A stretch of DNA of 64,000 nt from an uncultured Bacilli bacterium. GTDB lineage: Bacteria; Bacillota_I; Bacilli_A; RF39; UBA660. Positions 1 through 64,000 of this stretch are shown here, in pieces. Each line of letters begins with the position of its first letter. The stretch's first letter is position 1. Both the position numbers and the translations under genes were made by a program. The stretch spans positions 132,501 to 196,500 of the forward strand of contig CAKOOJ010000002.1 of NCBI GenBank assembly GCA_934098385.1. Reading direction: 5' to 3'. The notes below the pieces were generated by a model that saw only the letters and a program-made list of their open reading frames with translations, was not told where the DNA came from and did no database searches.

Positions 1-774
1 TGTTGCCATACTGAATTTAAATGACAAGAATGTTGTTAGAATTATTAATCCTATTAGTACTAAATATAAATAATTACCTGATTTAATTCCAACTAATGGT
101 GTTGTTCCTAATTGTAAACTCCATAAGTTTTCTTCAAATATAGCTGGTACCCTGTTTATTGCTTCTAAGAATGCAAAGAATAATGGCAATTGTATAAATG
201 ACACTAGACATCCACCAACTGGATTAATATCATATTTTTTATAAATTAACATTGTTTCTTGACTTTTTTGCATCATTGAATCTGAATCAGTTTTATCTTT
301 ATATTTCTTTTCAAGTTTTTCAAGTTCAGGTTGAGCTTTTTTCATATTTTCAGATTGTTTAGCAGTTTTAAGTGATAATGGTAATAAAATTATTCTTAGT
401 GCTAAACCAATTAACATTACTGATATACCATAATTTTTTACTAAAAGTCCTAATTTTATGATTAACCACGCAATTGGCATTACAAATAATTGTACCCATA
501 AACCATTGTAAGTTTTTTTATTATAAATTTTTAATTTCTCACAACTTGGTAAATCTTTTAACTTAACTTCCATATTTTTTTCATACTTTTCATAAATTGC
601 TGTTAATTCTTTTTCCTCTGGCTTACAAAGTATATTTGAAGTTAAGCTTTGACCTGTCTTTTCATTTGTTATTCTTTTTTTATCATTATCTGATAAGTAC
701 TTTGTACATCCTGTTGTTAGTGTTAATGCTAACATTATTATAAGTATTAATTTTTTTCCTGTGTTTTTTTTCAT
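1..774 (-). CDS. yidC: YidC/SpoIIIJ-type membrane insertase, lipoprotein form; partial (C-terminus lies beyond window start)
   Basis: Minus-strand frame is open from base 1 to ATG at 774-772; it is not in the ORF track because no stop lies in the window. My translation starts MKKNTGKKLILIIMLALTLTTGC (lipobox) and continues ...MPIAWLIIKLGLLVKNYGISVMLIGLALRIILLPLSLKTAKQSENMKKAQPELEKL, the conserved YidC core. ATGA start/stop overlap with rnpA; canonical rpmH-rnpA-yidC order. Confidence 0.85.
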   Translation of the reverse strand, partial: MKKNTGKKLILIIMLALTLTTGCTKYLSDNDKKRITNEKTGQSLTSNILCKPEEKELTAIYEKYEKNMEVKLKDLPSCEKLKIYNKKTYNGLWVQLFVMPIAWLIIKLGLLVKNYGISVMLIGLALRIILLPLSLKTAKQSENMKKAQPELEKLEKKYKDKTDSDSMMQKSQETMLIYKKYDINPVGGCLVSFIQLPLFFAFLEAINRVPAIFEENLWSLQLGTTPLVGIKSGNYLYLVLIGLIILTTFLSFKFSMAT

Positions 775-1097
775 ATATTCTCCTTTATCTTTCTTTCTAG
801 GTTGTTAAGTCTTTCCTCAAATGGAGTTTCTAAACACCCTTTCCTTATCATTATAATATAATCTGTGTTATTTTTAAATAAAGATTTTAATTTATCTATA
901 ATTTCTCTTGTTTGTCTTTTTAATTTATTTCTTGTGACTGCATTTCCAATCTTATTACTTATAGCAAGTCCAAACCTTATTTTTTCTAAATTGTTTTCCT
1001 TATAATATATAACATAGTCTTTTGTTTTAATAAATTTTCCAGTTTTTATAAGAGTTGTAAAATCTTTTTTTGATTTAATCATTTCTCTTTTTTTCAT
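771..1097 (-). CDS. rnpA: RNase P protein component
   Basis: 108 aa; GNAVTRNKLKRQTRE motif typical of RnpA; located between rpmH and yidC. Confidence 0.9.
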   Translation of the reverse strand: MKKREMIKSKKDFTTLIKTGKFIKTKDYVIYYKENNLEKIRFGLAISNKIGNAVTRNKLKRQTREIIDKLKSLFKNNTDYIIMIRKGCLETPFEERLNNLERKIKENI

Positions 1098-1141
1098 TTA
1101 ATCACATCCTTATAGATAAAAAACCACAATAAAATTGCGGT

Positions 1142-1264
1142 TTATTTACATAATACTTTGCGTCCCTTTTTTCTTCTTGATTTTAAAATATTCGTTTCTT
1201 TACGTGCAAAAAAGCCATGTTTTTTACTTTTTTTACGATTATTTGGTTGAAAAGTTCTTTTCAT
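1142..1264 (-). CDS. rpmH: 50S ribosomal protein L34
   Basis: Unlisted 40-codon minus-strand ORF. My translation [40 protein letters not shown] carries the L34 signature MKRTFQP..RK...HGF. It is divergent from dnaA. Track ORF 1217-1495(+) overlaps it and is spurious. Confidence 0.9.
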
Positions 1265-1352
1265 AATTGCACCTCCACCTCTTTAAGCTTTTTTTATTTT
1301 AGTATATTTTTATATAGAAGTCAATTAAAAATTAAAAATTTCTTAAAAATAG

Positions 1353-1518
1353 TTTTCAACGTGGATTTGTTAATATCTTTTTTTGTTGTTAATATCATTT
1401 TGTGGAAATTGTGGATAAATAGCTTTTTATTAGATTTTATCTATGTTTCTTTGTTGATAAAATGTTTAAAAGATGTTGAAAATGCAAAAAAATGAAATTC
1501 GTGCTTTCTTTTTCAACA
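1353..1518. promoter_or_regulatory. Putative oriC DnaA-box cluster upstream of dnaA
   Basis: Perfect DnaA box TGTGGATAA (reverse complement of TTATCCACA) at 1410-1418, abutting TGTGGAAAT at 1401-1409. One-mismatch TGTTGATAA at 1452-1460. Relaxed TGTTGAAAA at 1474-1482, its complement TTTTCAACA at 1510-1518, and TTTTCAACG at 1353-1361. Almost pure A/T tract at 1321-1350. Confidence 0.7.
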
Positions 1519-1575
1519 AAAGTGTTTTAAAATAATGTTAGTTAACAAGCATAATCTTGAAAGCGGGGTGTTTTG

Positions 1576-2919
1576 ATGGATAATTTGTCTTGGGATTTGT
1601 TTCTAAGTAATATTAAATCTAAATTATCTTCTGTTTCATATAATACTTGGTTTAAAGAAACTAAATTATATAAGCAATCAGATGATTCTATTACAATTAT
1701 GGTACCTATGAGTTTTTATAAAGATTATTTAAATAAACATTATTATGATTTAATAGATAATATAATTACTAGTATTACTGGAAAGAGTTATGACATTAAT
1801 TTTATATCTGAAGATGATACTATTAATGACTCAATTGTTCAAGAGGATAATAAAAGTATTAAAAAAGATAGTTCTTTTCAATCTAATTTGAATCCTAATT
1901 ATACTTTTGATACATTTGTAATAGGAGATTCTAATAGATTTGCACAAACTGCTGCTGTTGCTGTTGCAGAACAGCCTGGTAAAGTTTATAATCCTTTATT
2001 TATTCATGGTAAAAGTGGACTTGGAAAAACTCACTTAATGCATGCAATAGGTAATTACATTATGGAAACAACGAATAAAAAAGTTTTATATGTGACAAGT
2101 GAAAAGTTTATTTCTGATTTTATTGATATTAACAGAAAAGATGCAGATAATTATGATATAATTGAGCATTTTAAAGAAAAATATAGAAATATAGATGTAT
2201 TAATTATAGATGATATACAATTTTTAGGAGGTGCAGTTAAATCTCAACAAGAATTTTTCCATACTTTTAATAATTTGTATGATTCTAATAAGCAGATAAT
2301 AATTAGTTCCGATAGGTCACCTGATGATTTAAAAGCATTGGAGGATCGTCTTAGAACTAGATTTAGATGGGGCTTAACTGCTAATATATTTCCACCTGAT
2401 TTTGATTTAAGATGTAAAATATTAAAAGATAAAATGTCTGGTTTAGAAGGTGCTAAACTAATAAAAGATGATGTAATAGAGTATATTGCTAATAATTGTG
2501 AAAGTGATGTTAGATATTTAGAGGGTTCTATAAGACGATTATTTGCATATGCGGCAATGTATAGTCCTAAAGAAATAAATTTAGAATTTGCGATAGAGGC
2601 TTTAAAAGATTATATCGGTTCTAGTGTATATAGTAATAGTAATATATCAAAGATTCAGAAGGCTGTTGCTGATTATTTTGATATAACTGTGGATAACTTA
2701 AAAAGTAAGAAACGTACTGCTAATATAAACAATGCAAGACAAATTGCTATTTACTTATGTCGTGTTATTACTGAGGAAACAACGACTAGAATAGGACTTG
2801 AATTTGGAAATAGAGATCATTCTACAGTACTTCATGCAATTGAAAAAGTTAGTAAAGATGTTAAAAATAATGATGAATTAAGAAGTCAATTAAATGAGAT
2901 TAAGAATAAGTTAGGTTAA
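1576..2919 (+). CDS. dnaA: Chromosomal replication initiator DnaA
   Basis: Walker A GKSGLGKTHL, Walker B LIIDDIQF, C-terminal DNA-binding signature GNRDHSTVLHA. ATG at 1576 lies 3 nt inside the track ORF, after GGGGTG. Confidence 0.97.
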   Translation: MDNLSWDLFLSNIKSKLSSVSYNTWFKETKLYKQSDDSITIMVPMSFYKDYLNKHYYDLIDNIITSITGKSYDINFISEDDTINDSIVQEDNKSIKKDSSFQSNLNPNYTFDTFVIGDSNRFAQTAAVAVAEQPGKVYNPLFIHGKSGLGKTHLMHAIGNYIMETTNKKVLYVTSEKFISDFIDINRKDADNYDIIEHFKEKYRNIDVLIIDDIQFLGGAVKSQQEFFHTFNNLYDSNKQIIISSDRSPDDLKALEDRLRTRFRWGLTANIFPPDFDLRCKILKDKMSGLEGAKLIKDDVIEYIANNCESDVRYLEGSIRRLFAYAAMYSPKEINLEFAIEALKDYIGSSVYSNSNISKIQKAVADYFDITVDNLKSKKRTANINNARQIAIYLCRVITEETTTRIGLEFGNRDHSTVLHAIEKVSKDVKNNDELRSQLNEIKNKLG

Positions 2920-3045
2920 TAATGTTGAAAAGTAAAAAGTTGTTAACATCTATTAATCACTTAAATAATGGCGATTAAGTTAGATATTAACAATTTCAAC
3001 ACCTATAATAATAATATGTTAATAAAAAAGAAAGAAGGAGATTTT

Positions 3046-4164
3046 ATGAAATTAACAATTAATAAAAATATTTTATTAGAAAGTTTGGTAAATGTAGTTA
3101 GAGCAATTAGTCCTAAAAATATTATTCCAATATTAAATGGTATAAAGTTTGAATTAACTAAAGAAGGATTAAATTTAATAGCAAGTGATAGTGATTTAAC
3201 TATTAAGAGTTTTATTCCTAGTAGCGATATTGAATCAATAGAAGAAGAGGGTACTATAATAATTCAAAGTAAGTATATTATAGATATTATTAGAAAATTA
3301 CCTAGTGATTTAATTAATATAGAAGTTGTAGATGGTTTAAAGATAAGAATTTATACAGATAATAGTCAATATAATTTAAATTGTTTAAATACTGAAGATT
3401 ATCCACAAATTGTATTAGAAGAAAGTAAAAATCCTATAACTATAAATAGTGAAATAATTAAAAATATGATTAAACAAACAATTTTTGCTGTTTCTATACA
3501 AGAATCTAGACCATTATTAACTGGATTAAATTTAAAAATAAATGGGAATGTTATGGAAGTAGTTGCAACAGATTCTTATCGACTTGCTAAAAAAACAATA
3601 ATTTTAGAAAATGAATACCCAGAAGTTGTTGATATTACTATTCCTGGTAAGAATATTAATGAATTTGATAAGATTATAAATGAAGATAGTGATGTAGAAT
3701 TACATTTATTTAGTAATAAAGTGTTATTTAAGTATAGAAATATTATATTTCAATCAAGTTTATTAAATGGTAATTATCCTAATACAAGTAATTTAATTCC
3801 TAATAATTTTAATATTATTATTAATTCTTCATTAAATAATTATTATGCTAGTATAGATAGAGCAGCATTACTTACTCAAAGTAAAGAAAAAAATATTGTT
3901 AGAATGGAAACTAATGGTAATGTTTTAAATGTTTCTAGTTTTGCTTCAGAAATTGGTAAAGTAGAAGATAAAATTGAAATTACAAAAAATACTGATGAAG
4001 ATATAGCTATTTCATTTAGTTCTAAATATATGTTAGAGGCTTTAAGAACATTTAATGATGAAGAACTTTTAATACTTTTAAATGATGATTCTTCTCCAAT
4101 AATATTAAAGTCAGTTCAAGATGAAAGTTTAATTCAATTAATTTTACCAATAAAAACATATTAA
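3046..4164 (+). CDS. dnaN: DNA polymerase III beta sliding clamp
   Basis: MKLTINKNILLESL... and ATDSYRLA motif. ATG at 3046 is preceded by GAAGGAG; the track ORF starts further upstream at 2968. Confidence 0.93.
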   Translation: MKLTINKNILLESLVNVVRAISPKNIIPILNGIKFELTKEGLNLIASDSDLTIKSFIPSSDIESIEEEGTIIIQSKYIIDIIRKLPSDLINIEVVDGLKIRIYTDNSQYNLNCLNTEDYPQIVLEESKNPITINSEIIKNMIKQTIFAVSIQESRPLLTGLNLKINGNVMEVVATDSYRLAKKTIILENEYPEVVDITIPGKNINEFDKIINEDSDVELHLFSNKVLFKYRNIIFQSSLLNGNYPNTSNLIPNNFNIIINSSLNNYYASIDRAALLTQSKEKNIVRMETNGNVLNVSSFASEIGKVEDKIEITKNTDEDIAISFSSKYMLEALRTFNDEELLILLNDDSSPIILKSVQDESLIQLILPIKTY

Positions 4165-4253
4165 ATTTTAAATATTGTTAATAATTCGACATTTATTAAC
4201 AATATTTTTTTTATTTATTTGATATAAGAGTATTTGTCAGGGAGGTGAGGGAT

Positions 4254-4709
4254 ATGAAAGACTATGAAATCAATAAGGAAACTTTAGCTATAATACCAAT
4301 TGGTGATAAAAAATCTAAAGTTATTGAGAAGAATGGTACTTACATAATTAATTCTAGACCAAATAAAGTGATGGATGCTAGTTGTAAGTATTATGGAAGT
4401 TCTTTTGAAGGTAGACAAAAGGGTACTTCTAATTTAACAGGTATTAGTTATAAAGCACCAATAATAGTACAAGAAGAAGGAAATATAATATTTTTTCCTA
4501 CAACAAGTCCTAGATTGAAAAAGTGTTGTTGGGTTTCTTTAAATAATATTGATTCTTATTATTATGATTTTGAAAAAAAGACATGTGTTATAATATTTGA
4601 TAACAAATCTAAATTAGAATTTGATATGTCATATTGTGTTTTAAACAATCAAATTTTAAAGTCACATAGATTAGAATCGATATCTAGTAAAAGAAGAGAT
4701 AAAAAATAA
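4254..4709 (+). CDS. comK: ComK-family competence transcription factor
   Basis: Aligns by eye to B. subtilis ComK: YEINKETLAIIP / CKYYGSSFEGRQKGT (Bsu CRFFGSSYAGRKAGT) / IIFFPTTSP (Bsu IFLFPTLSS) / CCWVS (Bsu CGWIS). ATG at 4254 follows GGGAGGTGAGGG. Confidence 0.85.
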   Translation: MKDYEINKETLAIIPIGDKKSKVIEKNGTYIINSRPNKVMDASCKYYGSSFEGRQKGTSNLTGISYKAPIIVQEEGNIIFFPTTSPRLKKCCWVSLNNIDSYYYDFEKKTCVIIFDNKSKLEFDMSYCVLNNQILKSHRLESISSKRRDKK

Positions 4710-4835
4710 TTATTATTTTTCTTTAAAATTGTTAAAAACGTTTTAAATATGTGTTTTTTATGGTATAATGTAAATAGGTATAGGAGTATTCGCAATACCT
4801 ATTTATTTATTATATTTATTAAAAGAGGGTTTAAA

Positions 4836-5930
4836 ATGGAAATAACATCTTTGAAACTTGTTAATTTTAGAAATTTTGATAGTTTAGAATTAAACTTTTC
4901 TAATAACAAAAATATAATTATTGGAGACAATGGTGTTGGAAAGACAAATATTGTAGAAGCAATATTTGTTTTAGCCTTGACAAAGTCATTTAGAACTAAT
5001 GATGATATGTTATTAGTTAAGAATGATAAAGATTATTTTAAAATAGAAGGTGTTGTTAAATCTACTTTTGTTAATAATTATAAAATTGTTTATCAAGATG
5101 CAATTAAAACTGTAAAAATAAATAATAATAAAATAAATAAGTTTAGTGATTATATATCTAATATTAATGTAATTTTGTTTAGTATAAATGATTTGAAGTT
5201 AATTAAAGATACTCCAAGTACTAGAAGAAAACTAATTAATTTAGAAATATCAGAATTAGATAATAATTATATTAAATATTTAAATTATTATAATAAGATA
5301 TTAAAACAAAGAAATTCTTATTTAAAATCCTTATATGGAAAACAAGTTAATTATGATTATTTAGGTATAATTGATAGTCAACTTGTTGATTATGGACTTA
5401 AGATAAGAGATATTAGAGATAAATTTGTTAATAATATTAATAATATCATTTCTTCAGTTCATGTTAAATTAGGTGGTAATAATGATTTAAATATTTATTA
5501 TAAGAGTGATTATCAAGATTTTGATAAAAAATATTTATTAAATTTATATGCTAAAAATATTAATAAAGATATTAATTTAGGATCTACGCAGATAGGTATT
5601 CATAAAGATGATTTTATATTTAATATAGATGGTAATGATATTAAAAATTTTGCAAGTGAAGGTCAACAAAAGAATAGTGTAATAGCTTTTAAACTTGCTG
5701 AGTTAGAAATTTTTAAGGAAAAAACTGGTGAATATCCTATATTGATATTAGATGATTTATTTAGTGAATTAGATATAAAGAAGATAAATAAGATTTTAAA
5801 TTATATTAGTGAAGATATTGAGACTTTTATTACAACTACTGATTTGAAAAAGATTAAAAAGTGTTATTTAAAGTCTAGTAAGATATTTGAATTTAAAAAT
5901 GGTGAGATAAAGGAGAGATATTATGAATGA
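4836..5930 (+). CDS. recF: DNA replication and repair protein RecF
   Basis: Walker [20 protein letters not shown] signature, [11 protein letters not shown] Walker B; conserved dnaN-recF-gyrB context. ATG at 4836 after AGAGGG. Confidence 0.92.
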
Positions 5931-7839
5931 GTATAATGAAAGCGATATTCAAGTACTTGAAGGCTTAGAAGCTGTTAGAAAAAGACCTGGTATGTATATT
6001 GGTACAACCGATGTTAAGGGGCTACATCATTTAGTTTGGGAGATTGTAGATAATTCAATCGATGAAGCTTTAGCTGGATATTGTAAAAACATTGAAATAA
6101 TTATTAATAAAGATAATTCAATTACAGTTAGAGATGATGGACGTGGTATTCCTGTAGGAATTCATCCTAAAACTGGTATTTCAACTGTTGAAACAGTCTA
6201 TACGGTATTGCATGCTGGTGGTAAATTTGGTGGTGGAGGCTATAAGGTATCTGGTGGTCTTCATGGTGTTGGCGCTAGTGTTGTTAATGCTTTATCAAAA
6301 TGGGTAATTGTTAGAGTTTATAAAGATGGAAAAATTTATGAAGCTAAATTTGAAAATGGTGGAAAAACTACTCAAAAATTAACTATTATTGGTGAATGTG
6401 ATATTAATAGAACTGGTACTAGTGTTAAATTTAAACCAGATCCAGAAATATTTGATACTGAAATATATGATTATGAAACTTTAAAAGTTAGAGTTAGAGA
6501 ATTAGCATTCTTAAATAGGGGTTTACAATTAACTTTAAGAGATGATAGAGATGAAGAAGATACACAAGGAGATAAGTTTTTATATGAAGGTGGAATTAGT
6601 GAATATGTTAAATTCTTAAATAAAAATAAAACTCCTATTCATGAACAAGTTATACATTTAGAAGGTGAAGAAGCAGGTATTTTCTTTGAAGTTGCCATGC
6701 AGTATAATACTGGGTATTCAGATAATATTTATTCATTTGTTAATAACATTAATACACATGATGGTGGAACTCATGAAGAAGGTGTTAGACGTGCTTTAAC
6801 TAGAATTATTAATAATTATGCTAGAAAGAATAATATATTAAAAGAAAAAGATGAATCTTTGACTGGTGATGATGTTAAAGAGGGATTAACAATGATTGTT
6901 TCTTGTAAACATCCTAATCCACAATTTGAAGGTCAAACTAAAGGTAGACTTGGAAATAGTGAAGTTAGAAAAATTGCTGATAGTGTATTTTCTAAGGGAT
7001 TTGAACGTTTCTTAATGGAAAATCCTAATGAAGCTAAAATTATTATTGAGAAAGCTATTATTGCTTGTCGTGGTAGACTTGCTGCAAAAAGAGCACGTGA
7101 GGTTACACGTAAAAGTGATATAAGTGTGACTAGTAATTTCTTTGGTAAACTTTCTGATTGTAAGAGTAAGGATCCAAAAGTTTCTGAAATATTTATAGTC
7201 GAGGGAGATAGTGCCGGTGGTTCTGCTAAAAAAGGTAGAGATTCTATGACACAAGCTATACTTCCTTTAAGAGGTAAAATATTGAATGTAGAAAAAGCTA
7301 GATTAGATAAAGCACTAGGTAATGAAGAAATTAGAACTATAATAACTGCTTTTGGAACTGGTATAGGTCAAGAATTTGATTTATCAAAATTAAGATATGA
7401 CAAAATAATTATAATGACCGATGCCGATGTTGATGGAGCACATATTAGAGTATTGTTATTAACATTATTTTATAGATTTTTCCGTCCTATTGTTGAAGCA
7501 GGTCATGTTTATGCAGCTCAACCTCCATTATTTAGAATAATGCATGGAAAAACAAGAAAATATGTATTAGATGAAGATGAAAAAGAAGCATATTTAAGAA
7601 GTTTACCTGAAAATATTCGTTCAAGAGCTGAGATTGCTCGAATGAAAGGTTTAGGAGAAATGGATGCTGCTGAATTAAATGAAACAACAATGGATATAAA
7701 TCAAAGAATTTTAAGAAAGATTACTGTTGATGATTGTGTTAGTGCAGACCAAATATTCTCTTCATTAATGGGAGAAGATGTTGAACCTAGAAAAGAATTT
7801 ATTGAAGCTAATGCTAATTACGCAGAGTTAGATATTTAG
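5923..7839 (+). CDS. gyrB: DNA gyrase subunit B
   Basis: [50 protein letters not shown] motifs; 8-nt overlap with recF stop. Confidence 0.98.
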
Positions 7840-7850
7840 GAGGTGTAGGT

Positions 7851-10451
7851 ATGGAAGAAGAAAATAAAGATATAATTGAAGAAACTAATAAAAATGAGGA
7901 AACAAATGAAATTGTTAGTGAAAATGTAGATAAAACTGAAGATCCTTCTTATTTTAGTGGTGAATTTCATGAAAGAGATAAATTAAGTGAAAATAACATT
8001 GTTGAAGAAGTAAAAAAATCTTTTCTTGACTATTCTTTGAGTGTTATTACATCTCGTGCTATTCCAGATTTGAGAGACGGTTTAAAACCAGTTCATAGAC
8101 GTATTTTATGGTCTATGTTTGATTCTGGTTATACTCCAGATAAACCACATCGTAAATGTGCTAAATCAGTCGGTGAAGTTATGGGTAATTATCATCCTCA
8201 TGGAGATTCATCTATATATGAAGCTATGGTAAGAATGGCACAAGATTTCAACATGAGATATTTGTTAATTGATGGCCATGGAAACTTTGGTAATATTGAA
8301 GGTGATGGAGCAGCTGCTTATCGTTATACAGAATCAAGACTTTCTAAACTTTCTTTGGAAATGTTAAGAGATATTAGAAAAGATACTGTTGATATGACTC
8401 CTAACTTTGATGAGTCTTTAAAAGAACCAGTTGTTTTGCCATCAAGATTTCCTAATATATTAGTAAATGGAGCAATGGGGATTGCTGTTGGTATGGCTAC
8501 AAATATTCCTCCACATAATTTAACAGAGGTTATAAATGGTTGTATTGCATACATTGATAATCCAGATATAGATACTTTAGGGTTAATGGAGCATATTAAA
8601 GGTCCTGATTTTCCAGTAGGCGGTATAATACTTGGTAATTCGGGCATTAGACGTGCATATGAGACAGGTAGAGGTACAATTACTATAAGAAGTAAGGCAA
8701 TGATAGAAGAACACGGAAATCATAGTAATATCGTTATTACAGAGGTGCCTTATGGTGTAAATACCTTAGATTTGAAAAATAAGGTTGCTGAACTTGTACA
8801 CAATAAAGTTATTGAAGGAATTAGTGATTATCATACTGATTTAAAAGATGGTGTAAAAATAACAATAACTTTAAAGAAGGATGCAAATGCTCAAGTAGTT
8901 TTAAACAATTTATATAAGCATACTTCTTTTCAAACAAATTATAGTATAATTTTATTAATGATTGATGGTAAAACTCCTAAAGTATTAGGTCTTAAGGATA
9001 TTATCGCTAAGTATATAGATTATCAAAGAGAAGTTATAATAAGAAGAACTAAATTTGATTTGAAAAAAGCTGAAGATAGAGTACATATTTTAAATGGTTT
9101 AAAGATTGCTTTAGATCATATTGATGAAGTTATTAAAATAATAAAGGAATCTTCAACTGACCAAGTAGCTAAAACGACTTTAATGTCTAGATTTGGTTTA
9201 AGTGAAATTCAAGCTGATAGTATTCTTGAATTGAAATTAAGACGTTTAACTGGTCTTGAAAGGGGAAAAATTGAAGATGAATTGAAAGATTTATTGGAAA
9301 AAATTGAATATTACAATAGAGTTTTATCTTCTGAAGAGATGGTGTTAGGTATTGTAAAGGATGAATTAACTGAAATTAGAGATAAATATGGTGATGATAG
9401 AAGAACAACTATTGATATGACTGCTATTGATTATATTGAAGATGAATCTTTAATACCTGAAGAAAATATCATTGTGACGTTAACAAATAAAGGATATATC
9501 AAACGTTTGTCCGCTAATTCTTATAAATCTCAACATCGTGGTGGCGTAGGTGTAAAGGGAATGTCAACTAATGAAGAAGATTATGTTGAACATATGATAA
9601 ACTTATCCACACATGATTATTTATTATTTTTCACTAATAAGGGTAAAGTTTACAGAATGAAAGGTTATGAAATACCTGAGTATAGTCGACAAGCAAAGGG
9701 ATTACCTATTATTAATTTATTGCAAATTGAAAAAGATGAGTCTATTAATTCTTTAATTAAAATGAGTAATGATGATGATTATAAATTCTTAGTATTTGGT
9801 ACTAAAAAGGGATTTATAAAGAAAACTTTAATTAGTGAATTTGAGAATATAAGAAACAGTGGTAAGATTTGTATTTCTTTACGTAATAATGACGAGTTAA
9901 TTGGTGTAAAGAAATCCACAGGAAATGAATATATTATGATGGGTTCTTCTGAAGGTCGTATGGCTGTATTTAGTGAGGATGAAATACGTGTTATGGGTCG
10001 TACAGCTTCAGGCGTTAGAGGTATTAATTTAGTTGATGCTGATTGCGTTGGTATTGAAGTTGTATCTTTGGATAATAATATTCTCATTGCTACTAAAAAA
10101 GGTTATGGTAAGAAAACGTTAGTTAGCGAATTTAGAACAACAAAACGTGGTAGTAAAGGTGTAAAAGCACTTAATATAACAGAGAAGAACGGTTCTTTAG
10201 TGTCATTTAAAATTATTGATGATAATCAAGATTTAATGATTATTACTAATTCAGGAATGATTATAAGACTATCTTTAAATCAAATAAGTCAATTAGGTCG
10301 TGTGACTCAAGGTGTTAGGTTAATTAATTTAAAAGATAGTCAATATGTTTCAACAATTAGTATCGTCGACAAAGAAGAGGAATCAAATACTGATGAAAAC
10401 AGTAATGATTTATCCACAATAAATGAAAGCAATAACGAAAAGAGCGAATAA
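7851..10451 (+). CDS. gyrA: DNA gyrase subunit A, with acidic N- and C-terminal extensions
   Basis: RDGLKPVHRRIL, GNYHPHGDSSIYE (QRDR), AAAYRYTESRL (active-site Tyr), repeated C-terminal beta-pinwheel blades; strong RBS AGGAGGTG before ATG 7851. Confidence 0.98.
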   Translation: MEEENKDIIEETNKNEETNEIVSENVDKTEDPSYFSGEFHERDKLSENNIVEEVKKSFLDYSLSVITSRAIPDLRDGLKPVHRRILWSMFDSGYTPDKPHRKCAKSVGEVMGNYHPHGDSSIYEAMVRMAQDFNMRYLLIDGHGNFGNIEGDGAAAYRYTESRLSKLSLEMLRDIRKDTVDMTPNFDESLKEPVVLPSRFPNILVNGAMGIAVGMATNIPPHNLTEVINGCIAYIDNPDIDTLGLMEHIKGPDFPVGGIILGNSGIRRAYETGRGTITIRSKAMIEEHGNHSNIVITEVPYGVNTLDLKNKVAELVHNKVIEGISDYHTDLKDGVKITITLKKDANAQVVLNNLYKHTSFQTNYSIILLMIDGKTPKVLGLKDIIAKYIDYQREVIIRRTKFDLKKAEDRVHILNGLKIALDHIDEVIKIIKESSTDQVAKTTLMSRFGLSEIQADSILELKLRRLTGLERGKIEDELKDLLEKIEYYNRVLSSEEMVLGIVKDELTEIRDKYGDDRRTTIDMTAIDYIEDESLIPEENIIVTLTNKGYIKRLSANSYKSQHRGGVGVKGMSTNEEDYVEHMINLSTHDYLLFFTNKGKVYRMKGYEIPEYSRQAKGLPIINLLQIEKDESINSLIKMSNDDDYKFLVFGTKKGFIKKTLISEFENIRNSGKICISLRNNDELIGVKKSTGNEYIMMGSSEGRMAVFSEDEIRVMGRTASGVRGINLVDADCVGIEVVSLDNNILIATKKGYGKKTLVSEFRTTKRGSKGVKALNITEKNGSLVSFKIIDDNQDLMIITNSGMIIRLSLNQISQLGRVTQGVRLINLKDSQYVSTISIVDKEEESNTDENSNDLSTINESNNEKSE

Positions 10452-10465
10452 TTCGTTCTTTTTTT

Positions 10466-10496
10466 ATGTTTCACGTGAAACATGTTTTTATTTTTT
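10466..10496 (+). terminator. Probable gyrA intrinsic terminator (hairpin formed by first parS palindrome plus T-run)
   Basis: ATGTTTCACGTGAAACAT hairpin followed by GTTTTTATTTTTT, 15 nt after the gyrA stop. Confidence 0.5.
10467..10482. other. parS: parS (ParB/Spo0J-binding centromere-like site), copy 1
   Basis: Perfect palindrome TGTTTCACGTGAAACA matches the parS consensus TGTTNCACGTGAAACA. Confidence 0.8.
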
Positions 10497-10589
10497 ATAA
10501 ATAAACTCTTATTGTAGCATTTTCTTATAAATGTTTTTTATATAAAATTATTCTTTTATTATCTTTTTTTATAGTTAGTGTAGATTTAA

Positions 10590-10605
10590 TGTTTCACGTG
10601 AAACA
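10590..10605. other. parS: parS, copy 2
   Basis: Identical TGTTTCACGTGAAACA with flanking A/T making an 18-bp palindrome; followed by TGTTAACAAC. Confidence 0.8.
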
Positions 10606-10779
10606 TTGTTAACAACTTTTATTCCAGTTATTTTTGATAAAGTAAAAGTTTTTTTATTAATTATTATATTCTAGTTTTTATGATAATCTATTATTTTTTC
10701 ATATTATAATTATATTTATTACGAATAAAATGCTATTTTAAGTTTAAATTATTCTTTAAATCTTTTACAATAATCTTTA

Positions 10780-10795
10780 TGTTTCACGTGAAACA
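10780..10795. other. parS: parS, copy 3
   Basis: Identical TGTTTCACGTGAAACA; followed by TGTTGAAAAC. Confidence 0.8.
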
Positions 10796-10918
10796 TTGTT
10801 GAAAACTAATGGTTTAATTTACTTATTATTAATAATGTTTGTTTATAATTTTATTCAAATAAAACATATAATATGTTGTTTATTGTTGTTTTATCATAAT
10901 ATCTTTGTTGAATTTATA

Positions 10919-10934
10919 TGTTTCACGTGAAACA
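10919..10934. other. parS: parS, copy 4
   Basis: Identical TGTTTCACGTGAAACA; followed by TGTTAATAAC. Confidence 0.8.
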
Positions 10935-10981
10935 TTGTTAATAACCTTGATTAATATATTCTAAAATGTTATTATTTATAC

Positions 10982-11059
10982 GTGCAATTAATGTTTTTAT
11001 AAACTGGTCAGGACAGGAATGTAGCAGCCATATTAAATAATGTTAATGTGCACTTTTTT
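10982..11059 (+). ncRNA. ffs: Small (4.5S-type) signal recognition particle RNA
   Basis: Domain IV core GGTC-AGG-ACA-GGAA-TGT-AGCA-GCC at 11006-11029 matches the E. coli 4.5S apex GGUC-AGG-UCC-GGAA-GGA-AGCA-GCC (GNRA loop plus conserved internal loops). A closing 14-bp helix pairs GTGCAATTAATGTT (10982-) with AATGTTAATGTGCAC (-11053), followed by TTTTTT. Confidence 0.8.
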
Positions 11060-11072
11060 AATGGAGCAAATC

Positions 11073-11501
11073 ATGAAAAAAGAAAAAATATTAAAAATTT
11101 TATATAAGAAATCTTTGAAAGCCTATAGAAAAAACGAAGTACCTGTTAGTGCTATTTTATTACGTAATAATAGGGTTGTTTCAACTGCATATAACAATAA
11201 AAATATTAAATCTAATGCTTTACTACATGCAGAGATAATATGTCTTCAAAAAGCGTATAAAAGGTTAAAAAGATGGAATTTAAATGATTGTATTTTATAT
11301 GTTTCTTTAGAACCTTGTGATATGTGTAAACAATTAATTCAAGAGTCTCGTATAGATAAAGTTTATTATTTACAAAAAAGAAGTGAAGTAAATAACAAAT
11401 ATAATAAAACTCAATACGAACAAATGTTTGTTGGAAATAATAATGATGATTTTGATGGACTGATGTCTAATTTTTTTCATAAATTAAGAGAAAAAAAATA
11501 A
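11073..11501 (+). CDS. tadA: tRNA-specific adenosine deaminase
   Basis: CDA zinc motifs LHAEIICL and EPCDMCKQ. ATG at 11073 is chosen because the upstream part of the track ORF overlaps the SRP RNA. Next to dnaX as in Bacillus. Confidence 0.85.
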   Translation: MKKEKILKILYKKSLKAYRKNEVPVSAILLRNNRVVSTAYNNKNIKSNALLHAEIICLQKAYKRLKRWNLNDCILYVSLEPCDMCKQLIQESRIDKVYYLQKRSEVNNKYNKTQYEQMFVGNNNDDFDGLMSNFFHKLREKK

Positions 11502-11544
11502 AAGATATTAAATATATGATATAATTAGTCCAGGAGGGTTGTCT

Positions 11545-13152
11545 ATGGATTATAAAGTTTTTTATAGAAAATATAGACCTAAAAACTTTTTAGAATTGGT
11601 CGGACAAGATAATATAAAGAATATATTAATAAATTCAATTAAATATAATAAAATAGCTCACGCTTATATATTTACTGGTCCTAGGGGAACTGGTAAAACT
11701 AGTACTGCTAAGATTTTTGCTAAAACATTAAATTGTTTGAATAATTCTAATGGAGTATCTTGTGATGAGTGTGAAATGTGTAAAACATATAATGAATCTG
11801 CTGATATTATAGAAATAGACGCTGCTAGTAATAATGGTGTAGAAGAAATACGTACTTTACGTGATAGTGTAAAGATTGCACCTTATAATTCAAAATATAA
11901 AGTATACATTATCGATGAAGTACACATGTTATCTAATAGTGCGTGGAATGCTTTTTTAAAAACTCTTGAAGAACCTCCAAGTCACGTTATATTTATATTA
12001 GCAACTACTGAGATAAATAAAATTCCTGAAACAGTTATGTCAAGATGTCAAAGATTTGACTTTACAAAAATACCAGAAAATAAAATGATAGAACATTTAA
12101 AAAATATTTGTGAAAAAGAAAATATTGAAATAACTGAAAATTCTTTAAAAGAAATTTCAAAATTATCAAATGGTTGTTTAAGAGATGCTTTAAGTTATTT
12201 AGATAAAATTTCAAAATTTAATACTGAAATAACTACTGAATTAATCGAGAATAATTTTGGAGTGTTAAGTGAAAGTAAACTAGAAAGATTATATAATAGT
12301 GTAAAATCAAATTTGGTTGAAGAAATAAATCAACAGATAGATGATATATCTAACTCTGGTATTACTCCTTTGAATTTCATAAATGATTATGTAAATTATT
12401 TGTTAAGCTTAATAATTACTAAAAAAGTGGTGGATTATAAGGAAATAGAATTTATAAAAAAGAATATCAATACTTTAAATAATATAATTGGGAGATTTAA
12501 TTCTATGATAAATCCATTTATATTGATTAAAATAGAACTAATTACTCTAAATTATTTCCCGGGAAATAATGATGTTAATATTTCCCAAAGTAAAGCAGAT
12601 GTAAAATCAGAGAACGAGTTTAAAAAACATGATTCTGATAATTTTCATGAAGAAAATGATGTAAAGGAAGATACAGAGCAAAAAACTAAAATACAAGATA
12701 TAAAATCAATAAGGATAAATAATAGTTTTGTAGATGTTTCTAAAATTTATAAAAATGAGTTTATATCTAATTGGAATAATTTAATAGATAATATGAAACT
12801 TAATAATGATTATACAATTATGGGATATATGGAACCGTCTAATGTTGAGGTTGTATCTAAAACGAATGTAATTTTTTCTTTTAAAAATGATAGTGAAGCA
12901 ATAATTTTTAATAATAATATTGATAGTATAGAATTAAAGTATAACGAAATGTTTAAAAGTGACTATAAATTTGTTGCATTGTCAATAGATGAATGGAATG
13001 TTGAAAAGAAAAAATTTATTGAAAATAAAAATAAGAAGTATAAATATTTAGATGAAAATGTTATAATTAAGGAAGAGACAAATGAATCTGATTCAGATAT
13101 CAAAGATATTGCTGATGATTTGTTTGGAGATAGTTTAGTAGAAATAGAATAG
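11545..13152 (+). CDS. dnaX: DNA polymerase III subunit gamma/tau
   Basis: HAYIFTGPRGTGKTS Walker A, zinc module CDECEMC, IIDEVHMLS, SRCQRFDF sensor; RBS AGGAGGG 7 nt before ATG 11545. Confidence 0.94.
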   Translation: MDYKVFYRKYRPKNFLELVGQDNIKNILINSIKYNKIAHAYIFTGPRGTGKTSTAKIFAKTLNCLNNSNGVSCDECEMCKTYNESADIIEIDAASNNGVEEIRTLRDSVKIAPYNSKYKVYIIDEVHMLSNSAWNAFLKTLEEPPSHVIFILATTEINKIPETVMSRCQRFDFTKIPENKMIEHLKNICEKENIEITENSLKEISKLSNGCLRDALSYLDKISKFNTEITTELIENNFGVLSESKLERLYNSVKSNLVEEINQQIDDISNSGITPLNFINDYVNYLLSLIITKKVVDYKEIEFIKKNINTLNNIIGRFNSMINPFILIKIELITLNYFPGNNDVNISQSKADVKSENEFKKHDSDNFHEENDVKEDTEQKTKIQDIKSIRINNSFVDVSKIYKNEFISNWNNLIDNMKLNNDYTIMGYMEPSNVEVVSKTNVIFSFKNDSEAIIFNNNIDSIELKYNEMFKSDYKFVALSIDEWNVEKKKFIENKNKKYKYLDENVIIKEETNESDSDIKDIADDLFGDSLVEIE

Positions 13153-13165
13153 GAGAAATGTAATT

Positions 13166-13465
13166 ATGAATATGAATAACTTAATGGCTCAAGCACAGAA
13201 AATGCAAAAAGACATACAAAAAAAACAAGATGAATTAAATAATATGACTTTTGTTGGAGAAAGTGAATGGGTTAATATCACTTTAAAAGGAGATAAATCT
13301 ATTACTAAGGTAGAAATAAAAAATAAAACAGATATGGATTCTGAAGATTTAGAATGTATGGAAGATATGATAAAAATTGCTTTTGATGATGCAATTAATA
13401 AAATTAATAAAGAAATAGATAAAAAGATGGGTATGTATGGTAAGTTAGCAGGTGGATTGTTCTAA
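13166..13465 (+). CDS. ybaB: Nucleoid-associated protein YbaB/EbfC
   Basis: 99 aa, MNNLMAQAQKMQKDIQKKQDEL... typical YbaB N-terminus; dnaX-ybaB-recR context. Confidence 0.88.
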   Translation: MNMNNLMAQAQKMQKDIQKKQDELNNMTFVGESEWVNITLKGDKSITKVEIKNKTDMDSEDLECMEDMIKIAFDDAINKINKEIDKKMGMYGKLAGGLF

Positions 13466-14061
13466 TGTACCCATATATTTTAACCAAAACTATTGAATCT
13501 TTTAAAAAATTTAATGGTATTGGTGAAAAAACAGCTGAACGCTTATCTTTGTCAATATTAGAAATGTCTATGGAAGATGTAGAAGATTTTTCTAAGTACA
13601 TAGTTGATTTGAAAAATAATATTAAAAGATGTAAAATCTGTGGGCATATCACTGATAGTGATGTTTGTTCTATATGTCAGTCCGAATATAGAACAGATAA
13701 TTTAATATGTGTTGTAGAAGATTATAGAAGTGTATTTATGTTTGAAAAAACAGGAAATTATGAAGGTAAATATCATGTACTAAATGGTGTTATTTCTCCT
13801 ATTGATGGAATAACTCCTGATGAATTAAACATTGATAATTTAGTAAAAAGACTAGCAAATATTAAAGGTGATAAAGAAGTTATAATTGCTCTCAAGCCAT
13901 CAATTGAAGGTGAAGCAACTACAATGTATCTAAAAAAAATATTGGAAGGAAAAGATGTAAAGATAACTAGACTTTCATACGGAATACCAATGGGTGTTGA
14001 AATTGATTATTTAGATTCAATAACTTTAGATAGAGCATTGCAGGATAGAAAAGATATTTAA
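13465..14061 (+). CDS. recR: Recombination protein RecR
   Basis: HhH (FNGIGEKTAERL), C4 zinc finger CKICGHITDSDVCSIC, Toprim domain; 1-nt overlap with ybaB stop. Confidence 0.94.
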   Translation: MYPYILTKTIESFKKFNGIGEKTAERLSLSILEMSMEDVEDFSKYIVDLKNNIKRCKICGHITDSDVCSICQSEYRTDNLICVVEDYRSVFMFEKTGNYEGKYHVLNGVISPIDGITPDELNIDNLVKRLANIKGDKEVIIALKPSIEGEATTMYLKKILEGKDVKITRLSYGIPMGVEIDYLDSITLDRALQDRKDI

Positions 14062-14094
14062 AATTTTATTGCATATTATTTTATAGGTGATAAT

Positions 14095-14271
14095 ATGAAA
14101 TTTTATAAATTTGTAAAAAATCTTTTCTTTTCAATAGTGTATCTTTTTGCTATAAATATATTTTTGTCTAAATTGAATTTAAATATACCAATAAATATAT
14201 TTAGTATAGCAATTGTATATTTGTTGAAATTCCCTGGATTAATATTATTATTATTTTTAAGTAGGTGGTAA
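14095..14271 (+). CDS. bofA: BofA-like small membrane protein (pro-sigma-K processing inhibitor family)
   Basis: Unlisted 58-aa ORF: MKFYKFVKNLFFSIVYLFAINIFLSKLNLNIPINIFSIAIVYLLKFPGLILLLFLSRW. It has two TM segments. The INIFSIAIVYLLKFPGLILL segment resembles BofA INLVTTAISGFLGIPGIAAL. It sits after recR as in B. subtilis. RBS TAGGTGA. Confidence 0.5.
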   Translation: MKFYKFVKNLFFSIVYLFAINIFLSKLNLNIPINIFSIAIVYLLKFPGLILLLFLSRW

Positions 14272-14273
14272 TT

Positions 14274-15008
14274 TTGTTTATATCAGATAAATTTGATGAA
14301 ATAAAAAAAGAATTTGAAAGTGGTAAAAATTCTCATTCGTATATATTTTATACAAATGATTTTTTTAGTTGTCAAAAAGATGTTATTACTCTTGTTAAAC
14401 ATATATTTAATGAAGATAATTTAAATAAAATACAATCAGATTTCGTTGTTATAAAAAAAAGTGATAAAAAACAAATATTGAAAGATGATATGGTAGATTT
14501 AAAAAGTTTCTTTCAGAAAACGTCATATATAAATAATAATAGAATTTATTTGATCGAAGAAGTACATAAATTAAATTCAACTAGTGCTAATATGATTTTA
14601 AAATTTTTAGAAGAACCTATGAAAGGTGTTGTCGCATTTTTTATTACTGATAATTTAGATGCTGTTTTACCAACTATTAAAAGTAGATGTCAGATTGTTA
14701 ATACATTTTATGGTGAAACTAAGGAAATAGATAATGATAATAATGAATACTTAGAATTAAATAAAGTTCTTTTTGTAGATAACAAGTATTATTCTTTGTT
14801 AAAAATAAAAAAGAAATATGAAAATAAAGAACGTAGTGAATTAATAATAATCTTTAAAGATTTATTAGAATATTACTATAATTTAGATTTTAATAAAGAA
14901 AATATTAATAGAATAAAGTTGTTAAATGAATCAATTAATTTATTAAATTGTAATGTTAATACTGATTATGTATTTGATTATGTTTTGTTAGGAGGTTTAA
15001 ATGTATGA
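14274..15008 (+). CDS. holB: DNA polymerase III delta-prime subunit
   Basis: HSYIFY.., LIEEVHKLN, KFLEEP, SRCQ motifs of clamp-loader delta-prime. TTG at 14274 lies 5 nt after AGGTGG; the track uses GTG at 14265. Confidence 0.75.
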   Translation: MFISDKFDEIKKEFESGKNSHSYIFYTNDFFSCQKDVITLVKHIFNEDNLNKIQSDFVVIKKSDKKQILKDDMVDLKSFFQKTSYINNNRIYLIEEVHKLNSTSANMILKFLEEPMKGVVAFFITDNLDAVLPTIKSRCQIVNTFYGETKEIDNDNNEYLELNKVLFVDNKYYSLLKIKKKYENKERSELIIIFKDLLEYYYNLDFNKENINRIKLLNESINLLNCNVNTDYVFDYVLLGGLNV

Positions 15009-15787
15009 GTATAGTTTCTGTAAAATTTAAAAAAGATGGTAAATCATATTATTTTGATGATAATGGTATATCTTTATCTAAAGATGATTATATTTTGGTT
15101 GAAACAGATAAAGGTATACAATTAGGCATAGTAAATGATATAGATTTGAATATTGATAGAGATAAAATTAAAACTGAAATAAAAAAGATAAAGAAAAAGG
15201 CTACTAAAAAAGATTATGATATATATTTAAAAAATTTAAAAGATGCTACTATTATTTTTGAAGATACTAAAAAGAAAATTGATGAAGATAATATTTCAAT
15301 GAAACTACTTGATGCTATGTATACTTTTGATAGGAAACAATTGATTTTTAATTTTACAGCTGAAGATAGAGTGGATTTTAGAGAATTGGTTAAGTATTTA
15401 GCTGCAAAGTATAAAACTCATATTGAATTACATCAAGTAGGTGTTAGGGATAAGGCACGTGACATTGGTGGAATTGGGCCTTGTGGATTGCCTTTTTGTT
15501 GTAAAACTTTTAAAAATACTATGGATGGTATTTCAATAAATATGGCTAAGAATCAAAATATATCTCTTAATCCATCTAAAATAAATGGCTGTTGTGGAAG
15601 ATTATTATGTTGTCTATCATATGAAGATGAAAACTATACTTGTATAAGAAAAAAATTACCTAAAATTGGTTCAGTTATTGATGTCGATGGAATGAGTGGA
15701 AAAGTTGTAAAAATTGATATTATTGGTCAAAAAGCTTTTGTTGATGTAAATGGTGAAGAAAAAGTAGTTGATTATAGTGATAAATGA
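15005..15787 (+). CDS. ricT: PSP1-domain protein YaaT/RicT (stage 0 sporulation, RNase Y regulator complex)
   Basis: PSP1 C-terminal domain with Cys cluster GPCGLPFCCKTF ... CCGRLLCCLSYE; follows holB as in B. subtilis. Confidence 0.88.
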   Translation: MSIVSVKFKKDGKSYYFDDNGISLSKDDYILVETDKGIQLGIVNDIDLNIDRDKIKTEIKKIKKKATKKDYDIYLKNLKDATIIFEDTKKKIDEDNISMKLLDAMYTFDRKQLIFNFTAEDRVDFRELVKYLAAKYKTHIELHQVGVRDKARDIGGIGPCGLPFCCKTFKNTMDGISINMAKNQNISLNPSKINGCCGRLLCCLSYEDENYTCIRKKLPKIGSVIDVDGMSGKVVKIDIIGQKAFVDVNGEEKVVDYSDK

Positions 15788-16457
15788 TTTATTAAATTAT
15801 GATTTGAAAATATATCAAAATAATGATGCTTTTAAATTTTCTATTGATTCTGTTTTATTGGCTGAATTTGTTGATATTAATTTTAGAACAAAAAATATTA
15901 TAGATTTTTGTTCTGGAAATGCTCCTATACCAATGATATTATCTACTAGATTTTATAAAAATATTGTTGGTGTTGAACTTCAAAAAAGTATATTTGAATT
16001 AGGAGATAAAAGTATTAAATTAAATAAAATAAATAATATTAATTATTTAAATATGAATGTTAAAGATGTAATTGATTATTTTGATTATAAATTTGATATT
16101 GTGACTTGTAATCCTCCATATTTTAAGTATAATAGTGACTCAGTTATTAATGTCAATGAGGAAAAAGCGATTGCTCGTCATGAAATTAGTATTACATTAG
16201 AAGATATTGTAAGTTGTGCTAGTAAGATTTTAAGAGATAGTGGTAGTATATATTTAGTTCATCGTCCTGAAAGATTGGTTGAAATTTTAGATTTATTTAA
16301 AAAATATCATTTTGGTTTAAGAAAATTAGAATTTGTTTATGATAATATAAATTCTAATTCATGTTTTTTGTTGATTGAAGCAAAATATAAGTGTAAAGAT
16401 GATTTAAAAGTTTTAAAGCCACTTTATATAGATAAGTATTTGGAGAGTGTAAAATGA
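15768..16457 (+). CDS. SAM-dependent N6-adenine methyltransferase, YabB/TrmN6-like
   Basis: CNPPYF catalytic motif and DFCSGNAPIP SAM-binding loop; position equals B. subtilis yabB. The true start may be GTG at 15777. Confidence 0.75.
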   Translation: MIIVINDLLNYDLKIYQNNDAFKFSIDSVLLAEFVDINFRTKNIIDFCSGNAPIPMILSTRFYKNIVGVELQKSIFELGDKSIKLNKINNINYLNMNVKDVIDYFDYKFDIVTCNPPYFKYNSDSVINVNEEKAIARHEISITLEDIVSCASKILRDSGSIYLVHRPERLVEILDLFKKYHFGLRKLEFVYDNINSNSCFLLIEAKYKCKDDLKVLKPLYIDKYLESVK

Positions 16458-16999
16458 AGTTAATAGTAGGTTTAGGTAATCCAGGAAAAGAATATGAAAA
16501 AACAAGACATAATATAGGATTTATGTCTATTGATAGTTTTTTAGGTGATATTAATTTTAAAAATAAATTTAATGGATTATTTTATGAAAAAAATTATAAT
16601 GGTGAAAAGATTATTTTTTTAAAGCCTTTGACTTTTATGAATAATTCTGGTGATTGTGTACGTGAGTTTGTAAAATATTATGGTATTGATTTAAAAGATG
16701 TTATGGTTATTCAAGATGATTTAGATTTGATGACAGGAGTTATAAAATTTAAAATAAATAGTAGTAGTGGTGGTCACAATGGAATAAAATCAATTATTAA
16801 TAATTTACATAGTGATGGTTTTTTTAGAATGAAAATTGGTATAAAATCAGATTTAAAAAGAGATGTAATAGATTATGTATTGGGTAAGTTTAGTAAAGGT
16901 GAATTAGATTTAATAAACTTTCAAAAAATTAATAGTGCTATTTTAGATTTTATAAATAATGATTATATCTATGTTATGAATAAATATAATGGAAAGTGA
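16454..16999 (+). CDS. pth: Peptidyl-tRNA hydrolase
   Basis: MKLIVGLGNPGKEYEKTRHNIGF and GGHNGIKS motifs. Confidence 0.95.
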   Translation: MKLIVGLGNPGKEYEKTRHNIGFMSIDSFLGDINFKNKFNGLFYEKNYNGEKIIFLKPLTFMNNSGDCVREFVKYYGIDLKDVMVIQDDLDLMTGVIKFKINSSSGGHNGIKSIINNLHSDGFFRMKIGIKSDLKRDVIDYVLGKFSKGELDLINFQKINSAILDFINNDYIYVMNKYNGK

Positions 17000-19900
17000 T
17001 AATATGTGGGGCAATATTTTTAAGTATAAAAATGAATTAACTGTTTCGGGACTCAACAATTCATTAATTAATGAATATATAGTTAACTATTATGAAAAAT
17101 ATAATAAAAATGTTTTAGTAGTTGCTGAGTCTTTGTATGATGCTAATAATATTTATAAAGGTATACAAAAAAGAAATAAAAATGTATGCCTTTTTCCCAT
17201 GGATGAATTTGCAACTGTATTAGCGATAAGCACTAGTCCTGATTTACGTGTTGCTAGAATTGATACATTAAATAAAATTTCAAATAACAAACATATAGTT
17301 ATTACTAACTTATCAGGTTTTTTAAAAAAAATAGACAAAGATATTAAAAAATTAAAAGTTAATTTTAATACTAAGAGAAATGAAATAATAAAATTTTTAG
17401 AGGATAATTCTTATGTAAAGACAAATTTAGTGACAACTACAGGAGAATATGCTGTTAGAAATTTTATTATTGATGTTTTTCCAATAGAATCAGATCTGGG
17501 AATAAGAATAGAATTCTTTGGTGATGATATAGATTCTATAAGATATTTTGATGTTGAAAGCCAAATATCTAAAAAAAATATAGATGAGTTTACATTATAT
17601 AATTTTAGTGATGAGTCTTCTAGTGATTATGAAAACATAATAGATAAATTAGATGATGTTCAAGTCTTTTTTGTTGATTATAAAAAAATACTAAATTCGT
17701 ATCAATCATATGTTGATAATAAAAAAGAATTTAATATTGGAGATAATTATTTTAGTAGTTTCAATAATATGATTGTCGATAATAAAATATATATTAATTC
17801 ATTTGATGATAGTCCTATATGTAAAGATGTTGTTAAATATAAATCTAAGGATGTTATAAATTTTAATAATAATTATGAAAATTTATGTGACTATGTAAAT
17901 AAGATGAAAAGTGAATATATTATAATTTTTATGATGACTAATGAAAATTTAATTAATAAAATAATATCTTTATTTGGAAATGATATTTCATTTGAAGGAG
18001 AATATGAAAACAGAGTAAATATTATAAAACAAGATATTGATTCTGGTTTTGTTTTTGATAAATATATTGTTATTAGTGAGTATGATATAGAAAATGTAAA
18101 GAAAAAGTCTGTATTTATAAATCATTATAATATAGGTAGAAAAATTAAGGGTTTTGATGAATTAAAAAAAGGTGACTATATAGTTCATGTTGTACATGGA
18201 ATTGGTCAATATCAAGGTTTAGTGACATTAGAAAATAACGGAATTAAGAAAGATTATTTATTAATAAATTATGCTGGTAATGATAAAATATATGTTCCTG
18301 CTAGTAAAATAGAAACTATATATAAATATAGTGATAGTGATACAACTAGTCCTAAATTAAATAGTTTAAACAGTAATAATTGGGCGAAAGCGAAAGCGAG
18401 AGCTAGGAGTAAAATACAGGATATTTCTGGGGAATTAATTAAATTATATGCTGAGAGAGAAATTGTTGTAGGAGATAGATATGTTGAAACGCCAGAAGAA
18501 GAAATATTTAAAAATGATTTTGAATATGAAGAAACTCCTGATCAAACAAAGTCAATCAAAGATATATTAAACGATTTATCTAGTTCTAAGCCTATGGATA
18601 GATTACTTTGTGGAGATGTTGGTTTTGGTAAAACAGAAGTTGCTATGAGAGCAATGTTTAGAACAGTTATGAACAATAGGCAGGTTGCATATCTTTGTCC
18701 GACTACTATTTTATCTAAACAGCAATATGAAAATGCTATTAAAAGATTTAGACATTTTCCTGTAAATATTGAACTTTTAAATAGGTTTACTTCTACAAAA
18801 GATTTTAATAGAATTATAGATGGATTGGAAAAAGGCACTATTGATATAGTTATTGGTACACATAAAATATTAAATCAAAATATTAAATTTAAAAATTTAG
18901 GTTTATTAGTAATTGATGAAGAACAGCGTTTTGGTGTTAGTCAAAAAGAAAAAATTAAACAAATGAGAAATAGTGTAAATGTTTTGACACTTTCTGCTAC
19001 ACCAATTCCAAGAACTTTGAAACTAGCGATGAGTGGTGTAAAGGATATGTCTATAATAGATACTCCTCCAATAAATAGATTTCCAGTTCAGACTTATGTT
19101 GTAGAAGAAAATGATTATTTATTAAAAGAAGCAATATATAAAGAACTATCACGCGAAGGTCAAGTTTATGTTTTGATAAATAATATTGAAAAATTGGAAA
19201 GTGAATATGAAAAGATTAAAAATTTAGTTCCTGAAGCAGAAATATGTTTGGCGCATGGTAGAATGGATAAAAATCATTTAGATAAAGTTGTTAGTGATTT
19301 TGTTGATGGAAAATATAATGTTCTTATTTGTACTACAATAATAGAAACTGGTATAGATATACCTAATGTTAATACATTAATTATTAAAAATGCAGATAGA
19401 TTTGGTTTAAGTCAGTTATATCAAATACGTGGTAGAGTTGGTAGAAGTGATAGAATTGCATATGCTTATATGATGTATGAAAAAGATAAAATGTTAAATG
19501 ATATTGCAATTAAACGTTTACAAACTATTAGAGATTTTACAGAACTTGGTAGTGGATATAAAATTGCAATGAGAGATTTATCTATTCGTGGTGCCGGAGA
19601 ACTTTTAGGAAGTACACAATCTGGATTTATTAGTTCTATTGGAATAGATTTATATATGGATATGGTTAATGAAGAAGTAAATAAGCTGAAAGGCATTAAT
19701 GTTAAAGAAGAAAATGATAATGAGAAAACTTTACTTAATATTAATACTTCTATTTCAAAAGATTATGTTGATGATGAATCTATTAGAATAGAAATACATA
19801 AATTAATAAATGAAATTGATTCTAAGGAAAGTTTTACTAATGTTAAGAATGAATTAGAAGATAGATTTGGTAAATTAAGTGATGATATTATTAATTATAT

Positions 19901-20180
19901 GTATGAAGAATGGTTTCAAAGTATTGCAGATGATATGAAGATTACTAATATAAAATATATTGGAAGTAATGTTGAAATTGAATTACCAACTAATATATCT
20001 GATATGATTGATGGAGAAAAATTATTTTTACAAATATATACAATAAATCCAAAATTTAGATTAAAATACGTTAATAAAAAAATTATAATTTCACTTAGTA
20101 TATTAAATAGAAAAGGAGATTATGTAAAAGATTTATTAGATTTATTATTACTAGTTAAAAGTTGTATAAAAGAAATATAA
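16989..20180 (+). CDS. mfd: Transcription-repair coupling factor
   Basis: 1063 aa. CarD-like domain (GDYIVHVVHGIGQY), SF2 helicase GDVGFGKTEVA / VIDEEQRFG / QLYQIRGRVGRS, TRG motif. pth-mfd-spoVT order as in Bacillus. Confidence 0.96.
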   Translation: MESDNMWGNIFKYKNELTVSGLNNSLINEYIVNYYEKYNKNVLVVAESLYDANNIYKGIQKRNKNVCLFPMDEFATVLAISTSPDLRVARIDTLNKISNNKHIVITNLSGFLKKIDKDIKKLKVNFNTKRNEIIKFLEDNSYVKTNLVTTTGEYAVRNFIIDVFPIESDLGIRIEFFGDDIDSIRYFDVESQISKKNIDEFTLYNFSDESSSDYENIIDKLDDVQVFFVDYKKILNSYQSYVDNKKEFNIGDNYFSSFNNMIVDNKIYINSFDDSPICKDVVKYKSKDVINFNNNYENLCDYVNKMKSEYIIIFMMTNENLINKIISLFGNDISFEGEYENRVNIIKQDIDSGFVFDKYIVISEYDIENVKKKSVFINHYNIGRKIKGFDELKKGDYIVHVVHGIGQYQGLVTLENNGIKKDYLLINYAGNDKIYVPASKIETIYKYSDSDTTSPKLNSLNSNNWAKAKARARSKIQDISGELIKLYAEREIVVGDRYVETPEEEIFKNDFEYEETPDQTKSIKDILNDLSSSKPMDRLLCGDVGFGKTEVAMRAMFRTVMNNRQVAYLCPTTILSKQQYENAIKRFRHFPVNIELLNRFTSTKDFNRIIDGLEKGTIDIVIGTHKILNQNIKFKNLGLLVIDEEQRFGVSQKEKIKQMRNSVNVLTLSATPIPRTLKLAMSGVKDMSIIDTPPINRFPVQTYVVEENDYLLKEAIYKELSREGQVYVLINNIEKLESEYEKIKNLVPEAEICLAHGRMDKNHLDKVVSDFVDGKYNVLICTTIIETGIDIPNVNTLIIKNADRFGLSQLYQIRGRVGRSDRIAYAYMMYEKDKMLNDIAIKRLQTIRDFTELGSGYKIAMRDLSIRGAGELLGSTQSGFISSIGIDLYMDMVNEEVNKLKGINVKEENDNEKTLLNINTSISKDYVDDESIRIEIHKLINEIDSKESFTNVKNELEDRFGKLSDDIINYMYEEWFQSIADDMKITNIKYIGSNVEIELPTNISDMIDGEKLFLQIYTINPKFRLKYVNKKIIISLSILNRKGDYVKDLLDLLLLVKSCIKEI

Positions 20181-20207
20181 TTTTTCATAATAATACTGGT
20201 GATAAGT

Positions 20208-20696
20208 TTGAATACTTTTAAGAAAAGAATTGATGAATTAGGAAGAATTGTTATTCCTAAACAAATAAGAAATACTTTTAAAATTAAAAATTTTGATGAA
20301 TTAGAATTGTATATTGAAGGAGATAATATTATTGTTAAAAAAACTGGTGGTATATTGTTAATAAAGGATAAATTAGATAAAGTTTTAAATTATATTTATA
20401 AATATAATAATGTAAAGGCTTTTATAACAAATGGCAATGATGTTGTTTCTTCAAATATAATTGATGTTAATACTGATTCTACATTAAAAAATGATATAAA
20501 TGAATTGTTGTTGAATCAAGAAAAAGTAGAGTTAGAATTTAATAATAATATTAAATTATGTGGATATGTAAAAAGTTTTCAACTAATAAATGATAGTGTT
20601 TTGTATGGATATATAGTATTTGTTAGTGATGAAAAGATAGATAATAATGAAATATATAAAGATATTGTTAATATATTGATAGATTATATTAATTAA
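20208..20696 (+). CDS. spoVT: Stage V sporulation protein T (AbrB-type N-domain plus GAF-like C-domain)
   Basis: KKRIDELGRIVIPKQIRNTFKI compares with SpoVT VRRIDDLGRVVIPKEIRRTLRI. TTG at 20208 lies 5 nt after GGTGA; the track uses GTG at 20199. Confidence 0.8.
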   Translation: MNTFKKRIDELGRIVIPKQIRNTFKIKNFDELELYIEGDNIIVKKTGGILLIKDKLDKVLNYIYKYNNVKAFITNGNDVVSSNIIDVNTDSTLKNDINELLLNQEKVELEFNNNIKLCGYVKSFQLINDSVLYGYIVFVSDEKIDNNEIYKDIVNILIDYIN

Positions 20697-20744
20697 TAAT
20701 TGGCAATATTCTTTTTTTATTATATAATTTTTTTGGTGATTATT

Positions 20745-21491
20745 ATGTTTACTGATACACATTGTCATATATATGAAGAATATTATGATGTTGATGATAT
20801 AATGAAAAAAATTAATTCTAGTAATGTTAATAGGGTTATAAATAACGCATGTGATTTTAAAACTTCTTTAGAAGTATTAGATTTATCAAAAATGTATTCT
20901 AATATGTATTGTGCTATTGGATTGCATCCAGAAAATGATTTAGATGAGATAGATAATGTTATGGCTTTGATTATAAAAAATAAAGATAATCCTAATATGG
21001 TTGCAATAGGTGAAATTGGTTTAGATTATTATTATACTAAAGAGAATAAGGAAGAACAGATTGAAATTTTGTGTAAACAATTGGAACTTGCTGAGAAATT
21101 TAACTTACCTGTTATAATTCATTCTAGGGAAGCAACTGGAGATATGCTTAGTATTTTAAAAAAATATGATGTAAAAGGTATTATACATTGTTTTAACGGA
21201 AGTGTAGAAGTTGCTAGGGAATATATTAAATTAGGATATAAGCTTGGTATTAATGGTGTAATTACTTTTAAAAATTGTAAATTAATTGATGTCATTAAAA
21301 CTATTGGTGTAGATAATGTTGTATTTGAAACTGATAGTCCTTACTTAGCACCAGTTCCTTTTAGAGGTGAAGAAAATAATCCTACCCATGTTATTGATAT
21401 TGTTGATTTTGTATCAAGTAATACTGGGGTTAGTGTGAAAGATTTGGCAAATATTTCTAATAAAAATATAAAGTATATTTTTGACATATAG
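20745..21491 (+). CDS. TatD-family metal-dependent DNase/hydrolase
   Basis: MFTDTHCH start motif, GEIGLDYYY, IHSREA, ETDSPYLAP. ATG at 20745 after GGTGA. Confidence 0.9.
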   Translation: MFTDTHCHIYEEYYDVDDIMKKINSSNVNRVINNACDFKTSLEVLDLSKMYSNMYCAIGLHPENDLDEIDNVMALIIKNKDNPNMVAIGEIGLDYYYTKENKEEQIEILCKQLELAEKFNLPVIIHSREATGDMLSILKKYDVKGIIHCFNGSVEVAREYIKLGYKLGINGVITFKNCKLIDVIKTIGVDNVVFETDSPYLAPVPFRGEENNPTHVIDIVDFVSSNTGVSVKDLANISNKNIKYIFDI

Positions 21492-21535
21492 TGTTAATTT
21501 TGATATATTATTTATAACCTATGAGGTGATATATT

Positions 21536-22063
21536 TTGAAATTTATAGGAAAAAGTTTAAAATTATTAATAATATTTGTTTTTGTTTTTTCCTTAGTTAA
21601 AGTTAATGTTGAAAAAGATAATGGTATTGTTTTTAATGACAATAAGAATAAAGTGTTAGATTTAACTGCAATGGCAATAAAGATGGAAGAAATAAGAATG
21701 AATGATTTATATTATCCTAAAGATACTTATGTTGGATATTTAACAGGTTATACAGCTGATTGTCCTTTATGTGGAGGTACTTTAGGTTGTACTGGGCAAA
21801 ATGTTTTAGATGGAACAACTACATATAGTGATAAAGATTATGGAACTGTAAGAATTATGGCTTCAAGTCAAAGTTTATCTTGTGGTTCTATTGTTAGATT
21901 TGATAATAATGGAGAAAAAACTGTTGCGATTGTTCTTGATAGAGGTGTGACGGGTACTAATTTGGATTTATTAGTAAGTGCAACTAGTGATGCATATGGT
22001 ATAGGAAGAAAGTACATATCTTATGATGTATTAAGATATGGTTGGTCAAGAAGTAATTCTTGA
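21536..22063 (+). CDS. Secreted 3D/DPBB-fold domain protein (YabE-like C-terminal domain)
   Basis: Signal/TM segment, then YLTGYTADCPLCGG...VAIVLDRG...LDLL resembling 3D (MltA-like) domains. Occupies the yabE position between tatD and rsmA. Confidence 0.55.
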   Translation: MKFIGKSLKLLIIFVFVFSLVKVNVEKDNGIVFNDNKNKVLDLTAMAIKMEEIRMNDLYYPKDTYVGYLTGYTADCPLCGGTLGCTGQNVLDGTTTYSDKDYGTVRIMASSQSLSCGSIVRFDNNGEKTVAIVLDRGVTGTNLDLLVSATSDAYGIGRKYISYDVLRYGWSRSNS

Positions 22064-22084
22064 TTTTTTAAAAAGAGGTAATAT

Positions 22085-22861
22085 ATGATTAAACATGATT
22101 TTAAGAAGAAATATGGACAAAATTTTTTAAATAACAATAAAATACTTGATGATATATCTAATAGTTTTTGTATGGAAGATAATAGTATGATTGTTGAAGT
22201 TGGTGCTGGCAGTGGAGTATTAACAAAAAGACTTATTACAAAAAATGTACCTGTTATTTCTTTTGAAATAGATGAGAGTTTAAAAGAATATTTAAATAAA
22301 ATATCTAGTGATAATTTAAATGTTGTTTATAAGGATTTTTTAAGTATAAGTTTAAAAGATTATTTAGATAGTGATAAGCATATTTATTTTGTTGCCAATG
22401 TTCCTTATTATATTACAACTCCTATTATATCTAAATTTATAGATGAAAATATTATTCCAGATGTTATGGTTATGATGGTTCAAAAAGAAGTTGCAGAGCG
22501 ATTAAGTGCTAAAGTTGGTACAAAAAATTATGGTGCAATAAGTGCTATATTGAACTATTATTATGATGTTGAATATTTATTTACTGTCGATAGAAATAAT
22601 TTTTATCCAGTTCCTAACGTAGATAGTGCTGTTATAAGATTTACTAAAAGAAAAGTTTTGTTAGATTTAGTTAGTTTTTCTAAATATAAAAAGTTTATTA
22701 ATGATGCTTTTATGCAAAAAAGAAAAAATTTAAAAAATAATTTAAAGAATTATGATTTAGAAAAAATAGAATGTATATTAAAAAAATATAATTTAGATTT
22801 AACTAATAGAGCAGAAGATGTTGATTATAAAATATTTGTTGAGATTGTAAATAATTTATAA
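22085..22861 (+). CDS. rsmA: 16S rRNA (adenine1518/1519-N6)-dimethyltransferase
   Basis: KKKYGQNFL, VEVGAGSGVLT, ANVPYYITTPI motifs. Confidence 0.94.
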   Translation: MIKHDFKKKYGQNFLNNNKILDDISNSFCMEDNSMIVEVGAGSGVLTKRLITKNVPVISFEIDESLKEYLNKISSDNLNVVYKDFLSISLKDYLDSDKHIYFVANVPYYITTPIISKFIDENIIPDVMVMMVQKEVAERLSAKVGTKNYGAISAILNYYYDVEYLFTVDRNNFYPVPNVDSAVIRFTKRKVLLDLVSFSKYKKFINDAFMQKRKNLKNNLKNYDLEKIECILKKYNLDLTNRAEDVDYKIFVEIVNNL

Positions 22862-22917
22862 TTAATAATATTTGTTCTTTTTTTTATTATTTTTTATATA
22901 TTTAATTAGGTGATATA

Positions 22918-23691
22918 ATGGAGTTTAATGTTGGTGACTATGTTACTAGAAACAGCTACAACAATGATACTATTTTTGAAATAGTTGATTTTAAAGATGA
23001 TTTAGTTATATTAAAGGGTGTAGATATTAGATTGTTTGCGGATGCTAAAGTTGATGATTTAGTAAAATGTGATTATCAAAATAAAGATGAAGAATTTGTA
23101 AGAAATATTATTGTTAGAGATAATATGGATAGAAGTGAGTATTTTTATTTGCCTGCTAAAATATTACATATTGATGGAGATAGAGATTATTTAAATCGTT
23201 GTTTAGAGTTTTATAAAAAAGCAAATGTATTTGCAGTTGGTGAATATGTTAACGAAAATGATATTGGTAATATAACATTAAAATTATTAAAAAAGTATAA
23301 ACCAGATATTTTGATTGTGACAGGACATGATTCAATAAACAAATCAAAAGATGTTAATAATATAAATAATTATAAAAATTCTAAAAATTTTGTTAATGCT
23401 GTATATAAGGCAAGAGAATATGAGAAAAGTCATGAAAAGTTAGTTATTATTGCAGGTGCTTGTCAAAGTGATTATGAAGCTCTTATTAAGGCTGGCGCTA
23501 ATTTTGCATCCAGTCCTAAACGTATTAATATCCATGCTTTAGACCCTGCTATTATTGCAATTAATTTAGCTCTTACTGAAAAAGATAAAGATATTAATTT
23601 AATTGATTTATTATCTAAAACTAAATATGGTAAAGATGGAATTGGTGGGTTAAAATCAAAAGGTATGATGTATGTAGGTTATCCTAGATAA
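22918..23691 (+). CDS. yabG: Sporulation-specific protease YabG
   Basis: ILHIDGDRDYL, DILIVTGHD, IIAGACQSDYEALIKAGANFASSPKRINIHALDP, hallmarks of peptidase U57/YabG; follows rsmA as in B. subtilis. Confidence 0.88.
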   Translation: MEFNVGDYVTRNSYNNDTIFEIVDFKDDLVILKGVDIRLFADAKVDDLVKCDYQNKDEEFVRNIIVRDNMDRSEYFYLPAKILHIDGDRDYLNRCLEFYKKANVFAVGEYVNENDIGNITLKLLKKYKPDILIVTGHDSINKSKDVNNINNYKNSKNFVNAVYKAREYEKSHEKLVIIAGACQSDYEALIKAGANFASSPKRINIHALDPAIIAINLALTEKDKDINLIDLLSKTKYGKDGIGGLKSKGMMYVGYPR

Positions 23692-23788
23692 AATAATAGA
23701 AATGCTAGACAAAATGCTTGCAATTAAGAAATATTTATAATAAAATGTAGTTAGAGTTTATAAAACTTGAAAGGAGTGCATGTTAATT

Positions 23789-24046
23789 ATGAAAATAACA
23801 TCTGTAAATGTAAAAAAAGTTGAAAAAGAAGGCTCTAGAATGAAAGGTAAAGCATCTATTTTATTAGATGACTCATTTGCTGTTCATGATATTAGAATAA
23901 TAGAAGGAGATAACGGTTTATTTATAGCTATGCCTAGTAGAAAAACTGCTACTGGTGAATATAAAGATATAGCTCATCCAATTAACTCTGATGCTAGAAA
24001 AATGTTTGAAGATGCTATAATTGATGCTTATAATAAAGCTGAATAA
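23789..24046 (+). CDS. spoVG: Septation/sporulation regulator SpoVG
   Basis: MKITSVNVKKVEKEGSRMKGKASILLDDSFAVHDIRIIEGDNGLFIAMPSRKT..GEYKDIAHPINS is near-collinear with SpoVG. An alternative ATG is at 23780. Confidence 0.93.
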   Translation: MKITSVNVKKVEKEGSRMKGKASILLDDSFAVHDIRIIEGDNGLFIAMPSRKTATGEYKDIAHPINSDARKMFEDAIIDAYNKAE

Positions 24047-24052
24047 TAAAAT

Positions 24053-24076
24053 TGACCTGTAATTGGTCTTTTTTTT
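24053..24076 (+). terminator. Intrinsic terminator after spoVG
   Basis: TGACC-TGTAAT-TGGTC hairpin followed by TTTTTTTT. Confidence 0.6.
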
Positions 24077-24109
24077 ATATAATTTTATATATTTAATTAG
24101 GTGATATTA

Positions 24110-24397
24110 ATGGAAAATAGTTTTGATAGTAATGTAATTAGTCATAGTATTAAAATATTGGAACGTAGTAATATATTTATTAATGGTACTAAGAAAGTAC
24201 ATAATTTTAATGAAAATGAGTTTCATATTAATACTGTTATGGGTAATTTAGTCATTAAAGGTAGTAATTTAGAATTAATAAAATTAGATACTAATGATGG
24301 TAATATATGTATAAAGGGTAAAATTAATAGTGTTAATTATTTAGATGGTATTGATGGAGAAAAAGATGACGGATTCTTTAGCAAATTATTTAAATGA
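24110..24397 (+). CDS. yabP: Sporulation protein YabP
   Basis: H..I..R..I.I.G V..V..F...EI...T..G.L.IKG..L pattern of YabP; upstream of a yabQ-like gene with ATGA overlap. Confidence 0.8.
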   Translation: MENSFDSNVISHSIKILERSNIFINGTKKVHNFNENEFHINTVMGNLVIKGSNLELIKLDTNDGNICIKGKINSVNYLDGIDGEKDDGFFSKLFK

Positions 24398-24615
24398 AAA
24401 TATTTGTTAATATATTAATTACGTTTTTATATTGGTTTTTATTATTTTATTTGATAAAAAAGATAACGTTTAGCAATGTTTTGAAATATATTTTATTGAT
24501 TTTGTCTTTTGCTGGTTATATAACTTTATATTATTTTTATTATGATGGTAGTTTTAATATTTATAATTATATTATTATTATATTTACATTTATTTACATG
24601 TTTATATATAAATAA
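24394..24615 (+). CDS. yabQ: Spore cortex biosynthesis membrane protein YabQ-like
   Basis: 73-aa polytopic hydrophobic protein translationally coupled to yabP; assigned mainly from conserved yabP-yabQ-divIC order. Confidence 0.55.
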   Translation: MKIFVNILITFLYWFLLFYLIKKITFSNVLKYILLILSFAGYITLYYFYYDGSFNIYNYIIIIFTFIYMFIYK

Positions 24616-24663
24616 TTTAATTATTTTTTAATTTTGTGGTATTATTATTATGGTGGAAAGTAT

Positions 24664-24963
24664 ATGAAAAGAAATGTTAATAAAGGTGCTAAAAGAAGAA
24701 TGTTTTTATGGTTTTCTATTTTTGTTTTATTGATATCTTATATGTCTTATACTACAATTACGTATTGGAAAGAGATTATGAAAAACAAAAGAGAAAAGAA
24801 AGATTTAGAAACTAAGTATAGTAAATTATTATCTGATAAAGAAGTACTTGAAACTGATGTAAAAAAGTTACAGGACCCAGATTATGTTGCTAAATATGCT
24901 AGAGAAAAATATTTATATAGTAAAGATGGAGAGCTTATTATTAAGATAGTTGATAATGATTAA
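24664..24963 (+). CDS. divIC: Septum formation initiator DivIC/FtsB family
   Basis: Basic N-terminus, single TM, coiled coil (LETKYSKLLSDKEVLETDVKKLQDPDYVAKYAREKY; the DP.Y.E..AR motif); position after yabQ. ATG at 24664 after GGTGGAAAG. Confidence 0.7.
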   Translation: MKRNVNKGAKRRMFLWFSIFVLLISYMSYTTITYWKEIMKNKREKKDLETKYSKLLSDKEVLETDVKKLQDPDYVAKYAREKYLYSKDGELIIKIVDND

Positions 24964-24986
24964 TAAATGTGATATATTATATTCAT

Positions 24987-25343
24987 GGGGTCGTAATGGT
25001 TTCGACAGGATATGTTTCTATCTAACTGCAAGTGGTGTGCTATTCCTTAATTAGCAACCAGTTTAAATTAACTGACAAAACATTTAATAATAACGCTTTA
25101 GCATTTGCCTAATTTGGCAATAAAGCACTTTAATCTTATTTGCTTATAGGTTTGATTAGGGTTCATATATATAAGATATATCAATTGTTTTGTTTAGGAT
25201 AATTGATGAATATTTATAAACTATATTAATAAATAGGATTGTTAGACTCTTTTTTATTAATGAATAATTTGTTCTAACTAAACTTGTAGATGTTGGATAA
25301 GAAAGTATTTTGGACGTGAGTTCAATTCTCACCGGCTCCACCA
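24987..25343 (+). ncRNA. ssrA: tmRNA (SsrA)
   Basis: 5' GGGGTCGTAATGGTTTCGACAGG and 3' GGACGTGAGTTCAATTCTCACCGGCTCCACCA form the tRNA-like domain. Tag reading frame 25074-25112 is GAC AAA ACA TTT AAT AAT AAC GCT TTA GCA TTT GCC TAA, giving (A)DKTFNNNALAFA. Track ORF 25156-25362(-) lies inside it and is spurious. Confidence 0.93.
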
Positions 25344-25516
25344 AATTAATGAATAAACTCATTTTATGAGTGTGATATATTGACTAACAGAAATGTTGGT
25401 TTTTTTGTTTTTAAATTTAATTAAGAAATTATTTTTTGTTGTATTTATACTTTGAATTATAATATAATTTAATTGTGACATTTAATGAAAAAATATAATA
25501 TATTTTTATTTTAGAA

Positions 25517-27001
25517 GTGGTGATTAAAGTGCTAAATCTTAGAGAAATTGATATAAAAAATACGTATAATCCTAATTTAGATGATAAAAGAGAATCCTAT
25601 AAACGAACTTATGGAGAGGCTAATGAATTTTATGATGAGATAGTTCTCTATTTAAATAATTTAAGTACTAAAATAAATATTCTTTCTCCTAAACAAATAT
25701 ATGATTCTTGCAGTGCAGTTGCTTCTGATTTGGCTAAGTGTTGTGAAATGTATTTAAAAGCTTTGTATATATATGAGAATAAATTAAACTATAATAGTGT
25801 AAAAGATATTTGGAATGTTTTAAAAAACTCTTCTTTTAAAGTAGATAAAAATGGTAATCCTATTTATTTTTTAGAAGAAGATGGAACTAAAAAATACACT
25901 TATATAAAAGTTGATAATAATGGTAATAAAGAAACTGATTTAAGTGGTAATAATATATATGTTGATGATAATGGAAATATTTACAAAGAAGGTAAACAAG
26001 GTAGAAAAATAAAAATGAATGGTCATCAATTAGATAGATTGATAGATATATTGTCTAATGATACTAAAATGTTATTAGAGGTGAGAATGTGTACGATACC
26101 CATGGAAAATACAGAGTTTTATAATCAAGTATCATTATTTGATGTCTTAAAGATATGTAATATTATTTTTCCTAGAAGAAAAATGTATCAAACTGAGTAT
26201 TTAGATTGGGTTGATAAACATAAAAAAACTTTTGAAGATGCTAGATATTCTGGTCAAAATGTATCTAATGTTAATTTAGAATTCTTATTTCATTTAGCTA
26301 CTCAAATAAAGAGTGTTTCTCAGTTTAAAATAAATCCAACAAATACACAAGATTTTAATATTGTTGTTGATGGAGATTTATTAATTAAACAAGGAGAATT
26401 TGATATTGGAAAAATATTAGTAAAATTACAACAAGATGTTACTAATTCTTTAAAATATGACAAGGTTAGAGAAGTAACTTATAATACTTTAAGCGAAGAT
26501 GAATTTAAATCAATGCCAAATGAATTACAGAAATTTTTCTCTTTTGATTTAAGATTACTTTCAGATGAATTGATAGAATTGGTTAAAAATGATAAAGAGG
26601 TTGAAGATAAAATATCTTTTATAAATATGCATAATTGTAAAAGTATTTTAAGAGAAGTTAGTAATAGTACGTTTTATAATCTAGTAAAATGTTGTGATAT
26701 AAAAGAAATTGATTACATTTTAAAATTATGCTATGACGTAAATAGAATATATTATCCTAGTAAAATTGATGATAATGTTGGGAATGATGAATATATTAAA
26801 AATATTGTAAGTTTTTTTAGAATATTTACTTTTAGTATAGATGATATTATTAATTATTCTATTTCTATAAAAAATAAATATAATTTTGAAATTAGTAGTG
26901 ATATGTATATGGTTTTTGCTGATTTTATGGATGCTATTAAATATTATTATGCTGAAATTGATAAAAAATTAGTAGAAGAAAGTGATATGATAGTGTTATA
27001 A
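25517..27001 (+). CDS. Hypothetical 494-aa protein with N-terminal HEPN-like domain (by-eye motif match)
   Basis: AKCCEMYLKALYIY helix, then GRKIKMNGHQLDRLIDIL (Rx6H followed by the H.L..L helix), then TFEDARYSG (HEPN aRY helix). Between them is an insert with three (V)D.NGN repeats. The start may be GTG at 25529. Confidence 0.4.
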   Translation: MVIKVLNLREIDIKNTYNPNLDDKRESYKRTYGEANEFYDEIVLYLNNLSTKINILSPKQIYDSCSAVASDLAKCCEMYLKALYIYENKLNYNSVKDIWNVLKNSSFKVDKNGNPIYFLEEDGTKKYTYIKVDNNGNKETDLSGNNIYVDDNGNIYKEGKQGRKIKMNGHQLDRLIDILSNDTKMLLEVRMCTIPMENTEFYNQVSLFDVLKICNIIFPRRKMYQTEYLDWVDKHKKTFEDARYSGQNVSNVNLEFLFHLATQIKSVSQFKINPTNTQDFNIVVDGDLLIKQGEFDIGKILVKLQQDVTNSLKYDKVREVTYNTLSEDEFKSMPNELQKFFSFDLRLLSDELIELVKNDKEVEDKISFINMHNCKSILREVSNSTFYNLVKCCDIKEIDYILKLCYDVNRIYYPSKIDDNVGNDEYIKNIVSFFRIFTFSIDDIINYSISIKNKYNFEISSDMYMVFADFMDAIKYYYAEIDKKLVEESDMIVL

Positions 27002-27083
27002 TTTAAAAAAATAATGCTTTTTTTCTTACAATAATTTACATTATTTTTAATTAATGGTACAATTTATTTAGGAGGTTATTGAG

Positions 27084-27896
27084 ATGGAAGAAAAGAAAAA
27101 AGTTAATTATGGTTTAATTATATTTATAGCAATAGTTGTTGTGTTATTTATACCTATCATTGTAGATTATGTTGGTAAACAAAATATAAGTGTTTTATCA
27201 AGCAAAGATATTACTGAAAAAATGAATGCTAAAGAATCATTTATAGTTTATATAGGTGATGCTGATAAATCAACAAAGAGTGGTTTAAGAAGTGTTAGAG
27301 ATTTAGCTAAGACAGATTATGCAATAGATTATAGTGTTTATACTGTTAAATCTAGTGATGATGTTAAAAAAACTTTAGGGGATAAAGTGGAAGTTGCTGT
27401 GATTGTTGAAGGTGATATTCAAAAAACTTATGCTAAATATGATGAAAAAAATATTACTAATGATGCAAATATTTATTATTTAGGAAATATTACTGATAAA
27501 AATAGAACTTATAAGGTTGCTGAAAATTTTAAAGCTTATAAAAAATTAGTAAAAAGTGACAAAACTACTATGGCTGTATTTGGTAGAGATAATTGTTTCT
27601 ATTGTAATAAATTTAAGCCAGTATATAATGCTGTTAGTGAAAAATATAATGTAGATATTTATTTCTTTGATTCATTAAGTTATGATGAAACTGAATATGA
27701 AAAAATAACTAATATGGACTTAACTGTTCCTGCTAAATGCAGTAGTGAAGGTAAAGAATATAAATTATCTGATGGATTTGGTACTCCATTAACGTTATTT
27801 ACTAAAAAAGGTAAAGTTGTTGATTGTATAAGTGGATATGTTAATAGAAGTTCATTAATAGATAAATTAAAAACAAATAATATGATAAGCGAGTGA
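27084..27896 (+). CDS. Membrane-anchored thioredoxin-fold protein (one degenerate and one CxxC-containing Trx-like domain)
   Basis: N-terminal TM; C-terminal domain has AVFGRDNCFYCNKFKP (CxxC); RBS GGAGG. Confidence 0.6.
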   Translation: MEEKKKVNYGLIIFIAIVVVLFIPIIVDYVGKQNISVLSSKDITEKMNAKESFIVYIGDADKSTKSGLRSVRDLAKTDYAIDYSVYTVKSSDDVKKTLGDKVEVAVIVEGDIQKTYAKYDEKNITNDANIYYLGNITDKNRTYKVAENFKAYKKLVKSDKTTMAVFGRDNCFYCNKFKPVYNAVSEKYNVDIYFFDSLSYDETEYEKITNMDLTVPAKCSSEGKEYKLSDGFGTPLTLFTKKGKVVDCISGYVNRSSLIDKLKTNNMISE

Positions 27897-28363
27897 TGAG
27901 TATGTCAAAAGATAAAACTGTATTACAATGTGTATTAGAATTTAAGAAAAGATATCCTAGTACTATAATGTGGAGAGTTAGAAAACATTGTGCTGTTATA
28001 GAAAAACATTTAAATCCTGGAGAAAGAGTTTTATATGCTTTTGCAGCACAAAAAAATGATATTGCAACTCAAATATTTGATACAGCTGTATTGTGCGTTA
28101 CAAGTGATAGATTGTTGATAGCACAAGATCAAATATTATATGGCTATACATTAAATTCAATTACTCCTGAAATGTATAATGATTTACAAATATTTTCTGG
28201 GATATTTTGGGGTAAAATATGTATTGATACAGTTAAAGAAGTGATGTATTTTTCAAACTTTTCTAAAAAAGCATTACCAGAAGTACAAAGCGTAATATCT
28301 ATGTACATGATGGAAGCTAAGAAAATGTATCCTGATAAAGATAAAATTAGTTCTAGTAAGTAG
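27893..28363 (+). CDS. Bacterial PH-domain (YokE-like) protein
   Basis: LNPGERVLYAFAA......VLCVTSDRLLIAQ pattern typical of bPH/YokE-like domains; start overlaps the upstream stop. Confidence 0.45.
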   Translation: MMSMSKDKTVLQCVLEFKKRYPSTIMWRVRKHCAVIEKHLNPGERVLYAFAAQKNDIATQIFDTAVLCVTSDRLLIAQDQILYGYTLNSITPEMYNDLQIFSGIFWGKICIDTVKEVMYFSNFSKKALPEVQSVISMYMMEAKKMYPDKDKISSSK

Positions 28364-28408
28364 AACTTTTTTTATGTTTTGTAATATATTATTATAGGTG
28401 AATAAATT

Positions 28409-28711
28409 ATGAATAATGAATTATATGATACTTATATTATAAAAAAAGGAGACACATTATATGGTATTGGTAAAAAATATAATATAAATCCAGAATTATT
28501 GAGTTTAGTAAATGGGTTAAAGATGGAAGATTATATATATGAAAATCAAGAAATAATGATACCTAAATCAGGATATAGTTATTATTTAACTAAAAGTGGA
28601 GATAATTTAAATGATATATTAGATTTATTTAATGTTGATTATAGAGAATTTAATAAAGTTAATAATAGAATATTATTAGAAGAAGGACAATTATTTGCAT
28701 ATAAAAGATAG
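28409..28711 (+). CDS. Small protein with two LysM domains
   Basis: YIIKKGDTLYGIGKKYNINPELLSLVNGL and YYLTKSGDNLNDILDLFNVDYREFNKVN are LysM repeats. Confidence 0.8.
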   Translation: MNNELYDTYIIKKGDTLYGIGKKYNINPELLSLVNGLKMEDYIYENQEIMIPKSGYSYYLTKSGDNLNDILDLFNVDYREFNKVNNRILLEEGQLFAYKR

Positions 28712-28763
28712 AATTATATCTTTTTTTTTGTTATACTTTATTTAGTATAGGATAGGTGATTAT

Positions 28764-30326
28764 ATGGTATTTAAGAAACCTTATGCATTTTTTATTAAAT
28801 ATTTTAGATTAATTAATTTAATATTAAGTTTATTGCTTATTTTTATAACTTATAAATTAAATTTATTAAGACAAGTAGTTAATAATATATATTTAGGTAA
28901 AGTAGTTAATTATAGTACATTAAAGAGTGATTATATTGGTTTTAGAATGTATTTATTATTATTTATAGTAATAGCTATATTAGTAAGTATAATATTATTA
29001 TTTATAAAAAAGAAGAAACCATTATATGATTATTTATATTGTGTTATATATTTAGTGTTTGTTTTTATATATTTAATAAGTGTTAGTAATTTATTTTTAA
29101 CTTTAGATGAAAGTATAGTAGAGATAACTACTTTGAAACTTTATACTGATATATCTTTTCTTATAATGATTCCAATGATATATTTTTTAATTAAATATAT
29201 TATGATAGTTATTGGTTTTAATTTAAAAAAATTTAATTTTAGTAAAGATATTATTGAACTTAAACAAGATGAAAAGGATAATGAAGAGGTAGAAGTAATA
29301 TTTGATAAGAATACTTATAAATATAAAAGAGGTATAAGAAGATGGTTTAGAGAGTTTAGATATTATTATTTAGAAAATAAATTTTTGATAAATATAATAT
29401 TATGTGTAGTAGTTGGTATTGCTTTTATAAGTATATTTAGTGTTAATATGTTTAACTCTAATAGAGTTAGTGTTGGTAGAAGTTTTAATGCTGGTACATT
29501 TAATTATAAAGTTGGTAATGTTTATGAAACAGAATATGATTTAAATTATAATATTATTAAAAAAGATAAAAAATATGTAGTAGCTAATGTTAGTGTTAAA
29601 AATAATATTCAAGAATCTAGTAGTATTGATTTTAAAAGAATAAGATTGATGTATGGTAAGGAATATGTTTACGCTACTAATTATTTTAATAAATATTTTT
29701 ATGATTTAGGTACTCCATATAATAATGATGTTATAAAATATGGTAATGTATATAAATATATTTTAATTTTTGAGGTACCTAATACTTACAAATCAAATAA
29801 ATATACTATAAAATTTTATGATAAGATTGAATATAGTAAAGAAGGAAGTAAAGGTTCTTATAAAGAAGTTAAAGTTAGTGCTAAAAGAATAAATGAAGAA
29901 AGAAATGAGTTGTTTTTAAAATTAAATGAGAATTCTATGTTTGATAAAAGAAGTTATGGCAGTAGTAATATTACTATAAGTGGTTTTGATATTAAATCTA
30001 CTTATGTTTATAAAGATAATGACAAGAGTGTTGTTATAAGAGATAAAAATATTAATAATGTTTTACTTATTTTAGATTATAAATTGGAACTAGATAGTAA
30101 AAAAGATATTAGTAAATATTTTAAAGATGATAAAGAATTTTTTGATAAGTTTATAACTGTTAGCTACAAATATAATGATAAAAATAAAAATTATAAAGAT
30201 GTTAAAGCTGTTGGAAATGTCAATGGTAAAATAATGTTATCTGTTCCATATGAAGTTATGAATGCAAGTAATATAAGAGTAAATATTGAATTTAGAGATG
30301 TTAAACTCGTTTATGAATTAAAATAA
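28764..30326 (+). CDS. Polytopic membrane protein with large C-terminal extracytoplasmic beta-rich domain (DUF4352-like?)
   Basis: About five N-terminal TM segments, one more TM near residue 205, then a Y/N/K-rich domain with the VVANVSVKNN...IDF..IRL pattern. No enzymatic motif seen. Confidence 0.4.
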   Translation: MVFKKPYAFFIKYFRLINLILSLLLIFITYKLNLLRQVVNNIYLGKVVNYSTLKSDYIGFRMYLLLFIVIAILVSIILLFIKKKKPLYDYLYCVIYLVFVFIYLISVSNLFLTLDESIVEITTLKLYTDISFLIMIPMIYFLIKYIMIVIGFNLKKFNFSKDIIELKQDEKDNEEVEVIFDKNTYKYKRGIRRWFREFRYYYLENKFLINIILCVVVGIAFISIFSVNMFNSNRVSVGRSFNAGTFNYKVGNVYETEYDLNYNIIKKDKKYVVANVSVKNNIQESSSIDFKRIRLMYGKEYVYATNYFNKYFYDLGTPYNNDVIKYGNVYKYILIFEVPNTYKSNKYTIKFYDKIEYSKEGSKGSYKEVKVSAKRINEERNELFLKLNENSMFDKRSYGSSNITISGFDIKSTYVYKDNDKSVVIRDKNINNVLLILDYKLELDSKKDISKYFKDDKEFFDKFITVSYKYNDKNKNYKDVKAVGNVNGKIMLSVPYEVMNASNIRVNIEFRDVKLVYELK

Positions 30327-30327
30327 A

Positions 30328-30361
30328 AAGTTCAAATTGTGTATTTTGAACTTTTTTTTTG
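30328..30361 (+). terminator. Intrinsic terminator
   Basis: GTTCAAA-TTGTGTAT-TTTGAAC hairpin followed by a T10 run. Confidence 0.8.
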
Positions 30362-30392
30362 CATAATAAATTTAAAAATACATTTATTAAAT

Positions 30393-30410
30393 AAAAACCC
30401 CTTAATGGGG
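30393..30410 (-). terminator. Intrinsic terminator of tRNA-Cys transcript
   Basis: Minus strand reads CCCC-ATTAA-GGGG followed by TTTTT immediately after the tRNA 3' end. Confidence 0.6.
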
Positions 30411-30421
30411 AATAATTCAAT

Positions 30422-30495
30422 TGGAGGACCCAGTCGGATTTGAACCAACGATCAGGGAGTTGCAGTCCCATGCCTTACCACTTGGCTATGGATCC
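30422..30495 (-). tRNA. tRNA-Cys (GCA), CCA encoded
   Basis: Reverse complement is GGATCCATAGCCAAGTGGTAAGGCATGGGACTGCAACTCCCTGATCGTTGGTTCAAATCCGACTGGGTCCTCCA. It has a 7-bp acceptor stem, anticodon loop CUGCAAC, and T-arm GTTGG-TTCAAAT-CCGAC. Minus-strand promoter TTGACT-17-TAAAAT at about 30556-30528. Confidence 0.93.
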
Positions 30496-30690
30496 ATTAG
30501 AAATAAAAATTCATTTCATGTATTAAATTTTACAATATAATTGTCTTAAAGTCAATTAAATATAATGTATTTCAATAATATTCTATTATATTAAAACACT
30601 TTTATTCAAAATTATTGATTTTAGCTACTAATTTTTTTGCTTTTTTGTTTTGTACATACCTCCCGTCACGAAAATAAATAATTATTTTTA

Positions 30691-31122
30691 TTATTTTCTA
30701 CCGCATAACCAATCTAGTGATATTTTATATGATTTACATATTTGATATGCAAATGCGGTTAATATTAATGTTTTACCACTCTCATAAGCACTTAGTGTAG
30801 AATGTGTTGTATTTAATATTTTTGCTAATTCAACTTGTGTGATATTATTGTTGTGTCTAAATTTTTTTAGATTATTTCCTATTAATTTTTTATCAAGATT
30901 TTTAATTTTATTTGTTTTTTCATTTTGCACAGAAAGATTAGTAAGATAATCTAAACTAACGTTGTAATAGTTTGCGATGGCGTTTAAGTGTTTTAATGGT
31001 ATTATTTTAGTTCCATTTTCCCAAGCGCTATATGTTGGTTGTTTAACATTAATTAATTCTGCTATTTCTAGTTGATTTAAATTTTTATCTTTTCTAATAT
31101 CTTCTAGCAATTCAAATTTCAT
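30691..31122 (-). CDS. XRE-family regulator with two tandem HTH_3 domains
   Basis: LNQLEIAELINVKQPTYSAWENG and ITQVELAKILNTTHSTLSAYESG. ATG at 31122 is preceded by GGTGA; the track ORF extends to 31158. Confidence 0.85.
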   Translation of the reverse strand: MKFELLEDIRKDKNLNQLEIAELINVKQPTYSAWENGTKIIPLKHLNAIANYYNVSLDYLTNLSVQNEKTNKIKNLDKKLIGNNLKKFRHNNNITQVELAKILNTTHSTLSAYESGKTLILTAFAYQICKSYKISLDWLCGRK

Positions 31123-31170
31123 TTTTTTCACCAATTTTATTATTCTATAAAAAATCATTTCATTTAAAAT

Positions 31171-31192
31171 ATATAGACAAATACGACAATTT
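31171..31192. promoter_or_regulatory. 22-nt promoter/operator repeat, copy 1 (between XRE gene and Cys-rich protein gene)
   Basis: ATATAGACAAATACGACAATTT is identical to 31508-31529 and contains the -35-like TAGACA. Confidence 0.55.
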
Positions 31193-31220
31193 GTATTATC
31201 CTATAATTGGAGGTGATATA

Positions 31221-31484
31221 GTGAAAGAAGCAAGTGGAGAATTAAGTATGACAGCAATTACTGTTGTTGCTATCGCCGCTATTGCTGGTTTGTTTTCAGT
31301 ATTTTTATTACCAGGATTGAAAGGTACTATTACAAAAAAAACTCATTGTTCTCAAGCTTTTGATTGTGATAGTTCTGGTAATAATTGTACTTATTGTAAA
31401 AATGATGATTGTACTGAAACCGGTACTGTAGATTGTGGTACAAGTAATACTAAAACAAATAATAGTGGAACAACATCAGGTTAA
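31221..31484 (+). CDS. Small (87-aa) membrane-anchored or secreted Cys-rich protein
   Basis: GTG at 31221 follows GGAGGTGAT. MKEASGELSMTAITVVAIAAIAGLFSVFLLPGL hydrophobic N-terminus, then a 6-Cys module HCSQAFDCDSSGNNCTYCKNDDCTETGTVDC and an S/T/N-rich tail. Confidence 0.6.
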   Translation: MKEASGELSMTAITVVAIAAIAGLFSVFLLPGLKGTITKKTHCSQAFDCDSSGNNCTYCKNDDCTETGTVDCGTSNTKTNNSGTTSG

Positions 31485-31507
31485 AATGATTATTTTTTTA
31501 AATGAAA

Positions 31508-31529
31508 ATATAGACAAATACGACAATTT
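31508..31529. promoter_or_regulatory. 22-nt promoter/operator repeat, copy 2
   Basis: ATATAGACAAATACGACAATTT. TAGACA-17 nt-TAATAT with TG at the extended -10 position (TGATAATAT). Confidence 0.55.
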
Positions 31530-31557
31530 ATGATAATATGATTATGATAGAAATTTT

Positions 31558-31615
31558 GGTATATGTATCATATTCTTTCTTATTATATCTATATATATGA
31601 TTTATATACCTTTTT
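31558..31615 (+). terminator. Leader hairpin plus T-run between repeat copy 2 and the downstream gene (possible attenuator)
   Basis: GGTATATGTATCATAT ... ATATGATTTATATACC (16-bp stem, 2 mismatches) followed by TTTTT. Confidence 0.4.
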
Positions 31616-31662
31616 CTATTAACATTAAAAAAGTATAAATAATTTTTAAAGGAAGTGATAGT

Positions 31663-32163
31663 GTGAATAACAAAAAAATTACATTACCAATACAGATAAT
31701 TATTATTAGTTTTTGTATTGGGTTAATTATTTCAGGAATTGGATTAGTAAAACAGTTTAATGCTAAAAAAGTTAATGAAGATAGAAGATTGGCTGCTCTA
31801 AAAGCGTCTGAAGAAGCAATTAATTCTGCTAATAAAAGACTTGAAGAAATAAAAAAAGAATATGATGAGTTAAAAAATCAATATAATTTGAAGTCTGAGG
31901 AATGTGATGCTATTACAATAAATGATGAGAATTGGATGTCAAAAAAAAGTAAATGTTCTAGAGAACAAACAGAACTTCAAAATAAAATTTTCAATTTAGA
32001 AACTGAAAATGCAAATATTAAAAGTAAAGATTATACAGGTTATTATCAAAAGGTAAAACCTATGAGTTATCAAATATTTTATATAATTGGTGCTTCTGTT
32101 TTTGGATTGGGATTAATCGGAGCTTTTATAATATATTTGGTTAAAGGTAAGAAAACCTATTAA
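31663..32163 (+). CDS. Bitopic-at-both-ends membrane protein with central coiled coil
   Basis: TM near residues 8-30 and 135-160 flank a heptad-rich K/E segment. Same architecture as the next gene. Confidence 0.5.
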   Translation: MNNKKITLPIQIIIISFCIGLIISGIGLVKQFNAKKVNEDRRLAALKASEEAINSANKRLEEIKKEYDELKNQYNLKSEECDAITINDENWMSKKSKCSREQTELQNKIFNLETENANIKSKDYTGYYQKVKPMSYQIFYIIGASVFGLGLIGAFIIYLVKGKKTY

Positions 32164-32182
32164 GTAGAATAGAGGGAACAAT

Positions 32183-32911
32183 ATGGAATATTTAAATGAA
32201 GAAAAATATAATAAAACTCAAAAGAAGGTTAAAATTTTATCTTTGTTGATTTTGATTGTTGGTTTGGTTATTGGAATAGGTCTCATTATAACTGGAGTTG
32301 TTCTTTCAAACAAATCAAATCCAATCAAAGTTAATTTAAAAGAATCTCAAAGTACTGATTCTGTTAATTCTAGAAGTATAGAAGAAATAGAAGCTGATAT
32401 AAATTCGATTAAACCTAAAATTAATTCTATGGAAAGTGAAATAAATATTTTAAGAGCAAAATTAGCACAAATACAAATGACTGATAGTAATAGTGAAGAT
32501 TATTATTCTAAGCAAAAAGAGGTTGAAGAAAAAGAGAAAGAATTGTTAGATTTAAAATCTAAATTAAGCAAATACCAGAGTGAGTTAAAAAGCGTTAATG
32601 GTAGTGATTTTAATAATGGATTAGGTACTGTGGATGACATATTTAATACTGCTTCGTCAAGAATAACAAAAGCAAAATATTATGGATTTTATATGGTAGG
32701 AGCGTTCATTATAATAATTTCAATAATTGGTTCAGTATCTTTATATTTGTTTGCAAAACGTAGAGAGATTATTGCATTTAAAACACAACAAGTTATGCCA
32801 ATCGCTAAAGAAGGGATAGATGAAATGTCACCAACTTTTGGAAGTGCTGCAGGAGAAGTTGCAAAAGGTATTACTAAAGGAATTAAAGATGGATTAAATA
32901 ATAAAAAATAA
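32183..32911 (+). CDS. Membrane protein with N- and C-proximal TM segments and central coiled coil (architectural paralog of 31663-32163)
   Basis: TM at about 18-42 and about 167-190, coiled-coil segment between, amphipathic G/A/K tail. Confidence 0.5.
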   Translation: MEYLNEEKYNKTQKKVKILSLLILIVGLVIGIGLIITGVVLSNKSNPIKVNLKESQSTDSVNSRSIEEIEADINSIKPKINSMESEINILRAKLAQIQMTDSNSEDYYSKQKEVEEKEKELLDLKSKLSKYQSELKSVNGSDFNNGLGTVDDIFNTASSRITKAKYYGFYMVGAFIIIISIIGSVSLYLFAKRREIIAFKTQQVMPIAKEGIDEMSPTFGSAAGEVAKGITKGIKDGLNNKK

Positions 32912-33053
32912 TGTTGAAAACTAGATGTTTAATAACATTATTTTTTTATTTTAAAAGACTACAATAATGTAGCCTATAAAAGTTTGAGGAGGTTAGTGTA
33001 TTAGTTTAGGGAAAAATTATTTAAATCAAGTTATTATATATGTGTAATTAAGT

Positions 33054-33434
33054 TTATTTATTTTTATCATCAATATCTTTATTGATGTCATTAAATTTAT
33101 CTTTTAAAATTTTAGGTATTTTTATACCCATACTAGTCCAATTTTCTAATATAGATATACCTTCGTTTGCGATAAACATATATATTACAATATTTCTAAT
33201 ATTACCAGTACTATTTAATAATTTATCTAATAATGCTGCAAGTATTACTATAAATATATATCCTACTTTTTTTATAATACCTTTTGCTCCAATTTTACTA
33301 CTTAATTTTTTTGTGTATATGGCCCTTAAAATGCCTGTAATATAATCTATAATAATAAATACTAATAATGTTTTAAATAGTATATCGCATCCGCCAATTA
33401 TAAAATCTATAGAAAAGTTATTCATAAAAATCAT
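33054..33434 (-). CDS. Phage_holin_4_1 (TcdE/LL-H-type) holin family protein
   Basis: FIIIDYITGILRAIYTKKLSSKIGAKGIIKKVGYIFIVILAALLDK and ANEGISILENWTSMGIKIPKIL are family hallmarks. The probable start is ATG at 33425. Track ORF 33082-33345(+) is antisense noise. Confidence 0.85.
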   Translation of the reverse strand: MIFMNNFSIDFIIGGCDILFKTLLVFIIIDYITGILRAIYTKKLSSKIGAKGIIKKVGYIFIVILAALLDKLLNSTGNIRNIVIYMFIANEGISILENWTSMGIKIPKILKDKFNDINKDIDDKNK

Positions 33435-33575
33435 TCCTTTTCTAATATATAATATGTATAATATAAAATTGATTATATGCTTTTGACTTGATTAAAATAA
33501 CATATGTTATTTATCTTATATAGTTGAATATATTAAAAAAATATAATATATTATTGTTATATAAAAGAGGTTGTT

Positions 33576-35114
33576 ATGAGTAGTAATAGTAGTATTAAAG
33601 AAAGAGCGAAGAGAAAAATTAAATATAATTATTGGCATAGTGTAATTATTAGTTTTCTTTTTGTAATTGTAGTTAGTGGTGGATATAAATATAATAGTTT
33701 TATATCTGATAGTTTTAGTAGTATTGGTAATGATATATTAAGCAAGAACAATATATTTATTTATAATAATATAGTTAGTTCTGCTAAAAAAGTGATTGAT
33801 ATTACTAAAAATTATAAACCTACTAGAGGAGTATTATCTGTTTTCTTTAATAAAATGAATGGTAGTAGTTCTTTAGTATTAGGTTTTGTTGATGCAATAT
33901 TAGAATTTATTACTATTAAGTCTATACCTAAATTCTTTATAAAAATATTTGGATTTTTGTTATTTATTTTAATTTATATATTTATACAGAATATTATATT
34001 AGTTGGTAAAAATAGATATTATTTGGAACATAGTAGATATAAAAAAGTTAATGTTGATAGAATAATGTTTGTTTATAAAGTTAAGAAGACTATTAATATT
34101 GCTTATATAATGTTATGTAAAACAATTTATTTGTTTTTGTGGTTTTTAACTATTATTGGTGGAGTTATTAAGTATTATTCATATTTTATGATAGATTATA
34201 TTGTAAGTGAAAATCCTACTATAAGTAGAAAAGATGCTTTTATATTGAGTAATGAAATGATGAACGGTAATAAATTTAATTTGTTTAAAATACAATTTAG
34301 TTTTATTGGATATATTATTTTAGGTGCTTTAACATTTAATATTAGTAACATATTTTATTTTGATGTTTATAGAGAAAGCATTTATTCAGAATTTTATTTT
34401 AATATAAGAAATGAGTTTTTGAAAAAGAATAAGAAAAAATATAGAAAATATTTTAAAGATGAAATGTTAGATGGTGATAAATATAATGATGGTTATTATC
34501 CTAATGATAAATATTTTATACCAGAAAAGAAAATGTTTAATTTTTTAAAGTTAGATTATAAGGCTGATTATGATGTTTGGACTATAATAATGTTTTTCTT
34601 TACGTGTGCTATGATTGGTTGGTGTTGGGAAGTACTTTTAAATTTATTTGTTCAAGGGAAGTTTGTTAATAAAGGTACGATGTATGGACCTTGGCTTCCA
34701 ATATATGGTTATGGTGCAACTTGTGTAATAGTTTTATTTAAAAAATATAGAAATAAACCTTGGAAAATATTTTTGCATTCAACTATCTTATGTGGTTTGA
34801 TAGAATACTTTACTGCTGTTTATTTAGAAACATTTTTACATAATAGATATTGGGATTATGATGGATTCTTTTTAAATATACAAGGTAGAGTTTGTTTGGA
34901 AGGGTTGTTAGTATTTGGACTTGGATGTATGGTATTTATATATTTTCTAGCGCCTTTATTAAATAATATTTATAGTAAAATCAATTTGAAATTTAAGGAA
35001 TTTATTGTTATTATATTGATAGTGTTATATTTAATAGATTTATGTTTTACTAAAATAAGACCTAATAGTGGAGAAGGTATAACGTTTTATATAATGTTAA
35101 AGGAGTGGTTATGA
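33576..35114 (+). CDS. Polytopic membrane protein: DUF975-like N-half fused to PF06541-like (putative ABC-transporter type IV / CmpB) C-half
   Basis: N-terminus IKERAKRKIKYNYWHSVIISF resembles DUF975. C-half has GWCWEVLLNLFVQGKFVNKGTMYGPWLPIYGYGA. Confidence 0.5.
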   Translation: MSSNSSIKERAKRKIKYNYWHSVIISFLFVIVVSGGYKYNSFISDSFSSIGNDILSKNNIFIYNNIVSSAKKVIDITKNYKPTRGVLSVFFNKMNGSSSLVLGFVDAILEFITIKSIPKFFIKIFGFLLFILIYIFIQNIILVGKNRYYLEHSRYKKVNVDRIMFVYKVKKTINIAYIMLCKTIYLFLWFLTIIGGVIKYYSYFMIDYIVSENPTISRKDAFILSNEMMNGNKFNLFKIQFSFIGYIILGALTFNISNIFYFDVYRESIYSEFYFNIRNEFLKKNKKKYRKYFKDEMLDGDKYNDGYYPNDKYFIPEKKMFNFLKLDYKADYDVWTIIMFFFTCAMIGWCWEVLLNLFVQGKFVNKGTMYGPWLPIYGYGATCVIVLFKKYRNKPWKIFLHSTILCGLIEYFTAVYLETFLHNRYWDYDGFFLNIQGRVCLEGLLVFGLGCMVFIYFLAPLLNNIYSKINLKFKEFIVIILIVLYLIDLCFTKIRPNSGEGITFYIMLKEWL

Positions 35115-35836
35115 TGTCTTGGTTTTTATATTTTGTATTTATATTTTTTATAGGAAGTACATTTGGATATGTGTTAGAATTGTTTTTTAGAAGAATAGTT
35201 CATAAAAAATGGGTTAATCCAGGTTTTTTAGTTGGACCTTATTTGCCTATATATGGTTTTGGACTTTGTACTTTAACCGTTATATATTTAATATTTTCTA
35301 AGTTGGTTGTTAATCCTTTTTTGATAATTATACTAATGGGGTTATCTATGACTTTGATTGAATTAATTGGTGGATTAATATTTATTGAAGCTAGTGGAGT
35401 TAAATTATGGGATTATAGTGATATGCCTGGTAATTTTAAAGGAATTATATGTCCTCAATTTACACTTATATGGACTTTGTTAGGAGCTGTATATTATTAC
35501 TTTATTGCTGATAAAATTATGAATGCTTTAGATTGGTTTAAAGTTAATCAATCATTCTCATTTATTTTAGGAATATTCTTTGGAATAATAGTATTAGATT
35601 ATATTTATTCTACTAAAGTATTGGTTAAGATAAGACGTTTTGCTAAGGATAATGATTTAGTTGTAAAATATGAAGAATTAAAAAAACATATTAAAGATAT
35701 ACAAGATAAAAATAGAGAAAAGTATTCATTCTTGTTTCCTTTTAAACAAAGTAAAGCTTTAGGTGAATATTTAAATTTGTATAAGAAGAAAAAAGTTAAT
35801 AATAAAAAAGGATTTTTGTTATTTGGTAAAAAGTAG
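35111..35836 (+). CDS. PF06541-like (putative ABC-transporter type IV / CmpB) membrane protein
   Basis: FGYVLELFFRRIVHKKWVNPGFLVGPYLPIYGFG is paralogous to the C-half of the upstream gene; ATGA overlap; RBS AGGAG. Confidence 0.6.
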   Translation: MMSWFLYFVFIFFIGSTFGYVLELFFRRIVHKKWVNPGFLVGPYLPIYGFGLCTLTVIYLIFSKLVVNPFLIIILMGLSMTLIELIGGLIFIEASGVKLWDYSDMPGNFKGIICPQFTLIWTLLGAVYYYFIADKIMNALDWFKVNQSFSFILGIFFGIIVLDYIYSTKVLVKIRRFAKDNDLVVKYEELKKHIKDIQDKNREKYSFLFPFKQSKALGEYLNLYKKKKVNNKKGFLLFGKK

Positions 35837-35921
35837 TACGTTATGTGCTACTTTTTTGTAATTTATACTTTATTTTTAAAATATATTGTAGTATAATCGA
35901 TAATTCTGAAAGGAGATATTT

Positions 35922-36629
35922 ATGAGTTATACAACTTTTTTAATTAGAATTAGTGTTTGTTTTATATTAAGTTTATTAGTTGGATTAGAAAGACAGTATA
36001 GACATAGAATGGTAGGTTTGAGAACTAATGTGTTAGTTTGTTTGGGGGCATTTATGTTTGTTACTGTGTCTTTTGGTATTGGAGTAAATGATCATGCTAG
36101 AATTGCAGCACAGGTTGTAAGTGGTATTGGTTTTTTAGGTGCTGGTGTTATTTTAAGAGATGGTTCAAAGATAAAAGGTCTTAATACTGCTGCTACTTTA
36201 TGGTGTGTTGCTGCTATAGGTGTTTTGTGTTCTGCTGGAATGCTTTTTGAAGCTAGTATTGGAACATTATTTGTATTGATATCAAATGTTGTTTTAAGAA
36301 TTGTATCTATTAAAATTATGGATGTTATAAAGAAAAATAATTTGGAATTATGTAGTATAAGAATTGAATGCAAAAAAGATGCAGAAATGGATATTAGAAA
36401 TATTTTATATAATTCTTTAGAAAATAATAGATTAACTTTAGAAAGTTTAGAAAAAAATGAAATAACTAAAGATGAGGTTAAATTACGTGCTAATATTATT
36501 ACCAATGAACCTAATAGAGTAGAAAGTGTTGTTAATGTTCTTAGTTCTAATGTAAACATTATAAGTATTAAATGGGCTCATTTTAATTATAAAGATTTAA
36601 ATAATGAAGATGAGGATGATAGAGATTAA
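35922..36629 (+). CDS. mgtC: MgtC/SapB family membrane protein
   Basis: GLERQYRHRMVGLRTNVLVCLGA, GIGFLGAGVILRDG, GLNTAATLWCVAAIG motifs plus ACT-like C-domain. Track ORF 36092-36559(-) is antisense noise. Confidence 0.88.
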   Translation: MSYTTFLIRISVCFILSLLVGLERQYRHRMVGLRTNVLVCLGAFMFVTVSFGIGVNDHARIAAQVVSGIGFLGAGVILRDGSKIKGLNTAATLWCVAAIGVLCSAGMLFEASIGTLFVLISNVVLRIVSIKIMDVIKKNNLELCSIRIECKKDAEMDIRNILYNSLENNRLTLESLEKNEITKDEVKLRANIITNEPNRVESVVNVLSSNVNIISIKWAHFNYKDLNNEDEDDRD

Positions 36630-36904
36630 TAATTATTTTATTATATATATTTTTATATAAATTGTAGTTAGTTTAAAATAGAAAAACAAAAGATTTATTG
36701 GCTAATTAGTTAACTTTATAAATTTTTTGTTCAGAAGAGCGTTCTTATAATGGCTTTTTTTATTTGTTAATGATTATTAAAAATGTTATAATCTATTTAA
36801 GAGTATATAAATTAATTTGATATATTTGTGATATTTAGTACTTTTTATTAAATTTGTTGCTTTATAAATCTTTGTTGAAACGAAGTTCAATTAGGAGTGA
36901 TTTT

Positions 36905-38473
36905 ATGGATAATATTGAAAATTTATTTCAAAATTATAATGGATATAAGTTTATAGATGGTGACAAACCTTTAAAAAATTTGAAGAAGTACATAGGGAAA
37001 GAAAAAGAAGAATGGAATACTGAGGATTTAGCTTTGGTTCATTTAACTAATTATTTTCCAAATAATAAAATAGTTAGTAGCTATGAAGGTGGAAAAATTT
37101 CAAATGGTTTTTTAATGATTGATGGTAAAAAATTCGATTATTCTGTACCACAATATCGTAATACAATACATTTTACTTTAAATGGTCCTGTTGAAAGTCA
37201 TCCATATGGTTCTTGGAATGAAATGAACTATCTTGTGATTGAACCCTTAAAATATCATATTAATGATGTTACCAATTTATCTACCGTTGATACATATTTT
37301 GATAAATCTTTAAAATTATCAAAGGATGCTTTTATATTAATAAGAAAAGATGCATTTGATGATATTGACAAAAAAAAATTAGTGGGTAAGAATATAATTG
37401 TTTTTTCTGGTAATCAAAATAATGTTGTTAATGAAATATTATTATATCTTGGATATAATCCCCAAAAAATAGGAATGCATAATTGGGTTTATGAATCCTT
37501 GAATGGTTTAATTAAAAGAGATAAGATTCAAGATTATCAAGAAAAGCAACAAATTATTAATCCTAAATTAACTTTTGATATGCATAGTGGTTCAAAGCAT
37601 GATATTATTTCTAAAAATCAATGGGAAATATCTAGAGATTTATCTATAATAAAAAAAGGAAAAATAGTTGATTTAAAAAACGAATATAAAATAACAGCTG
37701 AAGAATTATTAAATGTTTATAAAATATATTTAAAAACTAATGATTTTGTATCTGATAATATAGATTGTTTTAGAAAGTTTATAGAAAAGTTTCATATTAA
37801 TTTTAATGATAATAAAGAAATTGTTATACATTCTGCGGATAAATGGTATAATGATCAAATAAAAAATAATATTATTGAAAAAAATATGATAAAAACTTTA
37901 TATAATGATATAAAAAAAATTGAACAAACTAAGATTGAATATGAAAAGCAAAGTAAGGAGCATAAGATACAAGAATTTCAAAATTCAGTAAAAAAGCGAA
38001 TGTTAAATATGAATTGCGAACAAGCATTAAAATTGTGCGATAAGTTTCCTATTTATAAAACACAACTAATTGGAATGCTTAATAATTTGCTAAAGATTGA
38101 TTTTTCTTTAGAAAATATTGGTATATTAAAAAAGAATAAAATTATGTATAGTTATCTTATGAAATATATATCAGTAGGAATAGAAGATGATAATTTCTTT
38201 TATTATTTAACAGAAGATTCAACTTTTAAGAATTATTATGATGAAAGTTTACGTGTTGAAGTTGATTTATCAAATATGAAAATTTCAGAAATAAGAAATA
38301 TATTATACAACTATCAACGATATATAAGTGAGCAAGCTACCAAATATATTTCAAAGGCCAACATAAAAGATAGTATAAGAGAAATGGGGTATATAAAAAT
38401 TTCATATGTTGTAATTTTATTATCATTATTTTTAATAATTTTGTTTGTAATTTTGCTGATTCAATTATTTTAA
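36905..38473 (+). CDS. Hypothetical 522-aa protein with C-terminal TM anchor
   Basis: ATG at 36905 follows AGGAGTG. No motif recognised. C-terminal IKISYVVILLSLFLIILFVILLIQLF anchor. Confidence 0.4.
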   Translation: MDNIENLFQNYNGYKFIDGDKPLKNLKKYIGKEKEEWNTEDLALVHLTNYFPNNKIVSSYEGGKISNGFLMIDGKKFDYSVPQYRNTIHFTLNGPVESHPYGSWNEMNYLVIEPLKYHINDVTNLSTVDTYFDKSLKLSKDAFILIRKDAFDDIDKKKLVGKNIIVFSGNQNNVVNEILLYLGYNPQKIGMHNWVYESLNGLIKRDKIQDYQEKQQIINPKLTFDMHSGSKHDIISKNQWEISRDLSIIKKGKIVDLKNEYKITAEELLNVYKIYLKTNDFVSDNIDCFRKFIEKFHINFNDNKEIVIHSADKWYNDQIKNNIIEKNMIKTLYNDIKKIEQTKIEYEKQSKEHKIQEFQNSVKKRMLNMNCEQALKLCDKFPIYKTQLIGMLNNLLKIDFSLENIGILKKNKIMYSYLMKYISVGIEDDNFFYYLTEDSTFKNYYDESLRVEVDLSNMKISEIRNILYNYQRYISEQATKYISKANIKDSIREMGYIKISYVVILLSLFLIILFVILLIQLF

Positions 38474-38553
38474 TGAATAATGATGAATTGTATGGATATA
38501 AGAGAGTAATATTTTACAAAGTATAAAAAATTTATAATATTTTGATAATTTTA

Positions 38554-38607
38554 TTGCATTATACCTTAAAATATAGTATAGTCTTATTAGTAATCATTAC
38601 TAATAAG
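38554..38607 (+). promoter_or_regulatory. SigA-type promoter (TTGCAT-17-TATAGT) followed by a 25-bp perfect-palindrome Fur/PerR-type box
   Basis: TTGCAT at 38554-38559, TATAGT at 38577-38582. CTTATTAGTAAT-C-ATTACTAATAAG at 38583-38607 contains the 7-1-7 repeat TAGTAAT-C-ATTACTA (PerR/Fur box architecture TTATAATnATTATAA). Confidence 0.7.
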
Positions 38608-38617
38608 AGGTGATTGT

Positions 38618-38986
38618 TTGAGAAATACTAAACAGAAAGAAGTAATACTTAATATAATAAATAATAGTTTTAATCATCTAAATGCAAATGGAGTTTATTT
38701 AGAGGCAAGAAAAGTAATTCCTAATATTAGTTTAGGTACTGTATATAGAAATCTAAATAATTTGGTTGATGAGAATAAAATTATTAGATTAAAAATGAGT
38801 GATGGTGTTGATAGATTTGATAAAAATATAATTCATGCTCATGTTGTATGTAGTATTTGTGGTAAAATAGATGATGTTATGTATGATTATATAAAAAAAT
38901 TACCTAATATAAAAGATTATGAAGTAATGAATTACGATTTACGTTTTATTGGAAAATGTAAGCAATGTATAGAGAAGGAGAAATGA
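38618..38986 (+). CDS. perR: Fur-family regulator, PerR-like
   Basis: Winged helix ([13 protein letters not shown]), HAH..C..CG...D and C-terminal CxxC; in an operon with rubrerythrin. TTG start after AGAGGTGA. Confidence 0.8.
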
Positions 38987-38990
38987 AGAA

Positions 38991-39530
38991 ATGGAATTAA
39001 AAGGAAGTAAAACAGAAGCTAATTTAATGGCTGCTTTTGCAGGAGAAAGTCAAGCAAGAAACAAATATACTTATTATGCTAGTAAAGCTAAAAAAGATGG
39101 ATTTGAACAAATAGCAGAAATATTTTTAGAAACTGCCGATAACGAAAAGGAACATGCTAAAATGTGGTTTAAAGAATTACATGGTGGTGAAATTCCTAGT
39201 ACTAGTGAAAATTTATTAGATGCTGCAAATGGAGAAAATTTTGAATGGACTGATATGTATAAAGAGTTTGCAGAAACTGCACGTGAAGAAGGATTTGATA
39301 GAATTGCTAATTTATTTGAAGGAGTAGCTGAAATTGAAAAACATCATGAAGAAAGATATAGAGCATTATTAAGTAATGTTGATAACGAATTAGTATTCTC
39401 TAAAGATGGGGATAAAATTTGGCAATGTAGAAATTGTGGACATATTTGTATAGGAAAAAATGCTCCAGAAGTTTGTCCTGTATGTAGTCACCCACAAAGT
39501 TATTTTGAAATAAAGAAAGAAAATTATTAG
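38991..39530 (+). CDS. rbr: Rubrerythrin
   Basis: Di-iron ExxH motifs ([18 protein letters not shown]) plus C-terminal rubredoxin CRNCGH...CPVCSHP. Confidence 0.93.
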
Positions 39531-39554
39531 TAGTTTGGTTAACTACTTTTTTTC
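39529..39554 (+). terminator. Intrinsic terminator after rbr
   Basis: AGTAGTT-TGGTT-AACTACT followed by TTTTTTT. Confidence 0.75.
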
Positions 39555-39564
39555 TTAAAATTAA

Positions 39565-39606
39565 TTAGCACAAACTATTGACAAGTGCTAAAATATATTA
39601 TATAAC
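39565..39606 (+). promoter_or_regulatory. htpG promoter with embedded CIRCE-like inverted repeat
   Basis: TTAGCAC-N13-GTGCTAA at 39565-39591, the outer 7+7 nt of CIRCE (TTAGCACTC-N9-GAGTGCTAA). TTGACA at 39578-39583 lies inside the spacer; -10 TATAAC at 39601-39606. Confidence 0.65.
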
Positions 39607-39628
39607 TTAGATATGGGAGATGTTATAA

Positions 39629-41500
39629 ATGAAAAAAAGAGAATTTAAAAGTGAATCAAAAAGGTTGTTAGATTTAATGATTAATTCTATATATACTAAT
39701 AAAGATATATTTTTAAGAGAATTAATTAGTAATGGTAGTGATGCAATTGATAAATTATATTATAAAAGTTTAACTGATAAATCTATTAAGGTTAATAAAG
39801 ATGATTTAGAAATTAATATTAATTTTGATAAAGATTTAAGAACTATAACTGTTAGTGATAATGGTTGTGGTATGAGTGAAAGTGACTTAGAGAATAATTT
39901 AGGTACTATTGCTAAAAGTGGTTCTTTAGCTTTTAAAGAAATGAATGAAGTAAAGAATAAAGATATTGATATAATAGGACAATTTGGTGTAGGTTTTTAT
40001 AGTGCATTTATGGTAGCAGATGAAATTACTGTTATAAGTAAATCTTATGATAGTGAGGATGCTTATAGATGGAATTCTAAGGGATTAGAAGGTTATACAT
40101 TAGAAAAATGTGATAAGAGTAGTGTTGGTACTGATATAATTTTACATATCAAAGATAATACTGATGACGATAATTATGATGATTATTTAACTGAGTTCAA
40201 ATTAAAAGATTTGATTAAAAAATATAGTGATTATATTAGATATCCAATTAAAATGGAAGTAAGTCATAGTCATAAAAAAGATGATAGTGATGAATATGAA
40301 AATGTTAAAGAAATTGAAACTATTAATAGTATGATTCCTATTTGGAAAAAGAATAAAAAAGATGTTAGTGACGAAGAATATGAACATTATTATACTGATA
40401 CTTATTATGATTATGAGAAACCTTTAAAAGTTATAAGTACTAGTGTAGAAGGTGCTGTTAGTTATAAAGGGTTATTGTTTGTGCCAAGCCATGCTCCTTA
40501 TGATTTTTATACTAAAGAATATGAAAAAGGATTAAGTTTATATTCTAATGGTGTATTAATTATGGATAAATGTAGTGAATTATTACCTGATTATTTTAGT
40601 TTTATAAAAGGTGTAATTGATACTGAAGATGTATCTTTAAATATAAGCCGTGAAATGCTTCAAAAAACTAAAGCAGTTAGTTTAATTGCTAAAAATATTG
40701 AAAATAAGATAATTAAAGAATTTAAAGATATGTTAGAAAATGACAGAGAAGATTATGTAAAGATGTTTAAGGTATTTGGAACTAATATTAAATTTGGTAT
40801 TTATAATAATTATGGAATGGATAAAGATAAATTACAAGATTTAATAATGTTTAATTCTAGTAAGACTAAAGATTTAATTACTTTAAAAGAATATGTTTCT
40901 AATATGAAAGAAGACCAAAAAGATATTTATTATGCTAGTGGTGAAAGTGTTGATAAGATAGATTTACTTCCTCAAATAGAACAAGTTAAAGATAAAGATT
41001 ATGAAATATTATATTTAACTGATTATGTAGATGAATTTACATTACAAGCATTAAGAGAATATGATGGTAAAAGTTTTAAAAATGTTAGTGATGCTGACTT
41101 AGATTTAGAAGATAAAAAAGAAGATATTGAAAAATTAAATACTGACAATAAAGATTTATTAACTTTAATGAAAGATACTATTGGTATTAGTGGTGTTAGA
41201 TTTACTGGTAAGTTAAAAAATCATCCTGTATGTTTAACAAGTAAAGGTAATGTTTCTGTTGAAATGCAAAAAGTAATTAATTCTATGCCAGGAGATGAAA
41301 GCGTTAATGCAGAAATAGTACTAGAAATTAATGAAAATCATCCTATTGCTGACAAACTAAAATCATTATATGAAACAGATAAAGAAGAATTAAAGAAATA
41401 TAGTAAAGTTTTATATAGTGAAGCTAGACTTATAGAAGGACTTGGAATAGATAATCCTACTGAGATAAGTAATTTAATATGTGATTTGATTTCAAAATAG
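39629..41500 (+). CDS. htpG: Molecular chaperone HtpG (Hsp90)
   Basis: FLRELISNGSDAIDK, GQFGVGFYSAFMVAD, NISREMLQ motifs. Confidence 0.96.
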   Translation: MKKREFKSESKRLLDLMINSIYTNKDIFLRELISNGSDAIDKLYYKSLTDKSIKVNKDDLEININFDKDLRTITVSDNGCGMSESDLENNLGTIAKSGSLAFKEMNEVKNKDIDIIGQFGVGFYSAFMVADEITVISKSYDSEDAYRWNSKGLEGYTLEKCDKSSVGTDIILHIKDNTDDDNYDDYLTEFKLKDLIKKYSDYIRYPIKMEVSHSHKKDDSDEYENVKEIETINSMIPIWKKNKKDVSDEEYEHYYTDTYYDYEKPLKVISTSVEGAVSYKGLLFVPSHAPYDFYTKEYEKGLSLYSNGVLIMDKCSELLPDYFSFIKGVIDTEDVSLNISREMLQKTKAVSLIAKNIENKIIKEFKDMLENDREDYVKMFKVFGTNIKFGIYNNYGMDKDKLQDLIMFNSSKTKDLITLKEYVSNMKEDQKDIYYASGESVDKIDLLPQIEQVKDKDYEILYLTDYVDEFTLQALREYDGKSFKNVSDADLDLEDKKEDIEKLNTDNKDLLTLMKDTIGISGVRFTGKLKNHPVCLTSKGNVSVEMQKVINSMPGDESVNAEIVLEINENHPIADKLKSLYETDKEELKKYSKVLYSEARLIEGLGIDNPTEISNLICDLISK

Positions 41501-41519
41501 ACTTTATGGTCTATTTTTT
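41498..41519 (+). terminator. Intrinsic terminator after htpG
   Basis: TAGAC-TTTATG-GTCTA followed by TTTTTT. Confidence 0.7.
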
Positions 41520-41565
41520 AGTAGTTTTGTTATTTTTTTAATAAAACTAATTGTTTGTTCTTTAT

Positions 41566-41610
41566 AGTGTGAAACTTTTTTGATAAAATATGAGAAAATA
41601 GTTTCACACT
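41566..41610. promoter_or_regulatory. 11-bp inverted repeat overlapping the Fic-gene promoter (operator candidate)
   Basis: AGTGTGAAACT (41566-41576) and AGTTTCACACT (41600-41610) separated by 23 nt. The right arm contains -35 TTCACA, 16 nt upstream of TATAAT (41625-41630). A third GTGAAA half-site lies at 41614-41619. Confidence 0.45.
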
Positions 41611-41649
41611 GTTGTGAAATATAGTATAATGTTTTGTAGAGGTGTTACT

Positions 41650-42582
41650 ATGGATAGTCAAATGAAAATATTAGATTTAATCAATCAAAAACAAATACAA
41701 GAAACTCAATTAAATCAACTAGTATATGGTGCTATTGAAATTAGAGATAAAGATAATAAAAAATATATTTATACTCATACAAAAGAAGACGGAATACAAA
41801 ATACTAAATATATTGGTGAATATAGTGATAATCTTTATAATTTAATACTCAATAATAATATTAAAGCGAAAGAAATAAAAAAAATTATTAGAAATATAGA
41901 AAAGCAACTAAAAGAATTAAATTATGTGGATGAAGAATTATCTTTAGAAGTTTCGAGAAATATTGATTTTGCAAAAAAACATTTAGCAGATACTATTTAT
42001 AAACAAGCAATATTAGAAGGTGTAGCAACTACTTTGTCTGATACTGAAAACATAATTGAAGGTGGAAAAGTTAATAATATGTCATCAGAAGATATATTGA
42101 AAGTAGTAAATCTTAAACATGCTTGGGAGTTTATATTAAATAAGAATGTAATTTTAAGTAAAACTGATTATAATGTTTTGTGTACTATTAATAAATTAGT
42201 TGAGGAAGGATTTTATTACAATAATGGAATGTTGAGAACTACACCAGTAAAGATTGGTGGAACAGATTGGATGCCTGATTTGCCAATTGAATCTGATATA
42301 AAAATGGATTTACTTAATATTTTAAATTCTGATATAGATGTAGTAGAAAAAGCAATAAATTTGTTATTATATGTTGTTAAAAAACAAATGTTTATTGATG
42401 GTAATAAAAGAACTTCTGTTATTTATGCAAATCATTATTTAATTAGTAAAGGTAAAGGAATTATTGTAATTCCAATTGAAAATGTAAATGAATATAAGTT
42501 GTTATTAATTAAATTTTATGAGTCTAATGATGATAAAGCTATAAAAGAATTTATTAGGAAAAATTGTTATATAGAATTATAA
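41650..42582 (+). CDS. Fic/Doc (Fido) family protein with Doc-like, His-less core motif
   Basis: Core QMFIDGNKRTS aligns to Doc HxFx(D/N)(A/G)NKR and Fic HxFx(D/E)GNGR, but Gln occupies the His position. ATG at 41650 after AGAGGTG. Confidence 0.7.
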   Translation: MDSQMKILDLINQKQIQETQLNQLVYGAIEIRDKDNKKYIYTHTKEDGIQNTKYIGEYSDNLYNLILNNNIKAKEIKKIIRNIEKQLKELNYVDEELSLEVSRNIDFAKKHLADTIYKQAILEGVATTLSDTENIIEGGKVNNMSSEDILKVVNLKHAWEFILNKNVILSKTDYNVLCTINKLVEEGFYYNNGMLRTTPVKIGGTDWMPDLPIESDIKMDLLNILNSDIDVVEKAINLLLYVVKKQMFIDGNKRTSVIYANHYLISKGKGIIVIPIENVNEYKLLLIKFYESNDDKAIKEFIRKNCYIEL

Positions 42583-42598
42583 AAGATGAGGTGAAATT

Positions 42599-44182
42599 AT
42601 GTTAAAAGTTATTGATTTAGAATTAAGATTTACTACTAAAACTTTATTTAAAAATGTAAATTTAGAATTTTCAAAAGATAATTGTTATGGAATAATTGGT
42701 GCTAATGGAGCAGGAAAAAGTACTTTTTTAAAAATATTAGATGGTAGGATAGAACCTACTAATGGTGAAATAATACTTGGTAAAGGTGAACGTATTTCTA
42801 CTTTAGTTCAAAATCATAATTTATATGATGATTATAAAGTAATTGATACTGTTATTATGGGTAATAAAGAATTATATTCAATTATTAAGGAAAAAGAAGA
42901 AATATATAGTAAGACTGATTTTACAGATGAGGATGGAGTTAGAGTTGCAGAGTTAGAAGATAAATTTTTAAACATGAATGGTTGGGATGCTGAAAGTGAT
43001 GCTGAAAAATTATTAAATGGTTTAGGAGTTAGTAAAGATTTATTTTATCTTGAAATGAATGAATTAAAAGATAGTGATAAGGTTAAAGTGTTACTTGCGA
43101 GTGCTTTATTTGGTGATCCTGATGTTCTTCTTTTAGATGAACCTACAAATGGTTTAGATGTAAAAAGTAAGATGTGGCTAGAAGAATTTTTAATTAACTT
43201 TAAAAATACTGTGTTAGTTGTTAGCCATGATAGGGCTTTCTTAAATAAAGTTTGTACTCATATGGTTGATATAGATTATGAGAAGATTACTATGTTTGTA
43301 GGTAATTATGATTTTTGGTATAGATCTAGTCAATTAATACAACAACAAATGAAAGATTCTAATAAGAAAAAAGAAGATAAGATAAAAGAACTAGAAGATT
43401 TTATTAGAAGATTTAGCGCCAATGCTAGTAAAAGCAAACAGGCTACTAGTAGAAAGAAAGCGTTAGAAAAAATAAAATTAGATGAAATTAAACCTAGTAG
43501 TAGAAAATATCCGTATATTAATTTTGATATTGAAAGAGAATTAGGTAATGATGTTGTTATTGTGGATAATGTTTGCTATAAAGATATTTTACATAATGTT
43601 AAGTTTGTTATTAGAAAAGGTGATAAGATAGCACTTATAGGTAATAATGAGATTGCTAAAACTACTCTTCTTAATATAATTAGTGGTGAATTGGAGCCTG
43701 ATTCTGGTAGTGTTAAATTAGGTTCAACTGTTAGAATGTCTTATTATGAAAAAAATCATGATAAATATTTTCAAAATAATATGAATATGATGGATTGGTT
43801 AAGACAATTTACTGATAGTACTGATGATACTTTTATTAGAGGATTCTTAGGTAGAATGCTATTTAGTGGAGAAGAAGTTTTTAAAGATGTAAAAGTATTG
43901 TCAGGTGGAGAAAAGGTTAGATGTATGTTTGCAAAAGTTATGTTAAATCATGGAAATGTTTTGTTATTAGATGAACCTACTAATCATTTAGATATTGAAA
44001 GTATAACAGCACTTAATGAAGGTTTAGAAAGATACAAAAGTTCATTAGTAATAAGTACGTTTGATGAAGAGATAATTGATACTGTTTGTAATAGACTTAT
44101 AGAAATAAAAAAAGATGGTACGATAAGAGATAAAGAAATAAGTTATGAAGAATATATAGAAAGATTTGGAATAGAGAGTTAA
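42599..44182 (+). CDS. ABC-F family ATPase (two ABC cassettes, no TM domain)
   Basis: NBD1 Walker A GANGAGKST, Walker B LLLDEPTNGLD. NBD2 signature LSGGEKVR, Walker B LLLDEPTNHLD. Basic inter-domain linker. NBD1 signature (LKDSDKVKV) and NBD2 Walker A (GNNEIAKTT) are degenerate. Confidence 0.88.
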   Translation: MLKVIDLELRFTTKTLFKNVNLEFSKDNCYGIIGANGAGKSTFLKILDGRIEPTNGEIILGKGERISTLVQNHNLYDDYKVIDTVIMGNKELYSIIKEKEEIYSKTDFTDEDGVRVAELEDKFLNMNGWDAESDAEKLLNGLGVSKDLFYLEMNELKDSDKVKVLLASALFGDPDVLLLDEPTNGLDVKSKMWLEEFLINFKNTVLVVSHDRAFLNKVCTHMVDIDYEKITMFVGNYDFWYRSSQLIQQQMKDSNKKKEDKIKELEDFIRRFSANASKSKQATSRKKALEKIKLDEIKPSSRKYPYINFDIERELGNDVVIVDNVCYKDILHNVKFVIRKGDKIALIGNNEIAKTTLLNIISGELEPDSGSVKLGSTVRMSYYEKNHDKYFQNNMNMMDWLRQFTDSTDDTFIRGFLGRMLFSGEEVFKDVKVLSGGEKVRCMFAKVMLNHGNVLLLDEPTNHLDIESITALNEGLERYKSSLVISTFDEEIIDTVCNRLIEIKKDGTIRDKEISYEEYIERFGIES

Positions 44183-44244
44183 TTTAAAATAAATTGACTT
44201 TTCTTTTATATTAATATATAATCTCATTTGTTTGGAGGCCTTTT

Positions 44245-45087
44245 ATGAAAGATATAATAATTGATACTTTAGTTGATGCTTTGAAAATATTACCGTTTCT
44301 TTTTATAACTTTTTTGTTATTAGAACTTTTAGAACATAAATTAAGTAATAAAACTAAAAATGTTATAAGTAAATCTGGTAAAGTTGGACCTATAATTGGT
44401 AGTTTACTTGGAGTAATACCTCAATGTGGTTTTTCTGTTGTTGCAACTAATTTATATATAACACGTGTTATTTCTTTAGGAACTTTGTTTTCTATTTATC
44501 TATCTACTAGTGATGAAATGCTTCCTATTATGTTAAGTCAAAATGTTAGTTTTAAAACTATATTATTTGTTTTATTAATAAAAGTTATTGCTGGTATGTT
44601 GTTTGGTTTTATTATAGATTTAGTTATTAGAAAAAACAGTAAGAATAAATATAATTATCATATATGTGAAGAAGAACATTGTCATTGTGATCATGGTATT
44701 GTTAAATCTAGTTTAAAACATACTTTTAATATAATAATATTTATTATTGGTGTTAGTTTTATATTAAATGTTGTATTTTTATATTGTGGTAATGATTTGA
44801 TTAGTAAAATATTTATGAAAGATACAATGTTTGGACCATTTTTAGGCTCATTAGTTGGTTTAATACCTAATTGTGGGGCAAGTGTTATTTTAACTGAAAT
44901 GTTTTTAAAAGGAGCAATTAATTTAGGAACATGTATGGCTGGTTTGTTAACTGGTAGTGGGGTTGCTTTGTTGGTTTTATTCAAATCTAATAAAAATATT
45001 AAGGAAAATTTATGTATTTGTTTAACTTTATATTTAATTGGAGTACTCGTTGGTATATTTATTGAATTTGTAGGTATACTAATATAG
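44245..45087 (+). CDS. Polytopic permease with duplicated IP(Q/N)CG(F/A)S motifs (ArsP_2/DUF2899-like putative metal transporter)
   Basis: GVIPQCGFSVV and GLIPNCGASVI in two halves, plus His/Cys-rich loop HICEEEHCHCDHG. Track ORF 44691-44984(-) is antisense noise. Confidence 0.5.
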   Translation: MKDIIIDTLVDALKILPFLFITFLLLELLEHKLSNKTKNVISKSGKVGPIIGSLLGVIPQCGFSVVATNLYITRVISLGTLFSIYLSTSDEMLPIMLSQNVSFKTILFVLLIKVIAGMLFGFIIDLVIRKNSKNKYNYHICEEEHCHCDHGIVKSSLKHTFNIIIFIIGVSFILNVVFLYCGNDLISKIFMKDTMFGPFLGSLVGLIPNCGASVILTEMFLKGAINLGTCMAGLLTGSGVALLVLFKSNKNIKENLCICLTLYLIGVLVGIFIEFVGILI

Positions 45088-45116
45088 GGTACTTTTTTTA
45101 AATTTTTTAAAAAAAG

Positions 45117-45157
45117 TTAGCACTTAGTATTGACAAGTGCTAAAATAGTGGTATAAT
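45117..45157 (+). promoter_or_regulatory. hsp20 promoter with embedded CIRCE-like inverted repeat
   Basis: TTAGCACTT-N9-AAGTGCTAA at 45117-45143 (9-bp perfect arms). TTGACA at 45130-45135 lies in the spacer. Extended -10 TGgTATAAT at 45149-45157. 20 nt (TATTGACAAGTGCTAAAATA) are identical to the htpG promoter. Confidence 0.7.
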
Positions 45158-45183
45158 TATAATTGTGAAAGGAAGAGAGATAT

Positions 45184-45576
45184 ATGAGTTTAATACCTAG
45201 AAAGTATTATTTAGATGATTTTTTTGATGATTTTGTTAGTTCAAAGGATGGGTCAGTTATGAAGTGTGACATTTATGAAAAGGATGGTAAATGTAATATT
45301 GAAGTTGATGTACCTGGATTTGATAAGAAAGACATTAATGTAGAATGTAAAAATGGTTATTTAACTATAACTGCTAAAAAAGAAGAAACAGAAGAAGATA
45401 GTGATAAAAACTATATTAGAAAAGAAAGAAGTTATGGTGAATATTCTAGATCATTCTATGTTGGAGATGTTGATGCTAGTTTAATTAATGCTAAATTTAA
45501 TAATGGTACATTATGTATAACTGTTCCTAAAGAAGAAAAACAAGATAATAAAACTGTCATTGAAATCAATGATTAA
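45184..45576 (+). CDS. Small heat-shock protein (Hsp20/alpha-crystallin family)
   Basis: Alpha-crystallin domain: DIYEKDGKCNIEVDVPGFDKKDINVECKNGYLTITAKK...ERSYGEYSRSF...NGTLCITVPK. Confidence 0.92.
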   Translation: MSLIPRKYYLDDFFDDFVSSKDGSVMKCDIYEKDGKCNIEVDVPGFDKKDINVECKNGYLTITAKKEETEEDSDKNYIRKERSYGEYSRSFYVGDVDASLINAKFNNGTLCITVPKEEKQDNKTVIEIND

Positions 45577-45600
45577 GGACACTTTTGTCCTTTTTGTTTT
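45575..45600 (+). terminator. Intrinsic terminator after hsp20
   Basis: AAGGAC-ACTTTT-GTCCTT followed by a T-rich run. Confidence 0.7.
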
Positions 45601-45639
45601 GTAAAATTTTATATTTTATATTATACTAATGGTGAAAGG

Positions 45640-46584
45640 GTGATCTATTTGAAACAATGTGTTATGATATACAATCCTAACAGTGGTCATACAATGAATG
45701 AAGAAAACTTAAAAAGTGCAAAAAAAATATTTCCAGAGTATGGGTATAATTTAAAGATTATTCCAACACAATATGCAGGACATGCTAAAGAAATAGTAAG
45801 TCATTTGGAATATGTTGATTTAGTTGTTAGTGTTGGTGGAGATGGAACATTTAATGAAGTAGTTACTGGAAACTATTTAAGAACTAATAGGCTTTTAATT
45901 GCAAACATTCCAGTTGGAACATGTAATGATGTTGGTACAATGTTTGGGTATGGAAAGAATTTTGAAGCAAATTTAAAATTACTTCTTGAAGGTGAAGTAA
46001 AAAAAATTGATATATGTATTGTAAATGAAAGACCGTTTGTTTATGTTGCTGGGCTAGGTAAATTTATTAATATTGCTTATGATACTCCTAGATATTTAAA
46101 AAAGAAATATGGTTATTTTGCTTATTTAATAGAAGGTATTAAAGATTATTTTAGACCTATAAAATCTTATTACATAGATTTTGAAGTTAATGGACTTAAA
46201 AAAAGTGGATATTATTCTTTTATATTAGTTAGTAATGCTAATAGGATTGCTGGTATAAATAATTTTTATAAAGATGTTAAATTAGATGATAATCAATTTG
46301 AAGTATTGTTATGTAATTTTCCTAGTAGAAGAAGTATTATAAAAGCATTAAGATTGTTAATAGATCATGATCCTAATAATATTAGTGGTATAGAATTTTA
46401 TAAAACTAATAAAATTAACTTTAAATTTTTACAGTATCCTAAAAAAGCATGGTGTATAGATGGCGATAAATTAGATAGAGCAGTACTTGAATATAATTTT
46501 AGTACAGTTAATGATTTTGATGTAATGATGCCTAAAAAGAATGTTAAAAAGTTATTTATTAGAGACATTAATTTAGATGATTAA
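45640..46584 (+). CDS. Diacylglycerol/lipid kinase family protein (DagK/YegS-like)
   Basis: IYNPNSG, VSVGGDGTFNEVV, IPVGTCNDVG motifs. The start could be TTG at 45649 or ATG at 45664. Confidence 0.85.
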   Translation: MIYLKQCVMIYNPNSGHTMNEENLKSAKKIFPEYGYNLKIIPTQYAGHAKEIVSHLEYVDLVVSVGGDGTFNEVVTGNYLRTNRLLIANIPVGTCNDVGTMFGYGKNFEANLKLLLEGEVKKIDICIVNERPFVYVAGLGKFINIAYDTPRYLKKKYGYFAYLIEGIKDYFRPIKSYYIDFEVNGLKKSGYYSFILVSNANRIAGINNFYKDVKLDDNQFEVLLCNFPSRRSIIKALRLLIDHDPNNISGIEFYKTNKINFKFLQYPKKAWCIDGDKLDRAVLEYNFSTVNDFDVMMPKKNVKKLFIRDINLDD

Positions 46585-46646
46585 TAGTTGATTATTTAAA
46601 TTTTAATAAATTTGTATTTAATAATAAAAAAAGGCTTAGTTTTAAT

Positions 46647-49205
46647 TTACTGAGCTTTTATTTTTTGTTGTTTTTTCTTGATTACTAAATAAGTTATGGT
46701 AATTATTAGTGTTGTAATACTTATAGATATACCTATATCTAAATTGTTAGGGATATATTTTAATTCTATGTTGTTTTTTCCTTTTTTTAAATCAAATCCT
46801 AATAGACTATCATTAATTTTATAAGTTTTTATTTCTTTATTATTTGAATATACTTTCCATCCTTTGTCATATGGTATTGAAGTATATATTGAAGTATCAT
46901 CTATAAGAGTAATGTTTCCTTTTATATTATTTTCTTTAAAATTAGTAATATTTATTTTCTTTGAATTTAATGTGTTATAGGCTTTTATAAATTTATTGTT
47001 ATCTATGGTGTAAATATCTATTTCTTCATTTAAAAATGATTTATAAGATACATATATTTCTATATTGTTGTCATTGGATATTGTATTTATTATATATTCT
47101 TCATCATAAGAATTACATTCTTTAAATGATTTATTTAATTTGAGTTGTATATCATTAATATTAACATCATTTTTGTAATATATTTTATCATTTATTATAA
47201 TGTAGTTAATAGATGAATTATTTGAGTATAAATATATATTATCAAATTCATTTATATAATTATATTTAACTAATGTTTCTTTTTTATTTTGTGAAATTAT
47301 TTCTTTATTGTTAAGAGTTAATCTATGAAATACATTCTCTATATTTGTTCCATAATTTATAAAATCATTTTGATATTCTATTGGATTAATAAAATTATTA
47401 GTCCATTTTTTTATTGATTTATTTATACCAAACATTAATCCTGTTGTGTAATTAAATTTATATGTTAAAGTATTATTTTTGTTTAATTCTAAATTATATC
47501 TTTTATTATCATTATTTTTTCCAATCGTATATTTTATATCAAACATTAAATCGTATACTGGAGTATTTTGTTTATAGTAATAACTATTGATTCTGTTTCC
47601 TGGTTGTCCTAAATCATTATTTAATTCTGCTAGGTTGTTATATGCCATTGATGTAAATGTACTTTGTCCGTAATAGTTATACCATGCTCCATCATTAAGA
47701 GTTAGTATTGTGTTTTTTTCTGTTCTATAAAATAGTTCATTATCTTTTTCTTTGATTTCACTTATACTTTCATGTACGTTATTGTATGTTGAATAAAATT
47801 CATCTATATATTGTAAAATATCCCAATTATGATTTACTGATATTACACATTCGATAGAACATACTATTATAAATAAAAGTGTACTTAAATTTTTAAATTT
47901 TGGATAGAAATGATATAGGGTATAGATTAAGAAATAAGTTGATATTAATAAATAATTTATTGTTATCATATTTGATGTTATATTGTTATATTTTGTTAGG
48001 TATACAAATGTTATAAACAATAAACAAATAACATATGTTATTAATACTTTTATAAATGATATTTCTTTTATATTTTTGAGTGAATAAGCACTTATTAATA
48101 TAAGTATAAAACTATATATAAATGAATATCTATATGGCAAATCATTTGGAACATGGAATGCGTGCCATATATAATCTAAAGGAGCAACATAAAATGAAGT
48201 TAATAAGAATGTAAGAATTAATGTGTATACTATTTTTCTTTTAATGTTGATTTTTTTATTAAGTAAGAATAATAAATATAATTCTATAGAAAGTATTCCA
48301 CATGATATGTTTGGAGCATTTGATATGTCTGATGCAAATACTGTTTTTGTTATTCCAGTTAAATGATTTTTGAAAAAATTAATTATAGTGAATGCATAAT
48401 ATTGTTTTGTTGGAATAGTTCCCATAGTTGCATTTGTACTTTTTAAAGATTCATACATTGGTATTAGTTCAAATGCTAATAGTAATCCAGAAACTAAAGA
48501 ACATAATGCAAATTTTAAACATTTTTTTGATATATTTTTAATGTTAAATTTTTTTGTTTTAATTATTAAATATGATAGAAAATATATACATGAATAAATA
48601 CATGTCATATAACCTATAAAATAATTTGTAAACAACATTAATGTTAGAGATAGTGTGTATAAAACTCCATTATCTTTATTAATTATATTTTCTATACCTA
48701 ACGTAATTAAAGGAAGAATATACATCCCATCTAACCACATTATATTCCAATAATATGCTGTAAAGTATGCTGAATATCCGTATAGAAGTGCTATTCCTAT
48801 CATATATAATTTGTTTGTATTAAATTTTTTATGTATATAATATGAGCATGTTATACAAGATAATATACTTTTTAAACCTATTATTATTGAATAAGACATT
48901 ATAATATTTCTTCTTTTGAATAAAAAAATTATTATATTTAGTGGTGATGATAAGTAATTAAAAAAGTTTCTGAAATATGGTAGTCCTAATCCTGTATTAA
49001 AACTATAAATAATGTTTGCACCTTTTTTTATTCTGTCGTATAGTTCTGCTAGCATGGGTCCGTATTGATGAAAGAAATCTATTGTTAGAAGTGAATTTTT
49101 ACCAAATGGTGCAACTTTTTGTAAAATGTATATTGTAGATATTATTGATATTCCTAATATAAATACAGCTATTAAATATCCATATTTTTTTAAAAAGTTT
49201 TTCAT
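46647..49205 (-). CDS. YfhO-family polytopic membrane protein (putative glycosyl carrier/transferase)
   Basis: About 850 aa. N-terminal multi-TM region with the FFHQYGPMLAELYDRIK pattern typical of YfhO, large extracytoplasmic C-domain, terminal TM. ATG at 49205 after AGGTGG. Confidence 0.75.
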   Translation of the reverse strand: MKNFLKKYGYLIAVFILGISIISTIYILQKVAPFGKNSLLTIDFFHQYGPMLAELYDRIKKGANIIYSFNTGLGLPYFRNFFNYLSSPLNIIIFLFKRRNIIMSYSIIIGLKSILSCITCSYYIHKKFNTNKLYMIGIALLYGYSAYFTAYYWNIMWLDGMYILPLITLGIENIINKDNGVLYTLSLTLMLFTNYFIGYMTCIYSCIYFLSYLIIKTKKFNIKNISKKCLKFALCSLVSGLLLAFELIPMYESLKSTNATMGTIPTKQYYAFTIINFFKNHLTGITKTVFASDISNAPNISCGILSIELYLLFLLNKKINIKRKIVYTLILTFLLTSFYVAPLDYIWHAFHVPNDLPYRYSFIYSFILILISAYSLKNIKEISFIKVLITYVICLLFITFVYLTKYNNITSNMITINYLLISTYFLIYTLYHFYPKFKNLSTLLFIIVCSIECVISVNHNWDILQYIDEFYSTYNNVHESISEIKEKDNELFYRTEKNTILTLNDGAWYNYYGQSTFTSMAYNNLAELNNDLGQPGNRINSYYYKQNTPVYDLMFDIKYTIGKNNDNKRYNLELNKNNTLTYKFNYTTGLMFGINKSIKKWTNNFINPIEYQNDFINYGTNIENVFHRLTLNNKEIISQNKKETLVKYNYINEFDNIYLYSNNSSINYIIINDKIYYKNDVNINDIQLKLNKSFKECNSYDEEYIINTISNDNNIEIYVSYKSFLNEEIDIYTIDNNKFIKAYNTLNSKKINITNFKENNIKGNITLIDDTSIYTSIPYDKGWKVYSNNKEIKTYKINDSLLGFDLKKGKNNIELKYIPNNLDIGISISITTLIITITYLVIKKKQQKIKAQ

Positions 49206-49419
49206 AAGTACCACCTAATTAAAATTATATAATATAGGTTATTTTTATTCAATTTTTTATTTGTCTTTTTTTGTTTTATTTTGATAAGTTTTTAGAAGTT
49301 TTGTCGAATGACTTTATTTTATTATTAGATTGTATTAGTATAACAAACCGAACGTCTGGGTTGATGTCTGCCTTACTAACTGAATTAATAAAGAGTAAAA
49401 GTAGTAAGGTGGTGATATT

Positions 49420-49494
49420 GTGTTCAAAAATTTAGAAAAATTTATGAATAGAATCATTGTTATTTTAATATTACTCTTCTTGGATAAAGAATAA
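49420..49494 (+). CDS. Candidate type I toxin: 24-aa hydrophobic peptide MFKNLEKFMNRIIVILILLFLDKE
   Basis: GTG start 5 nt after AAGGTGGTGA. One TM-length hydrophobic core with charged ends. Unlisted because it is below the track size cutoff. Confidence 0.5.
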   Translation: MFKNLEKFMNRIIVILILLFLDKE

Positions 49495-49502
49495 TTAAAT
49501 TA

Positions 49503-49586
49503 AAATAAAAACATCCGCCACTCAGTTAGGACGGATTTCTACTCTCAGGGTAGACATCTAACCTACAGGGGGTAGACGTTCTACTT
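49503..49586 (-). ncRNA. Candidate antisense antitoxin sRNA 1 (about 85 nt)
   Basis: Minus-strand promoter TTGACA (49621-49616)-17 nt-TATTAT (49598-49593). Minus-strand-only intrinsic terminator: hairpin over 49512-49537 followed by TTTTTATTTTA. Fully complementary to the 3' region of the peptide mRNA. Confidence 0.5.
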
Positions 49587-49798
49587 GATTAAATAATAGC
49601 ATTTGATATAGTGATTGTCAAATGTTTTTTTATGTAGATTTTACTAAAAATGTAGAAATATGATAAGTTTTTAGAAGTTTTGTCGAATGACTTTATTTTA
49701 TTATTAGATTGTATTAGTATAACAAATCGAACGTCTGGGTTGATGTCTGCCTTACTAACTGAATTAATAAAGAGTAAAAGTAGTAAGGTGGTGATATT

Positions 49799-49873
49799 GT
49801 GTTCAAAAATTTAGAAAAATTTATGAATAGAATCATTGTTATTTTAATATTACTCTTCTTAGATAAAGAATAA
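49799..49873 (+). CDS. Candidate type I toxin copy 2 (identical 24-aa peptide)
   Basis: Same RBS and GTG start. The only coding difference from copy 1 is TTG to TTA (Leu to Leu). Confidence 0.5.
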   Translation: MFKNLEKFMNRIIVILILLFLDKE

Positions 49874-49881
49874 TTAAATTA

Positions 49882-49966
49882 AAATAAAAACATCCGCCAC
49901 TCAGTTAGGACGGATGTCTGACCAACAAAGGTAGACATCTAACCTACAGGGGGTAGACGTTCTACT
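49882..49966 (-). ncRNA. Candidate antisense antitoxin sRNA 2
   Basis: Minus-strand TTGACA (50002-49997)-18 nt-TATTAT (49978-49973). Terminator hairpin CATCCGTCC...GGCGGATG (49891-49916) followed by TTTTTATTTT. Confidence 0.5.
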
Positions 49967-50021
49967 GATTAAATAATAGCATTTATTGTATATAGTTGTC
50001 AATTAATAATGGAGGGTTTTG

Positions 50022-50354
50022 ATGAAAAATAAATTACAGATAATTAATAAAATGTATCATGATGAAAGTATTAGAACTTATATTGTATTAGAAGATAAAA
50101 AGTATTATATAAGTATATATGATGTTGTATTAAAATTAACTAATTATAAAAATATACAATCTTTTATAGTACGTTTAAAAAAGAAATTATTATTAGAACA
50201 AAACAAAGTTGTTTATAATTTTAAAACTTTTAATTTAGTAAAAAAAGGAGAAGGTAGGTATAAGAAAACTGAAATGATAGATTTTGATAGTTTAATAATT
50301 ATATTAGATTATATTCCTGTTAGAAATAAGGAATATGTAAAAGAATTTGAGTAG
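50022..50354 (+). CDS. Small protein with Bro-N/DinD-like N-terminal domain (weak by-eye similarity)
   Basis: ESIRTY..EDKKYYISIYDVVLKLTNYKN fits the Bro-N pattern IR....g..wf...Dv...Lgy.n. RBS GGAGGG. Confidence 0.35.
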   Translation: MKNKLQIINKMYHDESIRTYIVLEDKKYYISIYDVVLKLTNYKNIQSFIVRLKKKLLLEQNKVVYNFKTFNLVKKGEGRYKKTEMIDFDSLIIILDYIPVRNKEYVKEFE

Positions 50355-50411
50355 TTTATTTTGTTATAATTATTTATAATATGTGTTATAATTTGTTTAG
50401 ATAAGTATTTT

Positions 50412-50642
50412 ATGAATTATAAATTTAAAGAAATTGAGGTGTTTTTTATAAATAGTGAAAAAATTGTTAAAATTTATTCAAAACCTTCTAATGGTGATTT
50501 TGTAGTAGCTGAGGATAAGTTAAATGATTTTTTAAATGTTAAAAGTGATGAAAATATTTTAAATATTATTAGGAATGAAGAAACTATGCCTACTAACATT
50601 AAAGTGAAGGTGTTGCGATATAAAAATGACAATTCTAGATAG
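50412..50642 (+). CDS. Hypothetical 76-aa protein
   Basis: ORF only; no recognisable motif. Confidence 0.3.
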   Translation: MNYKFKEIEVFFINSEKIVKIYSKPSNGDFVVAEDKLNDFLNVKSDENILNIIRNEETMPTNIKVKVLRYKNDNSR

Positions 50643-50723
50643 GAATAAATGTACGTATTTCAAATTTGACAAAATACGTATTTTTTTGTATTATATATAT
50701 CAATTACTTAGGAGGGTTTGGTT

Positions 50724-51953
50724 ATGGATAATAAATATTTAGTAATTAATGGCGGTAGTAGTTCATTAAAGTTTTCTTTATATAATGATAAGAAAGAAGA
50801 ACTTGTTAATGGATATATACAAAAAATTGGTTTAGAAGATAGTTTTTACACATTAAAATATGATGGTAAAAAAATTGAGAAATCATGTAAAATAAGTAAT
50901 CATGTTGATGCTTGTAGTGTAATGATTAGTGAGTTATTGGATAATGGTTTTATTTTTGATATTAATGAGATTGCTGGCATTGGTCATAGGGTTTTGCATG
51001 GTGCTGAATTTTATAATGAATCAGTTCTAATTGATGATGAAGTAATAAACAATTTAAAATCTATAATTGATTTAGGAGGACTTCATTTACCCGGTGAAAT
51101 ATCTATTATTGAGTGTATGAAAAGTGTTCTTCCTGATGTTGCACAAGTTGCTGTATTTGATACAGCTTTTCATCAAACTATGAAAAGTGATAGGTATATA
51201 TATCCAATAAAATATGAATATTATGAAAAATATGGTGTTCGTAAATATGGTTTTCATGGAACAAGTTATAATTATATAAATAATGTTATGAAAGAAAAAT
51301 TAGAAATTGAGAATCCTAATTTAATTGTATGTCATATAGGTAGTGGCGCTAGTGTTTGTGCTATAGAAAATGGTGAATGCGTTGATACTAGTATGGGTTT
51401 AACTCCACTAGATGGTTTGATGATGGGAACTCGTTCTGGATCAATTGATCCTGCAATTGTAGATTATTTGGTGAAGAAAACAGGAAAAAGTGTTGATGAA
51501 ATCAATGATGAATTGAATAAACAATCTGGTATGGTTGGGTTATGTGGTAAAAGTGATTTAAGAGATGTAGATGAACTTATAAATAAGTGTAATAAAAAAG
51601 CAATATTGGCAATGAAAATTTATATTAACTCAATAATTAAATATATTGCAGAATATTATTTCTTATTGCAAGGTGACGTTAATGCAATTGTGTTTACTGC
51701 TGGTGTTGGAGAAAATAATAGTTATGTTAGAAGAGAAGTTGTCAACTATATTTCTAATATAATAGGAAGTAAGTTAAATAATGAAATGAATGATAGTATT
51801 GCTAGTTTTAAAAATATAAAAGAAGGTATAATAACTACAGATGATTCTAGATGTCCTGTCTATGTGGTTCCAACAGATGAAGAAAGTATGATTTTAACAG
51901 ATACTATTAGATTGACTAAAAATGATAAAAAATTAATAAAAAAAAGAAAATAG
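50724..51953 (+). CDS. ackA: Acetate kinase
   Basis: LVINGGSSSLKFS, GHRVLHGAE, FDTAFHQTM, YGFHGTSY, VCHIGSGASV, GVGENN motifs. RBS AGGAGGG 8 nt before ATG 50724. Confidence 0.95.
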   Translation: MDNKYLVINGGSSSLKFSLYNDKKEELVNGYIQKIGLEDSFYTLKYDGKKIEKSCKISNHVDACSVMISELLDNGFIFDINEIAGIGHRVLHGAEFYNESVLIDDEVINNLKSIIDLGGLHLPGEISIIECMKSVLPDVAQVAVFDTAFHQTMKSDRYIYPIKYEYYEKYGVRKYGFHGTSYNYINNVMKEKLEIENPNLIVCHIGSGASVCAIENGECVDTSMGLTPLDGLMMGTRSGSIDPAIVDYLVKKTGKSVDEINDELNKQSGMVGLCGKSDLRDVDELINKCNKKAILAMKIYINSIIKYIAEYYFLLQGDVNAIVFTAGVGENNSYVRREVVNYISNIIGSKLNNEMNDSIASFKNIKEGIITTDDSRCPVYVVPTDEESMILTDTIRLTKNDKKLIKKRK

Positions 51954-51975
51954 ATAAAGTAAAAGGGGTTTTTAA

Positions 51976-52695
51976 ATGGTTATTAATGATAGTTTTATAG
52001 ATAAAAATGGAAAAAAATATGATGGTGTGATAGAGAAAGCTTTTGAAAAAGATGAATTATTTGATATTGGTAAATTTAAACATCAAACTGAAAGGGAAAA
52101 AACTGTCTTTGGAAAAGAAAATGGAGTTTATATTTATCAAGATATAGAAAATGATAATTTAGCTTATAGAATTTATGATGAATTTGCAGAATATGGTTTT
52201 AATGGATATCATGATGATGTACTAATTTATGAATTAAATAAAAGAAGAGAAAATGTAAAATTAACAGATTTTCCCAATGGTATAGTTACGTACAATGGCA
52301 ATATTATTGGACAAATAATTCCTTATTATCCAAATAGTGAAACTATATTTAGTTATGCAAAAGAAACTAATAATATTAATATAATTAAATATTATAGAAG
52401 AATGCTTGATATTTTAATAGAACTTTATAATAATGGTATTATTTATTGTGATGCTCATGCTAAAAATTTTCTGATAGTAAATAATAAAGTTAAATTGATA
52501 GATTTTGATTTTTCTTTGATGGATTTTAATAATTATAAATATAAATATGAAAATATGATAAATACTTTTATCGGTATGGTGAATACTTTAAATGAAATAA
52601 TTAACGTTTCTTATAAAGTTAGTTATAATGATATTAGGGATTTACATGATATTGAAGAAGTTGTTTTAGAAATGGAGAAAAAACTAATCAAATAG
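51976..52695 (+). CDS. Protein-kinase-like fold protein (Kdo/RIO/APH-like)
   Basis: Catalytic-loop-like CDAHAKNFLI and metal-binding LIDFDFS; no N-terminal Gly-rich loop recognised. Confidence 0.45.
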   Translation: MVINDSFIDKNGKKYDGVIEKAFEKDELFDIGKFKHQTEREKTVFGKENGVYIYQDIENDNLAYRIYDEFAEYGFNGYHDDVLIYELNKRRENVKLTDFPNGIVTYNGNIIGQIIPYYPNSETIFSYAKETNNINIIKYYRRMLDILIELYNNGIIYCDAHAKNFLIVNNKVKLIDFDFSLMDFNNYKYKYENMINTFIGMVNTLNEIINVSYKVSYNDIRDLHDIEEVVLEMEKKLIK

Positions 52696-52766
52696 TGTTT
52701 TTTTCTTGCAAAACTATATTATTTGTTGTATGATTAACTAGTTATAAAAAAAGGGAAGTGTTTAAA

Positions 52767-54569
52767 ATGGATAAAATAATTAATGTTGCTGTTGTTGCTC
52801 ACGTTGATGCCGGAAAAAGTACTTTAGTAGATGCATTACTTGAACAAAATGGTGTTTTTAGAGAAAATGAAGAAGTTGTAGATTGTGTAATGGATTCTAA
52901 CGATCTTGAAAGAGAAAGAGGTATTACAATTTATTCTAAGAATTGTGCTATAAGATATAAGGATTATAAAATAAATATTGTTGATACTCCAGGACATGCT
53001 GATTTTTCAAGTGAAGTTGAACGTGTTATTAAAACTGTAGATACTGTTATATTAATAGTTGATAGTGCAGAAGGTCCTATGCCTCAAACTAGATTTGTTT
53101 TAAATAAAGCTTTGGAACAAAATTTAAGACCTATATTATTTATTAATAAAATAGATAAAAAAGATGCTAGACCAGAAGAAGTTGTTAATATGACATTTGA
53201 TTTATTCTGTGATTTAAATGCTAATGATGAACAATTAGATTTTCCAATTGTTTATGGTATTGCAAAACAAGGTAAATCTACTAGAGATTTAAATAATATG
53301 GAAGATTCTATTAGTCCACTTTTGGATACTGTTTTAGAACAAGTAAAACCATTTGAAGGTAATGAAAATGATGATTTACAATTACAAATAAGTCAATTAG
53401 ATTATGATGATTATATTGGTAGACTTGGTATTGGTAGAGTTAATAAAGGAATGATTAAAGCTGGAGAAAATGTTACTTTAATTAGTAATGATGGTAAAGA
53501 ATCTAGTTTTAGAATTAGCAAATTATTTGTTAATGAAGGTATTAATAGAGTAGAGAAAAAAGAAGCATATTATGGTGATATAGTTACTATTGCTGGATGT
53601 AGTACTATAAGTATAGGTGATACTGTATGTAGTTTAGGTAAACCTAATCCATTACCTCCAATACATATTGATAGACCTACATTATCTATGAATTTCTTAG
53701 TTAATAATAGTCCTTTTGCTGGACAAAGTGGTAAGTTTTTAACTAATAGACATTTAAGAGAAAGATTAGAAAAAGAACTTGAAACTAATGTTGGTTTAGA
53801 AGTAGAAGAATTAGAAAATAGTGATGGTTTTAAAGTTAGTGGTCGTGGTGAATTACATTTATCTGTACTTTTAGAAAATATGAGAAGAGAAGGATATGAA
53901 TTATCTGTTTCAAAACCTCAAGTATTAATCGAAGAAATTGATGGTGTTAAATGTGAACCATTTGAAAAAGTAATTGTTAATACTCCTAGTGATTATGCTA
54001 GTACAATTATAAGTGATTTACAAGAAAGAAAAGGATTACTTTTATCAATGCAAACTACTGATGATAATTACACTCATATGGAATTTAGTGCTCCTACACG
54101 TGGTTTAATTGGTTATAGAAGTGCATTTATAACTAATACTAAAGGTGAAGGTGTTATGGTTCGTAGTTTTGATGAATATAAACCTTATGCTGGTGATTTA
54201 ACTACTCGTAAAAATGGTGTGTTAGTTTCAATGGAAACTGGTAAGACTTTAGGATATTCTTTATTCAATTTACAAGATAGAGGTACATTGATTGTTGGAC
54301 CAGCAACTGATGTTTATGTTGGCATGGTTGTTGGTATAAATAATCGTGATAACGATTTAAATGTTAATCCTTGTAAAAATAAAGAAATGTCTAATACAAG
54401 AAGTAAAAGTAGTGATGATGCTATTCAACTAGTACCACCAAAAACATTCTCATTAGAAGAAGCTTTAGAATTTATTGAAGATGATGAATATGTTGAAGTT
54501 ACACCTGATGCAATTAGAATAAGAAAAGCTATATTAGATCCTAAAGATAGATATAGAAATAATAGATGA
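52767..54569 (+). CDS. typA: Translational GTPase TypA/BipA
   Basis: [23 protein letters not shown]-motifs and EF-G-like domains. Confidence 0.95.
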
Positions 54570-54664
54570 TAAAATGAGTTTCTAGTTTTTAGAGCTCTTT
54601 TTTGTTTAAAAACATACAAGATAATTGAAATTATAATTATTTTTGTATAATAAATTTATGGGAG

Positions 54665-55047
54665 GTGATTTTGATAGATGATTACATATCACCATTTGAA
54701 ATAACTAATTTAATGTTAGAAAGAGTTTCTTCTATAATGAAAAAAGTAGGTAAAATAGATAATTATAATGATTTAAATAAAATACCTATATTAAGAAGAA
54801 ATAATATAATTAAATCTATTCATTCATCTTTAGCAATTGAAGCAATTCTTTATCTTTTATTGAAGTAAAGGATGTTATGGATTTTGGAGTTTTATATACA
54901 AAAAAAGAATTAATGAATTTACTAAATATGAAATCTAGAGTTTTATTTAGAAAAAGGTTATTTGTTGCCAGCGATAGAAAAGGTTTAATCAAAATGAGTT
55001 TGCCAAATAGCCCAACAAGTAAAAATCGAACATATTACAAGCAATAA
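54665..55047 (+). pseudogene. Fic-family gene remnant (N-terminal and C-terminal fragments, catalytic core deleted)
   Basis: 54665-54868 encodes a Fic N-terminal region ending ...IKSIHSSLAIEA (Fic proteins continue SSxIEGNxL) and then stops. A second frame, 54877-55047, encodes MDFGV...RKGLIKMSLPNSPTSKNRTYYKQ, resembling the Fic C-terminal wHTH tail (..GLIEMT.PDKP.S..QKY..). No HxFxxGNGR core lies between. Confidence 0.6.
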
Positions 55048-55071
55048 TAAAAGATGTTTAAGCAATTAGTT

Positions 55072-56316
55072 TTAAACATCTTTTTTCTTTGTAAATTCAT
55101 TTGATAATAAATTATTTTTTTCTACTCTTTTAAATCCCCAGTTGTTAATTATTAAATCTAGTTCTCCAATATATTCAACTATTTCTGGATTAAATCCTAT
55201 TTTAAATCTATTTAATCCTTTGAATTTAGAATCGTCTGTAAAGTCATCTGCTATACCGTTTATGTCACATATATCGTAATCATTTTTATACATTTCAAAT
55301 ATTTTATGATGTAGGAAGTAATTTGGATTTAAATAATTATATTTTTTATCTACACCAGCAATAAAAATACTAGTTTTGTTTTTATATTTAATTACAATAG
55401 CTCCTGCAATATATGTTACCTCATTTTTTTTCATTCCTTCTGTAGCATATATTACATCTTGTTTGTATTGTTCTAATGCTTTGTCTGAATTCATTTTTTC
55501 ATTTAAGTTTTTTTCGCTAGTGTCTGTTCTTAAACGAGCATTTAGCTCTTCATTTTTAATTTGTTCATCTTCTACTCTTTTTTTGGCATTTATCAAATAG
55601 GCTTCATAATTTACCTTGACTAGTAGTAAATCTGCTAACTCATTTCTTTTGAAACTATTATAAATGTTTCTATAATAATTAACATTTCTATCTTTCATAT
55701 TTTTTATGAATTCATATAATATTTCAATTTTAGTTCCATCTGCTATTTCAAGTTCAAGTCCGTTTGTTTCGCTTTTTAGTATATTACTTCTAAATTTCTT
55801 ATCTAATTTATTTACGTCGTATTCTTTTAAATTTACTAATGCAGTTAATTTTGGTTGTAATAGCTCAAGTGGTGTTAGTTCTTTTCTTTTTTTAAATCCT
55901 AAACTTTTTAAATTATCTAAAATAGTTATGTTTTCATTTGTTATTCTTTCAAAATTATTTTTATAATCAATTGTAGCTATAGGTATTTCTGGATTAATTT
56001 TTAAAAATATTATTTTTTTTCTTTTATAATATCTTATTAAATTTCTTGTAAATTTTTTAACTAATTCAGTATCATTGTAATCAATTATATATCCTTTTGG
56101 ACAATATGCATAATAGTACCTTTTGCCTATTTTTTTTGTTAAGAACATACCTGCAGCAAGTATTTCTAAATCATTTGTAGTGTAAGCAACGAAGGAATAA
56201 TCAAATCCTGTTTCTGACATGACCATACCATAATTTGCTGTTTGACAATAATTACTATATGAATTTTTATTTGCAAATTCCTCAAATTTTTCTTTACTTA
56301 TTTCTATCATTTTCAT
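55072..56316 (-). CDS. FemAB-family peptidoglycan interpeptide-bridge aminoacyltransferase
   Basis: 414 aa. N- and C-terminal GNAT-like halves separated by a coiled-coil insert (RVEDEQIKNEELNARLR...). YYAYCPKGYIIDY, IFLKINPE and IAGAIVIKYKN..SIFIAGVD patterns typical of FemX/FemA. Confidence 0.7.
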   Translation of the reverse strand: MKMIEISKEKFEEFANKNSYSNYCQTANYGMVMSETGFDYSFVAYTTNDLEILAAGMFLTKKIGKRYYYAYCPKGYIIDYNDTELVKKFTRNLIRYYKRKKIIFLKINPEIPIATIDYKNNFERITNENITILDNLKSLGFKKRKELTPLELLQPKLTALVNLKEYDVNKLDKKFRSNILKSETNGLELEIADGTKIEILYEFIKNMKDRNVNYYRNIYNSFKRNELADLLLVKVNYEAYLINAKKRVEDEQIKNEELNARLRTDTSEKNLNEKMNSDKALEQYKQDVIYATEGMKKNEVTYIAGAIVIKYKNKTSIFIAGVDKKYNYLNPNYFLHHKIFEMYKNDYDICDINGIADDFTDDSKFKGLNRFKIGFNPEIVEYIGELDLIINNWGFKRVEKNNLLSNEFTKKKDV

Positions 56317-56489
56317 GCTTATTCACCTATTTATAATTATAGCAAATATGCAGTTTATTGACAATTTAAATTTAGTGTGATAAATTAAATTTATATTTTA
56401 TTACTTATTTTATTACTTATTTGTTGAAATGTAAGTAAATATGTGGTAAATTAGTTATTGAATTTATTGAGTTAACGGAAGGTGATTAA

Positions 56490-56705
56490 ATGGAAACTGT
56501 ATTAATGGTTGTTTCGATATTATTAATAGTATTAGTTTTATTACAAAGTAATAAGGCTAGCAATGGAGCACAAATAATAAGTGGTGGTAATGCTGATTTA
56601 TTTTCTAAACAAAAAGAGAGAGGATCAGAATTATTCATTACTAGATTAACTGCTGTTTTAGGAGCTATATTCTTTATAATATCATTTATATTATATATTA
56701 AATAA
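56490..56705 (+). CDS. secG: Preprotein translocase subunit SecG
   Basis: 71 aa; LIVLVLLQSNKASNG...GGNADLF...ERGSELFITRLTAVLGAIFF is typical SecG; secG-rnr-smpB order as in Bacillus. Confidence 0.88.
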   Translation: METVLMVVSILLIVLVLLQSNKASNGAQIISGGNADLFSKQKERGSELFITRLTAVLGAIFFIISFILYIK

Positions 56706-56782
56706 GTTTACACTTTTAAGCATGAATATTATAGTATTTATGCTTTTTTAATGATATAATTTTTAAAAGGGTATGTGATATT

Positions 56783-58897
56783 ATGAAAGAACAAGTAATT
56801 AATGTTATGAGTGATAGATATGAAGCACTTGATGTAATAGAAATTAATGATTTATTAGAATTAACTAGTCCTGAAGATTTAAGTAGATTAAATAATGTTT
56901 TATGTGAATTAGAAAAAGATGGTGTCGTTTATAAAACTAAAAAGGATAAATATATTTTATTTAAGAATTGTCCTAGTTTAAAAGCAGGTATATTATCTTT
57001 AAATAAAAAAGGATTTGGTTTTCTAATTATTAAAGATGGAGAAGATATATATATTGATAAAGATAATATTAATGGTGCTGTTAATGATGATAGAGTATTA
57101 GTTGAAATAATTAATAATCATGGTAAAACTGAGGGTAGAGTACTTAGAGTTTTAAATAGAGATTTAAGTAATTTGATTGGTGAAATATATTTTGTCAATA
57201 ATAAACCTTTTGTTAAGTTGGAGGATAAGAATAAAAAGTTAGATATTAAGTTAGATCCTAAGAGTAGAAATGGTTTAGTGGAAGGCACTAAAGTAATTGT
57301 GAGTATTACTAAAGAAATGTCTAAGAATAAGTATATGGGTAGGGTAACTACTGTTATAGGTCATAAAGATGATCCTGGTGTTGATATTAAGTTAGTTGCT
57401 TATAAATATGGTATTTATGAAGAGTTTAGTAAAAAGGCAATCGAACAAACAGAAGCTATACCTAGTGTTGTAGGGGATAGTGAATTAAAGGGTAGAACTG
57501 ATTTAACTAATGAAGTTATATTTACTATTGATGGTGATGATACTAAGGATATAGATGATGCAATTAGTTATAAATTTGAAAATGGGTTACATGTTTTAGG
57601 AGTCCATATTGCCGATGTTTCATATTATGTTACTGAAAATAGTTATCTTGATAAGGACGCTTTAAGTCGTGGTACTAGTTCTTATTTGGCAGATAGTGTT
57701 ATACCTATGCTTCCTCATAAATTATCAAACGGTATTTGTTCTTTGAATGAAGGTGTTGTTAGACTTACTCAATCTTGTGTTATGAAAATAAATAGTGAAG
57801 GTAATGTTGTTAATTATGATATATTTCCATCATTTATAAAATCTAGAAAGAAAATGACTTATAAGAAAGTTAATGATATTATTATGCGTAATGTTGTTGA
57901 TTCTAGTTATGAGGAATTTAGTGATATTTTAAAACAAATGAATGAGTTAGCACATATATTACGTAGAAATAAAGTTAAAAGAGGGTATATAGATTTTGAT
58001 TTAGATGAAGCAAAGATTATTGTTGATGAAGATAAGAATGTTGTTGGAATAGAAAAAAGAGTTAGAGAAGATGCAGAACGTATGATTGAAGATTTTATGA
58101 TTGCTGCTAATGAAACTGTTGCAACACATATTTATAATATGGATTTACCATTTATTTATAGAGTTCATGATGTTCCTAATGCTGATAAGATTGATAAATT
58201 TTTAAAATTAGTTAGTTTACTTGGATATAAAGTTAATGGAAAAGTTAAAGATTTAACTCCAGTAAGTATGCAAAAATTATTAAATCAATTAAAAGATGTT
58301 CCTCAATATAAAATACTTTCTAGTATGTTATTACGTAGTATGAGAAAGGCTATATATCAAAAGGATAATATAGGACATTTTGGATTGGGTAGCAAATGTT
58401 ATACTCATTTTACATCACCTATTAGACGTTATCCAGATTTAGAAGTTCATAGATTGTTAAGAAAATATTTATATGAAAATAAAATTGATAATGAAACTAT
58501 TGATTATTATAATGCTAACTTAGATTATATTGCAGGACAGGCTAGTGAAAGAGAACAGGCTAGTGTTGATGCAGAACGTGAAGTTGATGATATGAAAATG
58601 GCTGAATATATGGAAAAACATATTGGAGAAGAATTTGATGGTGTTATAAGTGGTGTGGAATCTTTTGGATTATTTGTTGAATTAGATAATTTAATTGAAG
58701 GTTTAGTCCATGTAAATAGTTTAAAGGGGGATTACTATAATTATGTTGAAGAACTATTATGTTTGATTGGACAAAATACTAAAAAACGTTATACTTTAGG
58801 AGATAAAGTGCGTGTAAAGGTAGTTGGCGCTAGTAAAGAGTCTAGAACTATTGATTTTGAGTTAGTGGGGGATAATAATGATGGAGATAAAGAATAG
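56783..58897 (+). CDS. rnr: Ribonuclease R
   Basis: Cold-shock domains, RNB domain (TIDGDDTKDIDDAIS, HFGLGSKCYTHFTSPIRRYPDLEVHR), C-terminal S1 domain. Confidence 0.95.
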   Translation: MKEQVINVMSDRYEALDVIEINDLLELTSPEDLSRLNNVLCELEKDGVVYKTKKDKYILFKNCPSLKAGILSLNKKGFGFLIIKDGEDIYIDKDNINGAVNDDRVLVEIINNHGKTEGRVLRVLNRDLSNLIGEIYFVNNKPFVKLEDKNKKLDIKLDPKSRNGLVEGTKVIVSITKEMSKNKYMGRVTTVIGHKDDPGVDIKLVAYKYGIYEEFSKKAIEQTEAIPSVVGDSELKGRTDLTNEVIFTIDGDDTKDIDDAISYKFENGLHVLGVHIADVSYYVTENSYLDKDALSRGTSSYLADSVIPMLPHKLSNGICSLNEGVVRLTQSCVMKINSEGNVVNYDIFPSFIKSRKKMTYKKVNDIIMRNVVDSSYEEFSDILKQMNELAHILRRNKVKRGYIDFDLDEAKIIVDEDKNVVGIEKRVREDAERMIEDFMIAANETVATHIYNMDLPFIYRVHDVPNADKIDKFLKLVSLLGYKVNGKVKDLTPVSMQKLLNQLKDVPQYKILSSMLLRSMRKAIYQKDNIGHFGLGSKCYTHFTSPIRRYPDLEVHRLLRKYLYENKIDNETIDYYNANLDYIAGQASEREQASVDAEREVDDMKMAEYMEKHIGEEFDGVISGVESFGLFVELDNLIEGLVHVNSLKGDYYNYVEELLCLIGQNTKKRYTLGDKVRVKVVGASKESRTIDFELVGDNNDGDKE

Positions 58898-59315
58898 AAA
58901 AGCTTATTTTGATTATTTTATTGAAAGAGAAATTGAATGTGGTATAGTTTTATCTGGTACAGAAATTAAATCAATTAGAAAAGGTAGTGCTAATTTAAAA
59001 GATACATATGCTAGAATTAAAAATGATGAAGTATTTGTTATAAATATGTATATTGCTCCTTATGAAGAGGGTAATAGATATAATGTTCCTGAAAGAAGAG
59101 AGCGAAAACTTTTATTAAAGAGAAATGAAATTGTTAAATTAAAAAGTGAAGTAATGAAAGATGGATATAGTTTAATACCACTTAAATTATATTTTAAAGG
59201 AAATTATGCTAAAATACTTCTTGGATTATGTAAGGGTAAAAAATTATATGATAAAAGAGAAAGTATTAAGGAACGTGATTTAAAAAGAGAAAATAAAAAT
59301 ATTAGTGTTTACTAG
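58878..59315 (+). CDS. smpB: SsrA-binding protein SmpB
   Basis: NRKAYFDYFIE..ECGIVLSGTEIKSIR, ...RRERKLLLKRNEI, typical SmpB. Confidence 0.93.
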   Translation: MMEIKNRKAYFDYFIEREIECGIVLSGTEIKSIRKGSANLKDTYARIKNDEVFVINMYIAPYEEGNRYNVPERRERKLLLKRNEIVKLKSEVMKDGYSLIPLKLYFKGNYAKILLGLCKGKKLYDKRESIKERDLKRENKNISVY

Positions 59316-59360
59316 TGTTTTTTATTTTATAAAATAAAAATAGAATATTGTTTAAACATT

Positions 59361-59639
59361 CTATTTGTTTGTAAATTCATAATAGTTTCTTTCTGATAAT
59401 TTATCTAGTAGTTCTTCTAGTTCTGGTATATCTTCTTCATAATCTAAAATATCTTCTATTTTAATCATTAAATCTCTTAGACTATTTGATGTTTCATAAT
59501 CAATATTATATCTTTTGAGAATATCTATTTGATTATTGGTTAAATATAAATTTTCGTTTATTTTGATAAGTTTATTGTTTTCAAAGTCAATATTATTTAA
59601 TATGTCATTTATTTCTTCATTCATTTTTATCATCCTCAA
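59361..59639 (-). CDS. Hypothetical acidic 92-aa protein
   Basis: ORF only; overlaps the upstream gene's end by 23 nt, so probably co-transcribed. Confidence 0.35.
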   Translation of the reverse strand: MRMIKMNEEINDILNNIDFENNKLIKINENLYLTNNQIDILKRYNIDYETSNSLRDLMIKIEDILDYEEDIPELEELLDKLSERNYYEFTNK

Positions 59640-60033
59640 ATATATTGTTGTTAATTATAATGTTATAATTGTTGTCTATTGTTCCTTTGATTGTTTTAGA
59701 AAATGTTACTATATTATTTTTTATTGATAAGTTTCCTTCATAGTAATTGGTTGTGCAGTTATTGTCTGTTAAACTCATTGTATATGATTTATCTTTATTT
59801 ATTATTATATAATCTTTAGTATTACATTCTGTAATATTTGTTTTTTTACCTACTATTTTATTTATGTTTACTGCATTAATGTATGGAATCAACTCGTTAT
59901 AAGTTAAATAAATAACAAGTGTTATTAGTAGAATAGTTATTAATATTATGAGTATTTTTAAGGGATTAGTTTTTTTCTTTTCTACATATGGTAGAGAATC
60001 AATGTTTCTTATTTTTTGTTTCAAGATTGTCAT
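59617..60033 (-). CDS. Hypothetical membrane-anchored 138-aa protein
   Basis: N-terminal TM (ILIILITILLITLVIYLTY), small extracytoplasmic domain with two Cys. Confidence 0.4.
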   Translation of the reverse strand: MTILKQKIRNIDSLPYVEKKKTNPLKILIILITILLITLVIYLTYNELIPYINAVNINKIVGKKTNITECNTKDYIIINKDKSYTMSLTDNNCTTNYYEGNLSIKNNIVTFSKTIKGTIDNNYNIIINNNIFEDDKNE

Positions 60034-60173
60034 ATAATCACTTCCTAGAAATATTATAATATAAATTTATTAAACAAACTAGCATTATATTATTTTTTTA
60101 GAAACTTAGATAAAACAATTGTTTTCATATAAAAAATATGGTATACTTTTTATAGTATGGGAGGCTAGATATT

Positions 60174-61136
60174 ATGTATATCAATTCCTTTATAACAGAG
60201 TTATCTAAGAAAATAGATACTGTTGATGAGCAGTTAAAAGATTTTCAAAGTAAGATGGATAGAATAAATGATGTTAAAAATATGCTTACATTGAAAACAT
60301 TAAAGGATATAGATGATTTAAAAGGGGAGGATTTGGCCTTAATTGATAAAGATGACTTCATGAAAATATTAGAAGTATTTAATTTCGATGAAAAAGAAGA
60401 AAAGATGAAAATTTTCTTTAATGCTAGTGTTAGTATTAAAGTTAATCAAAAGCTTGCTAGTGATGGAGAAATTGATGTTGATAATAAAGAACAGGTATCT
60501 ACATATGTTAATTGGCTAAATGAACAAATAAAATACATTAAAGAATATATAAAAGATTTTAATAATAATAATAAAGAATATTATAATAGTTTAAAAATAA
60601 GTGATACTTTATATAAGAAATATATAAGTTATTTTAAAAATGATAAATTAATTAAACCTATATATGATATAGAAGAATTTAATGAAGTTCTTAAAAAGAG
60701 TGGAATTATAACTAGTGAAAAGTGGCAAATTTTAGAATATATTGGTGAAAAAAATATAGATTTTGCTAGAAAAAGTGAAGCTGATAAAAAGAATGATATT
60801 ATAGAATATAGTGATGAAGAAATATTATCGTTTGTTGACAGTATTTTGATTAGAGAAAAAAATTTAATTAATAATATTACTAGTGAAATATTAAAAACAT
60901 CTTTAGAAATAATGGATTATGATGATGAAAAGTTAGAAAAAATGAATTTAACTAATGATATGTTGGTTAAATATCAAAAGGTTCCTATATTAGATACAAT
61001 GAATAAGATGTATAAGGAAACTAAAATGATGCTAAAGGAAGATAAAGATAGTGATGCTATTAAAATAGAGAAGAATTTAAAAGATTTACTTGAATTAGTA
61101 GACAGCTACGACGTTATTAAAAAAATTGAAAGTTAG
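60174..61136 (+). CDS. Hypothetical 320-aa helical/coiled-coil protein (operon gene 1)
   Basis: RBS GGGAGG; extended -10 TGGTATACT upstream. K/E/D-rich, no TM, no catalytic motif. Confidence 0.5.
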   Translation: MYINSFITELSKKIDTVDEQLKDFQSKMDRINDVKNMLTLKTLKDIDDLKGEDLALIDKDDFMKILEVFNFDEKEEKMKIFFNASVSIKVNQKLASDGEIDVDNKEQVSTYVNWLNEQIKYIKEYIKDFNNNNKEYYNSLKISDTLYKKYISYFKNDKLIKPIYDIEEFNEVLKKSGIITSEKWQILEYIGEKNIDFARKSEADKKNDIIEYSDEEILSFVDSILIREKNLINNITSEILKTSLEIMDYDDEKLEKMNLTNDMLVKYQKVPILDTMNKMYKETKMMLKEDKDSDAIKIEKNLKDLLELVDSYDVIKKIES

Positions 61137-61147
61137 GAGGTTATATC

Positions 61148-62062
61148 TTGGAATTTATTAATGTATTATTAGAATATTTTTCTATGTTTAAAAAATATGA
61201 AGAGTTTAATGAAAATGATAAAAGTATTTTGAAGAATATAGATAATATTATTAATATTTTAAATAATGTTAAAAATCGTACTGATAAAATTCAATATATT
61301 ACTAATTATAAAGAGGTTAGTAAGATTGCTACTAGATGTGATATAAGTAGTATATTGGATGATTATTTGAAAGAAAAATATGATATAACAAAGGATAGTG
61401 TTAGTGGTTATCTAAAAGATATTGTTAATAATATAAATAAAGGTATAGATTTTATTATGTATGATATTATGCTTAATTTAAATAGGTATAATATATATTT
61501 GATGAATAAGAAAGTTAAATCACAAGATATACCAATTACTTCTGATATTAATTTTAATACTATTGATGTTAAATTAAAAGATGTATTAAGTTATTTGGAA
61601 GTTAGTGAAAACGATATAGATAAAGATTTATTAAGTGATTTAAGTAAATATGTTAATCTAGATAAATTTAAATCTTTTGCTATAAGTATTAAGACTGATA
61701 GTGGTATGAGAAGAGTTTTATTTGATAAATTAGAAGATAAAAATGTTTTAATTAGTATTATGCTTCATTCAAGTTTAGAAAATGTTGATAATATTATTAA
61801 AATTTTTATGAGTGAAAATGCTAATATTAATAAAGTTGTTTCAAATATTCCTTCTATATTTATTAAAGATTTGGTTAGTAGCAAATGCAAATATAATTGT
61901 GTTATGTGTAATTACGATAACTTTGTTAATAATTATAGTTTAATTAAGGAAAATGGCGTGGATTTTAAGAAAATGCTTAATTTTGATATTTTCTTTATAA
62001 ATGATTTTAATGTTAATAGGGGTTTAGTAGATAAATTAAATAAAATGGAGGTAAGTAATTAA
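61148..62062 (+). CDS. Hypothetical 304-aa helical-repeat protein (operon gene 2)
   Basis: RBS AGGAGG. TTG start. Repeating L..L...(G/N)(I/V)....I..I....P.(I/L)F pattern, for example NIIKIFMSENANINKVVSNIPSIFIKD. Confidence 0.5.
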   Translation: MEFINVLLEYFSMFKKYEEFNENDKSILKNIDNIINILNNVKNRTDKIQYITNYKEVSKIATRCDISSILDDYLKEKYDITKDSVSGYLKDIVNNINKGIDFIMYDIMLNLNRYNIYLMNKKVKSQDIPITSDINFNTIDVKLKDVLSYLEVSENDIDKDLLSDLSKYVNLDKFKSFAISIKTDSGMRRVLFDKLEDKNVLISIMLHSSLENVDNIIKIFMSENANINKVVSNIPSIFIKDLVSSKCKYNCVMCNYDNFVNNYSLIKENGVDFKKMLNFDIFFINDFNVNRGLVDKLNKMEVSN

Positions 62063-62736
62063 TGGGGGCAATATGTAAAAATGTTTTAGAACATGTAGGT
62101 GGTATTTTAGTTAGTAATCCTAATGTTGTTTTTGAAAATATACATGTTTTAAATAGATATGGTATTAGTTTATCTAATGATAGTAATAATAATGGTTACG
62201 TAATACTAGGTATGCAATCTTTACCTCTTAGATTAGATTATTTAATTGAAAAAGGATTATGGAAAAAAAGTGATGGTGTTAGTTTAGATAATATTGATTT
62301 TATCAGAGGACTTAACATACAAAAGACATATGGAGAAGCAAAAACTTGCAAAGATAAATCACTTTATGGTAAAATAGATAGTACTTCGTCTGATGAAGAG
62401 GTTTTACTTAATAAAATGTTTGTTAATGAAAACTTTGATGAAGTACGTTTAGAAAATTTCTTTAATGACCATAATGTAATAAAGAACATAGTTTCAGAAC
62501 TTGATAACAAATACTTAAATAAAGAAGGAACTTATTCTTTTGGAGTACATGTAGTTAGTAGAGAAAGAGTTTTACGTAATTTATGTAATTATAGAGGGAA
62601 AGAAAAAGACTTGGATATGTTTGTTAGTTGTTTAAAATATAAAAATAATGTAGCAAATATAGAAGAAGTTATTAATGCAGTAAAACCTCTATTAGAAATG
62701 GGTGAGGAAAGTGTTAAGTTATCTCAAAGAATATGA
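62062..62736 (+). CDS. Hypothetical 224-aa helical-repeat protein (operon gene 3)
   Basis: TAATG overlap with gene 2. ILVSNPNVVFENIHVLNRYGISLS and LGMQSLPLRLDYLIEKGL repeats about 31 aa apart. Confidence 0.5.
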   Translation: MGAICKNVLEHVGGILVSNPNVVFENIHVLNRYGISLSNDSNNNGYVILGMQSLPLRLDYLIEKGLWKKSDGVSLDNIDFIRGLNIQKTYGEAKTCKDKSLYGKIDSTSSDEEVLLNKMFVNENFDEVRLENFFNDHNVIKNIVSELDNKYLNKEGTYSFGVHVVSRERVLRNLCNYRGKEKDLDMFVSCLKYKNNVANIEEVINAVKPLLEMGEESVKLSQRI

Positions 62737-63007
62737 TTTAAGTGATGATCAGATTAAAGATATAATTAATACTTATGATAATGTTCTTCTTAAGAATTTA
62801 AATTTTTCTAAGAGAAACGTTAAGGAAATTATAAAATATTTAAAAGATTTTGGTGTGGAAGATATTTATAATGTTATTAAAAATAGAATAGATTTATTTT
62901 TCTTACCATTATCATTAGTTAAGCAAAATTTTACTAAATTAGATAAAAATATGCTTTTATATTTATTAAATAATTCTATAGATGATTTAATAAATTATAA
63001 TATTTAG
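62702..63007 (+). CDS. Hypothetical 101-aa helical-repeat protein (operon gene 4)
   Basis: YLKEYDLSDDQIKDIINTYDNVLL and YLKDFGVEDIYNVIKNRIDLFFL repeats. Overlaps the end of gene 3; the exact start (GTG at 62702 or 62711) is uncertain. Confidence 0.45.
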   Translation: MRKVLSYLKEYDLSDDQIKDIINTYDNVLLKNLNFSKRNVKEIIKYLKDFGVEDIYNVIKNRIDLFFLPLSLVKQNFTKLDKNMLLYLLNNSIDDLINYNI

Positions 63008-63097
63008 ATGACTGCCTATGGTGGTTGTTTTTTTGATAATTAATTTTGATAATTATAAAGTATATTGTATAATTAATTTGATAGTGATGGTGGTAGT

Positions 63098-64000
63098 ATG
63101 GATATAAAAGAAAAGGCAAAATTATTTGCAATAAATGCACATTATGGACAAGTAAGAAAAAATGAAAGAGATAAATCTATGATTATTCATCCGATTAATG
63201 TTGCAAATATTTTGAGTGAATATGATTTTGATGATAATGTTATAGCTGCGGGTTATTTGCATGATGTAGTTGAAGATACTAAATATGAAGATAAAGATAT
63301 ATTAAAAGAATTTGGAAAAGATATTTTATCGCTTGTAATGGGTGATAGTGAACCAGATAAAAAATTATCTTGGGAAGAAAGAAAGCAATATACAATAGAT
63401 GAAGTTAAAACATTAGATATTAGGCATAAAGCAGTTGTTTGTGCTGATAAAATATCGAATTTAGAAGACTTACAAATAGTATTTGAAAAAAATGGTAAAT
63501 ATGATTTTTCAAATTTTAATAGAGGATATGAAAAGCAAAAGTGGTATTTTACTTCACTTTATGATAGTTTAATATTAAATGAAGATGAAAATTTTGAAAT
63601 GTTTAAAAGATTAAGAAGGTTAATTGATGAAATTTTTAGTGACGTTAATAACTTTGGGATACTAGATAATGTGTTTAAAGATAATGAAAAAGAAATTAGA
63701 ATGTTGAAAAAAATTCATTATCAAAAACAGGAGATTAAAAAATTATCTACTATATTTAATTTTAAACCATATGTTATAGAGTTTACTGGTACACCTAGAA
63801 CTGGAAAAACTACATTAATAAATAATTTAAAAGATTTTTTTAAAAAAGGTAAATTTAGTGTTGATATTTTAGAGGAGTTTACTACTTCTGATAATTATAA
63901 GAAAAATATTTATCCAAAGTTAAAAAATCATTATACTAGTGTTGTTAATTTTGAAATACCTAAATATGTTTTAAAACAGTTGAATGAAACAATTGAATGT
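63098..64000 (+). CDS. SpoT/RelA-type HD (HD_4) hydrolase domain fused to a P-loop NTPase/kinase-like domain; partial (runs off window end)
   Basis: My translation: AINAHYGQVRKNERDKSMIIHPINVANIL...AAGYLHDVVEDT...SWEERK...VVCADKISNL (HD_4 pattern), then about 100 aa later EFTGTPRTGKTTLINNL (Walker A GxxxxGKT). Open frame to base 64000. Confidence 0.7.
   Translation, partial: MDIKEKAKLFAINAHYGQVRKNERDKSMIIHPINVANILSEYDFDDNVIAAGYLHDVVEDTKYEDKDILKEFGKDILSLVMGDSEPDKKLSWEERKQYTIDEVKTLDIRHKAVVCADKISNLEDLQIVFEKNGKYDFSNFNRGYEKQKWYFTSLYDSLILNEDENFEMFKRLRRLIDEIFSDVNNFGILDNVFKDNEKEIRMLKKIHYQKQEIKKLSTIFNFKPYVIEFTGTPRTGKTTLINNLKDFFKKGKFSVDILEEFTTSDNYKKNIYPKLKNHYTSVVNFEIPKYVLKQLNETIEC

Follow-up and report, generated by a model that had tools for sequence, protein, structure and literature searches.

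The locus considered here belongs to an uncultured Bacilli bacterium and lies within a window of 64,000 nucleotides (the whole stretch of DNA that was analysed), where two direct repeats, 49282-49604 and 49661-49984, raise the question of what such a pair encodes. A preliminary description proposed that each repeat is a candidate type I toxin-antitoxin (TA) module, composed of an ORF for a small hydrophobic peptide, a convergent antisense RNA and an mRNA whose two ends pair with each other. Comparison with related genomes supports this interpretation at the level of the sequence, for which 'candidate' is the right word: the type I TA predictions that can be tested in this way came out as predicted, and it is considered likely, with a probability of about 65%, that each repeat is a chromosomal type I TA-like module of a previously undescribed family.

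Anatomy and distribution of the repeats

The two repeats are about 97% identical, where the preliminary description had given about 95%, and follow each other with a period of 379 nucleotides. Their alignment consists of a 259-nucleotide block at 99% identity and of two further blocks of 37 and 19 nucleotides that are 100% identical, and most of the differences fall into the patch 49537-49549, where divergence had already been noticed to be concentrated. The features of both copies are as follows.

49313..49344, plus strand: putative weak mRNA promoter of copy 1, with conserved boxes and a variable spacer
49350..49374, plus strand: 5' clamp arm of copy 1, from the RNAalifold consensus and pair counts
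49406..49415, plus strand: Shine-Dalgarno sequence (SD) AAGGTGGTGA of copy 1, AGGTGGT being invariant in 14 copies
49420..49494, plus strand: 24-aa ORF MFKNLEKFMNRIIVILILLFLDKE of copy 1, candidate toxin, GTG start and TAA stop
49502..49586, minus strand: predicted antisense sRNA of copy 1, about 85 nt, with ends placed from promoter and U-run
49547..49581, plus strand: 3' clamp arm of copy 1, inside the region covered by the sRNA
49593..49621, minus strand: sRNA promoter of copy 1, TTGACA-17-(TGc)TATTAT, hexamers conserved in 17/17 copies
49600..49631, plus strand: possible weak intrinsic terminator of copy 1, a hairpin followed by T7
49692..49723, plus strand: putative mRNA promoter of copy 2, identical to that of copy 1
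49729..49753, plus strand: 5' clamp arm of copy 2, with anti-SD
49785..49794, plus strand: Shine-Dalgarno sequence AAGGTGGTGA of copy 2
49799..49873, plus strand: 24-aa ORF of copy 2, encoding the same product as copy 1
49881..49966, minus strand: predicted antisense sRNA of copy 2
49928..49962, plus strand: 3' clamp arm of copy 2
49973..50002, minus strand: sRNA promoter of copy 2, TTGACA-18-(TGc)TATTAT

Related copies were collected with a 20-mer genome scan, which returned 11 loci in five MAG genomes to which the window was added. Together these contain 14 full-length copies, two copies that lack the ORF part and three more that are cut by contig ends. The carriers are related gut MAGs labelled 'uncultured Bacilli' or 'Tenericutes', and the element has undergone tandem amplification at multiple loci, which fall into about four chromosomal locus types: at the YfhO locus it occurs as one, two or three tandem copies, and single full copies are found downstream of parB and adjoining fur. 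The two copies without an ORF (L021 and L022) consist of the sRNA gene alone with its promoter and terminator intact, and L021 occupies the same parB locus at which L016 and L020 have the full module. The pattern used for the scan sits within the sRNA terminator, so that the invariance of the terminator hairpin and the absence of toxin copies without an sRNA are in part artefacts of ascertainment. The tandem repeats cause metagenome assemblies to break here.

The final copy at the YfhO locus is followed, after about 55 nucleotides, by the start of a gene for a 110-aa protein. The suggestion that this gene is Bro-N-like found no backing in Pfam, where the protein has no match even at E<=10; its only match is to phrog_15286, a family of unknown function (E = 6e-8), and its AlphaFold model (pLDDT 41) is too poor for a fold search. 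Short contigs with homologues of the 110-aa protein all break within the repeat and supply 3' fragments only.

Searches of databases and literature connected neither the peptide nor the RNAs to a known family, in agreement with the initial impression that the peptide resembles no recognised toxin. Rfam cmscan of 49100-50200 on both strands gave nothing at the gathering threshold and, at E<=10, only chance matches to eukaryotic or archaeal snoRNA and eukaryotic lncRNA models, and the known type I antitoxin families of Rfam (13 according to PMC8594479) gave no covariance-model match. Three variants of the peptide retrieved no family at E<=10 from Pfam or NCBIfam, in which known type I toxins (among them Fst, Ldr, Hok, TxpA, Bsr, Ibs, ShoB and TisB) are represented; these searches have low power for such short queries, and the peptide had no match in PHROG or the PDB. 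Blastn against phage and plasmid collections yielded only a 35-nucleotide chance match, three pattern scans of viral contigs, one of them with a degenerate back-translation of the peptide, yielded none, and a metagenome scan with YAGGGGGTRGACGTTCTACT merely found the UMGS1124 contig again. A full-text literature search for the peptide strings returned no papers.

A constrained small ORF and its predicted antisense RNA

Each repeat carries a strong ribosome-binding site (RBS) and a GTG-initiated ORF; the two products of 24 aa are identical and the sole coding difference is a TTG/TTA exchange, just as first described. All 14 full-length copies have kept the ORF intact, in each case with ATG or GTG as the start, and the variants of the peptide are ..KLLN.., ..LDKDN and the 24-aa MFKNLKQLINRIIIILILNILNKD. 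When the main type is compared with L016, which represents the most divergent lineage, changes are distributed 7:1:13 over the three codon positions (chi-square p = 0.006), and six synonymous and nine non-synonymous codon changes correspond to a pS of 0.83 against a pN of 0.19. Indels occur in the leader, in the spacer between SD and start codon and in the region after the stop codon, and the ORF is free of them. Judged from these substitutions, the ORF is under purifying selection at the level of the protein. The peptide is composed of a basic amphipathic N-terminus, a hydrophobic core of 10 residues and a charged C-terminus, with a GRAVY of 0.8 overall and a mean hydropathy of 4.0 over core residues 12-21. 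A small (<60 aa), hydrophobic and genuinely coding ORF of the kind expected for a type I toxin is hence present in each repeat, with a core that is short for a transmembrane helix (10 residues, or about 14 with its flanks) and is interrupted by an Asn in the divergent variant. Gene callers miss this 24-aa ORF. Two longer frames were rejected as by-products: a plus-strand ORF of 44-54 aa over the leader, with a radically variable N-terminus, is truncated in L016/L020, and a minus-strand ORF of 29-40 aa shifts its starts and lies beyond the point at which the predicted sRNA terminates.

The near-consensus promoter that had been noticed on the opposite strand is present in both copies, as TTGACA-17-TATTAT from 49621 to 49593 and as TTGACA-18-TATTAT from 50002 to 49973; both match the consensus at 11/12 positions and have a TG extension. 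TTGAC[AT]-17/18-TGnTATTAT is found in 17/17 copies examined, including the two without the ORF part, and the spacer sequence diverges between them. The hairpin 49513-49536 is, as claimed, followed by a U-run on the minus strand only. A consensus scan called no terminators, and missed this one because of the bulge in its hairpin and of a loop larger than the scan allows. Both the antisense promoter and the terminator are conserved across copies. The predicted sRNA consists of a 5' stem-loop, a hypervariable linker (the complement of 49537-49549), the terminator hairpin (the complement of 49513-49536) and the U-run, and has fold z-scores of -3 to -4.7 (-4.7 for copy 1), with one compensatory pair, U-A to C-G, in its 5' stem. 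Its complementarity to the 3' UTR of the mRNA is complete and limited to this part: the U-run is the complement of 49502-49511, a stretch that the stop codon at 49492-49494 precedes, leaving the ORF without overlap. A gene for an antisense RNA complementary to the putative toxin mRNA is thereby predicted in 17/17 copies.

A predicted mRNA structure that would restrain translation

The putative mRNA promoter of copy 1 consists of a -35-like TTTATT at 49313-49318, a variable spacer of 17 nucleotides and two overlapping -10 candidates, TAGTAT at 49336-49341 and TATAAC at 49339-49344. TATAAC, which had been singled out beforehand, is invariant in 14/14 full-length copies, and CTTTA[TA][TA] and TA[GA]TATAAC are kept across locus types with a spacer that varies. 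A consensus scan did not call this plus-strand promoter. The mRNA probably starts at about 49346-49350; upstream of the leader, the region 49270-49350 has no significant fold (z = -0.2), which fits promoter DNA and not a part of the RNA. At the other end, the possible plus-strand terminator at 49600-49631 overlaps the sRNA promoter. Such a terminator follows internal or stand-alone copies and is missing where a copy is the last one ahead of the 110-aa gene, as with copy 2 of the window.

It had been proposed that the leader pairs with the 3' region through three nested helices, of which the outer two are borne out. Both helix 1 (49350-49357 with 49574-49581) and helix 2 (49363-49372 with 49549-49558) exist, as parts of one interrupted helix of 25 bp, termed the clamp, in which 49350-49374 pairs with 49547-49581 in the RNAalifold consensus. 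The two sides of helix 3 (49376-49383 with the hairpin loop 49522-49529) are complementary; the helix is missing from both MFE and consensus structures, and the two changes seen in it (L011 and L014a) both break the pairing, which leaves it without covariation support. The folding check suggested in the preliminary description gave z-scores of -4.9 and -5.9, and 0/200 shuffles folded as well. The clamp is paired in 99.4% of cells, in 29-47% with the partner slid by 1-3 columns. Ten of its pairs vary, nine of which keep pairing and one of which is broken in two copies, and the changes that preserve pairing are almost all to plus-strand G.U, with one compensatory change from U-A to C-G. When the clamp was shuffled by itself, 149/500 shuffles had at least as many pairs with changes in both partners as observed. 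The whole structure contains five compensatory pairs, a number reached by 1/500 shuffles, and all five double changes come from one lineage (L016/L020), so that each amounts to about one event.

An addition to the earlier reading is that the leader may also sequester the SD. The leader anti-SD at 49368-49378, CUGCCUUACUA, is made up of the 3' part of the 5' clamp arm and of leader bases downstream of it, and in single-sequence MFE structures CCUUACUA of this anti-SD pairs with UAGUAAGG of the SD; four pairs of this helix vary and 4/4 keep pairing. Both the clamp and the SD helix are under constraint at the RNA level. The conformations with clamp and with anti-SD:SD helix differ by a predicted 0-9 kcal/mol and would be near-isoenergetic alternatives. 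In all predicted states the SD is occluded, with an unpaired probability of 0.01-0.16, and opening the stretch from SD to start codon is predicted for 14/14 copies to cost 8-10 kcal/mol when the clamp is enforced and 12-17 kcal/mol when the 3' UTR is blocked. A model in which the clamped mRNA has a free SD that closes only upon binding of the sRNA is borne out only in part, since the SD is predicted to be occluded throughout and binding of the sRNA makes this site no more than 4-8 kcal/mol tighter. Among the predicted states, no translationally active form of the mRNA was found. The candidate toxin mRNA is predicted to be structured in a way that restrains its translation, as type I toxin mRNAs are.

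The proposed module, its alternatives and known type I systems

It is proposed that the weak plus-strand promoter would give rise to an mRNA of about 240-290 nucleotides for the 24-aa peptide, which may be membrane-active and harmful when overproduced. This mRNA would be locked by the pairing of its 5' leader with its own 3' UTR in the 25-bp clamp or, at near-equal predicted energy, by the pairing of the leader anti-SD with the SD, so that the RBS is occluded through one helix or the other in every predicted state. The strong convergent promoter would produce an sRNA of about 85 nucleotides with perfect complementarity to the 3' UTR, the 3' clamp arm included. Its binding may create a long duplex that is a substrate for decay by a double-strand-specific RNase, as with RatA and SR4, and may at the same time evict the leader from the clamp, whereupon the anti-SD would close the RBS more tightly in a second action similar to that of SR4. 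Transcription of both RNAs, toxicity of the peptide and its neutralisation are inferred, as are the nucleases that take part. The leader blocks GAACGUCU, GGUUGAUGUCUACCUU and CUAACUGA recur in the same order within the sRNA, so that leader and sRNA would compete for the same sites in the 3' UTR. A tentative and rather doubtful extension of the model is that the leader is a colinear mimic of the sRNA, and that the antitoxin acts by evicting the leader from the clamp, whose anti-SD would then shut the RBS, and by forming a duplex for decay, not by covering the RBS or the ORF. If true, this would amount to a three-state, riboswitch-like logic that has not been described for any type I family, and the peptide would be the shortest Gram-positive-type toxin known, confined to a lineage of uncultured gut Bacilli.

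The same parts could serve a non-toxic small membrane or regulatory protein with a physiological role, its expression adjusted through a cis-antisense RNA and the structure of the mRNA, without any toxin-antitoxin relationship. What the in-silico evidence shows is a translated and tightly regulated small ORF, not toxicity, and the short hydrophobic stretch and the stable chromosomal positions beside housekeeping genes such as parB and fur are compatible with this explanation. It is nonetheless held to be unlikely, as the tandem amplification (1-3 copies) with paralogues at several loci, the strong antisense promoter against a weak sense promoter, the two-fold occlusion of the SD and the survival of sRNA-only copies are all typical of type I toxins. 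Those sRNA-only copies, L021 and L022 with promoter and terminator intact, also lend some weight to the notion that the minus-strand sRNA is the primary gene, a trans-acting regulator, with the plus-strand ORF as an incidental feature or a remnant in decay, as does the fact that the sRNA region is the best conserved: L016 differs from the main type in 17% of its columns, compared with 30% for the ORF. The coding periodicity of the ORF, its pN far below pS, the retention of its length and start codon in 14/14 copies, the conserved SD and the plus-strand constraint that keeps the leader paired with the 3' UTR make this very improbable.

A high-copy MITE-like element had been named in the preliminary description as one outcome that would speak against a TA module; on this view the element is a MITE-like or other mobile repeat whose terminal inverted repeats would mimic the 5'/3' helix. 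Inverted repeats do flank an internal segment of about 190 bp, several copies occur per genome and metagenome assemblies break at the element. The copies, however, recur in different species at three or four shared loci and not at scattered sites; they are multi-copy at fixed chromosomal positions and do not conform to a MITE, for which terminal inverted repeats at the element ends, target-site duplications and a dispersed high copy number would be expected. Homology reaches beyond the inverted segments, by about 65 nucleotides upstream and about 40 nucleotides downstream, neither the 64-kb window nor the fetched loci yielded additional copies in an nhmmer search, and the phage, plasmid and viral collections are without matches. 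Mismatches between the arms are almost exclusively plus-strand G.U with no A.C, a signature of constraint on RNA and not on DNA, and a mobile element is scarcely credible as an explanation. There is an equally slight chance that the repeats are a cis-regulatory leader, as an attenuator or leader peptide, for the 110-aa gene. The last copy at the YfhO locus does lack the plus-strand terminator and lies about 55 nucleotides upstream of the start of this gene; yet full copies downstream of parB and next to fur have no homologue of the 110-aa gene after them, and in several species this gene is truncated (65-86 aa) while the element is intact.

Read as a type I TA-like module, each repeat is reminiscent of bsrG/SR4 and txpA/RatA of Bacillus subtilis, with which it has in common an mRNA for a small hydrophobic peptide, a convergent antisense RNA on the 3' side and stronger promotion of the sRNA, and to which it has no relationship in sequence or family. 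BsrG consists of 38 aa and TxpA of 59 aa; the peptide described here is shorter, at 24 aa. To our knowledge, a 25-bp 5'/3' clamp is not a described feature of bsrG or txpA mRNAs. In bsrG, the SD is already contained in a short helix, which is extended when SR4 binds the 3' end, leading to decay and to a block of translation (PMC3834814); the calculations here predict an effect in the same direction. For the TxpA and BsrE/G/H families, T1TAdb lists antisense RNAs that overlap with the ORF as well (PMC8594479). Unlike these, the sRNA predicted here ends at least about 8 nucleotides past the stop codon and does not reach the ORF.

The Gram-positive systems Fst/RNAII (par, Enterococcus faecalis) and SprA1/SprA1as combine a short peptide that has a charged C-terminal tail with a structured 5' leader that sequesters the SD. 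The present module resembles them in both respects and in the position of its convergent sRNA on the 3' side and off the ORF. An arrangement of the antisense RNA without ORF overlap is likewise recorded for these two families, whose productive interaction is located at 5' repeats or a 5' domain and not within the overlap (PMC8594479). Unlike in those systems, the sRNA predicted here cannot pair with the leader because it has the same sense as the leader, and the peptide has no match in Pfam or NCBIfam and the RNA none in Rfam. Among the toxins of E. coli, Ibs has 18-19 aa and ShoB 26 aa. Ibs/Sib and ShoB/OhsC are similar in length class, in their Ile/Leu-rich core and in their tandem multi-copy loci. 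Of their antisense RNAs, Sib spans the entire ORF, and OhsC is divergent without overlapping it (PMC8594479); both systems are Gram-negative and without detectable homology to the peptide.

Pairing of the mRNA ends over a long distance, here in a 25-bp clamp conserved in a manner that preserves pairing, is shared with hok/Sok and AapA/IsoA. The full-length mRNAs of hok/Sok (through fbi-tac) and aapA1/IsoA1 are closed by 5'/3' pairing and translationally inert, and form alternative or metastable structures with anti-SD sequences (PMC6733600, PMC9841398). These systems are Gram-negative, depend on 3' trimming for activation of the mRNA and have no sequence relationship to the repeats; unlike theirs, the antisense RNA predicted here is directed against the 3' clamp arm itself. 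Homology searches have difficulty in detecting type I TA systems, whose known range is narrow, comprising Proteobacteria, Firmicutes and Tenericutes (PMC12390103) and 24 families in T1TAdb (PMC8594479). The repeats, recognised from sequence alone, represent a well-delimited candidate for a new family, from uncultured AT-rich Bacilli of the human gut, in which each component is backed by comparison. This candidate family would unite motifs that are usually found in separate families, an antisense RNA on the 3' side and a 5'/3' clamp of the hok/AapA1 type, and makes the testable prediction that sRNA and leader compete for one target in the 3' UTR.

The tandem repeats and their peptide gene

A 0.8-kb gap, in which public gene calls on identical contigs place no gene, separates the gene of a YfhO-family membrane protein from an orphan gene of 110 aa and contains two direct repeats with a period of 379 nt. 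The copies are near-identical in pairwise alignment, differing in a patch at 49537-49549 and at a few single sites, and each carries the ribosome-binding site, short ORF, minus-strand promoter and minus-only terminator of the preliminary description. The tmRNA (24987-25343, tag DKTFNNNALAFA), small SRP RNA (10971-11068) and tRNA-Cys (30422-30495) genes in the window, all ordinary housekeeping RNAs, confirm a bacterial chromosomal context. The features of the region are:

46647-49214, minus strand: YfhO-family membrane-protein gene (Pfam E = 5e-150)
49282-49604 and 49661-49984: direct repeats, copy 1 and copy 2
49282-49335 and 49661-49714: conserved block preceding the putative mRNA promoter
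49420-49494 (copy 1) and 49799-49873 (copy 2), plus strand: 24-codon ORFs with GTG start
Complement of 49513-49536, minus strand: terminator hairpin of the predicted antisense sRNA, then GUUUUUAUUUU
49600-49631, plus strand: hairpin and T7 after copy 1, overlapping the sRNA promoter
49621 to 49593, minus strand: sRNA promoter of copy 1, TTGACA-17-TATTAT
50002 to 49973, minus strand: sRNA promoter of copy 2, TTGACA-18-TATTAT
50022-50354: 110-aa orphan gene, the other border of the gap

The upstream block, AAGT[TA]TTG[TC]CGAA[AT]..CTTTA, is kept at all locus types of the family, the divergent L016/L020 copies included; it has no significant RNA fold, and a regulator might bind there or the block might act as an UP-like element.

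In each repeat the ribosome-binding site AAGGTGGTGA is followed after 4 bases by the GTG start, and both copies encode one identical product, MFKNLEKFMNRIIVILILLFLDKE, TTG/TTA being the sole coding difference, exactly as first described. The 24-codon frame is open in all 14 full-length copies of the family, one of them having 25 codons and the tail ...LDKDN from a 1-nt deletion near the end; AGGTGGT precedes the start codon throughout, which is ATG in eight copies, GTG in six and no other. The most divergent lineage, L016/L020 at the parB-linked locus type B, encodes MFKNLKQLINRIIIILILNILNKD and differs from the main type by 21 ORF substitutions, distributed 7:1:13 over codon positions 1:2:3 (chi-square p = 0.006), with nine non-synonymous and six synonymous changed codons and a pN of 0.19 against a pS of 0.83, the latter saturated. 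The ORF itself has no indel, unlike the leader loop, the spacer between SD and start, and the stretch past the stop codon, each of which has some. Sequence comparison thus indicates that the 24-aa ORF is coding and translated. Two other ORFs, a plus-strand one over the leader (44-54 aa) and a minus-strand one (29-40 aa), are rejected because their protein sequences are unconserved. The peptide has a basic and amphipathic N-terminal half, a core of 10 Ile/Leu/Val/Phe residues with a mean hydropathy of 4.0, and a D/N-K-E/D tail. It has no match in Pfam, NCBIfam, PHROG or PDB, and a full-text literature search did not find its strings.

The predicted antisense RNA gene and the family

A promoter scan recovers the near-consensus minus-strand promoter claimed earlier as two 11/12 matches in the window, both with a TG extension. 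TTGAC[AT], 17 or 18 nt and TGnTATTAT are found on the minus strand in 17 of the 17 copies having the region, a set that includes sRNA-only copies and L010, a fragment whose source is more distantly related. The spacer varies freely between locus types, and such freedom between conserved hexamers is what marks a promoter as functional. In the short fragment L029, TACCAT replaces TATTAT with the key T-A...T positions kept. The predicted sRNA of about 85-90 nt folds into a 5' stem-loop, where the L016/L020/L021 lineage has a single compensatory change, U-A to C-G, and two copies have G-C in place of G.U; a linker without pairs, which is the hypervariable patch 49537-49549, originally described as unpaired and as the main site of divergence; and a terminator stem-loop with nine pairs (one U.G) on the minus strand against seven on the plus strand, where the hairpin has no T-run, as had been noted. 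The predicted end lies at least about 8 nt past the stop codon, and the sRNA therefore spans the 3' UTR, not the ORF.

No Rfam family matches the repeat at the gathering threshold or at E<=10, nor does anything in phage and plasmid collections. The 110-aa neighbour led to gut metagenome contigs of the same species, the majority ending inside the repeat, and to the related MAG UMGS1124, which has a single copy of 92% identity. Scanning a genome collection with the 20-mer CCGCCACTCAGTTAGGACGG, which lies inside the sRNA terminator, gives 11 loci in five MAGs titled 'uncultured Bacilli' or 'uncultured Tenericutes'; a metagenome scan returns UMGS1124 again and nothing new, and viral-contig scans give no match. 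With the window included, the family comprises 14 distinct full-length copies and two with the 3' (sRNA) part alone, and three further copies are cut by contig ends, one of which matches the UMGS1124 copy exactly over its own length. At type A loci YfhO is followed by one, two or three tandem copies and then the 110-aa gene or truncated forms of it; at type B, mnmG-rsmG-parB is followed by one copy and a membrane protein; at type C a copy adjoins a Fur-family gene; and at type D an sRNA-only copy lies at a contig end. A dispersed mobile repeat is rejected, because copies occupy few fixed locus types and nhmmer with the family profile finds no extra copies in the 64-kb window or any fetched locus; the elements form a chromosomal family of paralogues, low in copy number and amplified in tandem. 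Tandem copies break assemblies, most public contigs with the downstream gene having ends within the repeat (L001-L008, L010, L012, L013, L027-L029), and MAG copy numbers may consequently be underestimated. In one MAG a gene like the TrwB/VirD4 type IV coupling protein (L019:6645-7550) flanks the fur-linked copy, which suggests a conjugative element inserted beside that module.

The sRNA-only copies L021:1812-1916 (minus) and L022:64-155 retain promoter, 5' stem-loop and terminator and have no peptide gene. L021 shares its parB-proximal locus with L016 and L020, at which two other MAGs have the full module. It lacks about 215 nt, beginning just past the terminator of parB and ending shortly before that of the sRNA, a gap that takes out the peptide gene but spares the whole sRNA gene. 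Such antitoxin-only survivors fit toxin-antitoxin logic; their excess over toxin-only copies is not evidence, as the scan pattern lies inside the sRNA terminator and makes toxin-only copies undetectable.

The downstream gene had been called Bro-N-like, a label that finds no support: the 110-aa protein matches only phrog_15286, a phage family of unknown function (E = 6e-8), and its gene is truncated in several species in which the upstream element is intact. The segment from the element to ackA is a variable island (window 50022-50354 and 50412-50642; L014:2890-7753; L015:2609-5382), holding two orphan genes of 110 aa and 76 aa in the window, a 1531-aa FtsK/SpoIIIE-family protein, which may be EssC-like and of type VII secretion, with an 86-aa ORF just before it in L014, and an XRE-family HTH gene with six paralogues, each of about 120 aa, in L015. 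A 239-aa protein (window 51976-52695) with a weak, sub-threshold protein-kinase and ABC1 domain match is conserved beside ackA.

Predicted folding of the mRNA

The 250-nt plus-strand RNAs of copies 1 and 2 fold with z = -4.9 and -5.9, and none of 200 shuffles is as good. RNAalifold on 14 mRNAs pairs leader columns 6-30 (49350-49374) with 3'-UTR columns 207-242 (49547-49581), forming a 25-bp interrupted helix, or clamp, into which the first two of three helices proposed earlier (49350-49357/49574-49581 and 49363-49372/49549-49558) merge. Standard pairs fill 99.4% of its 349 cells; sliding the 3' partner by 1-3 columns lowers this to 29-47%. Variation is seen at ten of the 25 pairs. Nine keep pairing, one by a change on both sides (U-A to C-G) and eight by one-sided changes that each gain or lose a plus-strand G.U, and a transversion common to two near-identical copies breaks the remaining one. 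None of the changes gives an A.C mismatch, which neutral transitions would do roughly half the time, and this strand-specific asymmetry points to selection acting on the plus-strand RNA rather than to inverted repeats at the level of DNA. Both-side changes in the clamp alone are unexceptional (149 of 500 shuffles reach the count); the whole consensus structure has five pairs with double changes, a number reached by 1 of 500 shuffles, although each of these counts as roughly a single evolutionary event, as all come from the L016/L020 lineage.

Single-sequence minimum free energy (MFE) structures instead keep the first of these helices and pair leader positions 24-34 (CU[G/A]CCUUACUA), the anti-SD, with the SD, UAGUAAGGUGG; all four variable pairs of this helix stay paired. 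In these models the mRNA looks bistable, with one leader segment shared by 3' UTR and SD, since structures with the full clamp enforced lie just 0-9 kcal/mol above the MFE. The SD has an unpaired probability of 0.01-0.16, the ribosome-binding site being occluded in every predicted state. The third helix described earlier, between leader CTAACTGA and the terminator-hairpin loop, gains no support: it stands as complementarity in 12 of 14 copies and is absent from MFE and consensus structures, both leader changes breaking the pairing; the loop is invariant by construction of the search pattern. Leader (49345-49383) and predicted sRNA (49502-49586, minus) share three colinear blocks, GAACGUCU, GGUU(A)GAUGUCU[G/A]CCUU and CUAACUGA. 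The clamp accounts for the first two. The last equals the sRNA terminator loop, is superfluous to the MFE and consensus structures, and may reflect an inverted-duplication origin or a loop contact.

Proposed mechanism and known systems

The sRNA gene is predicted to have a strong promoter and a terminator, both conserved, and the target of the sRNA coincides exactly with the 3' arm of the clamp. Binding would yield a duplex of about 85 bp, marking the mRNA for double-strand-specific decay of the kind documented for RatA and SR4 (PMC3531473; PMC3834814). The sRNA would also displace the leader from the clamp, passing the anti-SD to the SD: opening the SD-to-start region costs 8-10 kcal/mol with the clamp enforced and 12-17 with the 3' UTR blocked as a stand-in for bound sRNA (14/14 copies). 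The peptide, once made, would damage membranes. No translationally open form occurs among the predicted structures, and if the mRNA behaves like those of hok and aapA1, translation would need a processing step or co-transcriptional window. No plus-strand hairpin and T7 like that after copy 1 follows copy 2, so the copy 2 mRNA may read on into the 110-aa gene.

Searches of Rfam, Pfam and NCBIfam place the element in no known type I family, and it is a candidate new one. The initial observation is confirmed. Within the reach of sequence comparison the type I toxin-antitoxin interpretation proposed at the outset is supported too, and we put the probability of a function like that of these systems at about 0.65. 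The main competing reading, in which the same antisense control acts on a small protein that is not toxic, is unlikely. Type I systems in Firmicutes-related lineages are unsurprising in themselves; here the regulatory motifs occur in an unusual combination, in a candidate family that is clean and testable. The layout is that of the Gram-positive 3'-side-antisense families (PMC8594479). For bsrG/SR4, PMC3834814 describes lengthening of the SD helix from 4 to 8 bp on SR4 binding, which parallels the proposed leader displacement. Fst/RNAII and SprA1/SprA1as likewise have an sRNA clear of the ORF but differ from the present module, in which the predicted interaction lies inside the overlap. A 5'/3' clamp, predicted here too, characterises hok and aapA1, whose antisense RNA, unlike this one, acts on the 5' side.
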